DNA of 64,000 nucleotides from an uncultured Armatimonadetes bacterium (GCA_963717145.1 OY970325.1:2528001-2592000), one strand, 5' to 3'; counted from the stretch's first letter, positions 1-64,000 are shown. Notes: a model not told the origin generated them from the sequence alone. Numbers and translations are program-made.

Positions 1-2011
1 CGTGGCCGACGCCCTCCTCCAGGCAGTCACTCCCGCTGGTGTGGACATCGGCGACTATGGCCATGTTCTTGTCGGTCTCGCTGGTGATCTCATACCACTT
101 CGTCGGTTGACCCTCCATGACCGAGAGCGTCAACCTCTCCAAGTCGGCCCCATAGTACCTGATCTGTTCGTATTCCTGCTCGGTGAGCTTCTTGTTCGTA
201 AGCTCCTTGACCGATATGTCTCTTAGGAAGGTGAGCAGATCTTCGAACTGGCTGAACTTCTCGGCTACCTCGTCAGTGATGAGATCGCGAGACTTCAACC
301 CTGCTCTCGACGCCTTGGTCAGCCAAAGGAGCCGGTTATAGAACTCGACGTTCGGCTCGACGTATCCTTTGGGCATGGGACGGAATTCCCCGCCGCCGCA
401 CTCAATACCACTCTGCTTGCCATACAGGATGGTATCGTGCCGAAGCTCGGCCCAGCTTCCGAGCGCTGTGTTCAGGCCCTTATCCGTCCACGCCTGGTTT
501 GTCATAAACGATGGATAGCCTTTCCCGAACGGCTCGATCAGCGAATCGAGGCTCCAGAGCCATCCCCAATAGAGATTCGAGCGCCAGGTGCTCCCCGGCG
601 TTTTGTCGAACTGCTTGCGGAGGCTCGTCCGTCGGGGTACATAGTCATCCCAGTGCGACGGCTCCTTGTAGACGTTGTCCAGGATATCGACCGCCCGGTC
701 CGAGCCAAGGACCGCCATCACGTCGAGTCCTCTCGGGAATGGACGCTCAGGATACATCGAGAGCTTCTGGAGGATCTCGCTGTCCGGAATGTAGCGCTGG
801 CCCATGAACTTGAATTGCCGGCCCATCGGCATCTGACCCTTGCCCTTACGGATATCGAAGAGCCTCACGTCGATCCTCGGATACGGGAGCTTCATCAACT
901 CGTTATAGACCTGCTGGAGCTTCTTCTGGTCCTGAAGCTCGTTATAGCTTACGTTTGGGCCGTAGACCTTGTCCATCACCGCCTTGTACTGGTATGGAGT
1001 CAGGTCGTCGGCCTTCCCGACGTAGAAGGCGGTCGGCTCATAGATGCGGTCCCAAGCCTCGATCGCCGGCTTTCCCTTCACGTTGGCATCATAGAGCATC
1101 TTGGTGATCAGCAGCGCCTGCCTGATCTGAGGCCACGCCGGGTCGCCGATGAAGTCGCCGGTCGCGTGATTGGCCCCCGTGATCGGCCAGATAACGGGGA
1201 ACGACATGAAGCCATACCACATCATCGACCGGAAGAACTTCTTCAGCGGCTCACTCCTGGTATAGTGACCGCGCGGTATGAACTGCGAGTAGTCGGGCTG
1301 CCAAGGGAAGAGCGCCGACTGCACGCGGCCGGACGCCTTGCCTATGAGATTGAGTTCTGCGGCCAAAATCTTCTGCTGACCGGCTGTTGGAAGCTTCACG
1401 TTCTGCCCGATCAGCTTGGCGGGAACGGCGAAGTAGACCTGGTTATCGGCGGCGGCCTTCTTCCACGCCGGATCGGTCATCTCCTTGGCGACGGCGTTGC
1501 TCTCCTTCACCATCGACGCTGTGAGCGAGCTGAGTTGGTCGTACAGCTTGCTGGTTTCCACCTTGCGCAGGGTGAAATCGTAGAAGATGTGATAGACCTG
1601 CAGGACGCTGTCGGTCGTGACGAAGCTTCCGACATTCTTGTAGTCGTTGTTCTCGTAGATGAAGAAGAGCTGCTGCTCGTTGGTGGGAGCGCCGAAGAAC
1701 CCATTCTTCGCGAGCAGCGCCTTCTGCTCGGCGGTGAATGTGCCGAACTCCTTCCAGTTGACGACGTTACTCATATCGGCCTTGACCGTATATGAGGCGA
1801 CCGACGCCTTTACCGTCAACGGCTTGTAGGGAATATCGAACCCCTTCGGCGGGAGTTTCACCAACACGGGGGCAGCAGGCGTGGCGGATGGCGGCTTGCT
1901 CAATGCGATCGGCGCGGCCTTCTCCTTCGCGCCCCACATGCCGTGAGTCGCGTAGACGACTGCGGCAATGAGCGCGACTGCCAGGATGATGACGAGATAC
2001 TTCCTCTTCAT
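1..2011 (-). CDS. DUF3160 domain-containing secreted protein (3' end runs off window)
   Basis: Manual minus-strand translation from ATG at 2011 (overlaps the upstream stop, ATGA): signal peptide MKRKYLVIILAVALIAAVV, then NGFFG...FVTTDSVLQVYHIFYDFTLR, as recalled for DUF3160. Missing from the ORF track, presumably because it has no stop in the window. Confidence 0.8.
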   Translation of the reverse strand, partial: MKRKYLVIILAVALIAAVVYATHGMWGAKEKAAPIALSKPPSATPAAPVLVKLPPKGFDIPYKPLTVKASVASYTVKADMSNVVNWKEFGTFTAEQKALLAKNGFFGAPTNEQQLFFIYENNDYKNVGSFVTTDSVLQVYHIFYDFTLRKVETSKLYDQLSSLTASMVKESNAVAKEMTDPAWKKAAADNQVYFAVPAKLIGQNVKLPTAGQQKILAAELNLIGKASGRVQSALFPWQPDYSQFIPRGHYTRSEPLKKFFRSMMWYGFMSFPVIWPITGANHATGDFIGDPAWPQIRQALLITKMLYDANVKGKPAIEAWDRIYEPTAFYVGKADDLTPYQYKAVMDKVYGPNVSYNELQDQKKLQQVYNELMKLPYPRIDVRLFDIRKGKGQMPMGRQFKFMGQRYIPDSEILQKLSMYPERPFPRGLDVMAVLGSDRAVDILDNVYKEPSHWDDYVPRRTSLRKQFDKTPGSTWRSNLYWGWLWSLDSLIEPFGKGYPSFMTNQAWTDKGLNTALGSWAELRHDTILYGKQSGIECGGGEFRPMPKGYVEPNVEFYNRLLWLTKASRAGLKSRDLITDEVAEKFSQFEDLLTFLRDISVKELTNKKLTEQEYEQIRYYGADLERLTLSVMEGQPTKWYEITSETDKNMAIVADVHTSGSDCLEEGVGH

Positions 2012-2760
2012 GGACTTACCTCCTTAACCTGCAGACTGTTGTCCTTCCAGACATATGACCTGGTGGATGAACCGCTTCTCACCCGGATGGACCGCTTGTT
2101 CGCCTCCAGGCCCGTCAGCTTCTCAGCACCTGCTCCATTCCACTCGCGCGTGACGCCGAACCCGTCCCACTTGTAGACCGCAAGCTCGTCCGCGCCATCC
2201 CTGGTCTGTTCGACGGCCACGACGCGGACTCCTGAGCCGAGGTCTGCGAGCACGAAATCACTGAATGGCCGGGAGAGCCTTGATCCGAGCCACTTGGGGT
2301 ACATCGTCTTGCCGTCCCAACTGTAGATGAACGGCCGATTCGCCATGATGGGATGGAAGTGCGCCGTCTTGTAGACTCCGACCATCAGGTCGTCGCTGCC
2401 GTCGCCATCGACGTCGCCGATCTGGAGCTTCCACGGCTTGAGGGATTGCGACAGGCCGCTCCACATCTCCTCGAGGGCATCCGGCGTGACCTCGCACAGG
2501 CTCACCGGCTTCTCCCCGTCGGTCAGGACCGCGAGGCACCGTTTGCCATTGAAATCGGCGAGGAGTATCCGCTTGACCCGGACCCCATCGAGCCGGAGAC
2601 GCCTCGCACCGACCTCGATTTCGGAATGGCCGTCGAAGTTGCGCGCGGTCGCCTGCATGCCAGCGAGTGACGTGGTAATGGCCTCAGCCTTATGAGTAGG
2701 CCGAGCACAGCCTGCGATGAGCAGAAAGCTGAGGATGCAAAGACAAGAGATGGTTCGCAC
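2008..2760 (-). CDS. Lipoprotein with FG-GAP/VCBS-like Ca-binding motif
   Basis: Lipobox LIAGC; GDVDGDGSDDLMVGV motif; translationally coupled to the DUF3160 gene. Confidence 0.7.
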   Translation of the reverse strand: MRTISCLCILSFLLIAGCARPTHKAEAITTSLAGMQATARNFDGHSEIEVGARRLRLDGVRVKRILLADFNGKRCLAVLTDGEKPVSLCEVTPDALEEMWSGLSQSLKPWKLQIGDVDGDGSDDLMVGVYKTAHFHPIMANRPFIYSWDGKTMYPKWLGSRLSRPFSDFVLADLGSGVRVVAVEQTRDGADELAVYKWDGFGVTREWNGAGAEKLTGLEANKRSIRVRSGSSTRSYVWKDNSLQVKEVSP

Positions 2761-2764
2761 GTCA

Positions 2765-3914
2765 TCAGTTCATACGACCAGACCGGTCAATCTGTTTCGC
2801 TAAGTCGATGTGCTCTTCTATCGCCTCCACGTAATACTTGTCATGGTTCTCCGCCAAGTCGGTTAGCCCGGAATTCGCGAACCCAACCGCTTCTCGTGCC
2901 CGTTTTCGTATCTCTGGGTCCATCGTGCCGGCCTTCCGCCCCGTCACGAGCGTGAAGTCGCCCAACGCCTGGCAGCCGATATCGACGAAGCCCGCCTTGT
3001 GGAGGAAGTCGAACATCTCGTCCTCGGTGTACGCACCCATCCGCATGTTGAACAACGCCGCCGAGAGCGGTCCGTTCTTCTCAGGGTACAGGACGAAGTC
3101 GCGGATGATGATCAGACCGCCGGGAACGAGGGCATCGAAGGCCTTTGGAGGGATGAGGTCGCCCCTGCTGCCGTGCATCATGCTCGACACGAGCACGACA
3201 TCGTAGCCCTCGCCGAATGGGACCTGCTCGATGTCGCCGACTTGGAACTTCACCCGGTCGGCCATCCCGTAAGAGCCGACCACGCGGTTGAAGATCGGCT
3301 CCGTCTCCGGCAGATCGAAGATCGTGGCGCTCAGTTCAGGATACTCGCGGCAGAGGCAGACGGACATCGTGCCCGGACCGCCGCCGAGATCGAGGAGGCG
3401 CTTCCGGCCGCTCAGATCGAGTGCATCGGCGAGCCGCTCGGCCTCGCCGTTTACCGCGAAGTCGTGCATCGCCTCGATGAACCGCTCATGGATGAAGCCT
3501 TCGGGCACGTTGTGCTTGGCTCGGTATTGAGCCAGGATGTCATTGCTGAGGTCGTTGAAGGGGCCCCGACCAGCCGCCTGTGAGCCAGATCGCATCGCCG
3601 ATGTAGTCGGGCTTCCCGTGGACGAGGTAGCGGTCGGCGATGAGGCTGTTCGTGAAGCACTCCCCGTCGGTGACGAGCAGCCCGATCGACACGGCGACGA
3701 GGAGCACTTTCTCCAGCGCCGACTGCTCGACTCCGGTACGCTCCGAGAGGCCCGCCAGAGTAAGCGAACCGCCCGCGAGTTCGGTGAAGATCTCGATGTT
3801 GTTCGCGACGGCGAATGCCCGCGATGCCTCGAACGCCCGCGCGATCCCGAAGAGATCATCCGGCGTCTCCGCCGGGATGCTGTATCCGTTCTCGATTCCT
3901 CGCTTGTTGGACAT
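2765..3914 (-). CDS. SAM-dependent O-methyltransferase (dimerisation + Methyltransf_2), split by a 1-nt frameshift near 3560
   Basis: N-half in ORF 3540..3998 (ARAFEASRAFAVANNIEIF...); C-half in ORF 2765..3859 (LLDLGGGPG SAM motif); the halves join if one base of ggggcccc at about 3560-3567 is removed. Confidence 0.75.
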
Positions 3915-3925
3915 ATCCCCTCCTG

Positions 3926-4753
3926 TCAAGCCTTGATTCCTGACATGACTATACCCTTGATGAAGTACCTCTGCGCGGCGACGAAGAGAATGATGCACGG
4001 CGTGATGTGAATCAGCGACGCGGCCATGAGCAGTTCGAGCTGCCCGCCGTACATATCCTGGAACATGCGCAGGCCGATCGAAACCGTGTACTTATCGAGC
4101 GTGTGCAGGTAGATCAGCGGCCCCATGAACTCATCCCAGTGGCCGATGAACGAGAAGATCACCACCGTGGTGAGCGCCGGCTTCGAGAGGGGCAGGATGA
4201 TCCGCCACCAGATGCCGAAGTACGAGCAGCCGTCGATCATCGCCGCCTCGTCGAGGTCGCGGGGGATCGTCATGAAGAACTGACGCAGGAGGAAGATCGT
4301 GAACGCCCCGCCGCCGAAGTAGGCGGGTATGATCAACGGCGCGAACGTGTCGATCAACCGGAAGCTGCGCCAGATCAGGAACGTCGGGATCATCGTGACT
4401 TGGTGCGGAAGCATCATCGTGCCGAGCAGCATGTAGAAGAGCGCCGTTCGACCACTGAACTTGAACCGGGCGAACCCATATGCCACCAGCGACGCCGAGA
4501 ACAACTGTCCGATGAGGCACATGACCGTCACGAACACCGTGTTCCCGAGGAACCTCATGAACGGCAGCACGGTCCATGCCTTAGCGAAGTTGCTCCACAT
4601 GAACGGATGCGGTATCCACTCGATCGGCACGGCACGGACCTGTGCGGCGCCCTTGAGCGCCGAGGTGACCGACCAGAAGAACGGCACACTGACGATCGCC
4701 GCTCCGACGACGAGAAGCGCATATATGGCTGTCCGGCCAGCGAATCTACCCAT
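3926..4753 (-). CDS. Carbohydrate ABC transporter permease (MalG-like)
   Basis: EAA loop DLDEAAMIDGCS; multiple TM segments. Confidence 0.95.
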   Translation of the reverse strand: MGRFAGRTAIYALLVVGAAIVSVPFFWSVTSALKGAAQVRAVPIEWIPHPFMWSNFAKAWTVLPFMRFLGNTVFVTVMCLIGQLFSASLVAYGFARFKFSGRTALFYMLLGTMMLPHQVTMIPTFLIWRSFRLIDTFAPLIIPAYFGGGAFTIFLLRQFFMTIPRDLDEAAMIDGCSYFGIWWRIILPLSKPALTTVVIFSFIGHWDEFMGPLIYLHTLDKYTVSIGLRMFQDMYGGQLELLMAASLIHITPCIILFVAAQRYFIKGIVMSGIKA

Positions 4754-4760
4754 CAGGCTT

Positions 4761-4801
4761 CATACTCCCACACTCCCATACTCCCACACTCCCATACTCA
4801 C
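4761..4801. repeat. Octamer tandem repeat (CA[T/C]ACTCC)n
   Basis: catactcccacactcccatactcccacactcccatactc; related units at about 29800-29830 and 55702-55722. Confidence 0.8.
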
Positions 4802-5760
4802 TTCGCGTCCCCCTCATAGTGCACCCAAGTGCTCGAGTGCTTGAACTGGATCAGCGTGAATACGAACAGAATGATGAACAGCACCCACGCCAGCGCCGCC
4901 GCGTAGCCCATGTGGAACTGCTCGAATGCGTGCCGGTAGAGATAGAGCACGTAGAAGAGCGTCGCGTTGTTCGGGCCGCCGCCGGTCATGACATACGCCG
5001 CCGTGAAGACCTGGAACGCGCCGATGACCCCGAGCACCATGTTGAAGAAGATTGTCGGCGTCAGGAGCGGGAGCGTCACGTGCCGGAACTGAGCGAGCGC
5101 CCCTGCCCCATCGATCCGCGCGGCCTCATAGTACTCGTCGGCGATCCCCTGCAGGCCCGCGAGGAAGATGATCATCCGCCCGCCACCGATCCCCCATAGG
5201 CTCATCAGGATGAACGCCGGGAGCGCCCACGTGCTCGACTGCAGCCACTCGGGCGGGTGCGCGATCAATGGATGGTATGCGATGCCGTGAAGCGTCGGGA
5301 GCGGGACGTTCATCGTCAGGAAGCTGTTCAGGATGCCGCGCTCGGGATGGAAGACCCACATCCAAACCAAAGCCGACGCGACCGCCGGGGTGAGCGCCGG
5401 GAGGTAGAAGAGGGTCCGGAAGACCGTGACGCCCTTGACCTTCTGGTTGAGCAGAACCGCCAGAAGAAGCGAGCCGGTCAGGCCCATCGGGACGGAGAAC
5501 AGGACGTAGAGCGCGGTGTTCGTGAGCGACTTGAAGAAGACCTCCTGCTCGCTGCCCACGAACATGCGCTGGTAGTTGCCCACGCCGACAAACGTGACAT
5601 GCTGCAGGTCGTACTTGCAGAAGCTGAGTACCAGTGACGCGAGCATCGGCCCGGCGGTGAAGATGACGAACCCCAGCAGCCAGGGACAGATGAACAGGAA
5701 TCCCCAGAAGGAGGCACGGTGAGTCAGCGGTTTCTTCGATTGTTGGCTAGGTTTCGACAT
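4798..5760 (-). CDS. Carbohydrate ABC transporter permease (MalF-like)
   Basis: FLAGLQGI..YYEAARIDGAG EAA motif; TM segments. Confidence 0.95.
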   Translation of the reverse strand: MSKPSQQSKKPLTHRASFWGFLFICPWLLGFVIFTAGPMLASLVLSFCKYDLQHVTFVGVGNYQRMFVGSEQEVFFKSLTNTALYVLFSVPMGLTGSLLLAVLLNQKVKGVTVFRTLFYLPALTPAVASALVWMWVFHPERGILNSFLTMNVPLPTLHGIAYHPLIAHPPEWLQSSTWALPAFILMSLWGIGGGRMIIFLAGLQGIADEYYEAARIDGAGALAQFRHVTLPLLTPTIFFNMVLGVIGAFQVFTAAYVMTGGGPNNATLFYVLYLYRHAFEQFHMGYAAALAWVLFIILFVFTLIQFKHSSTWVHYEGDAK

Positions 5761-6658
5761 GCTGTGATATGTCCACGCCTTTGGCGGCTAACCGATCCAG
5801 GAAGTAGTTCCCAAATGCAGTGACTCGAGGACATGCGCTCGCCGATCTCATTCCACGCTCGTCCTCGGAGATGTCTCCATACCGTAACTCGAACACATCC
5901 CTTACCAAGCCGGCCCACGGTTCACCCACATACTGATCGTATGCATCAGGAACGTGCATCTTGTTGAATAGGAACTCGCCGGTTTCAAGAAAGACCATCG
6001 CACGGGCGAAGTGGAGGATTCTCAGTGAGACCCGATGGATCCCGCCGTAGCCTCGATCCTCGCTCTCGGGGTCTGGATCGGTGAGCGGCAGGACAATCTT
6101 GCACTCCAGCGGGTGTGAGCCGTCGGTCGGGCGGCAGTGAGCCTGCTTGATCCAACAGAACGGAGACTCAAGCACGTGTTGAAGCATATCCTCCGGTCGG
6201 CTGGAAACGATCCGCGGACGGATGTCCTCGCCCCACAGGAGCTTGCTATGCTCCTTGACCGCGAGCTTCAGAACCGGCCCGCACCGCAAGCTGTCGTACA
6301 GCTCGGCGAAATCCGCCGGATCGTAGAACGGCCTCTCGACATAGTTGTACATCGGATCGAGGTTGTACTCCATCAGACGGCTCAGGTGTGCGACGATGCC
6401 GAGTCCCGTTCGACTGCACTCCTCATCAGCGCCGTCCTTCCATACGAGACAACAGTCGATGTCGCTGTCCGGCGCGACACCGCCGTGCGCATAACTCCCG
6501 ATCACGAAGAACGCGCGCAGAGAGTCGCCCACCGCAATCCCGAGCGTGTTGGCCAGACAGAACAGGAAGTCATCGATCCTGTCATCGCCAGTTGGCTCGA
6601 TGAGGTCCGATGCCTCGATGCGCGGGAATCTACTGTGTATCGCCTCTGCCCTGGTCAT
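5747..6658 (-). CDS. Nucleotidyltransferase (Pol-beta superfamily) domain protein
   Basis: hGS..G....SDhD motif (FVIGSYAHGGVAPDSDIDCCLV); likely start is ATG 6658, just after the upstream stop. Confidence 0.75.
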   Translation of the reverse strand: MTRAEAIHSRFPRIEASDLIEPTGDDRIDDFLFCLANTLGIAVGDSLRAFFVIGSYAHGGVAPDSDIDCCLVWKDGADEECSRTGLGIVAHLSRLMEYNLDPMYNYVERPFYDPADFAELYDSLRCGPVLKLAVKEHSKLLWGEDIRPRIVSSRPEDMLQHVLESPFCWIKQAHCRPTDGSHPLECKIVLPLTDPDPESEDRGYGGIHRVSLRILHFARAMVFLETGEFLFNKMHVPDAYDQYVGEPWAGLVRDVFELRYGDISEDERGMRSASACPRVTAFGNYFLDRLAAKGVDISQHVET

Positions 6659-6660
6659 CT

Positions 6661-7938
6661 CTACCAATCCTCCTCGTTGAGCGCCTGCTCGATCCTCGGC
6701 TTCATGAACGCGACCGCTTCCTTCGCGTCCAACTCGTTCGTCCACATGCGACTCAGGCCGCGATTGAGTTCTGTTGTCCACTGGATGAACTTCTTGTCGA
6801 TCGGCGGGCGCTTGCCGTAATCCATCTCGCTTCGGAACACGTCGGTATGGTATGGACGAGTGTGCGCCACCAGGTACTCCGGATCGTTGTAGACGCTCTT
6901 GCGCGTGGTGATCCAGCGCCGAAGCTTGCCGCAGATGTACATCTCCGACTTCGCGCTCGTCACGTACTTTACGAATTCGTATGCCTCCCGGGGATGCTTG
7001 CTCTCGATGTAGGTCGCCATCACGTTGCCCTTGAGCGGAGTGAACCTCCCCGCCGGACCCGCGGGCACCGGCGCGACGTCCCACTCGAACGCGCCCTTCG
7101 AGCCCTCAAGGATCACCGCCGTCTGCCCCGACCAGCCGAAGTACATGGCGATCCGTCCCGACTCGAAGCTGAACGCAGACATCGCGCCCTCCGCCGGGGT
7201 CGGCAGGACGTGATGCTTCCATCGGAGGTCCTTCATGAACTGGAGCGCGCGGATCGACTCCGGCGAGTCGAGCACGCAGCGCTTGTAGTCCGGCGTCACG
7301 AGTTCGCCGCCGAACGACCAGATCACGGTCCAGTGATGCGGCATCAGCGTCCCGAACTGAGTGTATCGCCCGCTCGAATCCTTCTTGGTGAGCGCCTTCG
7401 CGGCTTCAAGGTACTCCTTCCAGGTCCAGTGGCCCGCCGCATACTGCTCGTAGGGATCGGGGATGCCGGCCTCGCGGAACAGCGTCTTGTTGTAGTAGAG
7501 GACCTGCCCGCCGAACGCGATGTTGAACCCGTAGAGATGCCCGTTGTATGAGCACTCCACGATCGGCTGAGGGAAATAGTCGTTGATGTCCAAAGTCGGG
7601 TCGTTCTTGACGAACTCGTCGATCGGGCGGAAGTACCCCTTGCGGACGAGCGCCGGGAAGTAGTGCAGCTCGACCTTCATGACATCGGGGGCGGTCCGGC
7701 TGGCGAGCATGATCTGCTGCTTCTGGTGGTAAACCGAGTCCGGCACCATGAAGAGCTTGACCTTGATGCGCGGGTTGTCCCGCTCGAAGTTGTCGATGAT
7801 CTGCTGCTCGACCTTGAGGTGGCTGGCGTTCCCCCAGGCCATGTAGGTGATGGTAACGACGCCCGTGTCTCGGCGCGCGCATCCGCCGATGAAAACGAGC
7901 ATGAATGCAGCGATCAGATGGATTCGTGCGCGGGTCAA
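6661..7938 (-). CDS. Sugar ABC transporter substrate-binding lipoprotein
   Basis: Lipobox IGGC; LYYNKTLF..AGI, WTW, F..G.IAM motifs. Confidence 0.92.
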   Translation of the reverse strand: MTRARIHLIAAFMLVFIGGCARRDTGVVTITYMAWGNASHLKVEQQIIDNFERDNPRIKVKLFMVPDSVYHQKQQIMLASRTAPDVMKVELHYFPALVRKGYFRPIDEFVKNDPTLDINDYFPQPIVECSYNGHLYGFNIAFGGQVLYYNKTLFREAGIPDPYEQYAAGHWTWKEYLEAAKALTKKDSSGRYTQFGTLMPHHWTVIWSFGGELVTPDYKRCVLDSPESIRALQFMKDLRWKHHVLPTPAEGAMSAFSFESGRIAMYFGWSGQTAVILEGSKGAFEWDVAPVPAGPAGRFTPLKGNVMATYIESKHPREAYEFVKYVTSAKSEMYICGKLRRWITTRKSVYNDPEYLVAHTRPYHTDVFRSEMDYGKRPPIDKKFIQWTTELNRGLSRMWTNELDAKEAVAFMKPRIEQALNEEDW

Positions 7939-8191
7939 CTTACCCTCTGGCAGAGTGATCGCCCCTCACAGGGACGTGCCAGAGTATTACTCACCACCCG
8001 CGCCTTTTCCTTCAGATCAGGGTCTGGAGTAGTACAGGTGCGCACTACCGTCGTCGTCGGATCAGTGCGCCGAGTGCGAGAGGCCGCCTCCGAGCGCCCG
8101 AGCTGCCCCCGCAAGCGAGGCCTTGCCCTCATGCACGTTCCGAGGCACGTGAAAGCGATGCACGTGCGTCTACACCAGACAATCCGACTGC

Positions 8192-8221
8192 TTGACATTC
8201 CGGGCCGCCCGACCTTACACT
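8192..8221 (+). promoter_or_regulatory. Putative sigma70 promoter for the 8408-11918 locus
   Basis: TTGACA-N18-TACACT. Confidence 0.4.
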
Positions 8222-8407
8222 GTGAATCACCAAAGTGACATGCGTAGAGCTGCGAGGCAACACTATGGTAGAAGAGACCAAGTACGTCTGGTGGACGCTA
8301 TCCTATACGCCCCGAAGTTGGGTGGAATTTCCCTGCATGTCCTATTCCTGCTTTACATTTATTGCATCGCATGCCGGCTGTAGAGCTGCTGGACCAAGGA
8401 GTACATT

Positions 8408-11374
8408 ATGGAGACTTGGAGGCGCTGGGACGGTCCCGATACTTCATCCGATTATCTCAGCCTCTTAGCTGGATGTGCCAGCGAGGCGCTGTATACCCTT
8501 TTCGGACGGCTGTATTACAGCGTCGCGGGACAGCCGATGAAGGAGGTCCTGGACTTCGCCAACCAGTGCTACGTACAGGCCAAGGATAACCAGGCATGGG
8601 ACGACATCTTAGCGCGATTCGCGGCTTCAGGGGCACCAGGTATGTTCGCCATGGTCGGCGACGCGGGAGTGGGTAAGACCGAGTATCTCTCTCACTTTGC
8701 TTTCGAGACGTGCGCTCTAACCGGGGACAGCCCGACAGTTGCACTATTCGTCTCATTTGATACAGGAGGCGCACACTGGACCGATAAGATCAATCGAAAC
8801 ATCGACCAATTCATATGCGAGAACTATCGTGTTCTTTCCCAGCTTCATGCTGATCTGCCTGAGCAGATAGCTGTTTTTCGGAAGGCCTTCGGATATGATA
8901 CAGACCTTGATCCTACACCCTCAGGTTTTGATATTGTCCGCGTGCTTCGAACAAAGATAATGGGCCGCGTTGTGGAAGGCTTGAGAAGCAAGGGTCGGAA
9001 TCTGCTGTTGATTATAGACAATGTGGATCAGAGCGACACCAGACAACAAGAGGATCTCATTTCGAGAAGAGAGGAACTCCACAGGGAACTCCCTTGTCCT
9101 GTAGTGGTCTCCATACGGCCAGAGACGGCGGCACGATTGCGTCGCGACCTCGGCCGGCTCTTTAGTGTGTTGCCATCGTTTCGAAGAAAGATGCCCGCGC
9201 CGTTGGCTGAAGTGTTGGAGCGTCGCATTCGTTACCTGATCGACTACGGTGCACAGGACCGACGTTTCAGCGGGCTTGTAATACCAGTTTACCACGGTGC
9301 GGGCCGTGTTACAGTGGATTTCTCTGTTGTCCTGCAGGGCTTGTTGACGTTGATGCAGCAGCCGTTCTGCGTTACGCCAACTTCACCCGCGGTCACGTTT
9401 CTTGATCTAGCCAGCCGGCTGTGTAACGAGACCAGCCTCACAGCGGCTCTCACCCAGATCGTAGGCACGCTCGCGTCCGGACACCTGCCCGCTGAACTCA
9501 TGACACGTGTCATGTCAGGCTATAGACTTGACCTTGTGGATCCTGAAGCGCTGATTGCCGCGCTAGTGCTAGGCTCAGACACGCGGTATACCGAATACGC
9601 TGAGCACGGAAGGGCAGGGAGTTCGGTGATCAATCTGTATGACTGCAACCTGCGCCAGATGCCACGAGGACCGCTTTACACGTGGCTCAGGCCTCTATGT
9701 TTGATAGCACCCCATGCGGAATCGGGCCCAATCCCGCACGCTGAGCTGGTATCTAGTATGTGCCAAGCGTGGCCTCAGAGAGTTTGCTCAGAAGACGTTG
9801 AAGCGACAGTCCGCCTGCTCCTAGGCCACCGCCTACTGAATGAAGATAACGATGGCTTATCAATCACTCACGCCGGAGAGTCGTATATCGACACGCTTGC
9901 CGTTTCCCGGGTCTACCTTGATTCCGTCCATCGACGAACCATGCGGGATGACGAGCCACTTGCTGCCCACCGAGGAAGAAGTCGTCTGGTTCGTGATATT
10001 CTTGCTTTTGAAGTGTTTCTCTCGCGCACCCTCAGAGAACTCACGGAAACCTGCGAGGCTGAGAGGGTAGAAGCATGGCTGGGATTCCTGGGAGAATACA
10101 CACTTAATAGAATAACGCTGCGCACCCAGGACTACGTTCAGCGCCTACTTGCCAGACAGGTGCATACGACGGAATGGGTCTGTAGTGACTGCCCGCAATG
10201 TGTCCTCTTCGGAAAGCGAGCGTCTGTTCCAAAGGAGATCACCGCAAGACTGGATTATCCCAACCCATGGCTGGCAATGGAGGCATCGGATGTGGCCGTC
10301 GAGACCGGAGCGACCTGGACACAGATGCGTTATTTCTTTGATGGCGAAGTACTGTCTGTCATATGCAGTGAACCCACCGCTTGTGGTGCACCATGCCCGG
10401 GACCGGTCCGTTTGGATCTCACGGGTTGGATCGACTCGGACACCTACAATGGTGAGTCTGCTTTAAATCGCCAAGTGCTCGAAGAAGAAGACAGACCGCG
10501 CCACGTGACCAGGAATGGTGGACCAAGCAACGGCGACCTTCGAGTCCGTATCAGCTACGCGGAGATAGACTCCGCTACTGCGAGACGGGTGGTTGCTCAA
10601 CTCGCAGCAGACGGAGTTCTAGTCGACCAAGCGAACTACAGCGCATCTGTGCAGGGGTCAGCGGGGCTAGTCGGTACGGTTCTGGCCGCAGGAGACTGTC
10701 TTATCGTCTTGCTGTCACCCGGGGCAGTAGAGTCCGCTGAGTTGCGGCCCATTCTGGAGGGGGTGGGGTCTGGTGAACTGTCTAGCAGAGACATAACCGT
10801 CATTCTGGCGATGATCGAAGACTGCGAGGTTCCGGATGAACTGAGGGACTACTGCCTCTTAGATATGCGAACAAGCTTCAGCGAGGGCGTGTCAACACTA
10901 GCAAGAAAGCTGCGGTCGGCAAGTAGGCTGGATTTCTCCAAACTGAACGATGACGAGTTCCAAAGGCTTGCGCTCAATGTCGCGGAGAGGCTGGGATTTG
11001 TTGAGTGGGCTCTGGATGGGACAGATCAACCAGCCGGCGATGCAGCCTCTATACCAGCCGACACGGTGTTGGCGCATCGTGACATGCCGACTGCGGTGTC
11101 TGCTGAGACCTGGGTGATTGCTGCCAGATTGTACCCACAGGCTAGGGTCGATCTCAGGTCTCTACGCCGGCTCCGCGAGAATGTGCACAAACACGCCGGA
11201 TTGAAGGGCGGTCTTCTTGTGACAAACACTCATCTAACTTCCGCGGCACAACATTGGCTCCGCGAAACTCAGAACGATCCCCCAATGATTCAGGTCATAG
11301 ACGGGGCAAGACTGAAGACTCTGTTACTGCAGTACGACGATCTGGCTGAAAAATACTTCCGACGCAGCTGTTGA
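8408..11374 (+). CDS. Multidomain protein: P-loop NTPase + TIR-like domain + Mrr-like restriction endonuclease fold
   Basis: Walker A GDAGVGKT, Walker B LLLIIDNVD; TIR-like VRISYAEIDS...LIVLLSP..V.S...IEDCEVPDEL; Mrr-like DFSKLNDDEFQRL...LGF...GGLLVTN...IQVIDGARLKTLL; RBS AAGGAG; codon style differs from flanking genes. Confidence 0.7.
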   Translation: METWRRWDGPDTSSDYLSLLAGCASEALYTLFGRLYYSVAGQPMKEVLDFANQCYVQAKDNQAWDDILARFAASGAPGMFAMVGDAGVGKTEYLSHFAFETCALTGDSPTVALFVSFDTGGAHWTDKINRNIDQFICENYRVLSQLHADLPEQIAVFRKAFGYDTDLDPTPSGFDIVRVLRTKIMGRVVEGLRSKGRNLLLIIDNVDQSDTRQQEDLISRREELHRELPCPVVVSIRPETAARLRRDLGRLFSVLPSFRRKMPAPLAEVLERRIRYLIDYGAQDRRFSGLVIPVYHGAGRVTVDFSVVLQGLLTLMQQPFCVTPTSPAVTFLDLASRLCNETSLTAALTQIVGTLASGHLPAELMTRVMSGYRLDLVDPEALIAALVLGSDTRYTEYAEHGRAGSSVINLYDCNLRQMPRGPLYTWLRPLCLIAPHAESGPIPHAELVSSMCQAWPQRVCSEDVEATVRLLLGHRLLNEDNDGLSITHAGESYIDTLAVSRVYLDSVHRRTMRDDEPLAAHRGRSRLVRDILAFEVFLSRTLRELTETCEAERVEAWLGFLGEYTLNRITLRTQDYVQRLLARQVHTTEWVCSDCPQCVLFGKRASVPKEITARLDYPNPWLAMEASDVAVETGATWTQMRYFFDGEVLSVICSEPTACGAPCPGPVRLDLTGWIDSDTYNGESALNRQVLEEEDRPRHVTRNGGPSNGDLRVRISYAEIDSATARRVVAQLAADGVLVDQANYSASVQGSAGLVGTVLAAGDCLIVLLSPGAVESAELRPILEGVGSGELSSRDITVILAMIEDCEVPDELRDYCLLDMRTSFSEGVSTLARKLRSASRLDFSKLNDDEFQRLALNVAERLGFVEWALDGTDQPAGDAASIPADTVLAHRDMPTAVSAETWVIAARLYPQARVDLRSLRRLRENVHKHAGLKGGLLVTNTHLTSAAQHWLRETQNDPPMIQVIDGARLKTLLLQYDDLAEKYFRRSC

Positions 11375-11378
11375 AGAG

Positions 11379-11918
11379 ATGAATCTCGCCACTGATTTCG
11401 TCAATAGACTCGAATGCTGTCCAGCGGGTCAGAAGGGATGGAGAACCTTTGAAGACCTGTGCGTGGACATTCTCATCCACCTATTCGTTCCGCCGCTATC
11501 TGCACCCAGAGTCCAGTCCAGTTCGACTTCCTGTACAGACCGACGCGATGCCATCTTTCCGAACAGAAATCTGTCGGATATCACCCCATGGGGGTTTCTA
11601 TTCCACGACCTCAAAGCTCGAATGATATTGTTCGACTTTAAGAACTATCATAGCAAAGAGATAGGTAAAGACCAGGTAGATCAGATTGCGGCCTATATGA
11701 GAGAACCCTGGGGTCAGCTCGCGCTGGCAGTGTGTAGCAAGGAGCCTTCCCCGAGTGCTCGAGTACGTCAGCGTGCCCTGCTTGACCGCAAAGGGACGGT
11801 GATAGTTCTCTTGACAAAGGAGCAACTCAAGGAAATGCTCTATATCAAGGAGCGAGGTGATGATCCTGCTCGCCTGATCTTGGACTTGATCGAAGACCTG
11901 TACTGCTCATCCGACTGA
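11379..11918 (+). CDS. PD-(D/E)XK restriction-endonuclease-like protein
   Basis: CPAG..GW..FE.LC..IL..LF.PPL...RRDAIFPN...ILFDFKNY (E...D...DxK); starts 4 bp after the previous stop. Confidence 0.7.
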   Translation: MNLATDFVNRLECCPAGQKGWRTFEDLCVDILIHLFVPPLSAPRVQSSSTSCTDRRDAIFPNRNLSDITPWGFLFHDLKARMILFDFKNYHSKEIGKDQVDQIAAYMREPWGQLALAVCSKEPSPSARVRQRALLDRKGTVIVLLTKEQLKEMLYIKERGDDPARLILDLIEDLYCSSD

Positions 11919-12074
11919 CGGCATAGCCGAATGGCATCGATTTTCGTGCAGACTTGGTAATCCGTCCCATTCACCTCCCGATTCGTGAGCGGTATGGCAG
12001 CAGTATGAGCCCGCATGAGACAGATGGGACGTATGGGACCGATGTGACGCTCTGTCCCTATTCGCCCATTCGTG

Positions 12075-13277
12075 CTATTCGTGTTTCCCATACTGCCATG
12101 CCGCGTCGTAGCAGGCGACCACGTTCGTGGGCGGGACGTTCGACTGGACGTTGTGGATCTGGTTGAACACGAACCCGCCGCCGGGTGCAAAGATCTCGAT
12201 GCGCTCGCGGACATGTCGGTCGATCTCCTCGGGCGTCGCATTCGGGAGCACCGACTGCGTATCGCATCCCCCACCCCAGAACGTCAACTTGTCGCCGAAC
12301 TCCTTCTTGAGCCGCCGAGGATCCATCCCCGCGGCCGAGGTCTGGACCGGGTTGAGCGCCTCGACGCCCTCGTCCACCAGGTCGCCCATAATGTCGTAGC
12401 ACGATCCGCAGGCGTGGAGGAAGACGTGGACGTCCGAGTGCTCACGGATGAACCGGTACTGCTTCGTGTGGCGCGGCTTGACGACCCGCCGATAGAGATC
12501 GGGCGAGAGCATGGTCGCGGTCTGCGTGCCGAGATCATCGCCCATCTGGATGAGTTGGACGTACGGGCCGATCGCCTGCAGGTATGTGCGCAGGTCCTCC
12601 ATGTAGACCTCCACCATCTTGTCGAGCGCGTAATCGACGACCTCGCTGCCGAGCGCGATCTCCATCATGAACCGCTCCCATCCGAAGGCGTTCTGGCCGC
12701 CCTCCAGGATGTTTCCGCCGAATCCGAACATGATCGCGTAGTCCGTGTTCTCATAGAGCCACTTCGTCCGCTCGATCAGCGGTGTCAGGCGCTTCGGATC
12801 GGCGGGCTTCATATCTAATAAACGGTCCACGTCGGCAAAAGTTACGGCCTCAGCGAGAGGATTGTGGCACGGCTCGAAGTAGAGGCATCCCTCGGGCATG
12901 CGCTGGATGTCGCGGCCGGCCGCATCACGAATCACGAGTCCTCCCGCACACGGAACGGGGTTGAAACCGACAGGGACCTTGGCGGGCGAGCCGTCCGGGA
13001 GCGTCCAGTCCTTCCACTCCTCAGCCCACCGGCCGAGCATATTGAGACTATCGAGCACATCGACGTGGAAGCGGTCGAGAATCGGCTGCTCGGGGAGCGC
13101 GAGTTGCTGCATGGTATCATAGACGCGGGTCTCGCCCCCGGTGATGCCGAGGTGCGCCTTGAGTCTGTTGTACGCGATCGCCATGATGCCGGTCGAGCGC
13201 ATCCCGCCGAAGTCGATCGGCACGCGGTCCGGCTCCTTGTGCGCGAGGGTGGTCAGAACTCTCTCTCGTGAGGTCAT
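12075..13277 (-). CDS. Uroporphyrinogen decarboxylase (URO-D)/methyltransferase family protein
   Basis: MTSRERV..L.H.EPDRVPID; GDDLGTQ; HACG; LNPVQTSA..MDP..LK.EFG..LTFWGG; RBS AAGGAGG before ATG 13277. Confidence 0.9.
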   Translation of the reverse strand: MTSRERVLTTLAHKEPDRVPIDFGGMRSTGIMAIAYNRLKAHLGITGGETRVYDTMQQLALPEQPILDRFHVDVLDSLNMLGRWAEEWKDWTLPDGSPAKVPVGFNPVPCAGGLVIRDAAGRDIQRMPEGCLYFEPCHNPLAEAVTFADVDRLLDMKPADPKRLTPLIERTKWLYENTDYAIMFGFGGNILEGGQNAFGWERFMMEIALGSEVVDYALDKMVEVYMEDLRTYLQAIGPYVQLIQMGDDLGTQTATMLSPDLYRRVVKPRHTKQYRFIREHSDVHVFLHACGSCYDIMGDLVDEGVEALNPVQTSAAGMDPRRLKKEFGDKLTFWGGGCDTQSVLPNATPEEIDRHVRERIEIFAPGGGFVFNQIHNVQSNVPPTNVVACYDAAWQYGKHE

Positions 13278-13331
13278 TGATGTCCTCCTTGTTTGTGGGA
13301 CTTTTCGGCGGTGTTGGGGAAAAGTCCTTGG

Positions 13332-13452
13332 AACCGCCAAGACGCCAAGTCCGCCAAGGAAGGGGAACCACAGAGACACAGAGGGCACAGAAGAATTCCG
13401 GATTAGCGGTTTCTTTCCGTATTTTCCTTCTGCTTCCGTGCTTCCGTGTTCT
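13332..13452. repeat. Cluster of short imperfect tandem repeats
   Basis: aaccgccaagacgccaagtccgccaagg; aaccacagagacacagagggcacagaag; ttctgcttccgtgcttccgtgttct; reverse-complement relatives at 23114-23142 and 39777-39803. Confidence 0.7.
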
Positions 13453-15505
13453 ACGCCTTTCGATCGCCAAAGAACCTCTGCACATCGGCCATGTTGACCG
13501 TGACGGGGCACTGGGGGAGGAAGCGGATGAACTCCTTGCCATACATCTTCTTGATCAGCCGCGAGTCGAGGATCGCGACGACTCCCCGGTCGAGCTTCGT
13601 GCGGATGAGGCGTCCGAATCCCTGCTTGAGCCTGATCTGCGCCTGGGGCATCGAGAAATCGCGGAACCAGTCGCCGCCGGATGCCATGATCGCATCGGTG
13701 CGCGCCTTGTTGACCGGGCTGTCCGGCACGGCGAACGGGAGCTTGTCGATCACCACGATGCTGAGCGCCTCGCCCCGGATATCGACGCCCTCCCAGAAGC
13801 TGTGGACGCCGAACAGGCATGCTTGATCCTGCTCCAAGAACGACTGGACGAGCGCCTCGTTCGACATGTCGCCCTGCTTCATCATGGTAAACGGCAGCCG
13901 CCCGAACAGCCTATCGTAGACGGCATTGAGCATCCGGTATGAGGTGAAGAGCAGGAACGCCCGCCCGCCGGACGCCCGCACAAGCTGCTCGATCTCCTCG
14001 GCGACGGCATCCGTGTACATCGGATTCTCGGACGGGAATTCGAGATGCCGCGGGATGTAGAGCATGCACTGCGTGGTGAAGTCGAACGGCGAATCCTGCG
14101 CGGTCTCGACGCACTCGGGCACTCCGAGCCGGCCCCGGAGGTAGCCGAACGTGCCGGAGTTCGTGAGCGTCGCCGAGGTCAGCACGACGCTGTCGATCTC
14201 CTTCCAGAGGTTCTGCTTGAGGATATCCGCCACGGAGAGCGGCGAGTATCGGAGGAAACACGGGCCACCCGTATCCCCACGCCGTTCGGGAGGGAGTTGG
14301 ACTCCCTCCCGCGACACTAGGGCTGGGAGTTCAACTCCCGATTGAGTCCTGCGGGAGGGAGTCCAACTCCCTCCCGAACGGCGTGGGGATGCTCCGCGCT
14401 CGCCCCACTTGAAGAAGCCCTTCTCCGTGCCGAAGAAGAGGAGCGTCATCTCCTCCTTCAAACGCGCGGTCATCCTGCGCAGGCCCGAGAGCCGGTCCTC
14501 GAGTTCGGGCTTGCCGGTTGTATCCTGCTCGGTCAGCTCGCGGTTGAGCCCATCGAGCATCGAACAGATGACCTTGACTGTCTCCTCGACCTCCGACTTA
14601 CTGTTTCCGCGACAAACCTCATGCAGGAAGAACTCCTGCTTTGGGTGGCCGGCGAAGAAGTCGAAGAGCGCGCGGTTCAGTTCGTCGAGTGTCTGTATCC
14701 GCTGGGGATCGAGGCCGATGCCCTTGACGCGCTTGATCCGCTTCAGGAGACTCGGCACGCGGAAGCTCGCACACTCGATGCCGAACGCCTTAGTGGCGAT
14801 GTCCTCCAGGTGATGGGCCTCATCGAAGATCACGGCATCGTATGCGGGGAGGACCCCCGCGTTCGGGTCGGACATCCGGATGCCGAGATCGGCGAAAAAG
14901 AGCGAATGGTTCGTGATGATGACATTGGCGTCCTGGGCCTCGCGCCGCATCTTGTAGTAGAAGCACTTTCCGACGAATCGGCACTGCTGATTGTGGCAGG
15001 TATCCTGGTTCGAGCAGATGTCCGACCAGTCGCCGAACTGGAAATCCAACTCGCCGACGTCGCCGGTCTCGGTCTCGGCCGCCCACTTCTCGAGCTTCCT
15101 GAGGTTCGGGTCGCCGATGAGGTGAAGCTGCCCGGACTCGGCGTCGAAACTGTTCATGCAGAGGTAGTTTCCCCGGCCCTTGACCACTACGGCCTTGATC
15201 TTCCGCTCGGGGAAGACGCTCTGAAGGAATGGGATGTCCTTGTTGAGAAGCTGGCTCTGGAGGTAGATGGTATGCGTGGAGACGATGACTTTCTTCCCGG
15301 TGAGGCTGAACTCGATCGCCGGGAGCAGGTAGGCCATGCTCTTCCCGACGCCGGTGCCGGCCTCCGCGAGGCAGTGGTGCTTCGAGGCGAGCGCGCGCTC
15401 GATAGCGAGCGCGACCTCGATCTGCTGAGGCCGGTATTCGTAACCCGGCATCCGTTCTGCAATCAGTCCACTTGGGCCAAGCGCCCGCTCCAAGTCCATC
15501 TTCAA
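13451..15505 (-). CDS. dinG: ATP-dependent DNA helicase, DinG/YoaA family (carries an in-frame palindrome insertion)
   Basis: EAGTGVGKS, KGRGNYLC, Fe-S cysteines, DEAH, TSATL, FWEGVD, KLPF..P, QGFGRLIR. Confidence 0.93.
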   Translation of the reverse strand: MKMDLERALGPSGLIAERMPGYEYRPQQIEVALAIERALASKHHCLAEAGTGVGKSMAYLLPAIEFSLTGKKVIVSTHTIYLQSQLLNKDIPFLQSVFPERKIKAVVVKGRGNYLCMNSFDAESGQLHLIGDPNLRKLEKWAAETETGDVGELDFQFGDWSDICSNQDTCHNQQCRFVGKCFYYKMRREAQDANVIITNHSLFFADLGIRMSDPNAGVLPAYDAVIFDEAHHLEDIATKAFGIECASFRVPSLLKRIKRVKGIGLDPQRIQTLDELNRALFDFFAGHPKQEFFLHEVCRGNSKSEVEETVKVICSMLDGLNRELTEQDTTGKPELEDRLSGLRRMTARLKEEMTLLFFGTEKGFFKWGERGASPRRSGGSWTPSRRTQSGVELPALVSREGVQLPPERRGDTGGPCFLRYSPLSVADILKQNLWKEIDSVVLTSATLTNSGTFGYLRGRLGVPECVETAQDSPFDFTTQCMLYIPRHLEFPSENPMYTDAVAEEIEQLVRASGGRAFLLFTSYRMLNAVYDRLFGRLPFTMMKQGDMSNEALVQSFLEQDQACLFGVHSFWEGVDIRGEALSIVVIDKLPFAVPDSPVNKARTDAIMASGGDWFRDFSMPQAQIRLKQGFGRLIRTKLDRGVVAILDSRLIKKMYGKEFIRFLPQCPVTVNMADVQRFFGDRKA
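14273..14390. repeat. REPIN-like palindromic element inside dinG
   Basis: Perfect 40-bp inverted arms at 14273-14312 and 14351-14390; each contains gggagggag-N5-ctccctccc; a third degenerate unit lies in the spacer. Confidence 0.92.
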
Positions 15506-15560
15506 GCCTCGAACACACGTTCCAACGCATCATTATAGGAGAAATGACGGGAGGGAGCAA

Positions 15561-15650
15561 GGAAATGGGGAATGGTTGATGGTTCATGGTTAGTGGCGGA
15601 CGGAGGTCTGCTTCCCATCAACCATGAACCATCAACCATTCCCCATTCCC
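15561..15650. repeat. Inverted pair of heptamer arrays (ATGGTTG)n / (CAACCAT)n
   Basis: ggaaatggggaatggttgatggttcatggtt ... ccatcaaccatgaaccatcaaccattccccattccc. Confidence 0.85.
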
Positions 15651-15654
15651 AAAA

Positions 15655-15684
15655 CAAAACCCCGGAGTCGGAACCCGGGGTTTG
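15655..15684 (-). terminator. Putative intrinsic terminator after the anti-sigma gene
   Basis: aaaccccgg-loop-ccggggttt hairpin followed by a T-rich tract on the minus strand. Confidence 0.6.
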
Positions 15685-15717
15685 TATCTGAATGCCACCA
15701 TGCAGGTGTCAACTACG

Positions 15718-16821
15718 TCAGTTCTTGAACGGCCGGTCGACGTACACGGCCTTGTCTATGAACGCCCAGTCCAGGTCGATCGGCTTCAAGACCTTCCAGA
15801 GTGTGCTGTTCACGTCCTCTGAACCGACCTCGACTACCGCCGGCTTCTTGCTAAGCGATCCGTTGGCGATAATCGTCTTGCCGTAGTCCTGCGAGATCAT
15901 CTGCAGGATTCCGTACAGGGTTCGGTTTCCGCCTCGCATACCCGATCCCGACGTGACACCCAAGGCGTCGCTCGAGATCGGTCTTGCATCCTTATTCGGG
16001 ATGAACACGAGCTTCGAGAACGGAGTTTTGCGGAACTGATACGTGACAAGCAATGTGATCGGCACGGGCTCGCCCTTGGAATTGCTGATCCCCGGGACGG
16101 TCAACTGGACCGGACTGTCGCCGAGCACGTTACCGCTCCACATGGGCTTCCGGTCGCCGCCGGGATACAGGGCATATGTCCCGACTGGGAGCACGTATAC
16201 CTGGGCCGGAATTCTGTTCGTCACATCGCGGGCAAGCGCCTTATTGTTGATCGTGAGGATCAACTCATAGTAGCTGCTTCCGGCACAAAACTCAGTCGAT
16301 GTCACCGAGACCCAGAGGGCATTGCCCAGCCGGGTACGGGACTGCCAGTCTTCCTTGGAGTCGGATGCGGGGGCGGCCGACAGTTCATCGTCCGGTCTGC
16401 CTCCCACGCCACTGACGGACGTTCCTGGGTCCTGACCGCCAAACTGCTTGAGCACGCCCTGCGGCACGTTCAGCAGCACCATCGCGAGGATGGCGCCGGC
16501 ACATGCCACCGCGAGTGCTCGGGCGGGCAGCAGTCGCCCGAAGACATAGTCCCACGTCACGCCGAGGAAGCCCTGCTTGACGGCTCTCTTCTCTTCGTGC
16601 TGGAGTCGGGCAGCCCTCATGACCACATCGTGGCGGAAGCTCGAGGGAGGCTCGACCTCAGGCAGGGTACCGATCACATCCCAGGCGCGACCGAACGACT
16701 TGAGGTCGCCCCTGCAGCCGTCGCACTGGTCAATGTGGGCTCGCACTGTCGCGGTCAACGCGTAGTCAATGCTGCCTTCCAGGTATTCCGAGAATAATTC
16801 TTTCGCTCTTTCGCACTTCAT
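15718..16821 (-). CDS. Zinc-finger (zf-HC2) membrane anti-sigma factor
   Basis: C..A...FSEYLEG...HIDQCDGC (HxxxCxxC); one TM segment; downstream of an ECF sigma. Confidence 0.88.
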   Translation of the reverse strand: MKCERAKELFSEYLEGSIDYALTATVRAHIDQCDGCRGDLKSFGRAWDVIGTLPEVEPPSSFRHDVVMRAARLQHEEKRAVKQGFLGVTWDYVFGRLLPARALAVACAGAILAMVLLNVPQGVLKQFGGQDPGTSVSGVGGRPDDELSAAPASDSKEDWQSRTRLGNALWVSVTSTEFCAGSSYYELILTINNKALARDVTNRIPAQVYVLPVGTYALYPGGDRKPMWSGNVLGDSPVQLTVPGISNSKGEPVPITLLVTYQFRKTPFSKLVFIPNKDARPISSDALGVTSGSGMRGGNRTLYGILQMISQDYGKTIIANGSLSKKPAVVEVGSEDVNSTLWKVLKPIDLDWAFIDKAVYVDRPFKN

Positions 16822-16948
16822 GGAAAGTCCTCTCCCTCACCTCATACATCGCCAGTCGAATGTGTGGTCAGATCCGGGCTCTGACTCTCCTGATCGGTCC
16901 CTTGAGGTGCGGAACTTCCAGGTCCTGATTTTCACTAATTCGACGGCG

Positions 16949-17593
16949 CTATAGGTCGAAAAGTTCCAGTACCGGCCCAAGTTTGTCCCTGAGCGCAAGC
17001 CGGGCTCGATTGAGTCTCGACTTGACGGTACCGATTGGCAACCCCATAATCTCAGCGATTTCCTCGTAAGACTTCCCTTGTGTATGAAATAAGAGGACCA
17101 TAGCCCGCTGATAATCGGGGAGTTGCTGGATGACTGACTGGAGCACATCTGCGCGCTCCCTTGCTTCCAGCAGCTCTTGCGGGCCTGGCGACGAGTCTTC
17201 GATCTGGCGGGTTACCGTGCTTTCGTCCAGATCGATGTACTCGTCCAAGGGAATATTCATGTGAGCTTTCGACCTTTTCCGTTCGTCAAGGTAGAGGTTA
17301 GTGACTACGCGGAAGAGCCATGTTGAGAAGTTTGCATCCCCCCTAAATGAATCAATTGCGTGAAAAACCTTGATGAAGGCCTCCCCCGCTATATCGTTTG
17401 CGTCGTCGTAGTTTCCGGCGAGACGGTAGGCGAAGTTGTATACCTGTTTCTCGTACATGCGCACGAGATCGTCAAAGGCAGACAGATCGCCCTGCTTGCA
17501 CCTTTCGATTATCGCGCATTCGTTTCGACGCACGTTTTTTGCATCACCACGCGTCTGCACGATGCCGCTCTCCAGTCCCTCGACCCCGTCCAA
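16949..17593 (-). CDS. ECF RNA polymerase sigma factor (SigW/SigE-like)
   Basis: GD..AFD.LV..Y; DANDIAGEAF; F.TWL.RV..N; SYEEIAEIMGLPIGTVKSRLNRAR. Confidence 0.95.
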   Translation of the reverse strand: MDGVEGLESGIVQTRGDAKNVRRNECAIIERCKQGDLSAFDDLVRMYEKQVYNFAYRLAGNYDDANDIAGEAFIKVFHAIDSFRGDANFSTWLFRVVTNLYLDERKRSKAHMNIPLDEYIDLDESTVTRQIEDSSPGPQELLEARERADVLQSVIQQLPDYQRAMVLLFHTQGKSYEEIAEIMGLPIGTVKSRLNRARLALRDKLGPVLELFDL

Positions 17594-17610
17594 AGCTGAC
17601 CTCGACTACC

Positions 17611-17636
17611 GACGTTTCGCGGGTCAAGTCGTTACA
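17611..17636 (-). promoter_or_regulatory. Putative autoregulatory ECF promoter
   Basis: TGTAAC-N16-CGTC on the minus strand just upstream of the sigma start (AAC/CGT ECF consensus). Confidence 0.6.
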
Positions 17637-18268
17637 CTAAGCGTTCCCAATCGGGTTGGCGCTCTATGCATAACGGAATTTCTGCACCGCGATCTCGGAT
17701 TCCTTCCGCTCACCGAAGCGGGCGGAAAACACTACAGGTCACAGGCTGCACGACACGGTATAAGGAACCGGCCCCGGTCACTCTCGAACGCACCGTGATT
17801 GCCGTCTACGTCCAGTGCATCTCCAACACGGCTTTCTCACGCCACATAAGGTTCGGATCAGTCGACCAGGTTCGGTCGGCTGAGTTCGGATTCCGATTAA
17901 GGAAAGATGCCATCAGGAGTGCATTACAGCTCTTTTATATGGAATCCGAATCGCCGAACAGATCAGGGCCAGTCCCGAATCGCGGCCGTTTTCAGCAGTC
18001 CACTATGACCTTGTGAAGGTACGCTCCCGTTCGCCACGGGTGACAGATCGTATGAAGGACTGATATGAAGGTATGATTGCGGGATTTCTCCCACTTCGTA
18101 TGACGGCGTTACCTGCCGGCAAGGTTCCCAGTGCGTGTCCGGTTTTTTGGACTTTTCTTCAACCCTGAACGCACCCGTCCCCGTGCCTTGGCTCTCACGC
18201 AGCCCGGAGAACCCTCCTATCGTCCGCTTCTATTATATCACTTTTTGCCGAGCGCGGGCACCCTGAAA

Positions 18269-19735
18269 GTAACAGTTCACGCTTGGGGATAACGAGTTTG
18301 ATCAGGCAGGGAAGAGGACAGACTTGCCTGCGAGCAGTTGCCTGCATGATTCGAGCATGTCCAGACCCCTGACGTGCCATGTGCCAAACAGACTCATGAG
18401 CGTCATCTTTGTCTCGGAACCCTTCGCGCTTCGTGTGCCTCCGCATACCTTGCGGGCGATCACACACGGCCTCAGCGCTCGTTCTGCGCCATTGTTGTCC
18501 GACGGTACTTCCGGGTACTCTACGAACATGAACAACTCGTGCAAGCGATCTATGAATCTCTTTGCCAGCGTCTGCTGTGGAGCATCTGAGCCGACATACG
18601 GACCTGAGAGCGCCTCTACCTCTTCCTCGAAGAGTACTCGCTTCCACTTGCGAACCTCCGCCTTCTTGCTCCGGAACTCCTTTGCCCGATCGTAAACACC
18701 CTTCACCGCATCCGCCCATGCGATGACGCCCGTGTCGTCCGCGTTCCTCTCCTTCAGTTTGTGCAGATCCCTGGCCAGATGTGCCCAGCATATCTGGCGG
18801 TCTGCAACTACCGGGTTGTATCCGGCATAGCAATCCGTTACCACTACCCCTTCGTAGTCGCCGCCTATCGTTTCCTTCGGGATCTCTCCACTCCGACTCC
18901 GCCGGTAGATGAAGTATCGCACGTTCTTAGTGGAGAAGGTCCAGATGTATCCGTTCAGCCCATCCTCTCTCCAGCCCGTCTCGTCTGCGTTTATGTATGG
19001 GCTTCCACGTACAAGCGAGAGTAGCCGCTCTTTCTCTTTTTTGCCACAGTCTGCCACCGTGTGCAATATCTCGCTTATCTCTCCCACAGAGAGCTGAAGA
19101 CCATACAGAGCCTTCAGCAATCCCTGTATCGTCCGCTTTGTCATGCGACCTACCGTCGAAAGATACGATATCAGGCTCATCAGGTTCACGCCTACCCGAT
19201 GCTTGCCTACAACCTGGCCGGAAAGGTCAACCTTCGGCACATGACTCTTGCCACAGTATCCGCATCTTCTGGCGATGAACCTGTGCTCGACTACGTCCAC
19301 AGGCACGATGGGGATGTCGATGACTTGGCGGAGTCTCTTTACCGTGCCCCCTGTGAGCGCTCGGCCGCAGTCCGGACACTTCGAGTGCGCGTGCTCGACT
19401 ACACGGGTGGGTGTCTCCCGCCTGCGCACGAACGACTTCTTGCGCTTCTTTCGTTCAGCTGCCCGGCGCTCTTTGCGGTTCGGCTTCACCCAGTCAGGCA
19501 CGGATGGGGAACTGCCATCACCGCCGGAAAGCCTGGCGCGAAGGTCTTCGTTCTCCTTCTCCAGGTCGCCGATACGCGCCACGAGTTGGGGAACTAGACC
19601 TTCCAACTGGCTGACCCTGGCCTCAAGCTCCTCGTATGTCGGCTTGGATTGCTCGCTCACACTCCTTGGTTCGAGACGCTCCCAGCAGGTTCCTTCTTCT
19701 TACAGACAAAATAATCCCTAAGCCTGAACTGTTAC
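18269..19735 (-). mobile_element. IS66-family element (single ORF, ISBst12-type), copy 1, 1467 bp
   Basis: TIRs GTAACAGTTCA; 8-bp direct repeat CCCTGAAA at 18261-18268 and 19736-19743. Confidence 0.95.
18302..19660 (-). CDS. IS66 DDE transposase
   Basis: Coiled coil; CPDCG/CGYCG zinc finger; ADETGW, VVTDCY..Y, QICWAHL.R, DNN.AER.LR. Confidence 0.95.
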   Translation of the reverse strand: MSEQSKPTYEELEARVSQLEGLVPQLVARIGDLEKENEDLRARLSGGDGSSPSVPDWVKPNRKERRAAERKKRKKSFVRRRETPTRVVEHAHSKCPDCGRALTGGTVKRLRQVIDIPIVPVDVVEHRFIARRCGYCGKSHVPKVDLSGQVVGKHRVGVNLMSLISYLSTVGRMTKRTIQGLLKALYGLQLSVGEISEILHTVADCGKKEKERLLSLVRGSPYINADETGWREDGLNGYIWTFSTKNVRYFIYRRSRSGEIPKETIGGDYEGVVVTDCYAGYNPVVADRQICWAHLARDLHKLKERNADDTGVIAWADAVKGVYDRAKEFRSKKAEVRKWKRVLFEEEVEALSGPYVGSDAPQQTLAKRFIDRLHELFMFVEYPEVPSDNNGAERALRPCVIARKVCGGTRSAKGSETKMTLMSLFGTWHVRGLDMLESCRQLLAGKSVLFPA

Positions 19736-19743
19736 CCCTGAAA

Positions 19744-21210
19744 GTAACAGTTCACGCTTGGGGATAACGAGTTTGATCAGGCAGGGAAGAGGACAGACTT
19801 GCCTGCGAGCAGTTGCCTGCATGATTCGAGCATGTCCAGACCCCTGACGTGCCATGTGCCAAACAGACTCATGAGCGTCATCTTTGTCTCGGAACCCTTC
19901 GCGCTTCGTGTGCCTCCGCATACCTTGCGGGCGATCACACACGGCCTCAGCGCTCGTTCTGCGCCATTGTTGTCCGACGGTACTTCCGGGTACTCTACGA
20001 ACATGAACAACTCGTGCAAGCGATCTATGAATCTCTTTGCCAGCGTCTGCTGTGGAGCATCTGAGCCGACATACGGACCTGAGAGCGCCTCTACCTCTTC
20101 CTCGAAGAGTACTCGCTTCCACTTGCGAACCTCCGCCTTCTTGCTCCGGAACTCCTTTGCCCGATCGTAAACACCCTTCACCGCATCCGCCCATGCGATG
20201 ACGCCCGTGTCGTCCGCGTTCCTCTCCTTCAGTTTGTGCAGATCCCTGGCCAGATGTGCCCAGCATATCTGGCGGTCTGCAACTACCGGGTTGTATCCGG
20301 CATAGCAATCCGTTACCACTACCCCTTCGTAGTCGCCGCCTATCGTTTCCTTCGGGATCTCTCCACTCCGACTCCGCCGGTAGATGAAGTAGCGCACGTT
20401 CTTAGTGGAGAAGGTCCAGATGTATCCGTTCAGCCCATCCTCTCTCCAGCCCGTCTCGTCTGCGTTTATGTATGGGCTTCCACGTACAAGCGAGAGTAGC
20501 CGCTCTTTCTCTTTTTTGCCACAGTCTGCCACCGTGTGCAATATCTCGCTTATCTCTCCCACAGAGAGCTGAAGACCATACAGAGCCTTCAGCAATCCCT
20601 GTATCGTCCGCTTTGTCATGCGACCTACCGTCGAAAGATACGATATCAGGCTCATCAGGTTCACGCCTACCCGATGCTTGCCTACAACCTGGCCGGAAAG
20701 GTCAACCTTCGGCACATGACTCTTGCCACAGTATCCGCATCTTCTGGCGATGAACCTGTGCTCGACTACGTCCACAGGCACGATGGGGATGTCGATGACT
20801 TGGCGGAGTCTCTTTACCGTGCCCCCTGTGAGCGCTCGGCCGCAGTCCGGACACTTCGAGTGCGCGTGCTCGACTACACGGGTGGGTGTCTCCCGCCTGC
20901 GCACGAACGACTTCTTGCGCTTCTTTCGTTCAGCTGCCCGGCGCTCTTTGCGGTTCGGCTTCACCCAGTCAGGCACGGATGGGGAACTGCCATCACCGCC
21001 GGAAAGCCTGGCGCGAAGGTCTTCGTTCTCCTTCTCCAGGTCGCCGATACGCGCCACGAGTTGGGGAACTAGACCTTCCAACTGGCTGACCCTGGCCTCA
21101 AGCTCCTCGTATGTCGGCTTGGATTGCTCGCTCACACTCCTTGGTTCGAGACGCTCCCAGCAGGTTCCTTCTTCTTACAGACAAAATAATCCCTAAGCCT
21201 GAACTGTTAC
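19744..21210 (-). mobile_element. IS66-family element copy 2 (tandem with copy 1)
   Basis: Same TIRs; flanked by CCCTGAAA at 19736-19743 and 21211-21218. Confidence 0.95.
19777..21135 (-). CDS. IS66 DDE transposase
   Basis: Protein identical to copy 1. Confidence 0.95.
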   Translation of the reverse strand: MSEQSKPTYEELEARVSQLEGLVPQLVARIGDLEKENEDLRARLSGGDGSSPSVPDWVKPNRKERRAAERKKRKKSFVRRRETPTRVVEHAHSKCPDCGRALTGGTVKRLRQVIDIPIVPVDVVEHRFIARRCGYCGKSHVPKVDLSGQVVGKHRVGVNLMSLISYLSTVGRMTKRTIQGLLKALYGLQLSVGEISEILHTVADCGKKEKERLLSLVRGSPYINADETGWREDGLNGYIWTFSTKNVRYFIYRRSRSGEIPKETIGGDYEGVVVTDCYAGYNPVVADRQICWAHLARDLHKLKERNADDTGVIAWADAVKGVYDRAKEFRSKKAEVRKWKRVLFEEEVEALSGPYVGSDAPQQTLAKRFIDRLHELFMFVEYPEVPSDNNGAERALRPCVIARKVCGGTRSAKGSETKMTLMSLFGTWHVRGLDMLESCRQLLAGKSVLFPA

Positions 21211-21250
21211 CCCTGAAAAATACACCGGTTTGTCTGGGGAAGACCGGCAT

Positions 21251-21284
21251 AAGAAAGAAGCCCCCGCCACAGGCGGAGGCTTCT
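21251..21284 (-). terminator. Putative intrinsic terminator after the PEP-CTERM gene
   Basis: agaagcctccgcc-tgt-ggcgggggcttct hairpin then ttctt on the minus strand. Confidence 0.65.
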
Positions 21285-21309
21285 CAAGTGCATGCTTCGG
21301 ACGGTTGGT

Positions 21310-21969
21310 CTACCTTCTACGTCTGATCGCGAAGCCCATCAAGCCGAGGCCGCTCACAAGAGCAAGCAGGCTCGACGGCTCGGGAACTGCCGTGTAATCA
21401 TAGGTAACTCGAGCCGAAGAAGAAGCCAGCGTCGAGAACTGCAAGATCAAGTTCCCTGCGCCGCTCCCAGTCGAAGCGCCAGTTGCGACCGACGGCAGTT
21501 CGATAAGCCCTGTTCCGGTGAACAGCGCCTTATCGGCCGCGGACGATGTGGTCGCGAACTCTGACTTGTCCGCTGACAGGCCTGTGTAGGTCCGTCCGGA
21601 AGTACCACCAAAATCGATGTTGCCATCAAATGTGGTGGCATCGTCAGTAGTGTGGGCAACCGGAATCGTCACGACCAGGTCACTGAGATCCGGGCGCTGG
21701 AGCTTCAGAACAGCCGAGAGGTCCATGGTAACCGTAGTCGGCCCGGCGTCCAGGCTTTCGAACTTCGCTGTTCCTTCTGCGTGGCCGTCCAGATAGAACG
21801 TGATGCTGTTCAGAGTACCCAATGCCGGGTTGAACATCTGAAGGAACACCGATGACGACCAGTTCGTGCTGGAAAGTGGCTTGGCGTACGGACCATAGGA
21901 CACTGTAGTTGCTCCTGCGACGGTTGCCAGGAGCCCTACGAGTGCCAACACCAATACAACATTCCTCAT
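21310..21969 (-). CDS. PEP-CTERM surface protein (choice-of-anchor E-like)
   Basis: Signal peptide; TNW.....FNPALGTLNSI; C-terminal VPEPSS-TM-RRRR; RBS GGGAGG. Confidence 0.88.
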   Translation of the reverse strand: MRNVVLVLALVGLLATVAGATTVSYGPYAKPLSSTNWSSSVFLQMFNPALGTLNSITFYLDGHAEGTAKFESLDAGPTTVTMDLSAVLKLQRPDLSDLVVTIPVAHTTDDATTFDGNIDFGGTSGRTYTGLSADKSEFATTSSAADKALFTGTGLIELPSVATGASTGSGAGNLILQFSTLASSSARVTYDYTAVPEPSSLLALVSGLGLMGFAIRRRR

Positions 21970-22301
21970 AGAATTCATCCCTCCCTTCGAGACTTGTGCC
22001 TTGGCGACTGGCACAGTTCGTGATAATAGACCCTGCCTGTCCAAGATCGCCCGTAATACCTCGCGCCTGGACAGACAGGTGTGCAACGGTCCCGTCACCT
22101 CAAGCCTCACAACGGGCCTTTGGGTGACTCGATTCTGGCTAAGGCAGGATGCTAGGGCTGGTGTTTCCGAGTCAGAGCGATGTTCCGAGCGCCTGGGGAT
22201 TGCTCGCCTTTGACATCTCCCTGCCGATACCCACTCGCGGCAGGCGGGGCATATCGGAATGGTCATTCGCCGCAGTCGCCAAATGCCAATACTTCGCGCT
22301 C

Positions 22302-22329
22302 AGTATAACACAGGCAAACCAGTTGTCAA
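22302..22329 (-). promoter_or_regulatory. Putative sigma70 promoter giving a long (about 325 nt) leader to the PEP-CTERM gene
   Basis: TTGACA-N16-TATACT on the minus strand. Confidence 0.6.
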
Positions 22330-22377
22330 GCGTTTCGCGGAAAAACCGGTATTATTGCTGGGTTCCGGGAACGGCAA

Positions 22378-23016
22378 CTAAGGCTCCCAGCCGCCGAAGT
22401 TGCGGAGGATGCGGAGGCCGAGGGATCCGCTCTTTTCGGGGTGGAACTGGGAGGCGAAGATGTTGTCCTTCCAGACCGCGGTGCAGAACTCGATGCCGTG
22501 CCTCGCGGTCGCGGCGACGAGGTCCGGGTCCTCCGGGCAGACGTAGAACGAGTGGACGTGATACGTCATCCCGCCCACGGGAAAATCTTTGAGCGGCGGC
22601 GCGGGCTTGCGAACGATCAACTCGTTCCAGCCCATGTGCGGGACCTTCAGCGCGTCGGTCTCAGGCGTGCGATCCTCCGGCTGGAAGAATTGCACGACCT
22701 TGCCGGGAATCAGGTCGAGCCCCCGGTAGTGGCCGAGTTCGAAGCTCTCCGTGAAGAGAAGCTGCAGGCCGAGGCAGATGCCCATGAATGGCTTCCCGGC
22801 GGCGACGACGGTCTTCACGGCCTCGTCCATGCCGGTCGCGCGCAGGCTGTCCATCGCCGCTCCGAACGCGCCGACGCCCGGGAGCACGACGCGCTCCGCC
22901 CTCGCGACCTCTTCAGGGCTCTGGGTTACGATGGCATCGCAACCGACCGCGAGGAATGCCTTCTCCACGCTGCGCAGGTTTCCGACGCCGTAGTCGATGA
23001 TTGTGATCTTAGACAT
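22378..23016 (-). CDS. hisH: Imidazole glycerol phosphate synthase glutaminase subunit
   Basis: IIDYGVGNLRSV, LPGVGAF, GICLGLQ, VPHMGWN, QFHPEKS. Confidence 0.97.
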   Translation of the reverse strand: MSKITIIDYGVGNLRSVEKAFLAVGCDAIVTQSPEEVARAERVVLPGVGAFGAAMDSLRATGMDEAVKTVVAAGKPFMGICLGLQLLFTESFELGHYRGLDLIPGKVVQFFQPEDRTPETDALKVPHMGWNELIVRKPAPPLKDFPVGGMTYHVHSFYVCPEDPDLVAATARHGIEFCTAVWKDNIFASQFHPEKSGSLGLRILRNFGGWEP

Positions 23017-23030
23017 TGAACCTCAGTGAT

Positions 23031-23108
23031 CGTAGGGAACGGTCGCCGTCCCGTTCCGCTATGGCGGATGTCTGCGACAACGGAACGGGACGGCGGCCGT
23101 TCCCTACG
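23031..23108. repeat. GTAG-type REPIN (REP doublet)
   Basis: cgtagggaacggtcgccgtcccgttccg-spacer-cggaacgggacggcggccgttccctacg. Confidence 0.88.
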
Positions 23109-23141
23109 TGGTTTTCTCCGTGTCCTCCGTGCCTCCGTGGT

Positions 23142-23729
23142 TCAAAGCACGCCCTTAGTCGAAGGCACACCCTTCACGCGATCGGAGAGACGGGTCGCCA
23201 TCTCGAGGGCGCGGGCGAATGACTTGAATACCGCCTCCGCCGTGTGATGCGGATCTTCGCCGGCGAGCTTGCGGATGTGGAGCGTCATGTTCCCGTTCCG
23301 CGCGAGCGACTCGAAGAACTCCGAAAACAGGACGGTCTCCATCGCGCCGACCCGCTCCTGCTCGATATTGACGTCGTAGCAGATGATGCCTCGCCCGCTC
23401 AGGTCGATGGCGGTCAGCACAAGCGCCTCATCCATCGGCACGGCGGCCCACCCGTAGCGCACGAGGCCGGCCTTGTCGCCGAGCGCCTTGTCGATCGCCT
23501 TGCCCAGGAGGATGCCGATGTCCTCGACGGTGTGATGCGGGTCGATCTCGAGATCGCCCTTCGCCTCGATCTTGAGGTCGAAGAGCCCGTGACGGGCGAC
23601 CGCATCGAGCATGTGATCGAGGAAACCGATCCCGGTGCTGACCTGCGACTCGCCGCTTCCGTCGAGGTCGATGCTGATCTTGATCTTCGTCTCTTTGGTC
23701 TTGCGCTCTACTTCGGCTGTTCGGGGCAT
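23142..23729 (-). CDS. hisB: Imidazoleglycerol-phosphate dehydratase
   Basis: RKTKET, TGIGFLDHML, GDLEIDPHHTVED, PMDEAL, HH.AEA.FK, VPSTKG. Confidence 0.97.
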   Translation of the reverse strand: MPRTAEVERKTKETKIKISIDLDGSGESQVSTGIGFLDHMLDAVARHGLFDLKIEAKGDLEIDPHHTVEDIGILLGKAIDKALGDKAGLVRYGWAAVPMDEALVLTAIDLSGRGIICYDVNIEQERVGAMETVLFSEFFESLARNGNMTLHIRKLAGEDPHHTAEAVFKSFARALEMATRLSDRVKGVPSTKGVL

Positions 23730-23744
23730 ATCGTGCCTCCACTC

Positions 23745-23785
23745 AGTTCAGCGTTCGATGTTAGACGTTCGATGTTCGATGTTCG
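23745..23785. repeat. Heptamer tandem repeat (GTTCGAT)n
   Basis: agttcagcgttcgatgttagacgttcgatgttcgatgttcg; reverse-complement relative lies inside dxr. Confidence 0.8.
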
Positions 23786-23792
23786 ATTCCGG

Positions 23793-23870
23793 CGTAGGGA
23801 ACGTGGCGCTGTCCCGTTCCGTTGTCGCCGACATCCAGCATAGCGGAACGGGACGGCGACCGTTCCCTAC
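23793..23870. repeat. GTAG-type REPIN, inverted copy of 23031-23108
   Basis: Near-identical arms and reverse-complemented spacer; overlaps the hisD stop codon. Confidence 0.88.
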
Positions 23871-25147
23871 ATTCTTACCTTCACCGCATTCGCGTGCGCA
23901 TCGAGCCCCTCGGTCTCCGCGAGTTCGATCGTCGCGGCGGCGTCGGCAAACAGCGCCTCCTTCGAGTACATCACGACGCTCGACTTCTTCATGAAATCGT
24001 CCACATTGAGCGGCGACGAGAACCGCGCGGTGCCACTCGTCGGGAGCACGTGGCTCGGCCCGGCAATATAGTCGCCGATCGGCTCGGTCGTGTTGTCGCC
24101 CAAGAGGATCGCGCCCGCATGTTTCAGCCTCGGGAGCAGCACGAGCGGCTCCGCGACCGATACCTCCAGGTGCTCCGGGGCGACTCGATTGGCAATCTCG
24201 ACCGCCTCATCCATATCTGATACGATCACAATCGCACCGTTGTCGTCAAGGCTCTTCCGCGCGATCTCCTCACGAGAGAGCGACGCGATCTGCCTCTCGA
24301 TCTCGGCGTTCACGTCATCGGCAAGCTTCTGCGAAGGCGTCACGAGCAAGGAGCGCGCATCCGAATCGTGCTCCGCCTGACTCAGCATGTCGGCGGCGAC
24401 GTGGCGCGGATCTGCGGTATCATCCGCTAATACGAGCACCTCGCTCGGGCCGGCGAGCATCTCGATGCCGACCTGCCCGTAGACGAACCGCTTAGCCATC
24501 GTCACGTAGACGTTCCCCGGGCCGACGATCTTGTCCACTCGCGGGACAGTTGCGGTCCCGAACGCCAGAGCGGCGACTGCCTGAGCGCCCCCAATCCTGA
24601 ACACCCTGTCGACGCCTGCCTCGATCGCAGCGGCGGCAGTCGCCGGATGGATCGAGCCATCCTTCTGCGGCGGCGTGCAGACGAAGACCTGCTCGACACC
24701 CGCAACCTTCGCCGGGACAACCGTCATCAGCAGCGAACTCGGGAGCGGCGCGAGGAAACCGGGCACGAGCGCGCCGACGCGTTCGACGGGCCGGATGATC
24801 TGCCCGAGCATACGACCGGGCTGCTCCGTATCGAGCCAGGACTCTCGGATCTGCTTCTTGTGGAACCGCTCGATGTTCTGTTTCGACTTCCGAATCGCTG
24901 AGAGGAGCGACTTGGAGACCTGCGCATGTCCTTCCTCGAGCGCCTCGCGCGTCACCTCGAGTGAGTCCGCTTCCGGCCAGTCGAACTTGCGCGTGTATTC
25001 CAGAACTGCTTCATCGCCCCTGGCGCGCACGTCGGCCAGGATGCCCCGGACGGTCTTCTCGACCTTCGGGTTCTCCTGCAGCAGCGGCTTGTCCAGGATG
25101 GCGGCAAGCTCTTCGGGACTACATGTCTGCGTGTTCAGCGTTCGCAT
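23867..25147 (-). CDS. hisD: Histidinol dehydrogenase
   Basis: GGAQAVAALAFGT, KIVGPGN.YV, AGPSE, DMLSQAEH, APEHL, GDYIAGPSHVLPT. Confidence 0.97.
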   Translation of the reverse strand: MRTLNTQTCSPEELAAILDKPLLQENPKVEKTVRGILADVRARGDEAVLEYTRKFDWPEADSLEVTREALEEGHAQVSKSLLSAIRKSKQNIERFHKKQIRESWLDTEQPGRMLGQIIRPVERVGALVPGFLAPLPSSLLMTVVPAKVAGVEQVFVCTPPQKDGSIHPATAAAAIEAGVDRVFRIGGAQAVAALAFGTATVPRVDKIVGPGNVYVTMAKRFVYGQVGIEMLAGPSEVLVLADDTADPRHVAADMLSQAEHDSDARSLLVTPSQKLADDVNAEIERQIASLSREEIARKSLDDNGAIVIVSDMDEAVEIANRVAPEHLEVSVAEPLVLLPRLKHAGAILLGDNTTEPIGDYIAGPSHVLPTSGTARFSSPLNVDDFMKKSSVVMYSKEALFADAAATIELAETEGLDAHANAVKVRM

Positions 25148-25153
25148 GCGCCG

Positions 25154-25183
25154 ATTATACCAGAGGCCCGACGGGCTTAGCAA
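25154..25183 (-). promoter_or_regulatory. Putative hisD promoter (possibly leaderless mRNA)
   Basis: TTGCTA-N18-TATAAT with extended -10 TG; 6 nt between -10 and ATG; no SD. Confidence 0.6.
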
Positions 25184-25204
25184 TCATTTGTCCGGAAAAG
25201 ACGT

Positions 25205-26671
25205 GTAACAGTTCAGGCTTAGGGATTATTTTGTCTGTAAGAAGAAGGAACCTGCTGGGAGCGTCTCGAACCAAGGAGTGTGAGCGAGCAATCCAAGCCG
25301 ACATACGAGGAGCTTGAGGCCAGGGTCAGCCAGTTGGAAGGTCTAGTTCCCCAACTCGTGGCGCGTATCGGCGACCTGGAGAAGGAGAACGAAGACCTTC
25401 GCGCCAGGCTTTCCGGCGGTGATGGCAGTTCCCCATCCGTGCCTGACTGGGTGAAGCCGAACCGCAAAGAGCGCCGGGCAGCTGAACGAAAGAAGCGCAA
25501 GAAGTCGTTCGTGCGCAGGCGGGAGACACCCACCCGTGTAGTCGAGCACGCGCACTCGAAGTGTCCGGACTGCGGCCGAGCGCTCACAGGGGGCACGGTA
25601 AAGAGACTCCGCCAAGTCATCGACATCCCCATCGTGCCTGTGGACGTAGTCGAGCACAGGTTCATCGCCAGAAGATGCGGATACTGTGGCAAGAGTCATG
25701 TGCCGAAGGTTGACCTTTCCGGCCAGGTTGTAGGCAAGCATCGGGTAGGCGTGAACCTGATGAGCCTGATATCGTATCTTTCGACGGTAGGTCGCATGAC
25801 AAAGCGGACGATACAGGGATTGCTGAAGGCTCTGTATGGTCTTCAGCTCTCTGTGGGAGAGATAAGCGAGATATTGCACACGGTGGCAGACTGTGGCAAA
25901 AAAGAGAAAGAGCGGCTACTCTCGCTTGTACGTGGAAGCCCATACATAAACGCAGACGAGACGGGCTGGAGAGAGGATGGGCTGAACGGATACATCTGGA
26001 CCTTCTCCACTAAGAACGTGCGCTACTTCATCTACCGGCGGAGTCGGAGTGGAGAGATCCCGAAGGAAACGATAGGCGGCGACTACGAAGGGGTAGTGGT
26101 AACGGATTGCTATGCCGGATACAACCCGGTAGTTGCAGACCGCCAGATATGCTGGGCACATCTGGCCAGGGATCTGCACAAACTGAAGGAGAGGAACGCG
26201 GACGACACGGGCGTCATCGCATGGGCGGATGCGGTGAAGGGTGTTTACGATCGGGCAAAGGAGTTCCGGAGCAAGAAGGCGGAGGTTCGCAAGTGGAAGC
26301 GAGTACTCTTCGAGGAAGAGGTAGAGGCGCTCTCAGGTCCGTATGTCGGCTCAGATGCTCCACAGCAGACGCTGGCAAAGAGATTCATAGATCGCTTGCA
26401 CGAGTTGTTCATGTTCGTAGAGTACCCGGAAGTACCGTCGGACAACAATGGCGCAGAACGAGCGCTGAGGCCGTGTGTGATCGCCCGCAAGGTATGCGGA
26501 GGCACACGAAGCGCGAAGGGTTCCGAGACAAAGATGACGCTCATGAGTCTGTTTGGCACATGGCACGTCAGGGGTCTGGACATGCTCGAATCATGCAGGC
26601 AACTGCTCGCAGGCAAGTCTGTCCTCTTCCCTGCCTGATCAAACTCGTTATCCCCAAGCGTGAACTGTTAC
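25205..26671 (+). mobile_element. IS66-family element copy 3
   Basis: Same TIRs; 8-bp TSD AAAGACGT at 25197-25204 and 26672-26679. Confidence 0.95.
25280..26638 (+). CDS. IS66 DDE transposase
   Basis: Protein identical to copies 1 and 2. Confidence 0.95.
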   Translation: MSEQSKPTYEELEARVSQLEGLVPQLVARIGDLEKENEDLRARLSGGDGSSPSVPDWVKPNRKERRAAERKKRKKSFVRRRETPTRVVEHAHSKCPDCGRALTGGTVKRLRQVIDIPIVPVDVVEHRFIARRCGYCGKSHVPKVDLSGQVVGKHRVGVNLMSLISYLSTVGRMTKRTIQGLLKALYGLQLSVGEISEILHTVADCGKKEKERLLSLVRGSPYINADETGWREDGLNGYIWTFSTKNVRYFIYRRSRSGEIPKETIGGDYEGVVVTDCYAGYNPVVADRQICWAHLARDLHKLKERNADDTGVIAWADAVKGVYDRAKEFRSKKAEVRKWKRVLFEEEVEALSGPYVGSDAPQQTLAKRFIDRLHELFMFVEYPEVPSDNNGAERALRPCVIARKVCGGTRSAKGSETKMTLMSLFGTWHVRGLDMLESCRQLLAGKSVLFPA

Positions 26672-26678
26672 AAAGACG

Positions 26679-26708
26679 TTGATCTCTCAGGCGGACTTGT
26701 GATATACT
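26679..26708 (+). promoter_or_regulatory. Putative rpsB promoter
   Basis: TTGATC-N18-TATACT with extended -10 TG. Confidence 0.5.
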
Positions 26709-26786
26709 GCAACGTCCGGCTCATCTGAGACCGGATGATCACACACCTTCCCGGACTTCGGCGCTGGTGCTTGGCACGTTTTCGTT

Positions 26787-26847
26787 CGGGAGGGCGAGGC
26801 TCCGTCCGAGCCGCAATGCCTGGCTCGGACGGAGCCTCGCCCTCCCG
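26787..26847. repeat. REP-like hairpin in the rpsB leader
   Basis: 26-bp perfect inverted repeat cgggagggcgaggctccgtccgagcc; begins within cgttcgggaggg, also seen in the dinG element. Confidence 0.85.
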
Positions 26848-26914
26848 CGTGAGCGGAACCAAGTCGGGCCGCGGACTGATGGGAAGGGCGGTATAAACCA
26901 GAAGGGAGAATCAG

Positions 26915-27778
26915 TTGAGTTCAATCACCATGAAGGAACTCCTCGAAGCAGGAGTGCACTTCGGTCACCAGACCCGCAAGTGGAACCCCAAGATGAAGCG
27001 GTACATCTACGGTGGCCGAAACGGAATCTACATCATCGACCTCCATCAGACCCTCAAGCTCTTCGATGTCGCAAGGCAGTTCATCCAGGACGTCGTATCG
27101 AGAGGCGAGGTCGTGCTCTTCGTAGGCACGAAGAAGCAGGCCCAGGACGCAGTCGAAGAGGCCGCACGGGGCTGTGGGATGTACTGGGTCAACCAGCGCT
27201 GGCTCGGCGGCATGATGACAAACTACAAGACGATCAAGATCAGGATCGATCGTCTCGCCGAACTGCGCAAGATGGAAGAGGACGGGATTTTCGATCGGCT
27301 GACCAAGAAGGAAGCCGCCCTCCTCCGCGAAGAGATGGAGAAGCTGGAGCGGGTCCTCGGCGGCATCAAGAGCATGCCGAAGCTCCCCGGCGCGATCTAC
27401 ATCGTGGACCTAAAGAAGGAGCACATCGCGCTCGCCGAAGCCCGGAAGCTCGAGATCCCGGTCGTGGCAATCGTCGATACGAACTGCGATCCGGATGAAG
27501 TCGACTACGTTATCCCCGGCAACGACGACGCGATCCGTGCAATCAAGCTGATCACCGGCAAGATCGCCGACGCGATCGCCGAGGTCCGCCAGATCGAGAC
27601 CCAGGGCGAAGAAGTCGGAGAGGAAGTCTCCGAGGAAGAGGAAGAAGAGAAGCCCGAACCCGTCGATGCCATCGTTGATGAGGACCTCGTGATGCTGGGC
27701 GAAGCGGACGAACCGGTGGAAGAGGATGAAGCCGCCCGCAAGGTAGTCGCACCGATCGACGAGGAAGAGGAGGAATAG
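26915..27778 (+). CDS. rpsB: 30S ribosomal protein S2
   Basis: [40 protein letters not shown]. Confidence 0.98.
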
Positions 27779-27783
27779 GACTC

Positions 27784-28383
27784 ATGGCTATCAGTGCCGA
27801 GACAGTAAAGGACCTGAGAGAGAAGACCGGCGCCGGAATGATGGACTGCAAGAGAGCACTCGAGGAGTCTTGCGGCGACATCGAGAAGGCGATCAACATA
27901 TTGCGCGAGAAGGGCTCGGCCGTCCTGGCGAAGCGTGAGTCCAAGGTTGCCTCCGAAGGGACCGTGGAGGTCTACATCCACACAGGCGGGAAGATCGGCG
28001 TCCTCGTCGAGTTGAACTGCGAGACCGATTTCGTCGCCAAGACCGACGATTTCAAGCAGTTGGCAAAGGACGTCGCCATGCACATCTCCTGGAGCAATCC
28101 GGAGTACCTGACTCGCGAGGAGATCCCTTGCGAGAAGCTGGAGTGCGAGCGCGAGATCCACAAGCAGTGGGCGCTGAACCAGGGCAAGCCCGAGGCCGCT
28201 CTCCCGAAGATCGTCGAGGGCCGCATGGAGAAATACTTTTCCACGGTAGTCCTGCTCGATCAGCCGTTCATCAAGAACGAGGACATGACTATCGGCGAAC
28301 TCGTTCGAGAGAAGGCCGGCAAGATTGGCGAGAAGATCGGCGTCCGCCGGTTCGCGCGCTTCAGAGTCGGCGAAGAACTCTAA
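27784..28383 (+). CDS. tsf: Elongation factor Ts (short form)
   Basis: VK.LREKTGAGMMDCK.AL, VELNCETDFVA. Confidence 0.98.
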   Translation: MAISAETVKDLREKTGAGMMDCKRALEESCGDIEKAINILREKGSAVLAKRESKVASEGTVEVYIHTGGKIGVLVELNCETDFVAKTDDFKQLAKDVAMHISWSNPEYLTREEIPCEKLECEREIHKQWALNQGKPEAALPKIVEGRMEKYFSTVVLLDQPFIKNEDMTIGELVREKAGKIGEKIGVRRFARFRVGEEL

Positions 28384-28385
28384 CA

Positions 28386-28494
28386 GGGAAATGGTTGATG
28401 GTTAATTGTTGATGGCAGAGGGGAATGGTTCATGGTTTTCATTCCCCATTTCCCATTAACCATCGACCATCAACCATTTCCCCCATCAACCATT
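28386..28494. repeat. Inverted pair of (ATGGTTG)n / (CAACCAT)n heptamer arrays
   Basis: gggaaatggttgatggttaattgttgatgg ... ccattaaccatcgaccatcaaccatttcccc; same family as 15561-15650. Confidence 0.85.
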
Positions 28495-29226
28495 ATGAAA
28501 CCAGAACCTCCGAGATGGAAGAGAGTCCTGCTCAAGTTGAGTGGTGAGGCATTCGCCGGCGATCAGGGCTTCGGCATCGATCCGGACGCCGTCAAGCGAC
28601 TGGCAGAGGACATCCTCGAAACCAGGCAGGTCGGCATCGATGTGGCAGTGGTGGTCGGCGGCGGGAACATCATTCGCGGCGGAAGGGCCTCCAGCAAGGG
28701 CGTGGACAGGGCGAGCGCCGACTACATGGGAATGCTCGGCACAGTGATCAACGCACTGGCGCTCCAGGATGCCCTCGAGAAGCTGGGCGCCGACACCAGA
28801 GTCCAGACCGCCATCACCATGTCCGCGGTGGCCGAGCCGTTCATCCGCCGGCGCGCCATACGACATATGGAGAAGGGGCGGATCGTCATCCTCGCGGCCG
28901 GGACGGGTATGCCGTATTTCACCACGGATACGGCGGCCGTCCAGCGCGCACTCGAAATCCACGCCGAAGCAGTCCTCAAGGGCACGAATGTGGATGGAGT
29001 GTATGACCAGGATCCCAGAAAGTGCCCGGATGCCGTCAAGTTCGAGCAGTTGGACTTCATGGACGCGATCAGCAAAGGGCTCGGCATCATGGACCTCACC
29101 GCGTTCTCGCTCTGCAAGGAATACGATCTACCGATAGTGGTATTCAACATCAACACGCCGGGGAACCTCAAGCGCGTCGTCTGCGGCGAGGCGATCGGCA
29201 CTTACGTTGGGAGGGCCAACCAATGA
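28495..29226 (+). CDS. pyrH: UMP kinase
   Basis: [34 protein letters not shown]. Confidence 0.97.
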
Positions 29227-29780
29227 TCACTGAAGTGATGAACGAAGCCGAACGGAAGATGAAGAAAGCGGTGGAAGCCGCACAGCAGGACTACACAACG
29301 ATACGCACCGGACGTGCGAACCCGGCTCTGCTCGAGAAGATTACGGTCGACATGTACGGCAGCGCGATGCCTGTGAACCAGCTTGCCACCATATCCGTAC
29401 CGGAGCCGAGGCAGCTCGTCATAGCCCCGTGGGACAAGACCGCGATCGCAGCCATCGAGCGCGCGATCCAGAAGTCGGACCTGGCGCTGACTCCATCGAG
29501 CGACGGCAACGTCATCCGCCTCAACATTCCTCACCTGACCGAGGAGAGGCGCAAGGACATGATCAAGATCCTCCACAAGAAGGCCGAGGAGCATCGGGTC
29601 GCCGTGCGGAACGTCCGCCGTGAGGCGAACGAGGACCTGAAGAAACTCGAGAAGGCGCACGAGGCGTCGGAGGACGATGTCCGGCGGAATCAGGAGCAGG
29701 TCCAGAAGATTACCGACAAGTACATCGAGCAGATCGATGTCATCACTCACGCCAAAGAGGCGGAGTTGATGGAAGTCTAG
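29223..29780 (+). CDS. frr: Ribosome recycling factor
   Basis: [29 protein letters not shown]. Confidence 0.97.
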
Positions 29781-29862
29781 AGTGACGGAGTGCAAGTGCG
29801 GGGTATGGGAGTATGGGAGTGTGGGGATAGCCCATGCTCCCTTTCAGCTTTGAGGTAGTGTA

Positions 29863-30639
29863 GTGACAAACCCGGAGCAGGTTCAATACGAGATCGGCAT
29901 CGCGCTCGACCCGGATCGGATGCCCGAGCACGTCGCGATCATCATGGACGGCAACGGCCGGTGGGCGACCGAGCAGGGACTCCCGCGCATCATGGGCCAC
30001 CACGAAGGCTACCAGACCGTCCTCAAGATCGTGCGCGCCGCCGACGACCTGGGTGTCGGGGCTCTGACCCTCTACACGTTCTCGACCGAGAACTGGCGGC
30101 GTCCGAAGGATGAGGTCGAAATGCTGATGGCCCTCATCGAGGATGCCACCCGGAACGAACTCCCCATGATGCTGGAGAACAACATCAGGCTGCGAGTCTC
30201 CGGCCGGGTATCGGAGCTGCCGGACTCCCTGCAGTCGGCGCTCAACGACAATATCGAGCGGACGAAGAGCAACACGGGACTCGTGCTGAACCTGGCGATC
30301 AACTACGGCGGACGGGGGGAGATCCTCGATGCGGTCCGGGAGGCGTGCCGGCGCGTGCGGGCGGGTGAACTCGACCCGGAGACGATCGATGAGACGTACT
30401 TCTCCCATCTGCTGTACACTGCGGGGCTGCCCGACCCGGATCTGATGATCCGCACGGCCGGCGAGCTTCGGGTAAGCAATTTCCTGCTCTGGCAGATCGC
30501 CTACGCCGAGATCTGGGTGACCCCCACCCTATGGCCGGACTTCCGGAAGGCCGACCTTGTCCACGCGATCGCCGATTTCCAAAAGCGCACCCGCAAGTTC
30601 GGATCTGTTTCTTCCTTACCAGGAGGTACACGCCAATGA
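29863..30639 (+). CDS. uppS: Undecaprenyl diphosphate synthase (isoprenyl transferase)
   Basis: HVAIIMDGNGRWA, FSTENW.RP, NYGGR.EI, DPDL.IRT.GE.R.SNFLLWQ. Confidence 0.97.
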   Translation: MTNPEQVQYEIGIALDPDRMPEHVAIIMDGNGRWATEQGLPRIMGHHEGYQTVLKIVRAADDLGVGALTLYTFSTENWRRPKDEVEMLMALIEDATRNELPMMLENNIRLRVSGRVSELPDSLQSALNDNIERTKSNTGLVLNLAINYGGRGEILDAVREACRRVRAGELDPETIDETYFSHLLYTAGLPDPDLMIRTAGELRVSNFLLWQIAYAEIWVTPTLWPDFRKADLVHAIADFQKRTRKFGSVSSLPGGTRQ

Positions 30640-31055
30640 CACGATCCAAAGGGCTTGCCGTCACAGTTGTCATCATCGCAGCGGCGGCCAACCTTTTCAT
30701 CCTTGGGGAGATTCTTTCCATCCTGCTCGGTCTGTATCGCGAACGCACCGACATGCCCCTCCTGACGCTGGGCATACCGCCCGGCCTGGCAGTAGTCGCA
30801 AGCAGCATTCTGGCCTGGCTCATTGCCTCGCTGCAGTTGAGGAAAGCATCCGTCGCGCGGCTGGACGCAATCGGTTGGGGCGCGCTTGCGGGACTCATCG
30901 CGGCGTTGGCGTCCTCCGTGACACTCGGATGGATCCTCATCACGAATCTGGGCTCATCAATGGTCGGCTCGGTACTGATAATCCTTGCCGTCGGACTCCT
31001 ATGCGGGCTGTCGGTGCTTTCCGCTGTGATGTGCCGGTATCGAGGTCGAGGCTAG
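30636..31055 (+). CDS. Small hypothetical membrane protein (about 4 TM)
   Basis: RBS AGGAGG; ATGA overlap with uppS; hydrophobic segments; no CdsA motifs. Confidence 0.7.
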   Translation: MTRSKGLAVTVVIIAAAANLFILGEILSILLGLYRERTDMPLLTLGIPPGLAVVASSILAWLIASLQLRKASVARLDAIGWGALAGLIAALASSVTLGWILITNLGSSMVGSVLIILAVGLLCGLSVLSAVMCRYRGRG

Positions 31056-31063
31056 ACGTCCCC

Positions 31064-32239
31064 ATGAAAAGCATCTCGATCCTCGGGTCCACCGGCTCCA
31101 TAGGGACGCAGGTCCTCGACATAGTATCGCGGCTACCGAAGCGGCTGGAAGTCGTTGGACTGGCGGCACATCGCAACGTCGAGCTTCTCGCAGAGCAGGT
31201 TCTTCAATATCAGCCATCGGTCGTCTCCATCGGCACGGAAGAAGACGCCGGGCGACTGCGTACGGAACTCGAACGTCGAACGTCCAACTTCCAACGTCGA
31301 ACACTGAACTTGGAGATCGTCTGGGGCTCGGAAGGACTCGCCCGGGTCGCCACAATGGCTGAGGCGCAAACGGTCGTCGTGTCTGTCGCGGGTGCGATCG
31401 GACTCGCGCCGACCATCGCGGCGATCAAGGCCGGGAAAGAGATCGCCCTCGCGAGCAAAGAGGTCCTGGTAGCGGCCGGAAGCCTCGTGACGAAGCTCGC
31501 AGAAGAGCATGGAGTTCGACTGCTCCCGATCGACAGCGAGCATTCCGCCCTCCTCCAGTGCCTGAATGGCGAAGACCCGAAAACGATCCGGCGGCTGATC
31601 CTGACCGCGTCAGGCGGCGCATTCCGAGACTGCCCGGTTGAGTCGCTCAAAACGGCCACCATCGAGCAGGCACTGGCGCATCCAAACTGGACCATGGGCC
31701 GGAAGATCACCATCGACTCCGCCACGCTGATGAACAAGTGCCTGGAGATCATCGAAGCGCACTGGCTCTTCGGGGTCGAGCCGCAAAAAATCGAGGTTGT
31801 TATTCATCCCCAGAGTATAGTACACTCTATGGTAGAGTTCGACGACGGTTCGACAATCGCGCAGTTGGGAGTGCCCGACATGCGCCTGCCGATCCAGTAC
31901 GCACTCCTCTATCCTGAGCGGCCGGCAACCGGACTCCCGAGGCTCGAAATCACACAGGTCGGGCGTCTCGATTTCCGCGAGCCGGACCTCGAACGCTATC
32001 CGGCGCTGAGCCTGGCGTACGAGGCACTCGGCCGGGGCGGGACGATGCCTGCGGTGATGAATGCGGCAAACGAGAACGCAGTCGGCTTGTTTCTCGATGG
32101 AAGGATAGATTTTCTCGACATTTGCGGTATAACGAAGAAAGTCATGAAGAACCACTCGCCCCTCACGGATCCGAACCTCGAGCAAATCCTCGAGGCGGAC
32201 ACCTGGGGGCGCAGACAGGCTCTGGACTTTCGACTTTAG
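31064..32239 (+). CDS. dxr: 1-deoxy-D-xylulose-5-phosphate reductoisomerase (short in-frame repeat insert)
   Basis: ILGSTGSIGTQ, LPIDSEHSA, LTASGG, HPNW.MG.KITIDSAT, HPQSIVHS. Confidence 0.97.
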   Translation: MKSISILGSTGSIGTQVLDIVSRLPKRLEVVGLAAHRNVELLAEQVLQYQPSVVSIGTEEDAGRLRTELERRTSNFQRRTLNLEIVWGSEGLARVATMAEAQTVVVSVAGAIGLAPTIAAIKAGKEIALASKEVLVAAGSLVTKLAEEHGVRLLPIDSEHSALLQCLNGEDPKTIRRLILTASGGAFRDCPVESLKTATIEQALAHPNWTMGRKITIDSATLMNKCLEIIEAHWLFGVEPQKIEVVIHPQSIVHSMVEFDDGSTIAQLGVPDMRLPIQYALLYPERPATGLPRLEITQVGRLDFREPDLERYPALSLAYEALGRGGTMPAVMNAANENAVGLFLDGRIDFLDICGITKKVMKNHSPLTDPNLEQILEADTWGRRQALDFRL

Positions 32240-32240
32240 A

Positions 32241-32273
32241 CGTTGGGGATGGAGTTGGACTCTATCCCCAACG
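32241..32273. repeat. Single REP-like palindrome (same family as the trmFO and dinG inserts)
   Basis: cgttggggatggagttggactctatccccaacg. Confidence 0.85.
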
Positions 32274-32304
32274 GCGGACTTTTGACTCGTAGTGGAGGAA
32301 GATA

Positions 32305-33363
32305 TTGCCTGACGCAGTAGTGACGGGGCTGGCGCTGATAGTGCTTCTTGGGACGCTGGTCCTGTTCCATGAGTTCGGACATTTTGCGGTAGCAAAGCTG
32401 TTTCGGATCAGGGTGGACGAGTTCGCATTCGGCTTCGGCCCGAAGTGGATTCGCCTGTTCAAGCGCGGGGATACGGAGTATACGATCCATCCCGTCCCGC
32501 TCGGTGGATTCGTCAAGCTGGCGGGCATGGAACCCGGCGAGGAGGAAGTCCCGAACGGCTTCAACACCAAACCGGTCTGGCAGCGCATGCTGGTGTACTT
32601 CTCCGGGCCGTTCATGAGCTTTGTGCTCGCCGTATTCGTGTTTTCCATAATGGGATTCACGGTCGGGTTGCCGATCACCGGCGAAATCGTCAATCGGATA
32701 GAGTTGGTGCAGCCCGGCAGCATAGCGGAGAAGGCCGGACTGCGCACGGCCGATGTTATCGTATCCATCAATGGCAAGCCCATCAGGACCGGCACTGAGA
32801 TGGTGACCACCATCCATGGCAGCGCCGGCAAGGCGCTGACGTTGATGGTGCGGCGCAATAATGGAAAGCAGTTGGCCATCCACGCGACCCCGAAGGCCGA
32901 GAAGCTTGGCAAGAAGACCGTGGGCCTGCTGGGGTTCATCCCAACTCCCAAGCTACAGCGGGTCGGTCTTCGAGAGTCGGTTCGCTACGGCGCAATTCAG
33001 ACCGAAGTGTTCGCGGTCGGCATGTTGCAGTCGATCTTCAGCCGGCACGTCAAGGACTCGGTCGGCGGGCCGATTGCTATCGCCGATGCGACTCAGACGA
33101 GCGTCAAGCGGGGGCTGTTCGGTTACCTGCAGTTGATGGCGATCCTCAGCCTGAGCCTGGGCGTGATCAACCTCATCCCGATACCGATCCTGGACGGCGG
33201 GGCGATCATGCTGCTCTTGGGCGAGAGGATCAAGGGCAGACGGCTTGCACCACGAACGATTGAGGTGGCTCAGAAGATCGGCCTGGCGTTGATCGCAGCA
33301 TTGTTCATAACCATCATGTACCTCGATCTGAGCCGACTCGCATCGAATCAGTTATTCAGGTAG
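32305..33363 (+). CDS. rseP: RIP metalloprotease RseP (M50, PDZ)
   Basis: HEFGH, GFGP, PLGGFV, PDZ region, NLIPIPILDGG. Confidence 0.95.
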   Translation: MPDAVVTGLALIVLLGTLVLFHEFGHFAVAKLFRIRVDEFAFGFGPKWIRLFKRGDTEYTIHPVPLGGFVKLAGMEPGEEEVPNGFNTKPVWQRMLVYFSGPFMSFVLAVFVFSIMGFTVGLPITGEIVNRIELVQPGSIAEKAGLRTADVIVSINGKPIRTGTEMVTTIHGSAGKALTLMVRRNNGKQLAIHATPKAEKLGKKTVGLLGFIPTPKLQRVGLRESVRYGAIQTEVFAVGMLQSIFSRHVKDSVGGPIAIADATQTSVKRGLFGYLQLMAILSLSLGVINLIPIPILDGGAIMLLLGERIKGRRLAPRTIEVAQKIGLALIAALFITIMYLDLSRLASNQLFR

Positions 33364-33368
33364 AGCAG

Positions 33369-34433
33369 ATGCTTGAGCGGCGAAAGACAAGGCAGGTTCG
33401 GGTTGCGGACTTGCTCATCGGCGGGGATGCAGCGGTGTCGGTGCAGTCGATGACCAACACCGCGACTACGGATGTCGCCGCCACCGTGCAGCAGATACGC
33501 CAGCTCGAGGAAGCCGGCTGCGACTTGGTGCGCGTGGCAGTCCCCGACCAGGATGCCGCCGATTCGCTGGCCGAGATCAAGCAGCGCATTCATATCCCAC
33601 TCGCCGCGGACATCCACTTTGATTACCGGCTCGCGCTCACCGCGATCGAGCAGGGCGTCGACAAGCTTCGTCTCAATCCCGGCAACATCAAGGACCCGGA
33701 CAAGATCGCGCTGATCGCGGACCGCGCCAAGGAACGGGGAATCCCGATCCGGATCGGCGTCAACGCCGGCTCGATCGACCGGAAGCGCTACGACCTTACC
33801 CCCGAGGGCCTCGTACAGAGCGCGCTGGACGAGGTCGCGCTGCTCGAGTCCCGGGACTTCACCGACATCATCATCAGCCTCAAGGCGTTCGATGTACCAA
33901 TGACTATCGACGCATACCGACTGATGTCCGAGAAGGTCGATCACCCCCTGCATATCGGGGTCACGGAGGCCGGCCTCTTGAGACAGGGAACGATCCGCTC
34001 GTCGGTCGGGATCGGGGCGCTCCTGGCGATGGGCATCGGTGACACGCTGAGAGTGTCGTTGACCGCCGATCCGGTCGAGGAGGTCAAGGTCGGAATCGAG
34101 ATCCTGAAGTCGCTCGACCTCCGACGTCAGGGGTTCACACTGATCTCGTGCCCGACCTGCGCGCGGTGCGGGATCGACCTCGTCGGCATCGTCACCGAGG
34201 TCGAGCGCCGGCTTTTGGAAATGACGGACCGGGCGCCGTTGACTGTGGCGGTCATGGGCTGCGAGGTCAATGGGCCGGGCGAGGCGCGCGAGGCTGATGT
34301 CGGCGTCGCGGGATCGATGGACGGAGGAGTGATTTTCTCAGGCGGGCAGGCGCTCCGCAAGGTTTCCGCGGCGGACATGGTGAATGAACTCATGGCGGAA
34401 GTCCGGCGTGCGGCGGAGAAGAAAGGCGTCTGA
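33369..34433 (+). CDS. ispG: (E)-4-hydroxy-3-methylbut-2-enyl-diphosphate synthase
   Basis: VQSMTNT, ADIHF, R.NPGN, IGVN.GS, SCPTCARC, MGC.VNGPGE. Confidence 0.97.
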   Translation: MLERRKTRQVRVADLLIGGDAAVSVQSMTNTATTDVAATVQQIRQLEEAGCDLVRVAVPDQDAADSLAEIKQRIHIPLAADIHFDYRLALTAIEQGVDKLRLNPGNIKDPDKIALIADRAKERGIPIRIGVNAGSIDRKRYDLTPEGLVQSALDEVALLESRDFTDIIISLKAFDVPMTIDAYRLMSEKVDHPLHIGVTEAGLLRQGTIRSSVGIGALLAMGIGDTLRVSLTADPVEEVKVGIEILKSLDLRRQGFTLISCPTCARCGIDLVGIVTEVERRLLEMTDRAPLTVAVMGCEVNGPGEAREADVGVAGSMDGGVIFSGGQALRKVSAADMVNELMAEVRRAAEKKGV

Positions 34434-34460
34434 ACCGCCGATGAACGCAAATGAACGCGG

Positions 34461-34937
34461 ATGGGGAACATGGAACTTCGAAAGGCTCGAATCGCGGATA
34501 TACCAGAGATGCAGCGGCTGATCAACGGATTCGCCGACAAGGGCGATCTGCTCCATCGATCGCTGAGCCAACTATACGAGAACATCCGGGATTTCCATGT
34601 ATTCGAGGACCAGGGGCGTGTCGTCGGCACGTGCGCGCTGCACGTCAACTGGGACGACCTGGCGGAGATTATGGCACTCACAGTCGATGAATCCTGCCAG
34701 GGGAAGGGGCTCGGCCTCCAACTCGTCCAATCCTGCATCGAGGACTGCCGGGCCCTCGGGATACACCGGGTGTTTGCACTCACCTACAAGCCTGAGTTCT
34801 TCGTAAAGCATGGGTTCCGATACATCGAGAAGTCGGAGTTGCCTCAGAAAGTCTGGTCGGAGTGCATCAACTGCGTGAAGTTCCCCGACTGCGGCGAGGT
34901 CGCCGTCATCCGGGAATTGGAGGGCAATCATGTCTAA
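34461..34937 (+). CDS. GNAT N-acetyltransferase (short N-acetylglutamate synthase-like)
   Basis: LYENIRDF, LAEI, QGKGLG, FALTY, LPQKVW.EC..C.KFP.C.E. Confidence 0.88.
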   Translation: MGNMELRKARIADIPEMQRLINGFADKGDLLHRSLSQLYENIRDFHVFEDQGRVVGTCALHVNWDDLAEIMALTVDESCQGKGLGLQLVQSCIEDCRALGIHRVFALTYKPEFFVKHGFRYIEKSELPQKVWSECINCVKFPDCGEVAVIRELEGNHV

Positions 34938-35106
34938 GATCAAGGAAGAAGTTATCGATATGATTCGCCGCATGCCTGAGGATGCGAGCGTGGAGGACAT
35001 CATGGCCGAGCTTTGCTTCCGGCAGAAAGTAGACACCGGCCTGCAGCAAGTTGAGGACGGCAAGACCTTGACCCACGAGCAAGTCAAGGCGAGACTCGGC
35101 TGGTAG
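34930..35106 (+). CDS. Small antitoxin-like protein (type usually paired with RelE/ParE), 58 aa
   Basis: Manual translation MSKIKEEVIDMIRRMPEDASVEDIMAELCFRQKVDTGLQQVEDGKTLTHEQVKARLGW; RBS GGAGGG; below the ORF-track cutoff. Confidence 0.7.
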   Translation: MSKIKEEVIDMIRRMPEDASVEDIMAELCFRQKVDTGLQQVEDGKTLTHEQVKARLGW

Positions 35107-35112
35107 TTCATC

Positions 35113-35935
35113 TTGAAGTCACCACGAATCCTCAGCACGCGAATCTCTTTCGGACGAATCCTCATTCTCCTCAGCATACCGGCCCTGATCGCCGGAATCT
35201 GCGTCCTCGACGCACTGTTCATCGAACCGAACTTTCCGCGAGTGATCACTCAGGAGATCGTGATCAAGGACCTCCCCAACCCACTCGATGGGCTCAAGAT
35301 CGTGCACCTCACCGACCTTCATATTGTAACTGTCGGCAAGCGCGAGGACAGAGCGCTCGCGAAGATCAACCTCATCAAGCCGGACGTCATTTGCATGACC
35401 GGTGACTACGTCGAGGACGATGGGATCACGCCGGGCTACCCAACGAAGGCGGATTGCACTCGCAGCTTCCGGTACTTTTCGTATCGCCTCAGGGCGAAGC
35501 ACGGAGTATACGCCGTTTCCGGCAACTGGGATCCGCCCACGTTGGAGACGGATATCGCTGGAACCGGGGTGACGATGCTGGATGACAAGGCGGTTACTCT
35601 GAGGATCGGAGGTGCGGACCTGACGATCTCGGGCAGCAGACCGGTGGAACAGGGCCAGGTGAAGGCGCACCCGCTCATCGTGCTCGACCACTTCCCCGAG
35701 GTGGTCGACAACCTGGTGAGAACCGGAAGGCAGGTGGACCTGATGCTCGCCGGTCACTGGCATGGCGGCCAGGTGAACATCCCGGGCCAGACCCCGCAGG
35801 TGAAGTACCTCGCCGGATACTACAAGGTCGGCGACGCCCAACTCTACGTCGGTCGAGGGCTCGGGCATGCACACACATGCCGTTCGCTTCCGCTGTCCGT
35901 CCGAGATCACCCTGATCGTCCTCAGGCGCGGCTAG
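35113..35935 (+). CDS. Metallophosphoesterase (YkuE-like), apparent +1 frameshift near 35863
   Basis: DLH, GD, GN, GH.HGGQ, GRGLG; the shifted frame gives the typical ending RFRCPSEITLI, stop at 35933-35935. Confidence 0.8.
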
Positions 35936-36019
35936 AACTCCTTGCCCCTCGCCGCCGTATCTGCTAGAATCACTTGGCCGAGGCTCGCATAGCGAATCAG
36001 TGGCCGGAGGAGGCAATCC

Positions 36020-37612
36020 TTGAGTATTCCGGGATGGACGAACGTCCCTGTCGAGTTCGATCTCACCGCCGGAGCGACCGACCCCGACATAGAGGTCGAT
36101 GTCGTCTTCAGCGGTCCGGCGGGGGAGTTCAGAGTGCCCGCGTTCCGGGCGGGAGGGAACGCGTTCCGAGTGCGTTTCGCCGCTCCTGAACGCGGCCGAT
36201 ACGCCTACCACACGATCTGTTCCGGCGACGACGACCTCAATGACCGGACGGGCGATCTGCACATCGAGCCGTATGACGGCGACAATCCACTCTACCAACA
36301 CGGACGCCTGAGAGTCGCACAGAATCACCGCACGCTGGAGCACTCCGACGGCACTCCGTTCTTCTGGCTCGGCGACACCTGGTGGATGGGCCTCACGAAG
36401 CGGCTCGACTGGCCGAACGGTTTCGCATCCCTCGCCGCCGACCGGGTTGCCAAGGGGTTCAACCTGATACAGATCGTCGCCGGTCCGCTGCCCGACTTCG
36501 ACGCCGAGTCCGCGACCTGGGATCCCCAGCAGGCGAACGAGGCGGGTTGGCCGTGGGAGCGCGACTGGGCGCGGATCAACCCCGAGTTCTACGATCTCGC
36601 CGATCAGCGGATCGCGCATCTCGTGGAGCAAGGGCTCGTCCCGTGCATCGTCGGCATGTGGGGCTTCTACCTGCCGTTCATGGGCATCGACAAGGTCAAG
36701 CAGCACTGGCGCAACCTCGTCGCCCGATACGGTGCGTACCCGGTCGTATGGTGCATCGCCGGCGAGGTGAAGATGCCGACCTACAGCCACCACGGCATCC
36801 CCGGCGCATGGCAGACCGAGGGCGCTGAGTTGGAGGCAGGCTGGACCGAAGTCGGGCACTACCTGAGGGAGATCGATCCCTACCACCATCCCGTGACTGT
36901 GCATCCCACGGGGGGCGCGAGCGGCCGTAACATGCTCCCCGAATCACTGATCGACGTCGACATGCTCCAGACCGGACACGGCGGCCACAATGTGCTTCCT
37001 CGGACGGTCGATATCACAGACACCGCCAATGCCAACACGCCGCGCATGCCGGTGGTCAACAGTGAGCCGTGCTACGAGGGCATCATGGGGACCGCCTGGC
37101 AGGAGATGCAGCGGTTCGTCTTCTGGACGAGCGTCATGTCCGGCTCAGCGGGCCACACATACGGCGCGCAAGGCATCTGGGCGATGAGTTCGCGCGACGA
37201 GCCGTTCCTCGGCTCCACCATGAACTGGGGCGACGGCTTTTGGCAGGATGTAATGCATTATCAGGGCTCGGCGCAGGTAGGATTAGGCCGACGCTTCCTC
37301 GAACGATACCCCTGGTGGCTTTTCGAGCCGGTCACCGTGGAAGGTCTCTCCCGCAGTTCGTTCGGGATGGGCATCCCTGGCAAGGTGGCAGTGTTCTACC
37401 TCGCGGGGCAGTGGGCGGATCCGAAGTTCGCCGGGGTGCAGGGCCAGCGGATCGATATCGAGCCGAACGCGCGGTATCGGGCGTACTTCTTCGACCCGAG
37501 GACGGGCAAGGATGTCGCCATTGGACCGGTTGAGCCCGATCCGGACGGCCTGTGGCCGGTCCCGCGCAAGCCGTCGATGGACGACTGGGTACTCGTTCTC
37601 GAGAGGACGTAA
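36020..37612 (+). CDS. DUF4038/DUF5060-type (apiosidase-like) glycoside hydrolase family protein
   Basis: DGTPFFWLGDTWW, KGFN.IQ, ARYGAYPVVW, DPYHHP.T.HP, QTGH, EPCYE, GHTYG, DWVL. Confidence 0.85.
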   Translation: MSIPGWTNVPVEFDLTAGATDPDIEVDVVFSGPAGEFRVPAFRAGGNAFRVRFAAPERGRYAYHTICSGDDDLNDRTGDLHIEPYDGDNPLYQHGRLRVAQNHRTLEHSDGTPFFWLGDTWWMGLTKRLDWPNGFASLAADRVAKGFNLIQIVAGPLPDFDAESATWDPQQANEAGWPWERDWARINPEFYDLADQRIAHLVEQGLVPCIVGMWGFYLPFMGIDKVKQHWRNLVARYGAYPVVWCIAGEVKMPTYSHHGIPGAWQTEGAELEAGWTEVGHYLREIDPYHHPVTVHPTGGASGRNMLPESLIDVDMLQTGHGGHNVLPRTVDITDTANANTPRMPVVNSEPCYEGIMGTAWQEMQRFVFWTSVMSGSAGHTYGAQGIWAMSSRDEPFLGSTMNWGDGFWQDVMHYQGSAQVGLGRRFLERYPWWLFEPVTVEGLSRSSFGMGIPGKVAVFYLAGQWADPKFAGVQGQRIDIEPNARYRAYFFDPRTGKDVAIGPVEPDPDGLWPVPRKPSMDDWVLVLERT

Positions 37613-37614
37613 CA

Positions 37615-37718
37615 TGTAGTGGCCGCGCCTCTGTGCCGGCTTCACCACCTCGCTGGCCGGCACAGAGGCGCGGCCACTCCAACACAGAGCTGGCCGGCAC
37701 AAAGGCACGGCCACTACA
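37615..37718. repeat. GTAG-type REP cluster (3 units)
   Basis: tgtagtggccgcgcctctgtgccggc plus two inverted units; same family at 56822-56887. Confidence 0.85.
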
Positions 37719-37740
37719 ATAACGGAAAGGAACATCAGCT

Positions 37741-39063
37741 TTGGCCAAGAAGATCGCATTCATCGGAGCAGGGAGTTTCGGATTCACCAGAGGGCTCGTC
37801 AGGGACATCCTGACGTTCCCCGAACTCGCCGACTGCACTCTCGCGCTCATGGACATCGACAAGGAGCGCCTCGACTTCATCACCGCCGCCGTCAAGAAGA
37901 TCATCAAGGCGGGGAAGTATCCGGCGAAGGTCATCTCGACCCTCGATCGCAAGAAAGCCCTGGAAGGCGCTGACGGAGTCGTCTGCACGATCCTCCAGGG
38001 CGGCGTCGATGTCTTCGCAAGCGACATCGAGATCCCGATGAAGTACGGCGTGGACACGAACATCGGCGACACCAGGAGCGTCTCCGGCATCTTCCGCGCG
38101 CTTCGGACGATCCCTGTGATGCTCGACATCGCGAAAGACATCGCCAGGTATGCGCCCAACGCCATCTTCCTGAACTACACGAACCCGATGGCGATGCTCT
38201 GCCGCGCCATGCAGGGCGAGTACCCGCAGCTAACGATCTCCGGCCTCTGCCACAGCGTTCAGGGCACGGCGATGATGCTCGCGAACTGGATCGGCGCTCC
38301 GTATTCGGAGGTCACCTATCACTGCGCGGGGATCAACCATCAGGCGTGGTACGTCGACTTCAAGTGGAACGGCGAGGATGCGTACCCGAAGATCCGCGAG
38401 GCGGTCACAACCCGCCCGGAGGTCTACAACGAGGAACTCGTGCGCAACGAGATGTTCCTGCACCTGGGCTACTACGTGACCGAGTCGAGCGGCCACAACT
38501 CCGAGTACTGTTCCTGGTTCCGCAAGCGCCCGGACCTCATCGAGAAGTACTGCACCCACGGCACCGGCTGGAATCCCGGCGTGCACAGATACATCCTCGA
38601 CGCATACCTGAACATCGCGAGCACCTGGCGCGACAACATCAAGGCCGAGCTTGAGAAGCCGGTCAACCTGAATCGAGGCCACGAGTACGCGGCCAGCATC
38701 TTCAACGCCACATTCGGCGACGGCGCGCTCTTCGAGTTCAACGGCAACGTCCGCAACACCGGGCTGATCGACAACCTGCCTCAGGGATGCTGCGTGGAGG
38801 TGCCGGTCCTGGCGTCGAAGCGCGGGCTCGATCCGATGCACGTCGGCATGCTGCCTCCGCAGTGCGCGATCATGACGGGCCTCAGCGCCGAGATCGAGGA
38901 ACTGGCGGTCGATGGCATCATCACCGGCGACAGGGACAAGATCCGGCACGCGGTCTACTTCGATCCGCTCACTTCGGCGGTCTGCAGCCTCGATGAGATC
39001 AAGTCGATGGTCGAGGAGATGTTCGAGGCGAACAAGGAGTACTGGCGACCGTGGAGTGGATAG
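37741..39063 (+). CDS. melA: Alpha-galactosidase, GH4 family
   Basis: [53 protein letters not shown]. Confidence 0.9.
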
Positions 39064-39114
39064 GTGTTGGGTGCTAGGGAACCCCAACATCCACAAGCTT
39101 TGTAGGGCACGGGA

Positions 39115-39771
39115 GTGGATATGGCATCCGAGTACAGCTCCAGGGAAGTCCCGCCGCTGACTGAGGAGCAGATCGAGGAGTTGACCAGGATCGTCTTCCT
39201 GGATCCTGTCGAACCAGTTCGGTGCGACCTGATTCTTGTGTTCGGTGGGACGCACCCGGGCGCATGGGAGACCGCCGCGGACGCGTGGCACCAAGGCATG
39301 GGCAAGAGGGTGCTGGTCACAGGGGGCGTCGCTCGGAATCTGAAGATCCCGCACTCAACCTGGACACCGACCGAGATGCCGGGATGCTGTATCATAGCAG
39401 ATCATCTGAAGCGTCTGGGAATGCCCGAGGACAGGATTGTCTGCGATGAGAGGCCGACCAACTCGCTCGAGGAGGTTCTCTGCGCGAAGGAGATAGTGAA
39501 CTCTAACGGGATATCGAGCGTGCTGTTCGTAAGCAAGTGCTTTGCCGCAGGGCGGCAGTACCGCACGCTAAGGAAGCACTTCCCTGAACATGTCGAGCTT
39601 GTTCCATACCCTTTCGACACGAACCTCGGCGAGGGGCCGGTTGTGACTCGGGACAACTGGATGGATCGACCCGAGAGCCGCTCAGTCGTCTACTCGGAGT
39701 ATCTACGCATCCTTAGGTACGGGGCGCAGGGTGACCTCATATCACTCGACAAACCGATAGAAGGTTTGTAG
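39115..39771 (+). CDS. YdcF/DUF218 family protein
   Basis: DLILVFGG, VLVTGG, LGMPEDRIV.DE..TNSLE. Confidence 0.85.
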   Translation: MDMASEYSSREVPPLTEEQIEELTRIVFLDPVEPVRCDLILVFGGTHPGAWETAADAWHQGMGKRVLVTGGVARNLKIPHSTWTPTEMPGCCIIADHLKRLGMPEDRIVCDERPTNSLEEVLCAKEIVNSNGISSVLFVSKCFAAGRQYRTLRKHFPEHVELVPYPFDTNLGEGPVVTRDNWMDRPESRSVVYSEYLRILRYGAQGDLISLDKPIEGL

Positions 39772-39808
39772 TTTTCCTTGGCGCTCTTGGCGTCTTGGCG
39801 GTTCCACA

Positions 39809-40723
39809 ATGCATGGCGAGGTTGACCGGTTCATCGACTACATGCAGGCCGTGCGGAACGTGTCCCCGAACACGATCAAGGGATACGCGACCGACATCGC
39901 CAAGTTCATCGGCTTCCTGGAAGACGAGAGCCTGAGCACGTCGCCGAGGGACATCCACTCGCGGATCGTCAGGCGTTACCTCGCGCGACTCCAGCGCCAG
40001 GGGATGAGCAAGACGTCGATCGCCCGGAAGATGGCTTCCCTCCGGGCGTTCTTCAGGTATCTGGTGCACAAGAAGCTCATGGAGCTGGACCCGATGCTCG
40101 GCCTCAGCAGCCCGAAGCTCGACAAGCGGCTGCCCAAGTTCCTGCGCCCGGAGCAGGTCGAGGCCCTGATGCTTCGTCCAGACACCACCGAGCCGATCGG
40201 CGCGCGGGATGCCGCGATGCTGGAGGTCCTGTACGCGACCGGCTGCCGTGTGAGCGAGGTCGCCGGGATGAACGTCCGAGACATGGACCTGGGGGCAGGC
40301 GAGATCAGGGTGCTCGGCAAGGGATCGAAGGAGCGAATCACGCTCATCGGCCGTGCGGCACAGGAGGCGCTTTCGGGGTATCTACACAATGCGCGCCCGA
40401 AGCTGCTGGCCAGGCGCACGGATGGCACGAACGAGCAGGCGGCGTTCCTGAACAAGGACGGCGGACGACTGACGGTTCGCAGCATAAACCGGATGCTCGA
40501 CAAGCACTTCGGCCAGGTGAGCGACGAGCTGAAGATCAGCCCGCACGTCCTGCGGCACACATTTGCGACTCACATGCTCGAGAACGGCGCGGACCTGCGC
40601 TCGATCCAGGAGCTTCTCGGGCACACGAGTCTCTCGACGACGCAGATCTACGCGCATGTCACCCAGGAGCGGCTGAAACAAGTATACGAACAAGCACATC
40701 CGAGAGCGCTGGAGGAACGATGA
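39809..40723 (+). CDS. xerC: Tyrosine recombinase XerC
   Basis: [46 protein letters not shown]; adjacent to hslV. Confidence 0.92.
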
Positions 40724-41250
40724 ACACACAAGCAACGACGATTGTGGCCGTCATGCACAACGGCAAGGTCGCCATGGCGGGCGACGGCCAGGTCACCATC
40801 GAGAACCAGATCATGAAGGCCGGCGCGAAGAAGGTCCGGCGCATGCACGACGGCAAGGTCCTCGCCGGGATCGCCGGATCGGTCGCCGACGCCTACACGC
40901 TCTCCGACAAGTTCGAGGCCAAGCTCGATGAGTCGCACGGCAACATCCTGCGCGCGGTCCGCGAGTTTGCGAAGGAGTGGCGCACGGATAGGATACTGAG
41001 GAGGCTCGAGGCGCTGATGATCGTTGCCGACGCCGAGCACGTGCTGGTCCTCTCCGGCAACGGTGAGGTCATCGAGCCGGACGACGGTGTCGTGGCGATC
41101 GGATCGGGCGGAGGATACGCCCTCGCGGCGGCCCGTGCCCTGATGCGTCACTCGGACCTGAGCGCCGAGCAGATCGTCGAGGAGGCTCTGCACGTCGCCG
41201 CCTCGATCTGCGTATTTACGAACGAAAACATCACAGTGGAAGCGCTTTAG
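40720..41250 (+). CDS. hslV: ATP-dependent protease peptidase subunit
   Basis: [33 protein letters not shown]. Confidence 0.97.
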
Positions 41251-41385
41251 AACACAGATGACACAGATGGGGAGGGATATGGGGAATGGTCTATGGTTGA
41301 TGGTTGATGAATTCCGTGAACCATCACTCATCACACATTTCCCATTCCATCCGTTTCATCCTCCGCCATCTGTGCAATCTGTGTT
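41251..41385. repeat. Nested inverted short-repeat arrays
   Basis: Outer aacacagatgacacagat / atctgtgcaatctgtgtt encloses inner ggggaatggt..tggttgatgg / ccatcac..tcccattcc. Confidence 0.8.
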
Positions 41386-41404
41386 CCGTTTCTAAGAGGT
41401 AACC

Positions 41405-42892
41405 ATGGAAGATCTTACTCCGAAGCAGATCGTCGAAGAACTCGACAAGTACATCATCGGCCAGGACAAGGCCAAGCGCGCGGTGGCGATCGCCCTCCGA
41501 AACCGGTACCGCAGGCGTCTGGTCAGCGAGGACATGCGCGAGGAGGTCATCCCGAAGAACATCCTCATGATCGGCCCGACCGGCGTCGGCAAGACCGAGA
41601 TCGCCCGCCGACTCGCACAGATCGCCCGCGCCCCGTTCGTCAAGGTCGAGGCCACCAAGTTCACCGAGGTCGGCTACGTCGGCCGCGATGTCGACTCGAT
41701 GGTCCGCGATCTCGTCCAGCTCGCGGTCCGAATGCTCGAGAACGAGAAGATCGACGAGGTCCGCGACCGCGCCCGTGAGTTGGCGGTCGAGCGGATCCTT
41801 GACATCCTCGAGCCGATGCCCTCGCACGAGGAGCATCAGCAGCCGCCCAAGGAGTTCGAGGCTGCGAGCCAGTTCCTCGGGCAGCTTTTCGGCGGACGGC
41901 TGCCCGGGCAGGTCGAGCCGCCGCCCGAGCCCGAGCCTGTCGTCGAGGACGAGCACGAGGCCGTTGACAGGGATGCCATCGAGCGCGAGCAGAGGATGCG
42001 CAAGGAGCGGATTCGCGCCAAGCTCCGAAAGCAGATCGAGGAGGGCCTGATCGACGACCAGCGGATCGAGATCGAGGTGGAGGAGGCCGGCGGCACTCCG
42101 TTCATGCAGGTGTTCAGCGGCCAGGGCATGGAGGAGATGGGCATGGACATGCCGGGCATGCTCGGCCCGATGATGCGCCGGCGGAAGACCAAATCGGTCA
42201 CCATCGGCGAGGCGAAGGAGGTCCTGGCGCAGGAAGAGGCCGGGAAGCTCATCGATCACGACCAGGTCATCCGCGAGGCGATCGATCGCGCCGAGCAGAC
42301 CGGCATCATCTTCGTCGACGAGCTGGACAAGATCGCCGGGCGCGAGAAGGGCGGCGACGGCGGCGGCCCTCAGGTCTCGCGCGAGGGCGTCCAGCGCGAC
42401 ATCCTGCCGATCATCGAGGGCTCGACCGTCGTCACCAAGTACGGCCCGGTCCGCACGAACCACATCCTGTTCATCGCGGCCGGCGCGTTCCACGTCAGCA
42501 AGCCGTCGGACCTCATCCCGGAGCTTCAGGGCCGCCTGCCGATCCGCGTCGAACTCGACAGCCTGAACGGAGCCGATTTCAAGCGCATCCTGACCGAGCC
42601 GAAGAACGCGCTCATCAAGCAGTACGTCGCGCTGCTGGCGACCGAAGGCGTGACGGTCGAGTTCACCGATGACGCGATCGACGAAATCGCGCGGATCGCC
42701 GAGGAGGTCAACTCGCAGATGGAGAACATCGGCGCGCGGCGGCTTCACACGGTCATGGAGCGCCTGCTCGAAGAACTCTCGTTCGAGGCCCCGGACCTCG
42801 CCGGCCAGGAGGTCACCATCGACGCCGCCTACGTCCGCGATAAGCTGGGGGACATCGTCAAGAACGAGGACCTGAGCAAGTATATCCTATAA
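41405..42892 (+). CDS. hslU: ATP-dependent protease ATPase subunit
   Basis: [55 protein letters not shown]. Confidence 0.97.
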
Positions 42893-42986
42893 CTCATACT
42901 CGTACTCATACTCGTGCTCTCTCGTCGTTTGCGGCCGATCACCGAAAAACCGGTATATTTACCAGTCCACTTCCCATCCGAAATGG

Positions 42987-43015
42987 TTGACGAGATAGCA
43001 TTTAGTTGTTATACT
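42987..43015 (+). promoter_or_regulatory. Putative sigma70 promoter for the fibre/surface protein cluster
   Basis: TTGACG-N17-TATACT. Confidence 0.6.
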
Positions 43016-43110
43016 TTTCGAGGGTAGATCGCTTTGACAGCAACACACGCCCTCGATCTTCCTGCTTCATGCACCACCGCACCACCGATTGTACAAGGAG
43101 GATTCCCGCT

Positions 43111-44130
43111 ATGCGTAAGACCAGACTGCTGACTCTCGCCGTCATCGTCCTGCTCGCCCTGAGTGCTTTGGCGAGCGCGTCTGTCCCGCCGATGATCAAC
43201 TACCAGGGCAAGCTGATGAAACCCGATGGCACACCGGTGGCCGATGGCACGTACAGCATTACCTTCACAATCTACGACGCCGAAACGGGCGGGAACATCC
43301 GCTGGTCTGAACCCAATGTCTCGGTTCAGGCCAAGGGCGGCCTGTTTGCCGTGCTATTGGGTGGCAATGGCACCAATCTACCCGCGAACATTTTTGAAGG
43401 CCCGGATCGCTGGTTCGGAATACAGGTAAATGACGACCCCGAGATGATTCCGAGACAGAGAATAGCCAGTGTTGCATATGCTCAGGTGGCTGAAATCGTC
43501 CCTGATGGCTCGATCACTGCGGAGAAGCTAGCGAATCAAAGCATTACCGCGGAGAAGCTTGTTCCCGGTGCTGCCACCCCTACCGGCACGATCTCGATGT
43601 TTGCCGGGGCAACTCCTCCGGCCGGCTGGCTGATCTGCAATGGCGCGCCAGTGTCGAGAGCGGAATATGCCGGCCTGTTTGCTGTGATTGGCACGACCTA
43701 TGGTGCTGGTGATGGTTCTACAGCTTTCAACCTGCCGAATCTGCAGGGTAGGTTCCCGCTTGGCAAGAGCCCCACGCAGCCGCTTGGCACGCTGGGTGGC
43801 ACTGCTACCATCAGTCTTCAGCACACCCATGCGACACTGGATCACATGCTAACATGGAATGAGATGCCAGCTCACAATCACGGGGTGAATGATCCCGGGC
43901 ATGCACACCCGATTGGTGCCATGGGCAACAAGAATTTCACGGGTACTGGCTACAATCCTCTCGTTACTGACAATAAACAGGATTGGACCGGAGGGGCTGT
44001 GACCGGCATTAGCATTCAGAACGCTGGCGCGAACTGGGGACACAATCACGGCAGCACCGGCAACGGTCTGTCCACTTCTCAGGACATAACGAATCCCTAC
44101 GTTGCCGTCAACTACATCATAAGAATTTAG
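43111..44130 (+). CDS. Secreted protein with N-terminal NYQGKL domain and phage tail-collar domain
   Basis: RBS AAGGAGG; signal peptide; VPPMINYQGKL; ITAEKL repeats; collar motif GTISMFAG...PAGWLICNG..VSR.EY..LF..IGTTYG.GDGST.FNLPNLQGRFP; PYVAVNYIIR. Confidence 0.88.
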   Translation: MRKTRLLTLAVIVLLALSALASASVPPMINYQGKLMKPDGTPVADGTYSITFTIYDAETGGNIRWSEPNVSVQAKGGLFAVLLGGNGTNLPANIFEGPDRWFGIQVNDDPEMIPRQRIASVAYAQVAEIVPDGSITAEKLANQSITAEKLVPGAATPTGTISMFAGATPPAGWLICNGAPVSRAEYAGLFAVIGTTYGAGDGSTAFNLPNLQGRFPLGKSPTQPLGTLGGTATISLQHTHATLDHMLTWNEMPAHNHGVNDPGHAHPIGAMGNKNFTGTGYNPLVTDNKQDWTGGAVTGISIQNAGANWGHNHGSTGNGLSTSQDITNPYVAVNYIIRI

Positions 44131-44148
44131 CTAGGCTGGAGGAGCGAT

Positions 44149-45000
44149 ATGCTGAACATGAAGATTACACTGGTTACTGTTTTGGCATTGCTTGCGAGCA
44201 TTGCTGTCACGACGGCCGCAGTGCCACCGATGATCAACTATCAGGGCAAGCTGATGCAGCCGTCCGGTGTTCCCGTACCGGACGGAGAGTACAAGATGAC
44301 GTTTGCCATCTACGGGCAACCGGCCGGCAGCACGGCGCTCTGGTCGGAGGTGAATGAGCATGTCCAGATCAAGGGCGGATTGTACAGTGTCCTGCTCGGC
44401 AGTGTGATCAACCTACCTGCGAACATCTTCGATTCCTCCGACCGCTTCTTCGGCGTCAAGATCGGAGACGATCCCGAGATGACTCCGAGGCAGCAAGTCG
44501 CCTCGACTGCCTTTGCATTCCGGGCTGCATCCAGCCAGACGGTGGACGATGGAGCAGTAACGACGGCCAAGATCGCCCCCGGAGCGGTGACTGCGGATAG
44601 GCTCGCCCTGGGAGTAGCGATTCCGCCAGGAACGATCCTAATGTGGTCCGGTGCCGTAGACCAGGTTCCGCACGGCTGGGCGCTGTGCAATGGGACAGGT
44701 GGTACTCCTGATCTCAGAGACAGGTTCATCGTCGGGGCAGGAAACGAATACCTGCTGGGTGCTATCGGTGGTGAGAAGTTCCATCAATTGACGGTGGCTG
44801 AGATGGCAAGACACGCTCATTGGGAGCTGGCTTCCACTGTGAGCGGCTATGGGGGGGGTGATGGCACAGTCTCTGGTGCAGGCTTTGATTCTGGTAGCCA
44901 TTGGGCTGGTTATTCCACTGATAGTACTGGGGGCGACCAACCGCACGAGAACCGTCCGCCATACTACGCGCTCTGCTTCATCATGAAGCTGGGCTATTGA
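44149..45000 (+). CDS. Second secreted NYQGKL-domain protein with tail-collar-like C-terminus
   Basis: Signal peptide; VPPMINYQGKL; VTTAKIA; GTILMWSG....P.GWALCNG..GTPDLRDRFIVGAG; HENRPPYYALCFIMK. Confidence 0.88.
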   Translation: MLNMKITLVTVLALLASIAVTTAAVPPMINYQGKLMQPSGVPVPDGEYKMTFAIYGQPAGSTALWSEVNEHVQIKGGLYSVLLGSVINLPANIFDSSDRFFGVKIGDDPEMTPRQQVASTAFAFRAASSQTVDDGAVTTAKIAPGAVTADRLALGVAIPPGTILMWSGAVDQVPHGWALCNGTGGTPDLRDRFIVGAGNEYLLGAIGGEKFHQLTVAEMARHAHWELASTVSGYGGGDGTVSGAGFDSGSHWAGYSTDSTGGDQPHENRPPYYALCFIMKLGY

Positions 45001-45012
45001 GGAGAAGAAGTC

Positions 45013-47689
45013 ATGCGATTCCGAGACCGTATCCCAACACTGATCTGCCTCGCACTGATGGCTTCGGTCGCACCGGGGTATGCGGATACCACGTTAGAAG
45101 GTCCGTACTCTGCCAGTGCTGGACTCACGGCCTACACAACTGACACGGGTGGCAGCGTTTACTGGAACCCGAACAACTCGCCAACAGGTCAGTGCGTTTG
45201 GTTCGTCTTGGCCGTCAGGTCGGATTCCAGCAGTTTCCCACACGGTCTCTCTTACGCGAAGCAGCTCTACCCAGACCTTTGTAAGTGCTGGGTGGCACGT
45301 CGGTGGGACTCCAAAAGTCGGCGCAGTAATGTGCTATGGTTCCGCATACTCCAGTTCGGGCCATGTGGCCATTGTCACGGGCATCAATGGAGACGGCACC
45401 ATAAACGTTTGGGATTCAAACGTCATGGGCGACCTCAAAGTCCGTAAGCGTCGAGTAACAAATTTCACTGCTTGCAGGGGTACGTATACGCAAAGAACTC
45501 AGATACACCTCCAATATTGCAGGATCAGGATACCCAGTGCCCCTCCATATCTTTGACGCCAGACCGACACTGGTGGCTGGTATACGTCGCCCCAGTCCGT
45601 CTGCTGGAGCGCATCCGATCCGTGCGGTATCGCGCACACGAAAGTGTGGTGGGACGGCAATGCGGCCTCGGATGTTGGATCGAGCGGTTGCTGGTCGATG
45701 CCGGAGGGAATCCACGTTTTCAACGCACACGCGGCAGACAATTGCGGAAATGACTCAGGGTGCAGTGTGGCCAGGACATACCGGCTCGATACCCGTGATC
45801 CATCGATTGATCGCACTGGACCCAATACGGACCAGTGGTACGTCAGCCCTCAGAATGTATGCTGGCAGATCACCGATGCTGTGTCCGGTCTATCTGCCGC
45901 TCACGTGTGGTGGGAGGGCGGCTCCGATGTCTCAACCTCAGCACAGGGATGCACACCGCTACTGGAGGGCAGACGTCTACTGCACATCTGGGGACAGGAT
46001 GCCGCCGGGCGGACGAAGGAGATAACAGGCTGGTTCCAACTGGATGCAACACGTCCATCCATCACTGTCTCTGGTCCTGTTGTCTCAGCTTGGCTCAACA
46101 CCCCGCAGTCCGTCAGCTGGAACGCGACGGACGTAACATCCGGCATCGCCACGAAGACCCTGACTTGGGATAACGGTGCTTCTACCGGAACATCGCCCGT
46201 CCAGATACCCGAGGGCAGGCACACGGCGACGGTATCAGCGACTGACGCCGCAGGGAACTCCGCTTCCCAGAGCTTCGGTCCCTGGTGGATCGATACCGTC
46301 GCTCCATCGGTTGCCGTCACGATGAACCCGGCGGGACCGAACGGGGACAACGGATGGTACACCGTCGAGCCGATGATGTCTGTCTCGGCGACCGATCCGA
46401 ACGGCGCGGACGGCTCGGGGGTCGATGACCTCTTCTATATCATCAATGGCAGGGAGTATCCATACACCGGCCCCGTGACGATCATCGGTGACGGAGTCCA
46501 TCCGTGCGCAGGCAGAGCGACCGATGTTGCCGGGAATTCCGACCAGTCGGGCATCGAGGTCAATATCGACACCACCGCCCCGATGTTCGGCTCCATAGCA
46601 ACCGACACGGTATCCATGAGCCTGACCACGCTCTCTGCCTCGTGGGTGTGCAGTGAACCCACGTCCGGAATCGCCGCGTATGAGTACTCGCTCTACCACG
46701 TTGTTGGGAATTCCCATGAACTCGTGCGCGGTCTGTGTATCACCGATCAGGCCTGGGCACATGAGACGAACCTTGGACTCACGAGCGGTCAGTTCTACTT
46801 CTTCCGCGTCCGTGCGGTGAACAACGCCGGGTTATGGAGCGATTACATGGACTCCGATCCAATCCTCGCGCTCGAAGGCACGAGAGATGTCTCGCCTTCG
46901 TTCAACTCGGGTGGAGTGAGCGTTCCTGAGGAGGCCCGGAGCTCCACCAACTACAAGCTGGTCGATTCCATCGGCCTGTTCGTGGTGAACTCCTCATCGA
47001 GCCCGAACTACATGATAGAACACGGCTACTGGCACTCGGATGTGGCAGTGATAGATGCTACCTCAGTCCATGATGCCAAGTGCATGAACAACGGCATCGA
47101 CGTCACCCTGGGTCTGTCCGGGAGTCCGGTCGTCGTGACCTATCCCCTCGTCTTTGGGAACAGGTTCTACGTGCAGCAGCCGGATAGATCGAGCGGGATT
47201 GCTGTGGAGATTGCGTCGAACCCATCTACGATTCCGATGGGTGGTGACCGAGTACGCATCAGTGGCAGGCTCGGAGTCAGTGACGGCGAGCGCGTGATAC
47301 GCAATGCCGCAGTGACCTTGATCTCGCACGGGGACCTGCCCGGTGCGCTCTTCGTCAGCAACCGCTGGCTCGGCGGGCGTGACCTGAATGAGTGGACTCC
47401 CGGCGTGAGCGGGGTGTTCGGCCTGCACAACATCGGGCTGCTCATCAAGACCAGCGGCAAGATCGGCCAGGTCGATCCCGGCGGAGCATACTTCTATATC
47501 GACGACGGCTCGAACTTGCAGGATCGCACGATGACCGGTAGCCTAACCAACATCGGCGTGAGAGTCCTCGGCGACGGAAGGGGATACGGACCCGACACGT
47601 TCGTGACGGTCACCGGGATCAGTTCGTGCTTCAGCGATGGCGGTTCGGTCAAGAGGCTGATCCGGCCCGTGACTATCGAAGAGCTATAG
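45013..47689 (+). CDS. Large secreted protein: CHAP domain + Ig-like repeats + C-terminal surface region; three apparent frameshifts in 45278-45570
   Basis: Signal peptide; GQCVWFV ... GHVAIV ... VWDSN spread over ORFs 45013/45116/45472; DxxxP...ATDxAGN Ig-like repeats; [11 protein letters not shown]3-like; C-terminal [11 protein letters not shown] / GLHNIGLL / FYIDDGS. Confidence 0.7.
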
Positions 47690-49246
47690 ACCGGCATGCA
47701 GCGATTGCCTCGAGAGCCGTTCGGACCTGGGCGGCCTGGCGGTCGCGCTTGCTTCGGATGCGCTGCTCGGGCTTCGGGAGGATGCCGAAGTTCGCGTTCA
47801 TCGGCTGGAAGTCGGTGGTCTGCGGGGACGAAATGTAGTCCGCGAGCGCGCCGATCATCGTCTCGCGCGGGAAGACGACCGGCTCCTCGCCGCTGACTAG
47901 ACGCGCCGCATTGATCCCGGCGACGATCCCCATCGCCGCCGATTCCACGTATCCCTCAACGCCCGTGATCTGGCCGGCGAAAAAGAGGGTGTTGGGTGTG
48001 GGGTGTTGGGTGTTGGGGGAACCGAACCCTCACCCCGACCCTCTCCCTCAGAGGGAGAGGGGGCTCTCATCCGCATCGTCGGCAGGAGGAGCTTCGGCGA
48101 CTCGATGTAGGTGTTACGATGCATGACCCCGTACCGCACGAACTCCGCGCGCTCGAGGCCGGGGATCATGCGGAAAACGCGCTCCTGCTCGCCCCACTTA
48201 AGCCGTGTCTGGAATCCGACGAGCCCCCACAGAGTGCCCTCCCGGTTCTCCTGTCGAAGCTGGACGACGGCGTATGGGCGCTTCGCCGTATGACCCTCAC
48301 CCCAACCCTCTCCCTCAGAGGGCGAGGGGGTACGTTGGTTGGCTGCAGAGGGAGAGGCAGCATGTGCCCGATCCTCCCCTTGCCCCCTCAAGCGTTGGGG
48401 ATGGAGTTGGACTCCATCGCCCGCCGAACATGAGGGGATGGAGTCCAACTCCATCCCCAACGCTTGAGGGGGACTCTCCGGCAGATCGAGACCCACAGGT
48501 TTCAGCGGACCGAATGCGAGCGTCTGGCGTCCCCTCGATGCGATCTCCTCGACCGGCATGCATCCCTCGAAGAGCTGGAGCGGCTCGACGGCGCTCGTCG
48601 GCATTCGTTCGGCTGCCATCAAGGCATCGTAGAACGCGTTGTACTGGTCCTCCGTCATCGGGCAGTTGAGGTAGTCGGCGTCACCCTTTCCATACCGCGA
48701 GGCGCGGAATGCGATGCCGCAGTCGATCGAGTCCGCGGTGATGGTCGGCGCGACGGCATCGTAGAAATAGAGGTAGTCCCGCCCGGTGAGCCGAGCGATC
48801 TCCCGGGCAAGAGCATCGGAGGTCAGCGGCCCGGATGCGATGATGACGACCCCTTCGGACGGAAGCTCAGTCACCTCCCCGCGGATGATCTCCACGTTCG
48901 GCAGCGATGAGAGCCGCTCGGTCACGCATTCGGCGTATCGCTCCCCATCGACCGCCAGCGCCTGACCCGCTGGTAGCCGGTGTTCCTCGGCACACTCGAT
49001 CACGAGCGAGCCGAGGATGCGCATCTCCGCCTTGAGGAGTCCGGAAGCGCTGGTGAGGAGATCGGACTTCAGCGAGTTGCTGCACACGAGTTCGGCGAGG
49101 AGGCCCGTGCGGTGCACGGGCGTCTGCTTCGTCGGGCGCATCTCATAGAGTCGCACGGACATGCCGGATCGGGCCGCATGCCAGGCAGCCTCGACTCCTG
49201 CCAATCCGCATCCGATGATCGAGATGGCCGATGGACGATGGTTCAT
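47673..49246 (-). CDS. trmFO: tRNA (uracil-54) methyltransferase TrmFO, with repeat insertions and a frameshift near 48000
   Basis: [65 protein letters not shown] and FQPMNANFG in the shifted frame. Confidence 0.9.
48383..48472. repeat. REPIN-like palindrome inside trmFO
   Basis: 36-bp perfect inverted arms at 48383-48418 and 48437-48472, core ggagttggactcc. Confidence 0.9.
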
Positions 49247-49281
49247 GATGCAGCATTGTACCGCAATCAGGTACATGCACA

Positions 49282-49313
49282 CAAAGGGCCCCGGGGTAGC
49301 CCGGGGCCCTTTG
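49282..49313. terminator. Putative intrinsic terminator after the PEP-CTERM genes
   Basis: caaagggccccggg-gtag-cccggggccctttg perfect hairpin. Confidence 0.65.
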
Positions 49314-49335
49314 CGCGAAGATGCCCGATCGGGGA

Positions 49336-49947
49336 CTATGCAGAGCGCCTCAACCGGCGGGCGGCGCCGGCGAGGGGGAAGATCCCCAGCGCCAAGCCCA
49401 GGAGGCTGGACGGCTCAGGGACAGGCGGAGTGGGAATACTCTGAGTAGTAATGGTGAACTTGACGCCGCAGTTGTAGTAGTGGCAGTCCGGGTCGAAGCC
49501 GAGTCCGACCACACCGTTGTTCCCGATGTACGAGGTCAGGGTGTCGAGCATACCGGGCTTGTTGCTCAGGTTGAAAGTCAGGTCCTCTTCCCAGGTATTG
49601 GTGTCAGACCAATCAGCGATGAGCGGATTGCCTGCCCAATTGTCTCCACCGTGCTCATTGTCGCTCCAGCGCTTGACGCCGGTCTGTGGGCTGTCGAGCA
49701 GATGGATGTACAGATGATCGTTCGACTCCTTGGTCCAATCGTCGATATTGTCGATGAACAGGGTGGCTTCCGTGATGCACTCACCGGCCGGGATGCTCCA
49801 GCGGATCCCCCAGGAGTAGTAGTACCCGTGATCCAGGTCCCAAAGGTCAGCATCGCTCGGCACGAACTGATACTGGGCGGCGGATGCCGGAAGTACCAGC
49901 GTGAGAAGCGCAAGGGCGGCCAAGACTGTGATGATTGCTTTCGACAT
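49336..49947 (-). CDS. PEP-CTERM surface protein
   Basis: Signal peptide; DL.DLDH.YYY.WGI, GFDPDCHYYN.G; VPEPSS-TM-RRLRR. Confidence 0.9.
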   Translation of the reverse strand: MSKAIITVLAALALLTLVLPASAAQYQFVPSDADLWDLDHGYYYSWGIRWSIPAGECITEATLFIDNIDDWTKESNDHLYIHLLDSPQTGVKRWSDNEHGGDNWAGNPLIADWSDTNTWEEDLTFNLSNKPGMLDTLTSYIGNNGVVGLGFDPDCHYYNCGVKFTITTQSIPTPPVPEPSSLLGLALGIFPLAGAARRLRRSA

Positions 49948-50028
49948 TTCCTTCTCCTTTTGCATGTATGGATGCCGGCGCTCGCCCTGTTGCCGGGTCG
50001 AGCGTCCGATCTCGTCTGTGTGCGGTCG

Positions 50029-50679
50029 CTAGGCCCTGCGCCTTCTCACGGCCAGGGTTGTCAGCGAGGTCAGGCCGAAGGCCAGTGTGAGGAGGCTGGC
50101 CGGCTCCGGGACAGGCGGGTACTCAGGGTCGTCATCGACGGCGCACCTGTCGTGCCATGTCTGGCCATAGACCGGGTTGGTAACAGCAGTCCACTTCTTC
50201 GAACCGTCGAGCGATCCACTCCCCGGCTCGACTTGCGCCACGTGTGACAGGAAGCCGAGAGCGTCGGACCCGTCGTCGCGCTGATTGGCTATCGGAGCGA
50301 CCGGGTTGAAGGTGTACGTGAAGACTACAGACTGCCCCGGAGCAATCGCAGGGGGTGTGTAGTACTTCTGGTTGCTCGCCTCGATCTCGAAGGTCTCCCA
50401 GCCGTGGGATGTCCATTCCCAGCCCACCGGCGCCGTCCAGGAGATCGGCGCAGGCACGTTGAACGGTTGAAGCGTCCAAATGATGGCAAGTGGCGTGCCC
50501 GGGCTGTCGCTCCCATTGGTCAACGTCCAGGTGTATGTGTTCGTATCGGTATCCAGCATCGACTCCACGATCGTGATGCCGCTGGTCTTGGCGGACGACC
50601 AGGACTGGGCGACTGCGGGCAGTGCGAGAACCGCCATCAGCAAAACAACTACGGTGAGGACGGTTGCATTCCTAAGCAT
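50029..50679 (-). CDS. PEP-CTERM surface protein
   Basis: Signal peptide; VPEPAS-TM-RRRR. Confidence 0.9.
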   Translation of the reverse strand: MLRNATVLTVVVLLMAVLALPAVAQSWSSAKTSGITIVESMLDTDTNTYTWTLTNGSDSPGTPLAIIWTLQPFNVPAPISWTAPVGWEWTSHGWETFEIEASNQKYYTPPAIAPGQSVVFTYTFNPVAPIANQRDDGSDALGFLSHVAQVEPGSGSLDGSKKWTAVTNPVYGQTWHDRCAVDDDPEYPPVPEPASLLTLAFGLTSLTTLAVRRRRA

Positions 50680-51254
50680 TTCAATTCCCCTTTCCAATAT
50701 GGCCCTCCGTGGCCATGCAGATCATTGTCGACGCGGAGATACTTGCGGCGAATGGAGGATACCATTCTGGAGACCGCCTGCCTCGATATGCACAGGAGCG
50801 CAGGCAGATCGCGCTGTTCGTAGCCCTGTCTCATCAGCTCGTAGCATCTGTGCTCGCCCGGGCTGAGCATCGATTCCATGCGCTCGATATTGTCCCGAAG
50901 GATCAGGTGCTCGCATGGGTCACAGTGCTGATCGAGCTGATCAGCGCGGAGATCTCCGAGTGAGGTCTCCCACTCATAGCCGGTAAGCTCTCGCATACCG
51001 ATCGAACGGGAGCGGTCTATCCAAAGGTTGCGGATGGTATGGCGAAGGAACTGTTTCGGGAACTGGATGTCGTTCTCGTAACGGAGTACGGCGAGCAAGG
51101 CCTCTGATGCGAGGTCTTGCTGATCGTTATAGTCCGCCGAAAACTCCCGTGCACAGACGACAGCCAACATGAACAGTTCCTTAGCACGGAGGGAATCGTC
51201 GGGCCACTCGAGTCTGGGTGACACAGGAAGTCCTGTGGAGGTGTGGACCAACAT
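50649..51254 (-). CDS. Atypical sigma70/ECF-like factor
   Basis: QDLASEALL, RNLWID (region 2); LSPGE...GYEQRDLP..L.ISRQAVS (region 4 HTH). Confidence 0.75.
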   Translation of the reverse strand: MLVHTSTGLPVSPRLEWPDDSLRAKELFMLAVVCAREFSADYNDQQDLASEALLAVLRYENDIQFPKQFLRHTIRNLWIDRSRSIGMRELTGYEWETSLGDLRADQLDQHCDPCEHLILRDNIERMESMLSPGEHRCYELMRQGYEQRDLPALLCISRQAVSRMVSSIRRKYLRVDNDLHGHGGPYWKGELKCLGMQPSSP

Positions 51255-51342
51255 TTTTCATCTTTCCTTCGATAGACGCCCCCGCCTTATGGCGAGTGAC
51301 TTTAGCTGCTGGGGCAAATCTTTGTCTGCCCCTTCAGGTGGA

Positions 51343-51372
51343 TAGACAAGCGAGGGGACCAAATGTCAACCA
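51343..51372 (-). promoter_or_regulatory. Candidate alternative-sigma promoter (leftward)
   Basis: TGGTTGACATT-N14-GTCTA. Confidence 0.55.
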
Positions 51373-51423
51373 AAAAAGTTCAGAAATCGCGCCGGAGGGC
51401 AATCTTTCGGTTTTCGACATTTC

Positions 51424-51453
51424 TGGTTGACATTCCGGGAGTTCAAACGTCTA
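51424..51453 (+). promoter_or_regulatory. Candidate alternative-sigma promoter (rightward)
   Basis: TGGTTGACATT-N14-GTCTA, same motif and spacing as the leftward copy. Confidence 0.55.
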
Positions 51454-51497
51454 CACAGTGGTAGCCGATTCGGCTGCGATGAAGTTGTCCATGGTAG

Positions 51498-51680
51498 ATG
51501 AAAATGTGGGTAGTTCTGTGGAAAGATAGCAGATCCGGAAGATCCGGCGCGCTCAAGTGTCCGGGCAAGCAGACTTGGAAGGACGCCGAAGGTCATGCCA
51601 GAGCGCTCAAAGCTCTGTTCCCTGAGCGCAGATTCCAGGTCGGTTGGGTGCAACTCGCGTCTCGGAGCACACTACAGTAG
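51498..51680 (+). CDS. Small hypothetical protein (60 aa)
   Basis: Fills the intergenic gap downstream of the candidate promoter; protein-like composition. Confidence 0.45.
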   Translation: MKMWVVLWKDSRSGRSGALKCPGKQTWKDAEGHARALKALFPERRFQVGWVQLASRSTLQ

Positions 51681-52184
51681 GTCTTCCGACTCCAGTTCCT
51701 CGTACTTGCGGCGTATCGAGGTGAGCAGCTTCGAGACAGCTTGCCTCGATACGCCCATGATCCCCGGCAAGTCCTTCTGCTCGTGGCCTTCCTTGAGCAT
51801 CTGATAGCACGCAAGCTCGGTCGGTGTCAGTCGCACGAGCAGCCGCTCCAGTGTGTCGCGGAGGATGACCGTCTCCGACAGTGCCTGCCGAGACTCCGCG
51901 ATATCGTCCTCGAACGCCGTGTCCGAGTTGCTGAACTCCCTGGCCCCGGCGCCTACACAGCCGCGATTGATCGCCAGCCTCCGAACTGTAGTCCAGATGA
52001 AGCTCTTTGGATGCTCTATCGGCTTCTCGTATTCCAGCAACGCGCGCACCGCATCGGAAACCAGGTCCTGGCGCTCGTCGTAGTTGCCCGAATACTGCTC
52101 GGCACAATCGGCGATGTACCTGCGCCACTGATCATCCACGCGGGACTCACGGGTTGCCTGCTCTATGTTTTCTTGAATGCTCAT
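51672..52184 (-). CDS. Atypical sigma70/ECF-like factor, paralog of 50649-51254 (start uncertain)
   Basis: QDLVSDAV.ALL.YE..I..PK.F; LTPTE...GHEQKDLP..MGVSRQAVS..L.SIRRKY. Confidence 0.78.
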   Translation of the reverse strand: MSIQENIEQATRESRVDDQWRRYIADCAEQYSGNYDERQDLVSDAVRALLEYEKPIEHPKSFIWTTVRRLAINRGCVGAGAREFSNSDTAFEDDIAESRQALSETVILRDTLERLLVRLTPTELACYQMLKEGHEQKDLPGIMGVSRQAVSKLLTSIRRKYEELESEDLL

Positions 52185-52379
52185 CTGCGACCACCCAGCC
52201 AGCATATGTGTCAGATGGCCCCGCATACTGCCTGCGGTGGTATGTCTGACTGCTGTCTCAGTGGTAGCTACTGCACGTTCCGTGCCAAAACGGACAACTC
52301 GGGGCATTTATATGCAATACTGGTATAATTGCTGGCCGGCTGCGATGGGGGTTGCAGGCGGAAGGGGCGGAAAGCAGAA

Positions 52380-52401
52380 CGGGCAGCGTTTCCGCTGCCC
52401 G
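52380..52401 (-). terminator. Putative terminator after the beta-propeller gene
   Basis: cgggcagcg-tttc-cgctgcccg hairpin with a weak T tract on the minus strand. Confidence 0.5.
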
Positions 52402-52429
52402 CACATCGTCAATCATATGTATCGATGGC

Positions 52430-54274
52430 CTAGCGATAGCCCGGGGGAGGGGCCTCGTTTGGTGTCTGGTTGCCGGATGAGGATGAGGACGAAGAGCTGT
52501 TCGCGGGTTTCGTCTGGGGAGCCGTCCTCAAGGTATTGTCGACCATGAAGGTCCATTCCTCGTAGGTCTTGTTCCCGGCCCAGTCCTCGACCGTGAGGCT
52601 GGCGACATGCCGCCCGTTGGACAGTGGGATCAGGCGAGCGTCACGGGGCGTCTTATACCAGATGACCCCGCGTTCCGGGATAACCTCGTGATCGAGCGTC
52701 TCTCCGTCGAGGGTGAGCTTGATCGTATCCTCCTTGATTCCGCTGCCGAGGTCCTTCACCAGCGCCGAGATTTCCACGGGCGGGCTTCCCGGCATCAGGA
52801 AGTTTCTCAGCGGGCGCACGGTCTCCACTCTCGGCGGAGTCGAGTCCGGGCTGTCCATCGAAAACGCAAGAAGCGCGCCATCGTCGGCCAGGACATAAAG
52901 CGTCCCATCCGCAACAATCGGAGCAGCCGCAAGGTTCACGTACCGGTACTTATACCTCTGGCTGCCGTACTCCAGGATCGACGGCATGACCGTGTATTTC
53001 CACTTGATCGCCCCGGTTTCAACGTCCAGGGCCAGGATGATCCCCTTGTTCGCGGTCACGATCACCGTGTCATCAACGACAATCGGCGAGGAGTAAGTCG
53101 GCGCGCCGATCTCGACCGGCTCCTTCCACTTGAGTTTGCCAGCATTCGTGAGGGCGCAGAACTTACTCGATTTCCCATCCTTGTAGGCAAAGTAAACGAT
53201 ACCTTTGGCCACAGCCGGGGTAGTAGTGATCTCACCAGGCACGGGGGCGCTCCACTTCACTCTCGAGCTTTTCGACTGCATGGCAAAAAGCGTGTTGCCC
53301 GCCGCCAGGTAGATAGTGTTGTCAGCCACAACCGGAGTGGCGTGCCGCGAGCCTGACCCTATCCGGGTCGCCCAGCTCAATCGGCCGGATACCGTGTTGG
53401 CGGCATAGAGAATCGTATCGGTGGACAGGAAGTATGCCAGCCCGTCGACAACCGCCGGCGACGAGGCGATCCCGTCGGCGGTACGAAAGCCGCCCTTCCA
53501 CTCCATCTCGCCCGTCTGGGCGTTAAGAGCATACAGCTTGCGATCATCGGAGCCGAAATAGAGGATATCGCCCACCAGGACCGGCGAGGACGTAATGTTG
53601 CTGCGGGTCACGAAGCTCCAGACGAGCGACCCATCCTCGGTCGACACGGCGTAGAGCCGCCCATCACCGGCCCCGAAATAGACCATCTTGTCGCCTACTG
53701 CGGGGGACGTCCTGATATTGGCGGTCAGGGTCTCCGTAGCAGGGTAACACCATCGGAATGTGCCCGTGTCAGCGTTCACAGCATACAGCCGCGATCCTGC
53801 GCCGAAGTAGATGACGCCGTCCTTGATTGCGGGAGAAGACGGGTTATCCGGCGAGACATCCGAGAGATACTTCCACGAGAGCTTGAGCGGAAACTCGAGA
53901 TGCTCGTCCGTGTAGCCGGTGTGAGCAGAATCGCCCTTGTACATCGTGTAATCGCGCCGACCAACAATCGGCTCGATCGGCGTGATCTCAGCGGCAGGGG
54001 TGTCGAGCAACGGAGCGGGCTGCTCTTCCGTCGGATTGGTCGGGCCAATCAACGGCGGTTGCGGGTAGTCGCGTCTGGAAGAGTCTCCCCTCGGCGGAGT
54101 CGGAGGCATGCCCGGAGGCGCGGGCGGACCCTCGTCGTCACCATCCGCCAGTCCGGGCGGCATGGGGGGAGGCGGACCCGCCGGCGGCCCTTCCTGCGAG
54201 AGTACAGCAATGGAGACGGACAGGATAAGAATTAGTGCTATCAGACAGGCGATCAGCCTCGTGGGCATTACCAT
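52430..54274 (-). CDS. Secreted PQQ-binding-like beta-propeller protein (BamB-like repeats)
   Basis: Signal peptide; Pro-rich linker; repeated SSP.V.D..VYFG..D..LYA....G...W. Confidence 0.9.
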   Translation of the reverse strand: MVMPTRLIACLIALILILSVSIAVLSQEGPPAGPPPPMPPGLADGDDEGPPAPPGMPPTPPRGDSSRRDYPQPPLIGPTNPTEEQPAPLLDTPAAEITPIEPIVGRRDYTMYKGDSAHTGYTDEHLEFPLKLSWKYLSDVSPDNPSSPAIKDGVIYFGAGSRLYAVNADTGTFRWCYPATETLTANIRTSPAVGDKMVYFGAGDGRLYAVSTEDGSLVWSFVTRSNITSSPVLVGDILYFGSDDRKLYALNAQTGEMEWKGGFRTADGIASSPAVVDGLAYFLSTDTILYAANTVSGRLSWATRIGSGSRHATPVVADNTIYLAAGNTLFAMQSKSSRVKWSAPVPGEITTTPAVAKGIVYFAYKDGKSSKFCALTNAGKLKWKEPVEIGAPTYSSPIVVDDTVIVTANKGIILALDVETGAIKWKYTVMPSILEYGSQRYKYRYVNLAAAPIVADGTLYVLADDGALLAFSMDSPDSTPPRVETVRPLRNFLMPGSPPVEISALVKDLGSGIKEDTIKLTLDGETLDHEVIPERGVIWYKTPRDARLIPLSNGRHVASLTVEDWAGNKTYEEWTFMVDNTLRTAPQTKPANSSSSSSSSGNQTPNEAPPPGYR

Positions 54275-54579
54275 CCTCCTTCATGAGGGGCTCAACTGAA
54301 GTATACAGCATTTGTCGCCGCAGCGTCAATCACGACGTGTTCCGCTGAGGCGACGCATTGGCCTCCGACACTCGACAAGCCGTCGGACTCGGCAGACAAT
54401 GCTTCGCCCCGTACAATTGACAGACGAGTTTGGGGTACCGGGTGTTCCGCTGGACAAAAAAACAAGGCCGAGCACGATGCCCGACCTTGAACTCTGCACT
54501 TTGGCCTGCTGATCGACGATTTGTGTCGGAAACAACTGCGCTCGCGGCGCAGTAACTTGCTCAGGATGACAGAGATCTG

Positions 54580-54786
54580 CTACGAAACGTGATCCTCCAT
54601 GACCGGTTTGTCCCGGCGGAGGCACTTCGCGCAGCGCCAGTCTATTTCCATTGCCTCATACATCGACGGAATATTCCGCACAGGGGCTCCACAGATGCCG
54701 CACCGGATCTTGCCGCTGTAGCTGGTTGAGGTAAACAGCTCGTGCTCCGGTTCGATTCCCCCGCTTTCGTATTCCGAATCTGCCAT
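54580..54786 (-). CDS. Small zinc-ribbon protein
   Basis: CGIC...CAKC; RBS GGAGG. Confidence 0.6.
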   Translation of the reverse strand: MADSEYESGGIEPEHELFTSTSYSGKIRCGICGAPVRNIPSMYEAMEIDWRCAKCLRRDKPVMEDHVS

Positions 54787-54818
54787 GCGTTACCCTCCAC
54801 TATGATACTGTGACGACA

Positions 54819-55607
54819 TTATACCACGTTTGCCCGATCCGCAACATATGTTTGCTGATATAAAGGGTGATCGAGGCCTTTGAGGAGTTCGGAGCAGCCG
54901 TGGCGGAGGAGCGCCTCCATGTTCATCACGTCCTCCTTGTTGTATAGGAGCAGTAGTTCGAGCGCCTCCTGACTGCCGCGCCGGTACTCATGCCAGAGCC
55001 GGACCGCATCGAACCCGCTGAGCCCCTCGCACTCGGGGACGCGCCTGATGCCGAGCTTCGTCTCGATGTTCTTCAGCCCGCCGGAGAGCCCGATCCGCCT
55101 GAGCAGGTGGCAGAGGTCGACGTGGAGTTGATCGATCCGCAGGTCGGGGAAGGTGCGCTGGATGAACGGGATGTCGAACCCGCTGCCGAAGAACGTGACA
55201 AGCGTCTTGTACCGCGAGATCTCCGCGGGGAACTCGTCCATGTTGATCCCCTGGATGAACGTCTTCATCTCGACACCATCATACAGACCGATGACGGTAA
55301 TGCAGTCGCCCCAGTTGCAGCCGGTGGTCTCGATATCGAGGTAGCCGATCGAGTCGCCGAACTCGCTGAGCGCGCGCCAGTGATCCTTCTTCGGAAGCAC
55401 CTCGGAGAAGTAGGCGTGGTCGCGGTCCTCGAGCCGGACTATCGATTCCTCAACTCGCGGGAGAAGGAGCGCCTTCTTCGCAGGGGAGAGCTTCATCTCG
55501 GCATGCTGGGCGATGAACTGCTCCCACGTGAGCGCGCCGGCATCCCAAATCTTCCGCTCGGTGGTGTATCCGATCCCCTGTGCATGGATGAACGTCGAGG
55601 TAAGCAT
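54819..55607 (-). CDS. RNase H-like exonuclease domain protein (YprB/RNase_H_2-like)
   Basis: YLDIETTG, LVTF.G..FD.PF, GGLK.IE..LGI.R, YN.EDV. Confidence 0.88.
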   Translation of the reverse strand: MLTSTFIHAQGIGYTTERKIWDAGALTWEQFIAQHAEMKLSPAKKALLLPRVEESIVRLEDRDHAYFSEVLPKKDHWRALSEFGDSIGYLDIETTGCNWGDCITVIGLYDGVEMKTFIQGINMDEFPAEISRYKTLVTFFGSGFDIPFIQRTFPDLRIDQLHVDLCHLLRRIGLSGGLKNIETKLGIRRVPECEGLSGFDAVRLWHEYRRGSQEALELLLLYNKEDVMNMEALLRHGCSELLKGLDHPLYQQTYVADRANVV

Positions 55608-55637
55608 GACGAGGTCAGTATACCACAAGGAAACGCC

Positions 55638-55690
55638 GATCTCCAGGCGACTCCGTCGCCGGCGGCCGGCGACGGAGTCGCCTGGAGATC
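55638..55690. repeat. Long perfect hairpin (25-bp arms, 3-nt loop)
   Basis: gatctccaggcgactccgtcgccggc-ggc... self-complementary to ...ccggcgacggagtcgcctggagatc. Confidence 0.85.
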
Positions 55691-55726
55691 AGTCTGGGCA
55701 AACTCCCACAGTCCCATACTCCTACA

Positions 55727-56800
55727 CTACCGATAGCTCCCCACTTCCTTCGCCAGGTCCGTGATCCGGCGGAAGTCCTCGAGGCTCACGGAATCCGGGA
55801 CCGAGTGGTCGGACGCGAAGATGTACCCGCCGTTCTGCTTCATCACCGGCACCACGCGCCTGATCTCGGCCTCGATCGCCTCCGGGTTGTCCCAGAGCAT
55901 GGCGTTGATCCCACCATGGAAGACCAGTTTGTCGCCAAACTTCCGCTTCAGATCGATGGGGTCCATCCCCGCCTTGACCTCCAGCGGATTGAGCGCATCC
56001 AGCCCGATCTCGACGAACTCCGGCACGAACGGGGTGACGTTGCCGCACGAGTGGAGGCCCGCCTTCGCACCCTTGGAGTGGATCCAGTCGATCGCGCGCT
56101 TCTGGACTGGCTTGAGCAACTCGCGGTACGTCTTGAGTGAGAAGAACGTGTGGTGCTTGTAGCCCATGTCATCGGGCCAGCGGACGGAGTCGAAGGTGTA
56201 TCCCGCGTCCCAGACTCTGTCGAGCAGGGCGATCTGAACGTCTAGGTAGTGGTTGAACATGTCCGAGCACCACTCCGGGTCCTCGATCATCGCCATCAGG
56301 AGGCGCTCCGTACCGACGGTCCACGAGTGAGTGACGTCGAACCCGAACCAGAGGCCGGTCTCGACCCATCGGCCGTTCTCGCGCCATGTGGCATAGTTGG
56401 CCTTGAGGTGCTCCCAGGGGATGCGGTCGTCGGACGGGGTCATCCGCGCCTTGGCGACCTCCCAGGACTCGCGGTCCTTGACGGTGAAGTCGAGGAACTC
56501 GGGCGTCGAGGTGGCGTGCTTCCAGTTCCTGAGGGTCGCGCCCCACCCTGTTGTCCGGATGATGTACTCGTCGGTCTCCTCGACCACCTTCGACTCGTAG
56601 CGCGGGCTGTTGTCGATTCCGAAACCGGCGACGTGGTCGAGGTCGAAGAAGTCGACGAAGCTGACGTCCTTCGGCATGCCTTCGGAGTGCCACCGCTCGA
56701 CGGTCGTGCCCCAGGGGCTGTCGATGATCGGCACGCGGTCGGCATCTCTGTGTTCGAACATGCGCTTGAAGCGCTCGTGTGATGTCATGGCTTGTGGCAT
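55727..56800 (-). CDS. URO-D family protein
   Basis: MTSHER....DRVP, DDMG, HSCG, LNPLEVKAGMD, GGYIFASDHSVP. Confidence 0.9.
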   Translation of the reverse strand: MPQAMTSHERFKRMFEHRDADRVPIIDSPWGTTVERWHSEGMPKDVSFVDFFDLDHVAGFGIDNSPRYESKVVEETDEYIIRTTGWGATLRNWKHATSTPEFLDFTVKDRESWEVAKARMTPSDDRIPWEHLKANYATWRENGRWVETGLWFGFDVTHSWTVGTERLLMAMIEDPEWCSDMFNHYLDVQIALLDRVWDAGYTFDSVRWPDDMGYKHHTFFSLKTYRELLKPVQKRAIDWIHSKGAKAGLHSCGNVTPFVPEFVEIGLDALNPLEVKAGMDPIDLKRKFGDKLVFHGGINAMLWDNPEAIEAEIRRVVPVMKQNGGYIFASDHSVPDSVSLEDFRRITDLAKEVGSYR

Positions 56801-56821
56801 GGGCTCTCCCTCGTGGCTCGA

Positions 56822-56887
56822 TGTAGTGGCCGCGCCTCAGTGCCGGCCTCCCGCGTCGTCTGGCCGGCACAGAGGCACGGCCACTAC
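56822..56887. repeat. GTAG-type REPIN
   Basis: tgtagtggccgcgcctcagtgccggc ... gccggcacagaggcacggccactac. Confidence 0.85.
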
Positions 56888-56889
56888 GG

Positions 56890-57891
56890 CTACGGCGCGG
56901 GGCCGGTGGACTCGCGAATCTCCAGGTGGCAGGGCAGGATGTTCTCCGAAGGACACTCCTCCGGTTCGCCCTTGATCCGGGCAATCAGCATCCTCGATGC
57001 CAGCGATCCGATCTCATAGAGCGGCTGATGCACGGTCGTCAACTGCGGGATCGCGAGTTCCGCGCTCGTGTCATCGAAGCCGATGAACGACATGTCCCTG
57101 GGCGCTTCGAGACCCGCGTGTCTCGCCGCCTGCATCGCACCGATCGCCATCGCGTCATTCGTGGCGAAGATCGCCGTGGGTCGGGAGTCGAGCTTCAACA
57201 GCCTCTGCATCGCGTCGTAGCCGGACTGTCTGCTGTAGTCCCCGTCGGCGATCAGGTCGGGATCGACCGGGAGTCCCGAGTCTCGCAGCGCATCCTCATA
57301 CCCGCGCAGTCTTTGTTCGGTCAGCATCGCATTCTTCAGGCCGAGGATCAGAGCGATCCTGCGGTGACCGAGGCCGATCAGATACTTCACCGCGTCGTAC
57401 GCTGCCTCCTGGTTGTTCGGCTCGACGAACGGAAAGCCCGTGATCTCGATCCTGCGCTCGACGATAACAAGTGGCACATCTCGATCGCGGACCATATCGA
57501 GGTGCTCGGGGAGCATCGGAGACGTGAAGATGATTCCGTCCACCCGACGCTCGAGCAGGATGTCGATGTTCGCGAGTTCCTTCTCGGCGCTGTCATAGGA
57601 GTTGCAGAGGATCACGTTGTAGTCGAACTGCCGGGCCTCGTCCTCGACCGCGCGAGCCAGTATCGGGGCGACCGGGCCTGCGATGCTCGGGAGGATATGA
57701 CCAAGGAGACCGGTCGCCTGCGTCTTGAGGCTTCGCGCGAGGGCATTGTACCTGTAGCCCAGTTCTGCGATCGCCTGCTCGACCCTGACGCGGGTGTCCT
57801 CCGAGACAACCTCGACCGAGTTGAGCACCCTCGAGACTGTGGCGGTGGATACACCTGCGCGGCGGGCAACATCTTTGATCGTGGGCAGCAT
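56890..57891 (-). CDS. LacI-family transcriptional regulator
   Basis: TIKDVARRAGVSTATVSRVLN HTH; PTAIFATND.MA.G, GFDD. Confidence 0.96.
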   Translation of the reverse strand: MLPTIKDVARRAGVSTATVSRVLNSVEVVSEDTRVRVEQAIAELGYRYNALARSLKTQATGLLGHILPSIAGPVAPILARAVEDEARQFDYNVILCNSYDSAEKELANIDILLERRVDGIIFTSPMLPEHLDMVRDRDVPLVIVERRIEITGFPFVEPNNQEAAYDAVKYLIGLGHRRIALILGLKNAMLTEQRLRGYEDALRDSGLPVDPDLIADGDYSRQSGYDAMQRLLKLDSRPTAIFATNDAMAIGAMQAARHAGLEAPRDMSFIGFDDTSAELAIPQLTTVHQPLYEIGSLASRMLIARIKGEPEECPSENILPCHLEIRESTGPAP

Positions 57892-57965
57892 TGGGATTCA
57901 CCTTGGCGAACGGCATTGAAGCTCGTGTCGCCTCATATTAACCGCCGGCCATGCTCTTGTCAAGA

Positions 57966-57995
57966 AGTCAGGAGTCAGGAGTCAGGAGTCAGAAT
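57966..57995. repeat. Heptamer tandem repeat (AGTCAGG)n
   Basis: agtcaggagtcaggagtcaggagtcagaat. Confidence 0.85.
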
Positions 57996-58008
57996 GCGGA
58001 ATCCGGCA

Positions 58009-59095
58009 TCACACGGCTCGCACGTACGAATTCCCGGGGACACGGCGGACGAGCGAGAGCATCTCGAGGAGAGTGAGCGTGCTGTTGGCAACCGACGCGC
58101 TGAGTCCGCACTCGGCGATAATGTCGTCCACGTGCTTCGGATGGAGACTGAGCGCCGTCAGCACTGTCTTCTGCTCGGGCGTGATGTTGTCGGGAATCTT
58201 CGGACGCTCACGGCGGTTCGGACGTATACTCGACGGTCACGCCGATCTCCTCCAGGATGTCCTCCGCGCGCTCGACGAGCTTCGCGCCGTCGCGGATCAA
58301 TCGGTGGGGGCCCTCGCTCCGTTCGTTGTCGATGCCGCCGGGGATCGCCCATACGTCGCGGTTCTGCTCGGCGGCGATCCCTGCGGTGATCATCGCGCCG
58401 CCCGTGACGAGGCTCTCGACGACCAGCACCCCGAGCGACATCCCGCTGATGAGCCGGTTCCGCGCCGGGAATCGGTATCCATCGGGCTGAGTGCCGGGGA
58501 CGTATTCGGACATGATCGCGCCCGCATCTGTAATGCGCTTGAAGAGCCCTCGGTTCTCATAGGGATATGGGACATCGAGCCCGCTGCCGAGGATGGCGAT
58601 CGTTCGTCCGGTGGTGACGGCCGCGGTATGGACGGTCGTATCGATTCCCCGCGCGCCGCCACTGACTACAGTGAGCCCTCGAGCGGCCAGGTCGCGGCTG
58701 ATCTTCATCGCCATCGAGCGCCCGTACTCCGAGGGCCTCCGCGTGCCGACGATTCCGACGGCGAATCGGTCCTCCTCGTGCAGTTCCCCCTTGACGAAGA
58801 GCACCGGCGGCGGATCGTAGATCTGGCGGAGGTTCGTGGGGTATTCGCCGTCGCGTATGGTGACGGCTCGCGCGCCCATCTTGTCCAGAGCCTTCATCTC
58901 CTCGTCCACTGAAGTTGCAGCCCCGTCACGGATGCGCTCGGCGGTCTTGTCGCCGAGCGCACCTGCCAGCTTGAGTTCGTTCACCGGCGCGCGGAAGACC
59001 TCCGCCGGATCGCCGAAGTAGTCGACGAGCGACACAGCCTTCTTGGCGGAGAGTTCGAGCCTGGCAAGGCGCACCCACTGTTCGATGTCCGACAA
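58009..59095 (-). CDS. dprA: DNA-protecting protein DprA; frameshift near 58212 separates the C-terminal winged helix
   Basis: YP..L.QIYDPPPVLFVKG, IVGTR..S.YG, VSG.ARGID, FPARNRLISG; the shifted frame gives LSLHPKHVDDII...LTLLEM..LV...PG. Confidence 0.9.
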
Positions 59096-59258
59096 CACGA
59101 GCCTCCTGACGGCAGGAGTGTAGCAAGCCGACCGCCGTGGTGTCAAGCATAGGAAACTCAGGCGACGGCATCCCAACTCCCAGTGACGGCCAGTAGATGC
59201 AAGAGGCGCAAAGGTGTATACTGTACCCCAGACTTGCTCGAAGGTGAGGAGATAAGCC

Positions 59259-61508
59259 ATGAATCCGCTGTTCAGACCAAGACTGTGCGAATTCCACGGC
59301 AGGGAACTGCCGCTTTTCAAGTCGGGGAAACCCGCATATCAGATCGTGATCGCCGACAACGCTGATCTGCTCATCAAGGAAGCGGCGTCGATCGTCTGCA
59401 AGGGGCTCGGCTACCCGAAGAAGTCGGTGGTCGCCGAGAGCAAGTCCGAGAGCCGCGCGCCCGGCATCTTTTTGTGCACGCCGGAGGGCCCGGGCCGATT
59501 CTCGAAGATCATCGAGGGAAGCCGTCTCCCCGAAGCGCCGAAGAACAGGGACCAGGCGTTCGAGATCATCGTCATGGGCAAGGACATCGTCATGCTTGGG
59601 TACACCTCCAAGGCGATGCTCCAGGCCGCCCGCACCCTCGGCGACCTGGTGTATGTCCCACCTCTGGCCCGTAGGGGAGGCCTTCAACGGCCTCCCCTAC
59701 GGGAGGCCGTTGAAGGCCTCCCCTACGGGCCAGAGGCGTCGCCGGGGAAGAAGGCCGTGCTGCCGGAGATGTCGGTGTTCGACTACCCCGACATCGAGTA
59801 CCGGGGCATCTACGCCGAATGCCGCTGGGGGCCGGACAACATGACCCTTCAGGAATGGAAACAGGCGATCGACTCCCTGGCCGACCTGCGCATGAACGTC
59901 CTGAGCATCGGCATCCACAACAACTGGCCGATCCAGTACGATGGACAGATCTCCGAGTGGCTGCTCGTCCCGATCAAGAAGTATCCCAAGCTCAAGACGC
60001 CGAAGCTGGTCAACTACTACTCCCCCGAGACCAAGCAGGATGTCCGCCTGGAGTACGTGCCCCGCATGTACGAGGAGGACCTCTTCGGCGAGATCATCAA
60101 GTACGGGAAGTCGAAGGGGGTGCTCGTCCGCCCGCACTTCAACACGCCGGGCCACAACACGCAGATTCCGCGCCACTATCCCGAGACCTCATCTAAGTAC
60201 CCGGATGGCACGCCGAAGAAGTACGGCTTCTGCATGAGCAGCCCGAAGACCTTCGAGGTGATGTTCGACATCCTGGACGAGATCTGCGACCGATATCTCC
60301 TACCGAACGGCGTCGACTGGTTCCATATCGGCCTCGACGAGGTCTACCCCTCCGTCGGCATGAACGAGGACACGCCGCTCCTGCGCATCGATCCCTGGTG
60401 CGAGTGCCCGGATTGCGCGAAACGGTCGAAGGATGACCATTTCGTCGACTATGCGGTCCGCCTTGCGAAGCACCTCAAGGAGAAGGGGATCAACAACATC
60501 GGCATGTGGCACGATCACTTCGCGCGCGGCGGGAAGATGAACATCGAGCTTGCCAAGCGCTTCGAGGACGAGGGCCTGAAGGAGAACGTCATCCTCCACT
60601 GGTGGCGATATGCCGACTTCTTCGAGACCACGATGCCCGAACTCGGGCTCAGGCGCTGGGTCACGCCGATGACCGGCTACTTCTACTGGATGAACTACCA
60701 GAACCACCTCGATAACTGCTTCCTCGGGGCAAAAAAGGGCGTCGAGGAGGCGGCCGAGGGCACGGAGGCATACGGGCTCTGGCATCCGTCGTACCATCAG
60801 CACTTCGCGATCCTCGGGGCGAAGGCGTGGAACTCCGATCAGTGGCCGGACGTCGCCTCGTTCCGCCAGGCGTACTCGAAGGTGATGTTCGGCGACCGCT
60901 GGCGGGAGGGCCTCCAGGGGTTCAAATACTTCGACGACATGACCGCCGGGGTCGCGATGATGAACTTCGCGTCGAAGCTCTTCTCGTACCCGTATCTCTA
61001 CGCCAACTGGAAAGAGGATGCGTTCCTCAGGCAGAACTACCCGCGCCCGCTCATCGAGCAGATGGTCCCGAACCCGCTGAACCTGATGGGATTCTTCAAC
61101 CAGATCTCCGCGTACATCCAGAAGGCGATGGACATCTTCTCCAGGGAGGGCCTTTGGCTCCCATCAGCCATCAACCATCAACCATTGTACATGATCGAGT
61201 GCATGAGGATCAGGTCGGTGCTCGATCTCTTCGCGCGGATGGTGGTGGGAGTCCGGCTGCATCGGAACGGCGCGGACGAGGAGGCGCTCTCGAAGGCCGC
61301 GGACGACATCGACGCCGCGACCCTCAAGCTGGAGGAGACGATGCTGGCGATCGAGAAGACGTGGGACCCGCCGTTCGTGCCTCAGACGCTCCGGGAGTTG
61401 ACCCTGATGCGCGACTTCGCCAAGTGCCTCGCCGGCGAACTCCACCTCGGCCCGTCGCCCGAGCTGAAATCCATGGTCACCCAGCCGATCGACTGGCCGA
61501 ATGATTAG
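59259..61508 (+). CDS. Glycoside hydrolase family 20-like protein with in-frame repeat insertions
   Basis: DYPDIEYRG, P.FNTPGH, WFHIGLDE (GH20 HxGxDE), MWHD. Confidence 0.8.
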   Translation: MNPLFRPRLCEFHGRELPLFKSGKPAYQIVIADNADLLIKEAASIVCKGLGYPKKSVVAESKSESRAPGIFLCTPEGPGRFSKIIEGSRLPEAPKNRDQAFEIIVMGKDIVMLGYTSKAMLQAARTLGDLVYVPPLARRGGLQRPPLREAVEGLPYGPEASPGKKAVLPEMSVFDYPDIEYRGIYAECRWGPDNMTLQEWKQAIDSLADLRMNVLSIGIHNNWPIQYDGQISEWLLVPIKKYPKLKTPKLVNYYSPETKQDVRLEYVPRMYEEDLFGEIIKYGKSKGVLVRPHFNTPGHNTQIPRHYPETSSKYPDGTPKKYGFCMSSPKTFEVMFDILDEICDRYLLPNGVDWFHIGLDEVYPSVGMNEDTPLLRIDPWCECPDCAKRSKDDHFVDYAVRLAKHLKEKGINNIGMWHDHFARGGKMNIELAKRFEDEGLKENVILHWWRYADFFETTMPELGLRRWVTPMTGYFYWMNYQNHLDNCFLGAKKGVEEAAEGTEAYGLWHPSYHQHFAILGAKAWNSDQWPDVASFRQAYSKVMFGDRWREGLQGFKYFDDMTAGVAMMNFASKLFSYPYLYANWKEDAFLRQNYPRPLIEQMVPNPLNLMGFFNQISAYIQKAMDIFSREGLWLPSAINHQPLYMIECMRIRSVLDLFARMVVGVRLHRNGADEEALSKAADDIDAATLKLEETMLAIEKTWDPPFVPQTLRELTLMRDFAKCLAGELHLGPSPELKSMVTQPIDWPND
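59661..59736. repeat. GTAG-type REPIN inside the GH20-like gene
   Basis: 36-bp perfect inverted arms at 59661-59696 and 59701-59736, 4-nt loop. Confidence 0.92.
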
Positions 61509-61569
61509 GCGGCGCTACTTGACTTCTGCCTGCTATTGGGGGATAATCCTCGTGGAGTGTGAAGCCAAA

Positions 61570-61899
61570 TGAGACGTTACAAACTCTCTGAAATGCAAGA
61601 GGAACTCCGAGCCAGGGGTATCCCGGAACTCTCCGAGAGGCTCAAGAGGGAAACGGGATACGACCCGGTAGCACGCAAGCTTCGGCGCAACCCTCGTGAG
61701 GCAAAGGCGGCATATCGTGTGCGCCAACCAGAATGACGAACTCTCAGCCCTCCTTTCTGCCCACAGGGAGCGGCTGCTCAACCTTTCTCAGGGCAAGGAC
61801 ACCCTCCGATACCTCACGGCTGTCGCATCGGTGATCACCGATGCTTGTCTCTCTCTAGGCAATAGACCCCCCAACCATAGTCGGCGGGAGATCGTATGA
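61570..61899 (+). CDS. Possible small hypothetical protein split by a frameshift
   Basis: MRRYKLSEMQEELRARG... (55 aa) overlaps ORF 61696..61899, which has an ATGA overlap with the next gene; TTGACT-N17-GATAAT upstream. Confidence 0.35.
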
Positions 61900-63876
61900 C
61901 TACCATTGACAAAGCCATACAAGCGTTTCGCGAAGTCGCCGCCAGCAACGGCGAGGTTTGGGGAGAAGAACTCGGACAGTTGGGCACGTTCGGCTGCCAG
62001 GCTGTAGACCCCCTCCTTGGCCTCCTCAGAGACGAGAGTCCCCAGGTACGTCGTGCGGCCTCTGATGTGATCGACCTCTGGCACACCGATGAGCGGATCG
62101 TGCAGCCACTGATAGCAACATTGGATGATCCCGACGATTGGGTGCGTCGGCAGGCCGCGTTCAGGCTTGGAGCCACGAGACATCTCCACGCCGTAGAGCC
62201 TCTGATCAGAGTCCTGGCTGACACTGACTCGTGCCTCAGAGAGCGGGCCGTCAAGTCGCTGTGCAAGATCGGAGGCGAACATGCGCTAGAGGCCGTCGTC
62301 CGTGTTCTTCATGAAGACTCTGACCCAAAGGTACGGGATACTGCAGCATGCGAGCTTGCGGACGCAAAGGTGTACAAGCCGCTGATAGAGGCGTGGACGA
62401 CTGGCACGGCTCTCCCGCCTCAGATAATGCCGGACGTACTTCGGGAGATCGGCGATGGTGAATCCAGGCTGCAGATCACCGCTCTGTTGGAACATGGTGA
62501 GAAACCTGGTGTGCGTAGGATGGCGGCGAGGGCTCTTGGGGAACTCGGTGATATAGAAGCGGTTGAGCCGTTGAGATCCGGACTCACGGATTCGGACTGG
62601 CGTGTGCAGTTGGAAGCTGCGGTGGCACTTCACAAGCTGGGCGATGACAGCGGAACTGATGTACTCGTCCGTTTGGCGCGGAGCAAGGAGTTGAGCAAGT
62701 CTCTCTCTGCAGCAAACTGGATCGGCGGTGTGCCCATACCGAAGGCGATCGAGGCTCTTGTCAACATGCCGGGGAAGAAGTACCAGAAACGCAACACAGC
62801 GCGTATACTGGCAGACATCGGCGATCCCAGAGGGATCGAGCCACTTCTCAAGGCCTTGGAGGAGGCTGACGGCAGTGCGGCACTCAACCTCAGCCACTAC
62901 AAGGACCCTCGCGTAGTAGACGCACTCGTTGCAGCTCTTGAAAACGAGGACTGGACGTTCAGGATAAGGGCGATCGAGGCACTCGGTATGATTGGCGATC
63001 CCCGTGCGGTCGACAGAATCGCCCCTCTTCTCAAGAGCGGCGCCAGGCTTGAACGACTCGAACGCGGCTGAAGCCCTTGATAGGATTGGCGATCCGAGTG
63101 CCACGGACGCGCTCATAGGAGCGCTCGATCCCAATGATGCGCATTTGCGAAGCAAAGCTGCTCAGGCTCTGGCCCGGATGCACACTCCTGAGGCAGAGAA
63201 GGCTCTGCTCGACCTGCTGCCCAATAACGACATCGATGCCATCAGCGGCACTTTCGCCTTCTTCGTAGAGAACCGGATTCCCGGCAGCGAGGGTCCGCTG
63301 ATCGAGGCGCTGAGATGCTACGGCACTGGGCCGATGGCCAATCATTATGTCGGATCCGAACACAAGAGGCTTGCTCGGGTCGGCAAACAGTGGCTCGCAA
63401 ATCATCCCAGTGCACGCAGGCGACCCGGTGGGAGTCTGCGCCTGTATGCCCCGTTTACGATAGCTGCGCATTTCCGTGATTGGAACATGGCCGTCATCTA
63501 CTGGGTAAGAACAGACCGCTCGGCATCATTGATGCCCTATCCGAAGATGATAGCTGATTACCGGATACTCTCCAGGGATGAGCGGTCGGCCGCAGAGGTG
63601 ATGATGAATGGACTTCTTAGCCGCGAGGAGTTCGGTATGCTGACTGCATACCTGAAGGATGCACACCACCTAGAGGTGCGTGAAGGCGTTGTGCCTTTGC
63701 CTTTTCCAGGTTACCGCATATGGGAGGGCAAGCGGGTTCCGTGGCGTCCACTCGCTCTCCATGGTGAGACCGATGGTTTCGTCCATTGGCAGCTTGACAT
63801 AGACGAAGGCTATTCCTTGCCGTTCAAGGTGTCCGGATACTTCCGGGTCCTTTCCCCTTGCCCTAGAATCCCTTGA
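61896..63876 (+). CDS. HEAT/PBS-lyase repeat protein, frameshift near 63030-63060
   Basis: Repeated L.D.D..VR..AA..LG motifs continue across ORFs 61896..63071 and 62992..63876. Confidence 0.8.
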
Positions 63877-64000
63877 TCGCCTCGGAGACATCCGGGAGGA
63901 ACTTGCGGAGGGATTCCCAGGTGAAGAAGATCACCCCGTCCGCGCCGGCCTGCTTCGACATCGAGATGTGGCGCTTCACGTCGTCCGCCGTCGCCAGCGA
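63863..64000 (-). CDS. 3' end of a gene, possibly glycoside hydrolase-like (GHL10-type C-terminus)
   Basis: Manual translation ...DDVKRHISMSKQAGADGVIFFTWESLRKFLPDVSEAIKGF*. Confidence 0.5.
   Translation of the reverse strand, partial: SLATADDVKRHISMSKQAGADGVIFFTWESLRKFLPDVSEAIKGF

Follow-up and report, generated by a model that had tools for sequence, protein, structure and literature searches.

An operon of two genes in an uncultured Armatimonadetes genome encodes a 988-residue protein that joins a P-loop NTPase to TIR and Mrr folds stripped of their catalytic residues, together with a 179-residue nuclease whose active-site motif is intact. Judged by sequence, a widespread two-gene cassette is present here in diverged form, made up of the last 288 residues of the large protein and the small gene, and the TIR-Mrr module of this copy probably now only docks and controls the small nuclease. 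The fuller proposal, in which an NTPase sensor controls a trans-acting nuclease through a pseudo-enzyme TIR-Mrr adaptor, has in our estimate an even chance of being right. The operon lies within the 64,000-nucleotide stretch of DNA that was analysed, here called the window.

The original prediction described two open reading frames of 988 and 179 codons separated by 4 bp, and both are present (Table 1), with 4 nt between the large-gene stop and the small-gene ATG and with both frames intact across 3.5 kb. They occupy an islet of lower GC content (0.53-0.56 over about 8000-12000, versus 0.60-0.62 in the flanks), bounded on the left by an ABC-transporter solute-binding gene on the minus strand that ends at 7938 and on the right by a URO-D-like gene, also on the minus strand, that begins at 12075. 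No flanking direct repeats of note were found around the islet. The wider flanks hold an ABC sugar-uptake operon, the URO-D-like gene and a DinG-like helicase; no defence genes were found among the flanking genes, and the locus is not a defence island. The promoter candidate proposed for the operon does exist as a site with 10 of 12 consensus matches, but it is weak evidence for a promoter of its own, since the region contains six sites of this kind where shuffled sequences would give 2.8.

Table 1. Features of the operon and its surroundings, numbered from the first nucleotide of the window
Feature	Position	Strand	Basis
Lower-GC islet with two-gene operon	7939..12074	.	GC profile, flanking genes
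Promoter-like site TTGACA-18-TACACT	8192..8221	+	10/12 consensus matches only
Shine-Dalgarno-like AAGGAG	8396..8401	+	Read from sequence; 6 nt before large-gene ATG
Large gene, 988 aa	8408..11374	+	ORF, Pfam, structure model, fold searches
P-loop NTPase core, aa 72-251	8621..9160	+	AAA_16 and NACHT below cut-off; motifs invariant with paralog
Walker A, G84-E92	8657..8683	+	Common to paralog
Walker B, L200-Q208	9005..9031	+	Common to paralog
Winged-helix-like element, aa ~422-497	9671..9898	+	Model pLDDT about 65-82; VIA-align wHTH matches, Z about 10
Beta-rich Cys element, aa ~590-670	10175..10417	+	Paralog alignment A2; modelled strands, low pLDDT
TIR-fold domain, aa 712-842	10541..10933	+	TIR_2, structure matches; W..E motif absent (E778, I782)
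Mrr-like PD-(D/E)xK fold, aa 843-988	10934..11371	+	Mrr_cat, structure matches; Q852, P883, A905, R907
Small gene, 179 aa	11379..11918	+	ORF, family alignment A1, structure model

The large protein runs from the P-loop NTPase through a helical and winged-helix region and a four-cysteine element to the TIR and Mrr folds. Both C-terminal folds had been proposed from the sequence and are borne out on the AlphaFold model (Z 10-13), in which residues 712-988 reach a pLDDT of about 90. The TIR fold is clear over residues 708-842, with VIA-align Z scores of 13.2-12.9 to the TIR domains of RPS4/RRS1, Cat1, MAL and TRR-2 and and other searches place the SPARTA TIR-APAZ structure among the TIR matches; the Pfam TIR_2 profile (PF13676) matches residues 713-831 at 27.3 bits, just below its cut-off of 28. 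Mrr_cat (PF04471) matches residues 845-973 at 32.7 bits and passes its cut-off of 21, while structure comparison of residues 841-987 returns AspBHI (Z 12.2), AF1548 (Z 11.7) and MspJI (Z 10.7). An NA-iREase1 match falls far below its cut-off (14.9 versus 27 bits).

The catalytic losses first read by eye hold up against an alignment of 52 homologous TIR-Mrr proteins, which conserve the TIR glutamate together with the Mrr E/D/E/K residues. Relative to these proteins, the window copy carries W778E and E782I in the TIR domain, where 45 of 52 have Trp and 49 have Glu (the exceptions at column 782 being loci L019 and L085, with no acidic residue, and L044, with Asp). In the Mrr domain the changes are E852Q, D883P, E905A and K907R, at columns holding Glu in 50, Asp in all 52, Glu in 46 (plus Gln in 5) and Lys in 49. 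The window protein is the only one of the 53 rows altered at all six active-site positions. Three other near-invariant TIR positions have also changed (F714R, S762G, P800L), and the module is the most divergent of its family, with a mean identity of 29% versus 40%. Conservation in at least 85% of partners defines 45 positions, comprising the six active-site positions, all of which are altered, and 39 others, of which 8 are altered (Fisher p 3.7e-4); on this alignment evidence, the pattern is one of targeted inactivation, not general decay. Given E778, a glutamate four residues ahead of the lost catalytic one, some residual TIR chemistry may persist.

The small protein is a single-domain PD-(D/E)xK fold resembling FokI and the BspD6I small subunit, modelled at a pLDDT of 90.4. 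The intact catalytic motif attributed to it was recovered as E25, D57, D86-F-K88 and Q102. Residues E25, D57, K88 and Q102 are invariant in 40 family members, and position 86 is Asp here, where at least 90% of members have Glu. Its best full-length structural matches are the R.BspD6I small subunit (2p14; Z 12.1, rmsd 3.2, 152 residues aligned) and the cleavage domains of N.BspD6I (2ewf, Z 12.1) and FokI (2fok, Z 11.8); the top Foldseek match is MspJI (1.9e-4). FokI and the R.BspD6I small subunit are cleavage modules that need pairing to cut. The protein is 46-54% identical to its family members and is the most divergent of them, on the longest branch, with a mean identity of 49% versus 65% and changes at 16 of 77 near-invariant positions (family median 1, maximum 8). 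The high divergence of both window proteins also fits relaxed selection. PADLOC candidate PDC-M36 was considered for the small protein and rejected: only positions 301-435 of the 457-aa PDC-M36A are matched (2.1e-13), and a true full-length PDC-M36A (6.6e-229) is encoded elsewhere in the same genome.

Comparison with other genomes places the C-terminal part of the operon in a large family. Residues 701-988 and a free-standing 288-aa protein align over the full length of both (31% identity, E 6e-43); the gene for the latter, in locus L005, overlaps a homolog of the small gene by 4 nt. A cassette was taken to be a TIR-Mrr homolog immediately upstream of a member of the 179-aa family on the same strand, an arrangement that the window shares. 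Such an open reading frame lies directly upstream in 75 of 83 foreign loci with a small-gene homolog; three more (L050, L058, L064) also carry the partner, and four have no room for it. The pair is thus present in 78 of the 79 loci with room, the one exception (L006) retaining a remnant. Spacing is tight, at no more than 32 nt to the start of the tblastn match in 73 of the 75 loci and with overlapping genes in 36, and divergence of one gene tracks that of the other (r 0.84, a value reached by none of 999 Mantel permutations). The cassette spans at least 347 protein clusters and 198 metagenome stretches from many phyla, and its partners match TIR_2 at 68-124 bits, compared with 27.3 in the window.

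These results change one part of the original prediction, which did not recognise the architecture as that of a named system: the TIR-Mrr module with the small gene is a diverged copy of a catalytically intact cassette that is already widespread, and what sets this genome apart is limited to the N-terminal NTPase, its fusion to the module and the loss of both active sites. The 700-aa N-terminal NTPase occurs in none of the other loci examined; the longest partners there, at 436-465 aa, have an extra TIR or an uncharacterised extension. The view that no named system covers the operon agrees with PADLOC 2.0 and with the literature searched, in neither of which the cassette has a name, though one relevant preprint may cover it.

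The N-terminal NTPase is, as far as homology searches reach, essentially a near-orphan, genome-specific module. Among 1.84 billion representatives, the first ~700 residues have one real relative: the same genome also encodes a 705-aa paralog, 44% identical, which stops where TIR-Mrr starts in the large protein. Both the Walker motifs and the cysteine-rich middle singled out in the original prediction are present, and the paralog shares the former along with four cysteines (C598, C653, C659, C663) of what is a putative metal-binding or sensor module. Profile matches fall short of their Pfam cut-offs, with AAA_16 at 28.6 bits versus 32.6 (residues 72-217) and NACHT at 22.1 versus 26.7 (residues 81-251). 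Foldseek matches to RdrA and ORC/Cdc6 are weak, atlas look-alikes hold KAP, AAA_16 or ORC-CDC6-like domains in small shares, and this part is poorly modelled (pLDDT mostly below 60). The NTPase may belong to the STAND, ORC/Cdc6-like or KAP-like families, and it may assemble. The paralog lies downstream of a SIR2-like gene (PADLOC Aga_SIR2 5e-8, SIR2 7e-7) amid IS66 and rve genes, so both occurrences of the NTPase module have partners of the NAD-enzyme type.

Modelling of the protein pair favours a complex in which the small nuclease is bound by the dead TIR-Mrr module. The complex model has an ipSAE of 0.71, the median of three runs that include one at 0.00 and one at 0.76, against 0.01 for the best of three controls. 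Of 157 solved complexes, 116 attain this mark, as do 2 of 215 mismatched pairs; the counts are a rough guide here, where own alignments were used. Runs agree in at least 72% of contacts, with partner pLDDT of at least 78. The pass is unlikely to be the memory of a solved complex, because the small protein has no sequence-level match to any PDB chain and the TIR-Mrr profile matches only isolated TIR domains. The predicted docking surface includes residues 915-920 and 941-950 of the Mrr-like domain and, in the nuclease, the conserved C-terminal helices. Mean conservation is the same at the interface as elsewhere (0.55 vs 0.55 in the large protein, 0.74 vs 0.74 in the small one). Invariant interface positions include R794, T944 and S945 in the large protein and E152, E158, R159, G160, D169 and E172 in the small one, where an otherwise invariant D165 is Arg in the window.

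The same predicted binding, the tight gene coupling and an interface on the conserved C-terminal helices would also suit a sequestering role, in which the small nuclease is kept inactive by the dead TIR-Mrr module, much as a toxin is by its antitoxin; on infection the NTPase would let the nuclease go, or would itself be degraded, and the freed toxic nuclease would kill or arrest the cell. This is rather unlikely: the nearest structural relatives of the small protein are partner-dependent cleavage modules, and the partner in ordinary cassettes keeps its own nuclease site, so a joint nuclease fits better than an inhibitor.

Direct contact also bears on a Thoeris-like scheme, in which the TIR would make a nucleotide signal from NAD+, perhaps via E778, and the nuclease would be the effector that the signal activates. 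A TIR gene beside an effector-like gene is the Thoeris layout, cassette partners match ThsB weakly (5.6e-7, PADLOC), and 29 Thoeris types, of which some have DNase effectors, are predicted in a 2025 preprint (10.64898/2025.12.03.692087). Such signalling is nonetheless highly improbable in the window, where the TIR lacks the family Trp and Glu and has the three further changes listed above, and where the predicted partnership is one of protein contact. The small protein is all one nuclease domain, leaving no room for a known signal-binding domain, and three cassette relatives likewise depart from Glu at the TIR column. Membership of Thoeris itself was rejected, as the catalytic Glu is absent and neither window protein matches ThsA or ThsB at E<=1.

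The preferred reading, control of the nuclease through an adaptor, would proceed as follows. A horizontally acquired operon would have arisen by fusion of a genome-specific AAA+/STAND-type NTPase (residues 1-~670) before the cassette, with every TIR and Mrr catalytic residue replaced and the folds and partner gene retained. The dead TIR-Mrr module would then serve as an adaptor whose Mrr-like domain contacts the conserved C-terminal helices of the nuclease. On sensing a trigger, which would probably come from a phage or another mobile element entering the cell, the NTPase would undergo nucleotide-dependent assembly and thereby gather the bound nuclease subunits, or release them. DNA would then be cut by the nuclease, which on its own would be an incomplete, pairing-dependent module resembling FokI or the R.BspD6I small subunit. 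We infer the defence function of the window copy, its trigger, NTP-driven assembly and activation by pairing. The original idea of a sensor or scaffold controlling its partner nuclease gains in silico backing: sites lost, folds kept and a complex model that passes its controls.

A decaying relic is the main alternative, and we judge it unlikely while still giving it some weight. An accidental fusion after transfer, free of selection and in early pseudogenisation, would leave the operon inert; the loss of every TIR and Mrr catalytic residue, the extreme divergence of both proteins and the absence of defence neighbours at the locus fit this. So does confinement to a single genome, since none of 40 relatives carries the NTPase and none of 300 sampled genomes of the phylum has the small-protein family. 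Decay accords poorly, however, with intact frames, with changes concentrated at active sites, with retained core positions, fold confidence, Walker motifs and small-nuclease catalytic residues, and with binding that the complex model still predicts. The 44%-identical paralog, moreover, indicates that the NTPase family has long been maintained.

The association of the operon with defence comes from the neighbours of its cassette relatives, not from its own. Near these relatives lie matches to LmuB (2e-165), PDC-S06 (6e-182), Old (6e-73) and PDC-M54A (1e-146), a type IV mREase (4e-91) with a ThsA-like SIR2, and DUF4238, Schlafen-like, integrase and transposase genes; in locus L052 the cassette sits between hsdM and hsdS. 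One relative is on a contig of a viral collection. A role outside defence, such as mobile-element stabilisation or host DNA processing, could account for that viral contig, for the transposases and integrases beside several relatives and for the housekeeping neighbours in the window. It is nevertheless improbable, given the recognised defence genes flanking many relatives and a patchy distribution across phyla that is typical of defence genes.

The free-standing cassette shares both parts with the window in the same order, with tight spacing and the same predicted partnership, but among the loci examined only the window copy has the 700-aa NTPase and has lost all six active-site positions. Among named systems, the heterodimeric restriction endonuclease R.BspD6I (the large nickase subunit Nt.BspD6I plus a 186-aa small subunit) likewise sets a bare cleavage module beside a larger protein with a second REase fold. 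In the large partner of the window, by contrast, a TIR and an NTPase take the place of a DNA-recognition domain and the REase site is dead; no methyltransferase is associated with the operon, and identity of the small protein to BspD6I and FokI is only 12-13%. Avs (AVAST) and other STAND-NTPase defence proteins also join a P-loop NTPase to TIR and REase-type modules, and Avs5 appears as a weak, low-probability Foldseek row for the large protein. The window proteins match no PADLOC Avs or other NLR model, and no TPR or repeat sensor was found in the large protein beyond the short four-cysteine element. In contrast to Avs, the domains of effector type stand at the C-terminus of the large protein and have lost their catalytic residues, and a separate protein carries the active nuclease motif.

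Two published arrangements come close. Comparative genomics has predicted neighbourhoods that combine an Orc/Cdc6-type ATPase, an inactive REase (iREase) and a separate active REase, as in the window; there, the inactive domain sits between the ATPase and a wHTH, and the set includes a HerA/FtsK gene (PMC10853773), whereas the window iREase comes from a TIR-Mrr cassette and HerA/FtsK is absent. Mrr-TIR-APAZ proteins of the short-pAgo SPARTA clade S2A also place Mrr and TIR in one defence polypeptide, with the TIR as an NADase effector (PMC9097488); the domain order in the window is reversed, and the APAZ domain and Argonaute partner are absent.

The analysis brings to light a compact, strongly conserved two-gene cassette for which no name or test was found. 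A broader reading, which we hold only tentatively, is that the cassette is an uncharacterised widespread defence system in which TIR-Mrr is foremost a docking and assembly platform for a FokI-like nuclease subunit, captured here by an orphan NTPase sensor and with both enzyme activities of the platform dispensable. To our knowledge, bacterial defence TIRs have so far been understood as enzymes that deplete NAD+ or make signals. If the proposal is true, a TIR-Mrr protein without either active site would be a pseudo-enzyme adaptor whose protein-protein role can stand alone, with the TIR of a bacterium serving as an adaptor and nothing more, as the TIRs of animal MyD88 and MAL do, and the genome would preserve a natural separation-of-function variant of the platform. 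Together, the intact relatives and the dead fusion offer a ready-made mutant series for cassette function, and the NTPase, whose paralog is the only convincing relative found, provides an example of a near-orphan sensor module.

The two reading frames named in the original prediction lie exactly where it placed them, on the forward strand, with 4 nt between the TGA of the large gene and the ATG of the small one, and together they form a one-off variant of a widespread cassette, set apart by a gene fusion and by the loss of both catalytic sites of its large protein. In its usual form this cassette encodes a TIR-Mrr protein of about 288 aa (the partner) and a 179-aa FokI-like nuclease (the small protein); in the window the TIR-Mrr module forms the end of a 988-aa NTPase protein. 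The promoter candidate proposed earlier corresponds to a promoter-like site upstream, and a terminator scan at the locus returned chance-level results. GC content drops to 0.53-0.56 across about 8000-12000 versus 0.60-0.62 on either side, and no member of the small-protein family was found in 300 other sampled genomes of the phylum; together these observations point to horizontal acquisition. A repeat scan found no flanking repeats or att-like sites bounding this low-GC islet, which has an ABC sugar-uptake operon on one side and URO-D-like and DinG-like genes on the other. Nearby, a 445-aa ORF (5747-7084, minus strand) with a weak NTP_transf_2 (nucleotidyltransferase) match overlaps, in a different frame, the end of the gene for the solute-binding protein; its GTG start is probably placed too far upstream.

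Features of the window locus and of the large protein, with residues found in 52 partner proteins
Feature	Position	Strand	Basis
Promoter-like site	8192-8221		consensus match alone
AAGGAG	6 nt upstream of large gene's ATG	+	read from sequence
Large gene	8408..11374	+	988-aa ORF
Small gene	11379..11918	+	179-aa ORF
AAA_16/NACHT-type P-loop	large protein aa 72-251		Pfam, under cut-offs
TIR_2	large protein aa 713-831		Pfam 27.3 bits, cut-off 28
Mrr_cat	large protein aa 845-973		Pfam 32.7 bits, cut-off 21
TIR motif Trp	large protein aa 778		window E; W in 45/52 partners
TIR catalytic Glu	large protein aa 782		window I; E in 49/52 partners (others D, T, M)
Mrr Glu	large protein aa 852		window Q; E in 50/52 partners
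Mrr Asp	large protein aa 883		window P; D in 52/52 partners
Mrr Glu	large protein aa 905		window A; E in 46/52 partners, Q in 5
Mrr Lys	large protein aa 907		window R; K in 49/52 partners, R in 2

The small protein belongs to a large, uniform family: of 391 candidates, 347 matched at E <= 0.001, almost all with a length of 179 aa and roughly 50% identity to the query, under source names that include Clostridium, Nostoc, Crinalium, Microvirga, Chloroflexia and Blastocatellia. At locus L005, from a Pyrinomonadaceae MAG, a 288-aa TIR-Mrr protein (TIR_2 72.6 bits, Mrr_cat 48.7 bits) overlaps the small-protein homolog by 4 nt, and the last 288 aa of the window large protein align with this partner end to end at 31% identity (E 6e-43). 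A single-sequence scan of genome contigs yields 2 loci only, and alignment-based scans were needed for the rest of the 83 collected, which comprise 80 loci drawn from 198 confirmed metagenome stretches, 1 from a viral collection and 2 from genomes, several duplicating one another. Of the 83, 75 have a TIR-Mrr match (phmmer E 1e-188 to 7e-13) in the ORF immediately upstream, in the same orientation; the stop of this ORF falls at most 32 nt from the start of the tblastn match in 73 of these 75, and the genes overlap in 36. Four of the eight loci with no detected partner have less than 170 nt of contig upstream. The others include L050 (3742-6513), where the TIR-Mrr gene is present and a Mutator-family transposase (398 aa, opposite strand) splits the cassette between its two genes, and L058 with its duplicate L064, whose 330-aa TIR-Mrr gene was overlooked by the automated partner scan; in L006 a remnant of the Mrr C-terminus is all that is left. 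The pair is therefore present in 78 of the 79 loci with enough room. Across 52 loci the pairwise identities of the two proteins co-vary (r 0.84, reached in 0 of 999 permutations), which suggests inheritance as a unit, with relatedness alone expected to yield much of the correlation. No third conserved gene appears among the neighbours in 23 long loci.

Several variants stand out. In the Altiarchaeota MAG locus L006 (3505-4158, archaeal contig), the small nuclease gene is read through from the Mrr C-terminal remnant, in what looks like a degraded or mis-assembled cassette. Partner ORFs of 436 aa in L036, L037 and L039 (e.g. L036 4677-5987) carry two tandem TIR domains followed by Mrr, and the partner in L052 (3502-7708) is 465 aa long with an N-terminal extension, its cassette lying inside a Type I restriction-modification operon, flanked by hsdM and an hsdS-like gene. 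The sole match in the viral contig collection (L087, 1-1700) has a partner ORF of at least 379 aa that reaches the contig end, with an Mrr domain and no TIR Pfam match at E<=1e-5.

Both catalytic sites of the window TIR-Mrr module had been called dead by eye, and alignment A3, of aa 701-988 with a non-redundant set of 52 partners (277-335 aa; truncated, longer and duplicate ORFs excluded), restores neither: I782 replaces the TIR Glu, and Q852, P883, A905 and R907 replace the conserved E, D, E and K of Mrr. Only the window, 1 of 53 rows, is changed at all six active-site positions, and it is also the sole row without the Mrr Asp. At 45 positions, 85% or more of the partners agree; of these, the active-site positions are changed in 6 of 6 cases versus 8 of 39 for the others (Fisher p 3.7e-4). 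The model of aa 712-988 reaches a pLDDT of ~90, with VIA-align fold matches to TIR structures at Z ~13 and to Mrr-type REase domains at Z 10-12. Because the changes concentrate at active-site positions and the fold is confidently modelled, the module appears to follow a pseudo-enzyme pattern rather than random decay. A decaying relic would fit the small protein, the most divergent of 40 (mean identity 49% vs 65%), with the longest terminal branch and changes at 16 of 77 near-invariant positions (median 1 and maximum 8 in the others); given the focused losses in the large protein, we consider it unlikely. Single-site losses also occur in relatives as natural 'mutants', with T, M and D at the TIR Glu in L019, L085 and L044, and H/N in place of the Mrr E/K in the L059 partner. 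Those in L019, L085 and L059 suggest that each activity can be dispensable in some lineages.

The window module might conceivably retain residual TIR chemistry through E778, four residues before the lost Glu. Thoeris-like signalling on this basis is nevertheless extremely improbable, and the locus fell outside Thoeris when membership was tested.

The small nuclease keeps its active site. Invariant in 40 aligned members are E25, D57, K88, Q102 and a C-terminal K-E-R-G...D..E..Y block, and the window protein has D86 where at least 90% of the family have E, within the PD-(D/E)xK rule; the E...D...DxK motif read earlier in the second gene is thus intact (E25, D57, D86, K88). Its AlphaFold model (pLDDT 90.4) finds the MspJI nuclease domain as best Foldseek match (1.9e-4), alongside FokI, AspBHI, Nt.BspD6I and Shedu. 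Alignment against 48,161 representative PDB chains gives the small subunit of heterodimeric R.BspD6I (Z 12.1, rmsd 3.2, 152/186 aligned), the N.BspD6I cleavage domain (Z 12.1) and the FokI cleavage domain (Z 11.8). Each of these matches spans the whole 179 aa, and the modelled protein leaves no room for a signal-binding domain. The cleavage modules of R.BspD6I, N.BspD6I and FokI lack DNA specificity and must pair with a second module in order to cut. In a profile-profile comparison of the small-protein and TIR-Mrr families the catalytic motifs line up without significance (probability 5%, E 0.0075), and close paralogy of the two nuclease domains is not claimed. The window genome also encodes a full-length PDC-M36A homolog of 464 aa (6.6e-229; L091 622-2016, plus strand; G000:C1, ~4.6276-4.6290 Mb), with a C-terminal domain that is a distant relative of the 179-aa nuclease (profile E 1.5e-15).

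Pair modelling supports binding between the two proteins. Prediction with aa 701-988 (alignment A3) and the small protein (family alignment A1) gives a complex score of 0.71, the median of runs at 0.00, 0.71 and 0.76, one of three thus scoring 0.00, versus 0.01 for the best of 3 controls. The 0.71 mark is met by 116/157 solved complexes and 2/215 mismatched pairs, counts that are only rough given the custom alignments. At least 72% of contacts are shared between the runs, and partner pLDDT is at least 78. The confidently predicted contacts link small-protein residues 148-176 (including E158, R159, G160, D169 and E172) with residues 915-920 and 941-950 of the large protein (including T944 and S945), and also involve TIR residues 759-762 and 793-795. 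Mean conservation at the interface is not above that of the rest of either protein, and the window small protein has R at the otherwise invariant D165. Since the small protein has no sequence relative in the PDB and the TIR-Mrr profile matches isolated TIR domains only among PDB sequences, recall of a solved complex is unlikely. The window TIR-Mrr module probably binds the small nuclease, as modelled. Docking of this kind would also suit antitoxin-like sequestration and release of the nuclease, a reading that the pairing requirement of related cleavage modules speaks against and that we rate as quite unlikely.

The N-terminal part (aa 1-700) is best labelled broadly, as an AAA+/STAND-type NTPase, because the full-length model is poor across this half and the leads are weak: Foldseek matches to RdrA and ORC/Cdc6, a winged helix at about aa 422-497 (VIA-align), and language-model look-alikes with KAP/AAA_16/ORC-CDC6-like domains in small shares. 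VIA-align of the whole 988-aa model is dominated by the TIR domain and barely probes the NTPase part. A word-index search with the full protein, scoring only the 7998 candidates that share most words, returned itself and one 705-aa paralog in the same genome; exhaustive phmmer with aa 1-700 against 1.84 billion representatives likewise found this paralog as the one real relative (44% identity over aa 1-672). A search of 40 related genomes did not turn up the NTPase. Both proteins share Walker A and B motifs and C598, C653, C659 and C663, and the paralog ends where TIR-Mrr begins in the window protein. Six further weak P-loop matches (2e-7 to 6.5e-4) were rejected as a guide, since none classifies the NTPase: in Pfam three have a sub-threshold AAA_16/NACHT-type P-loop only, three nothing, and none a recognisable effector domain, while PADLOC on four of the six gave no match. 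A two-paralog profile against PDB sequences returned P-loop noise only (E >= 0.1).

The paralog gene (L088 7206-9323, minus strand; region L002/L088, G000:C1:893000-912000) lies ~610 nt downstream of a 331-aa gene labelled SIR2-like from weak but repeated PADLOC SIR2 defence-model matches, with no Pfam match at 0.001 and no PDB sequence match. An rve integrase, two IS66 transposase ORFs and a truncated isocitrate/isopropylmalate dehydrogenase gene lie nearby. The two genes may form a second, SIR2-based system on the same orphan NTPase.

The cassette appears to be without a name so far. PADLOC 2.0 holds no full-length model for either protein, and the named-system search yields domain-level matches only: the Mrr part matches PDC-S02, and the small protein matches PDC-M36A over its C-terminal third. 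NCBIfam matches neither protein. Tested for membership, the locus falls outside PDC-M36, given that partial match, and outside NA-iREase1, given a weak Pfam match to 'NACHT-associated inactive REase 1'. As for Avs, the AAA_16/NACHT-type P-loop stays under cut-offs and the NTPase half is poorly modelled. Literature searches, under the PADLOC candidate names as well, found no name for the cassette; the nearest published work is a preprint of December 2025 predicting 29 Thoeris types, some with DNase effectors, whose tabulated types may include the cassette (10.64898/2025.12.03.692087). Mrr in 10.64898/2026.01.22.701046 is Lamassu-Mrr only, and PMC13581612 gives STAND background only. As outlined in PMC9097488, short-pAgo Mrr-TIR-APAZ proteins carry the TIR and Mrr domains in reverse order, and PMC10853773 describes neighbourhoods of ATPase, inactive REase and active REase predicted by comparative genomics. 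The architecture that the original prediction did not recognise thus has no name that we found, but its TIR-Mrr part and second gene are a diverged copy of a widespread cassette.

A defence context comes from the relatives, through Pfam on 95 nearest-neighbour proteins in the 23 long loci and PADLOC on a selection. The cassette adjoins LmuB in L041 (PADLOC 2e-165), PDC-S06 in L057 (PADLOC 6e-182), PDC-M54A in L055 (PADLOC 1e-146), an Old-family ATPase-TOPRIM in L086 (6e-73) and, in L044, a type IV methyl-directed REase (4e-91), a ThsA-like SIR2 protein and a MalT-type STAND. HsdM and HsdS flank it in L052; DUF4238 (L069), a Schlafen AlbA_2 protein (L084), a DrmC-like PLD (L074), a further TIR protein (L034) and integrases or transposases (L026, L035, L050, L058) adjoin it elsewhere. 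At other loci the neighbours are ordinary, such as UvrC (L005) or peptidases (L059). The expected defence-island association thus holds for many relatives but not for the window locus, which has no defence genes beside it. That absence would suit a role other than defence, which the company kept by the relatives makes very unlikely.

By analogy, the window locus would most resemble a STAND-type sensor driving a nuclease, with the nuclease split as in BspD6I. The NTPase would sense a trigger, and nucleotide-dependent assembly would then cluster the small nuclease on its dead TIR-Mrr adaptor, or free it from there. Once paired, the nuclease would cut DNA.
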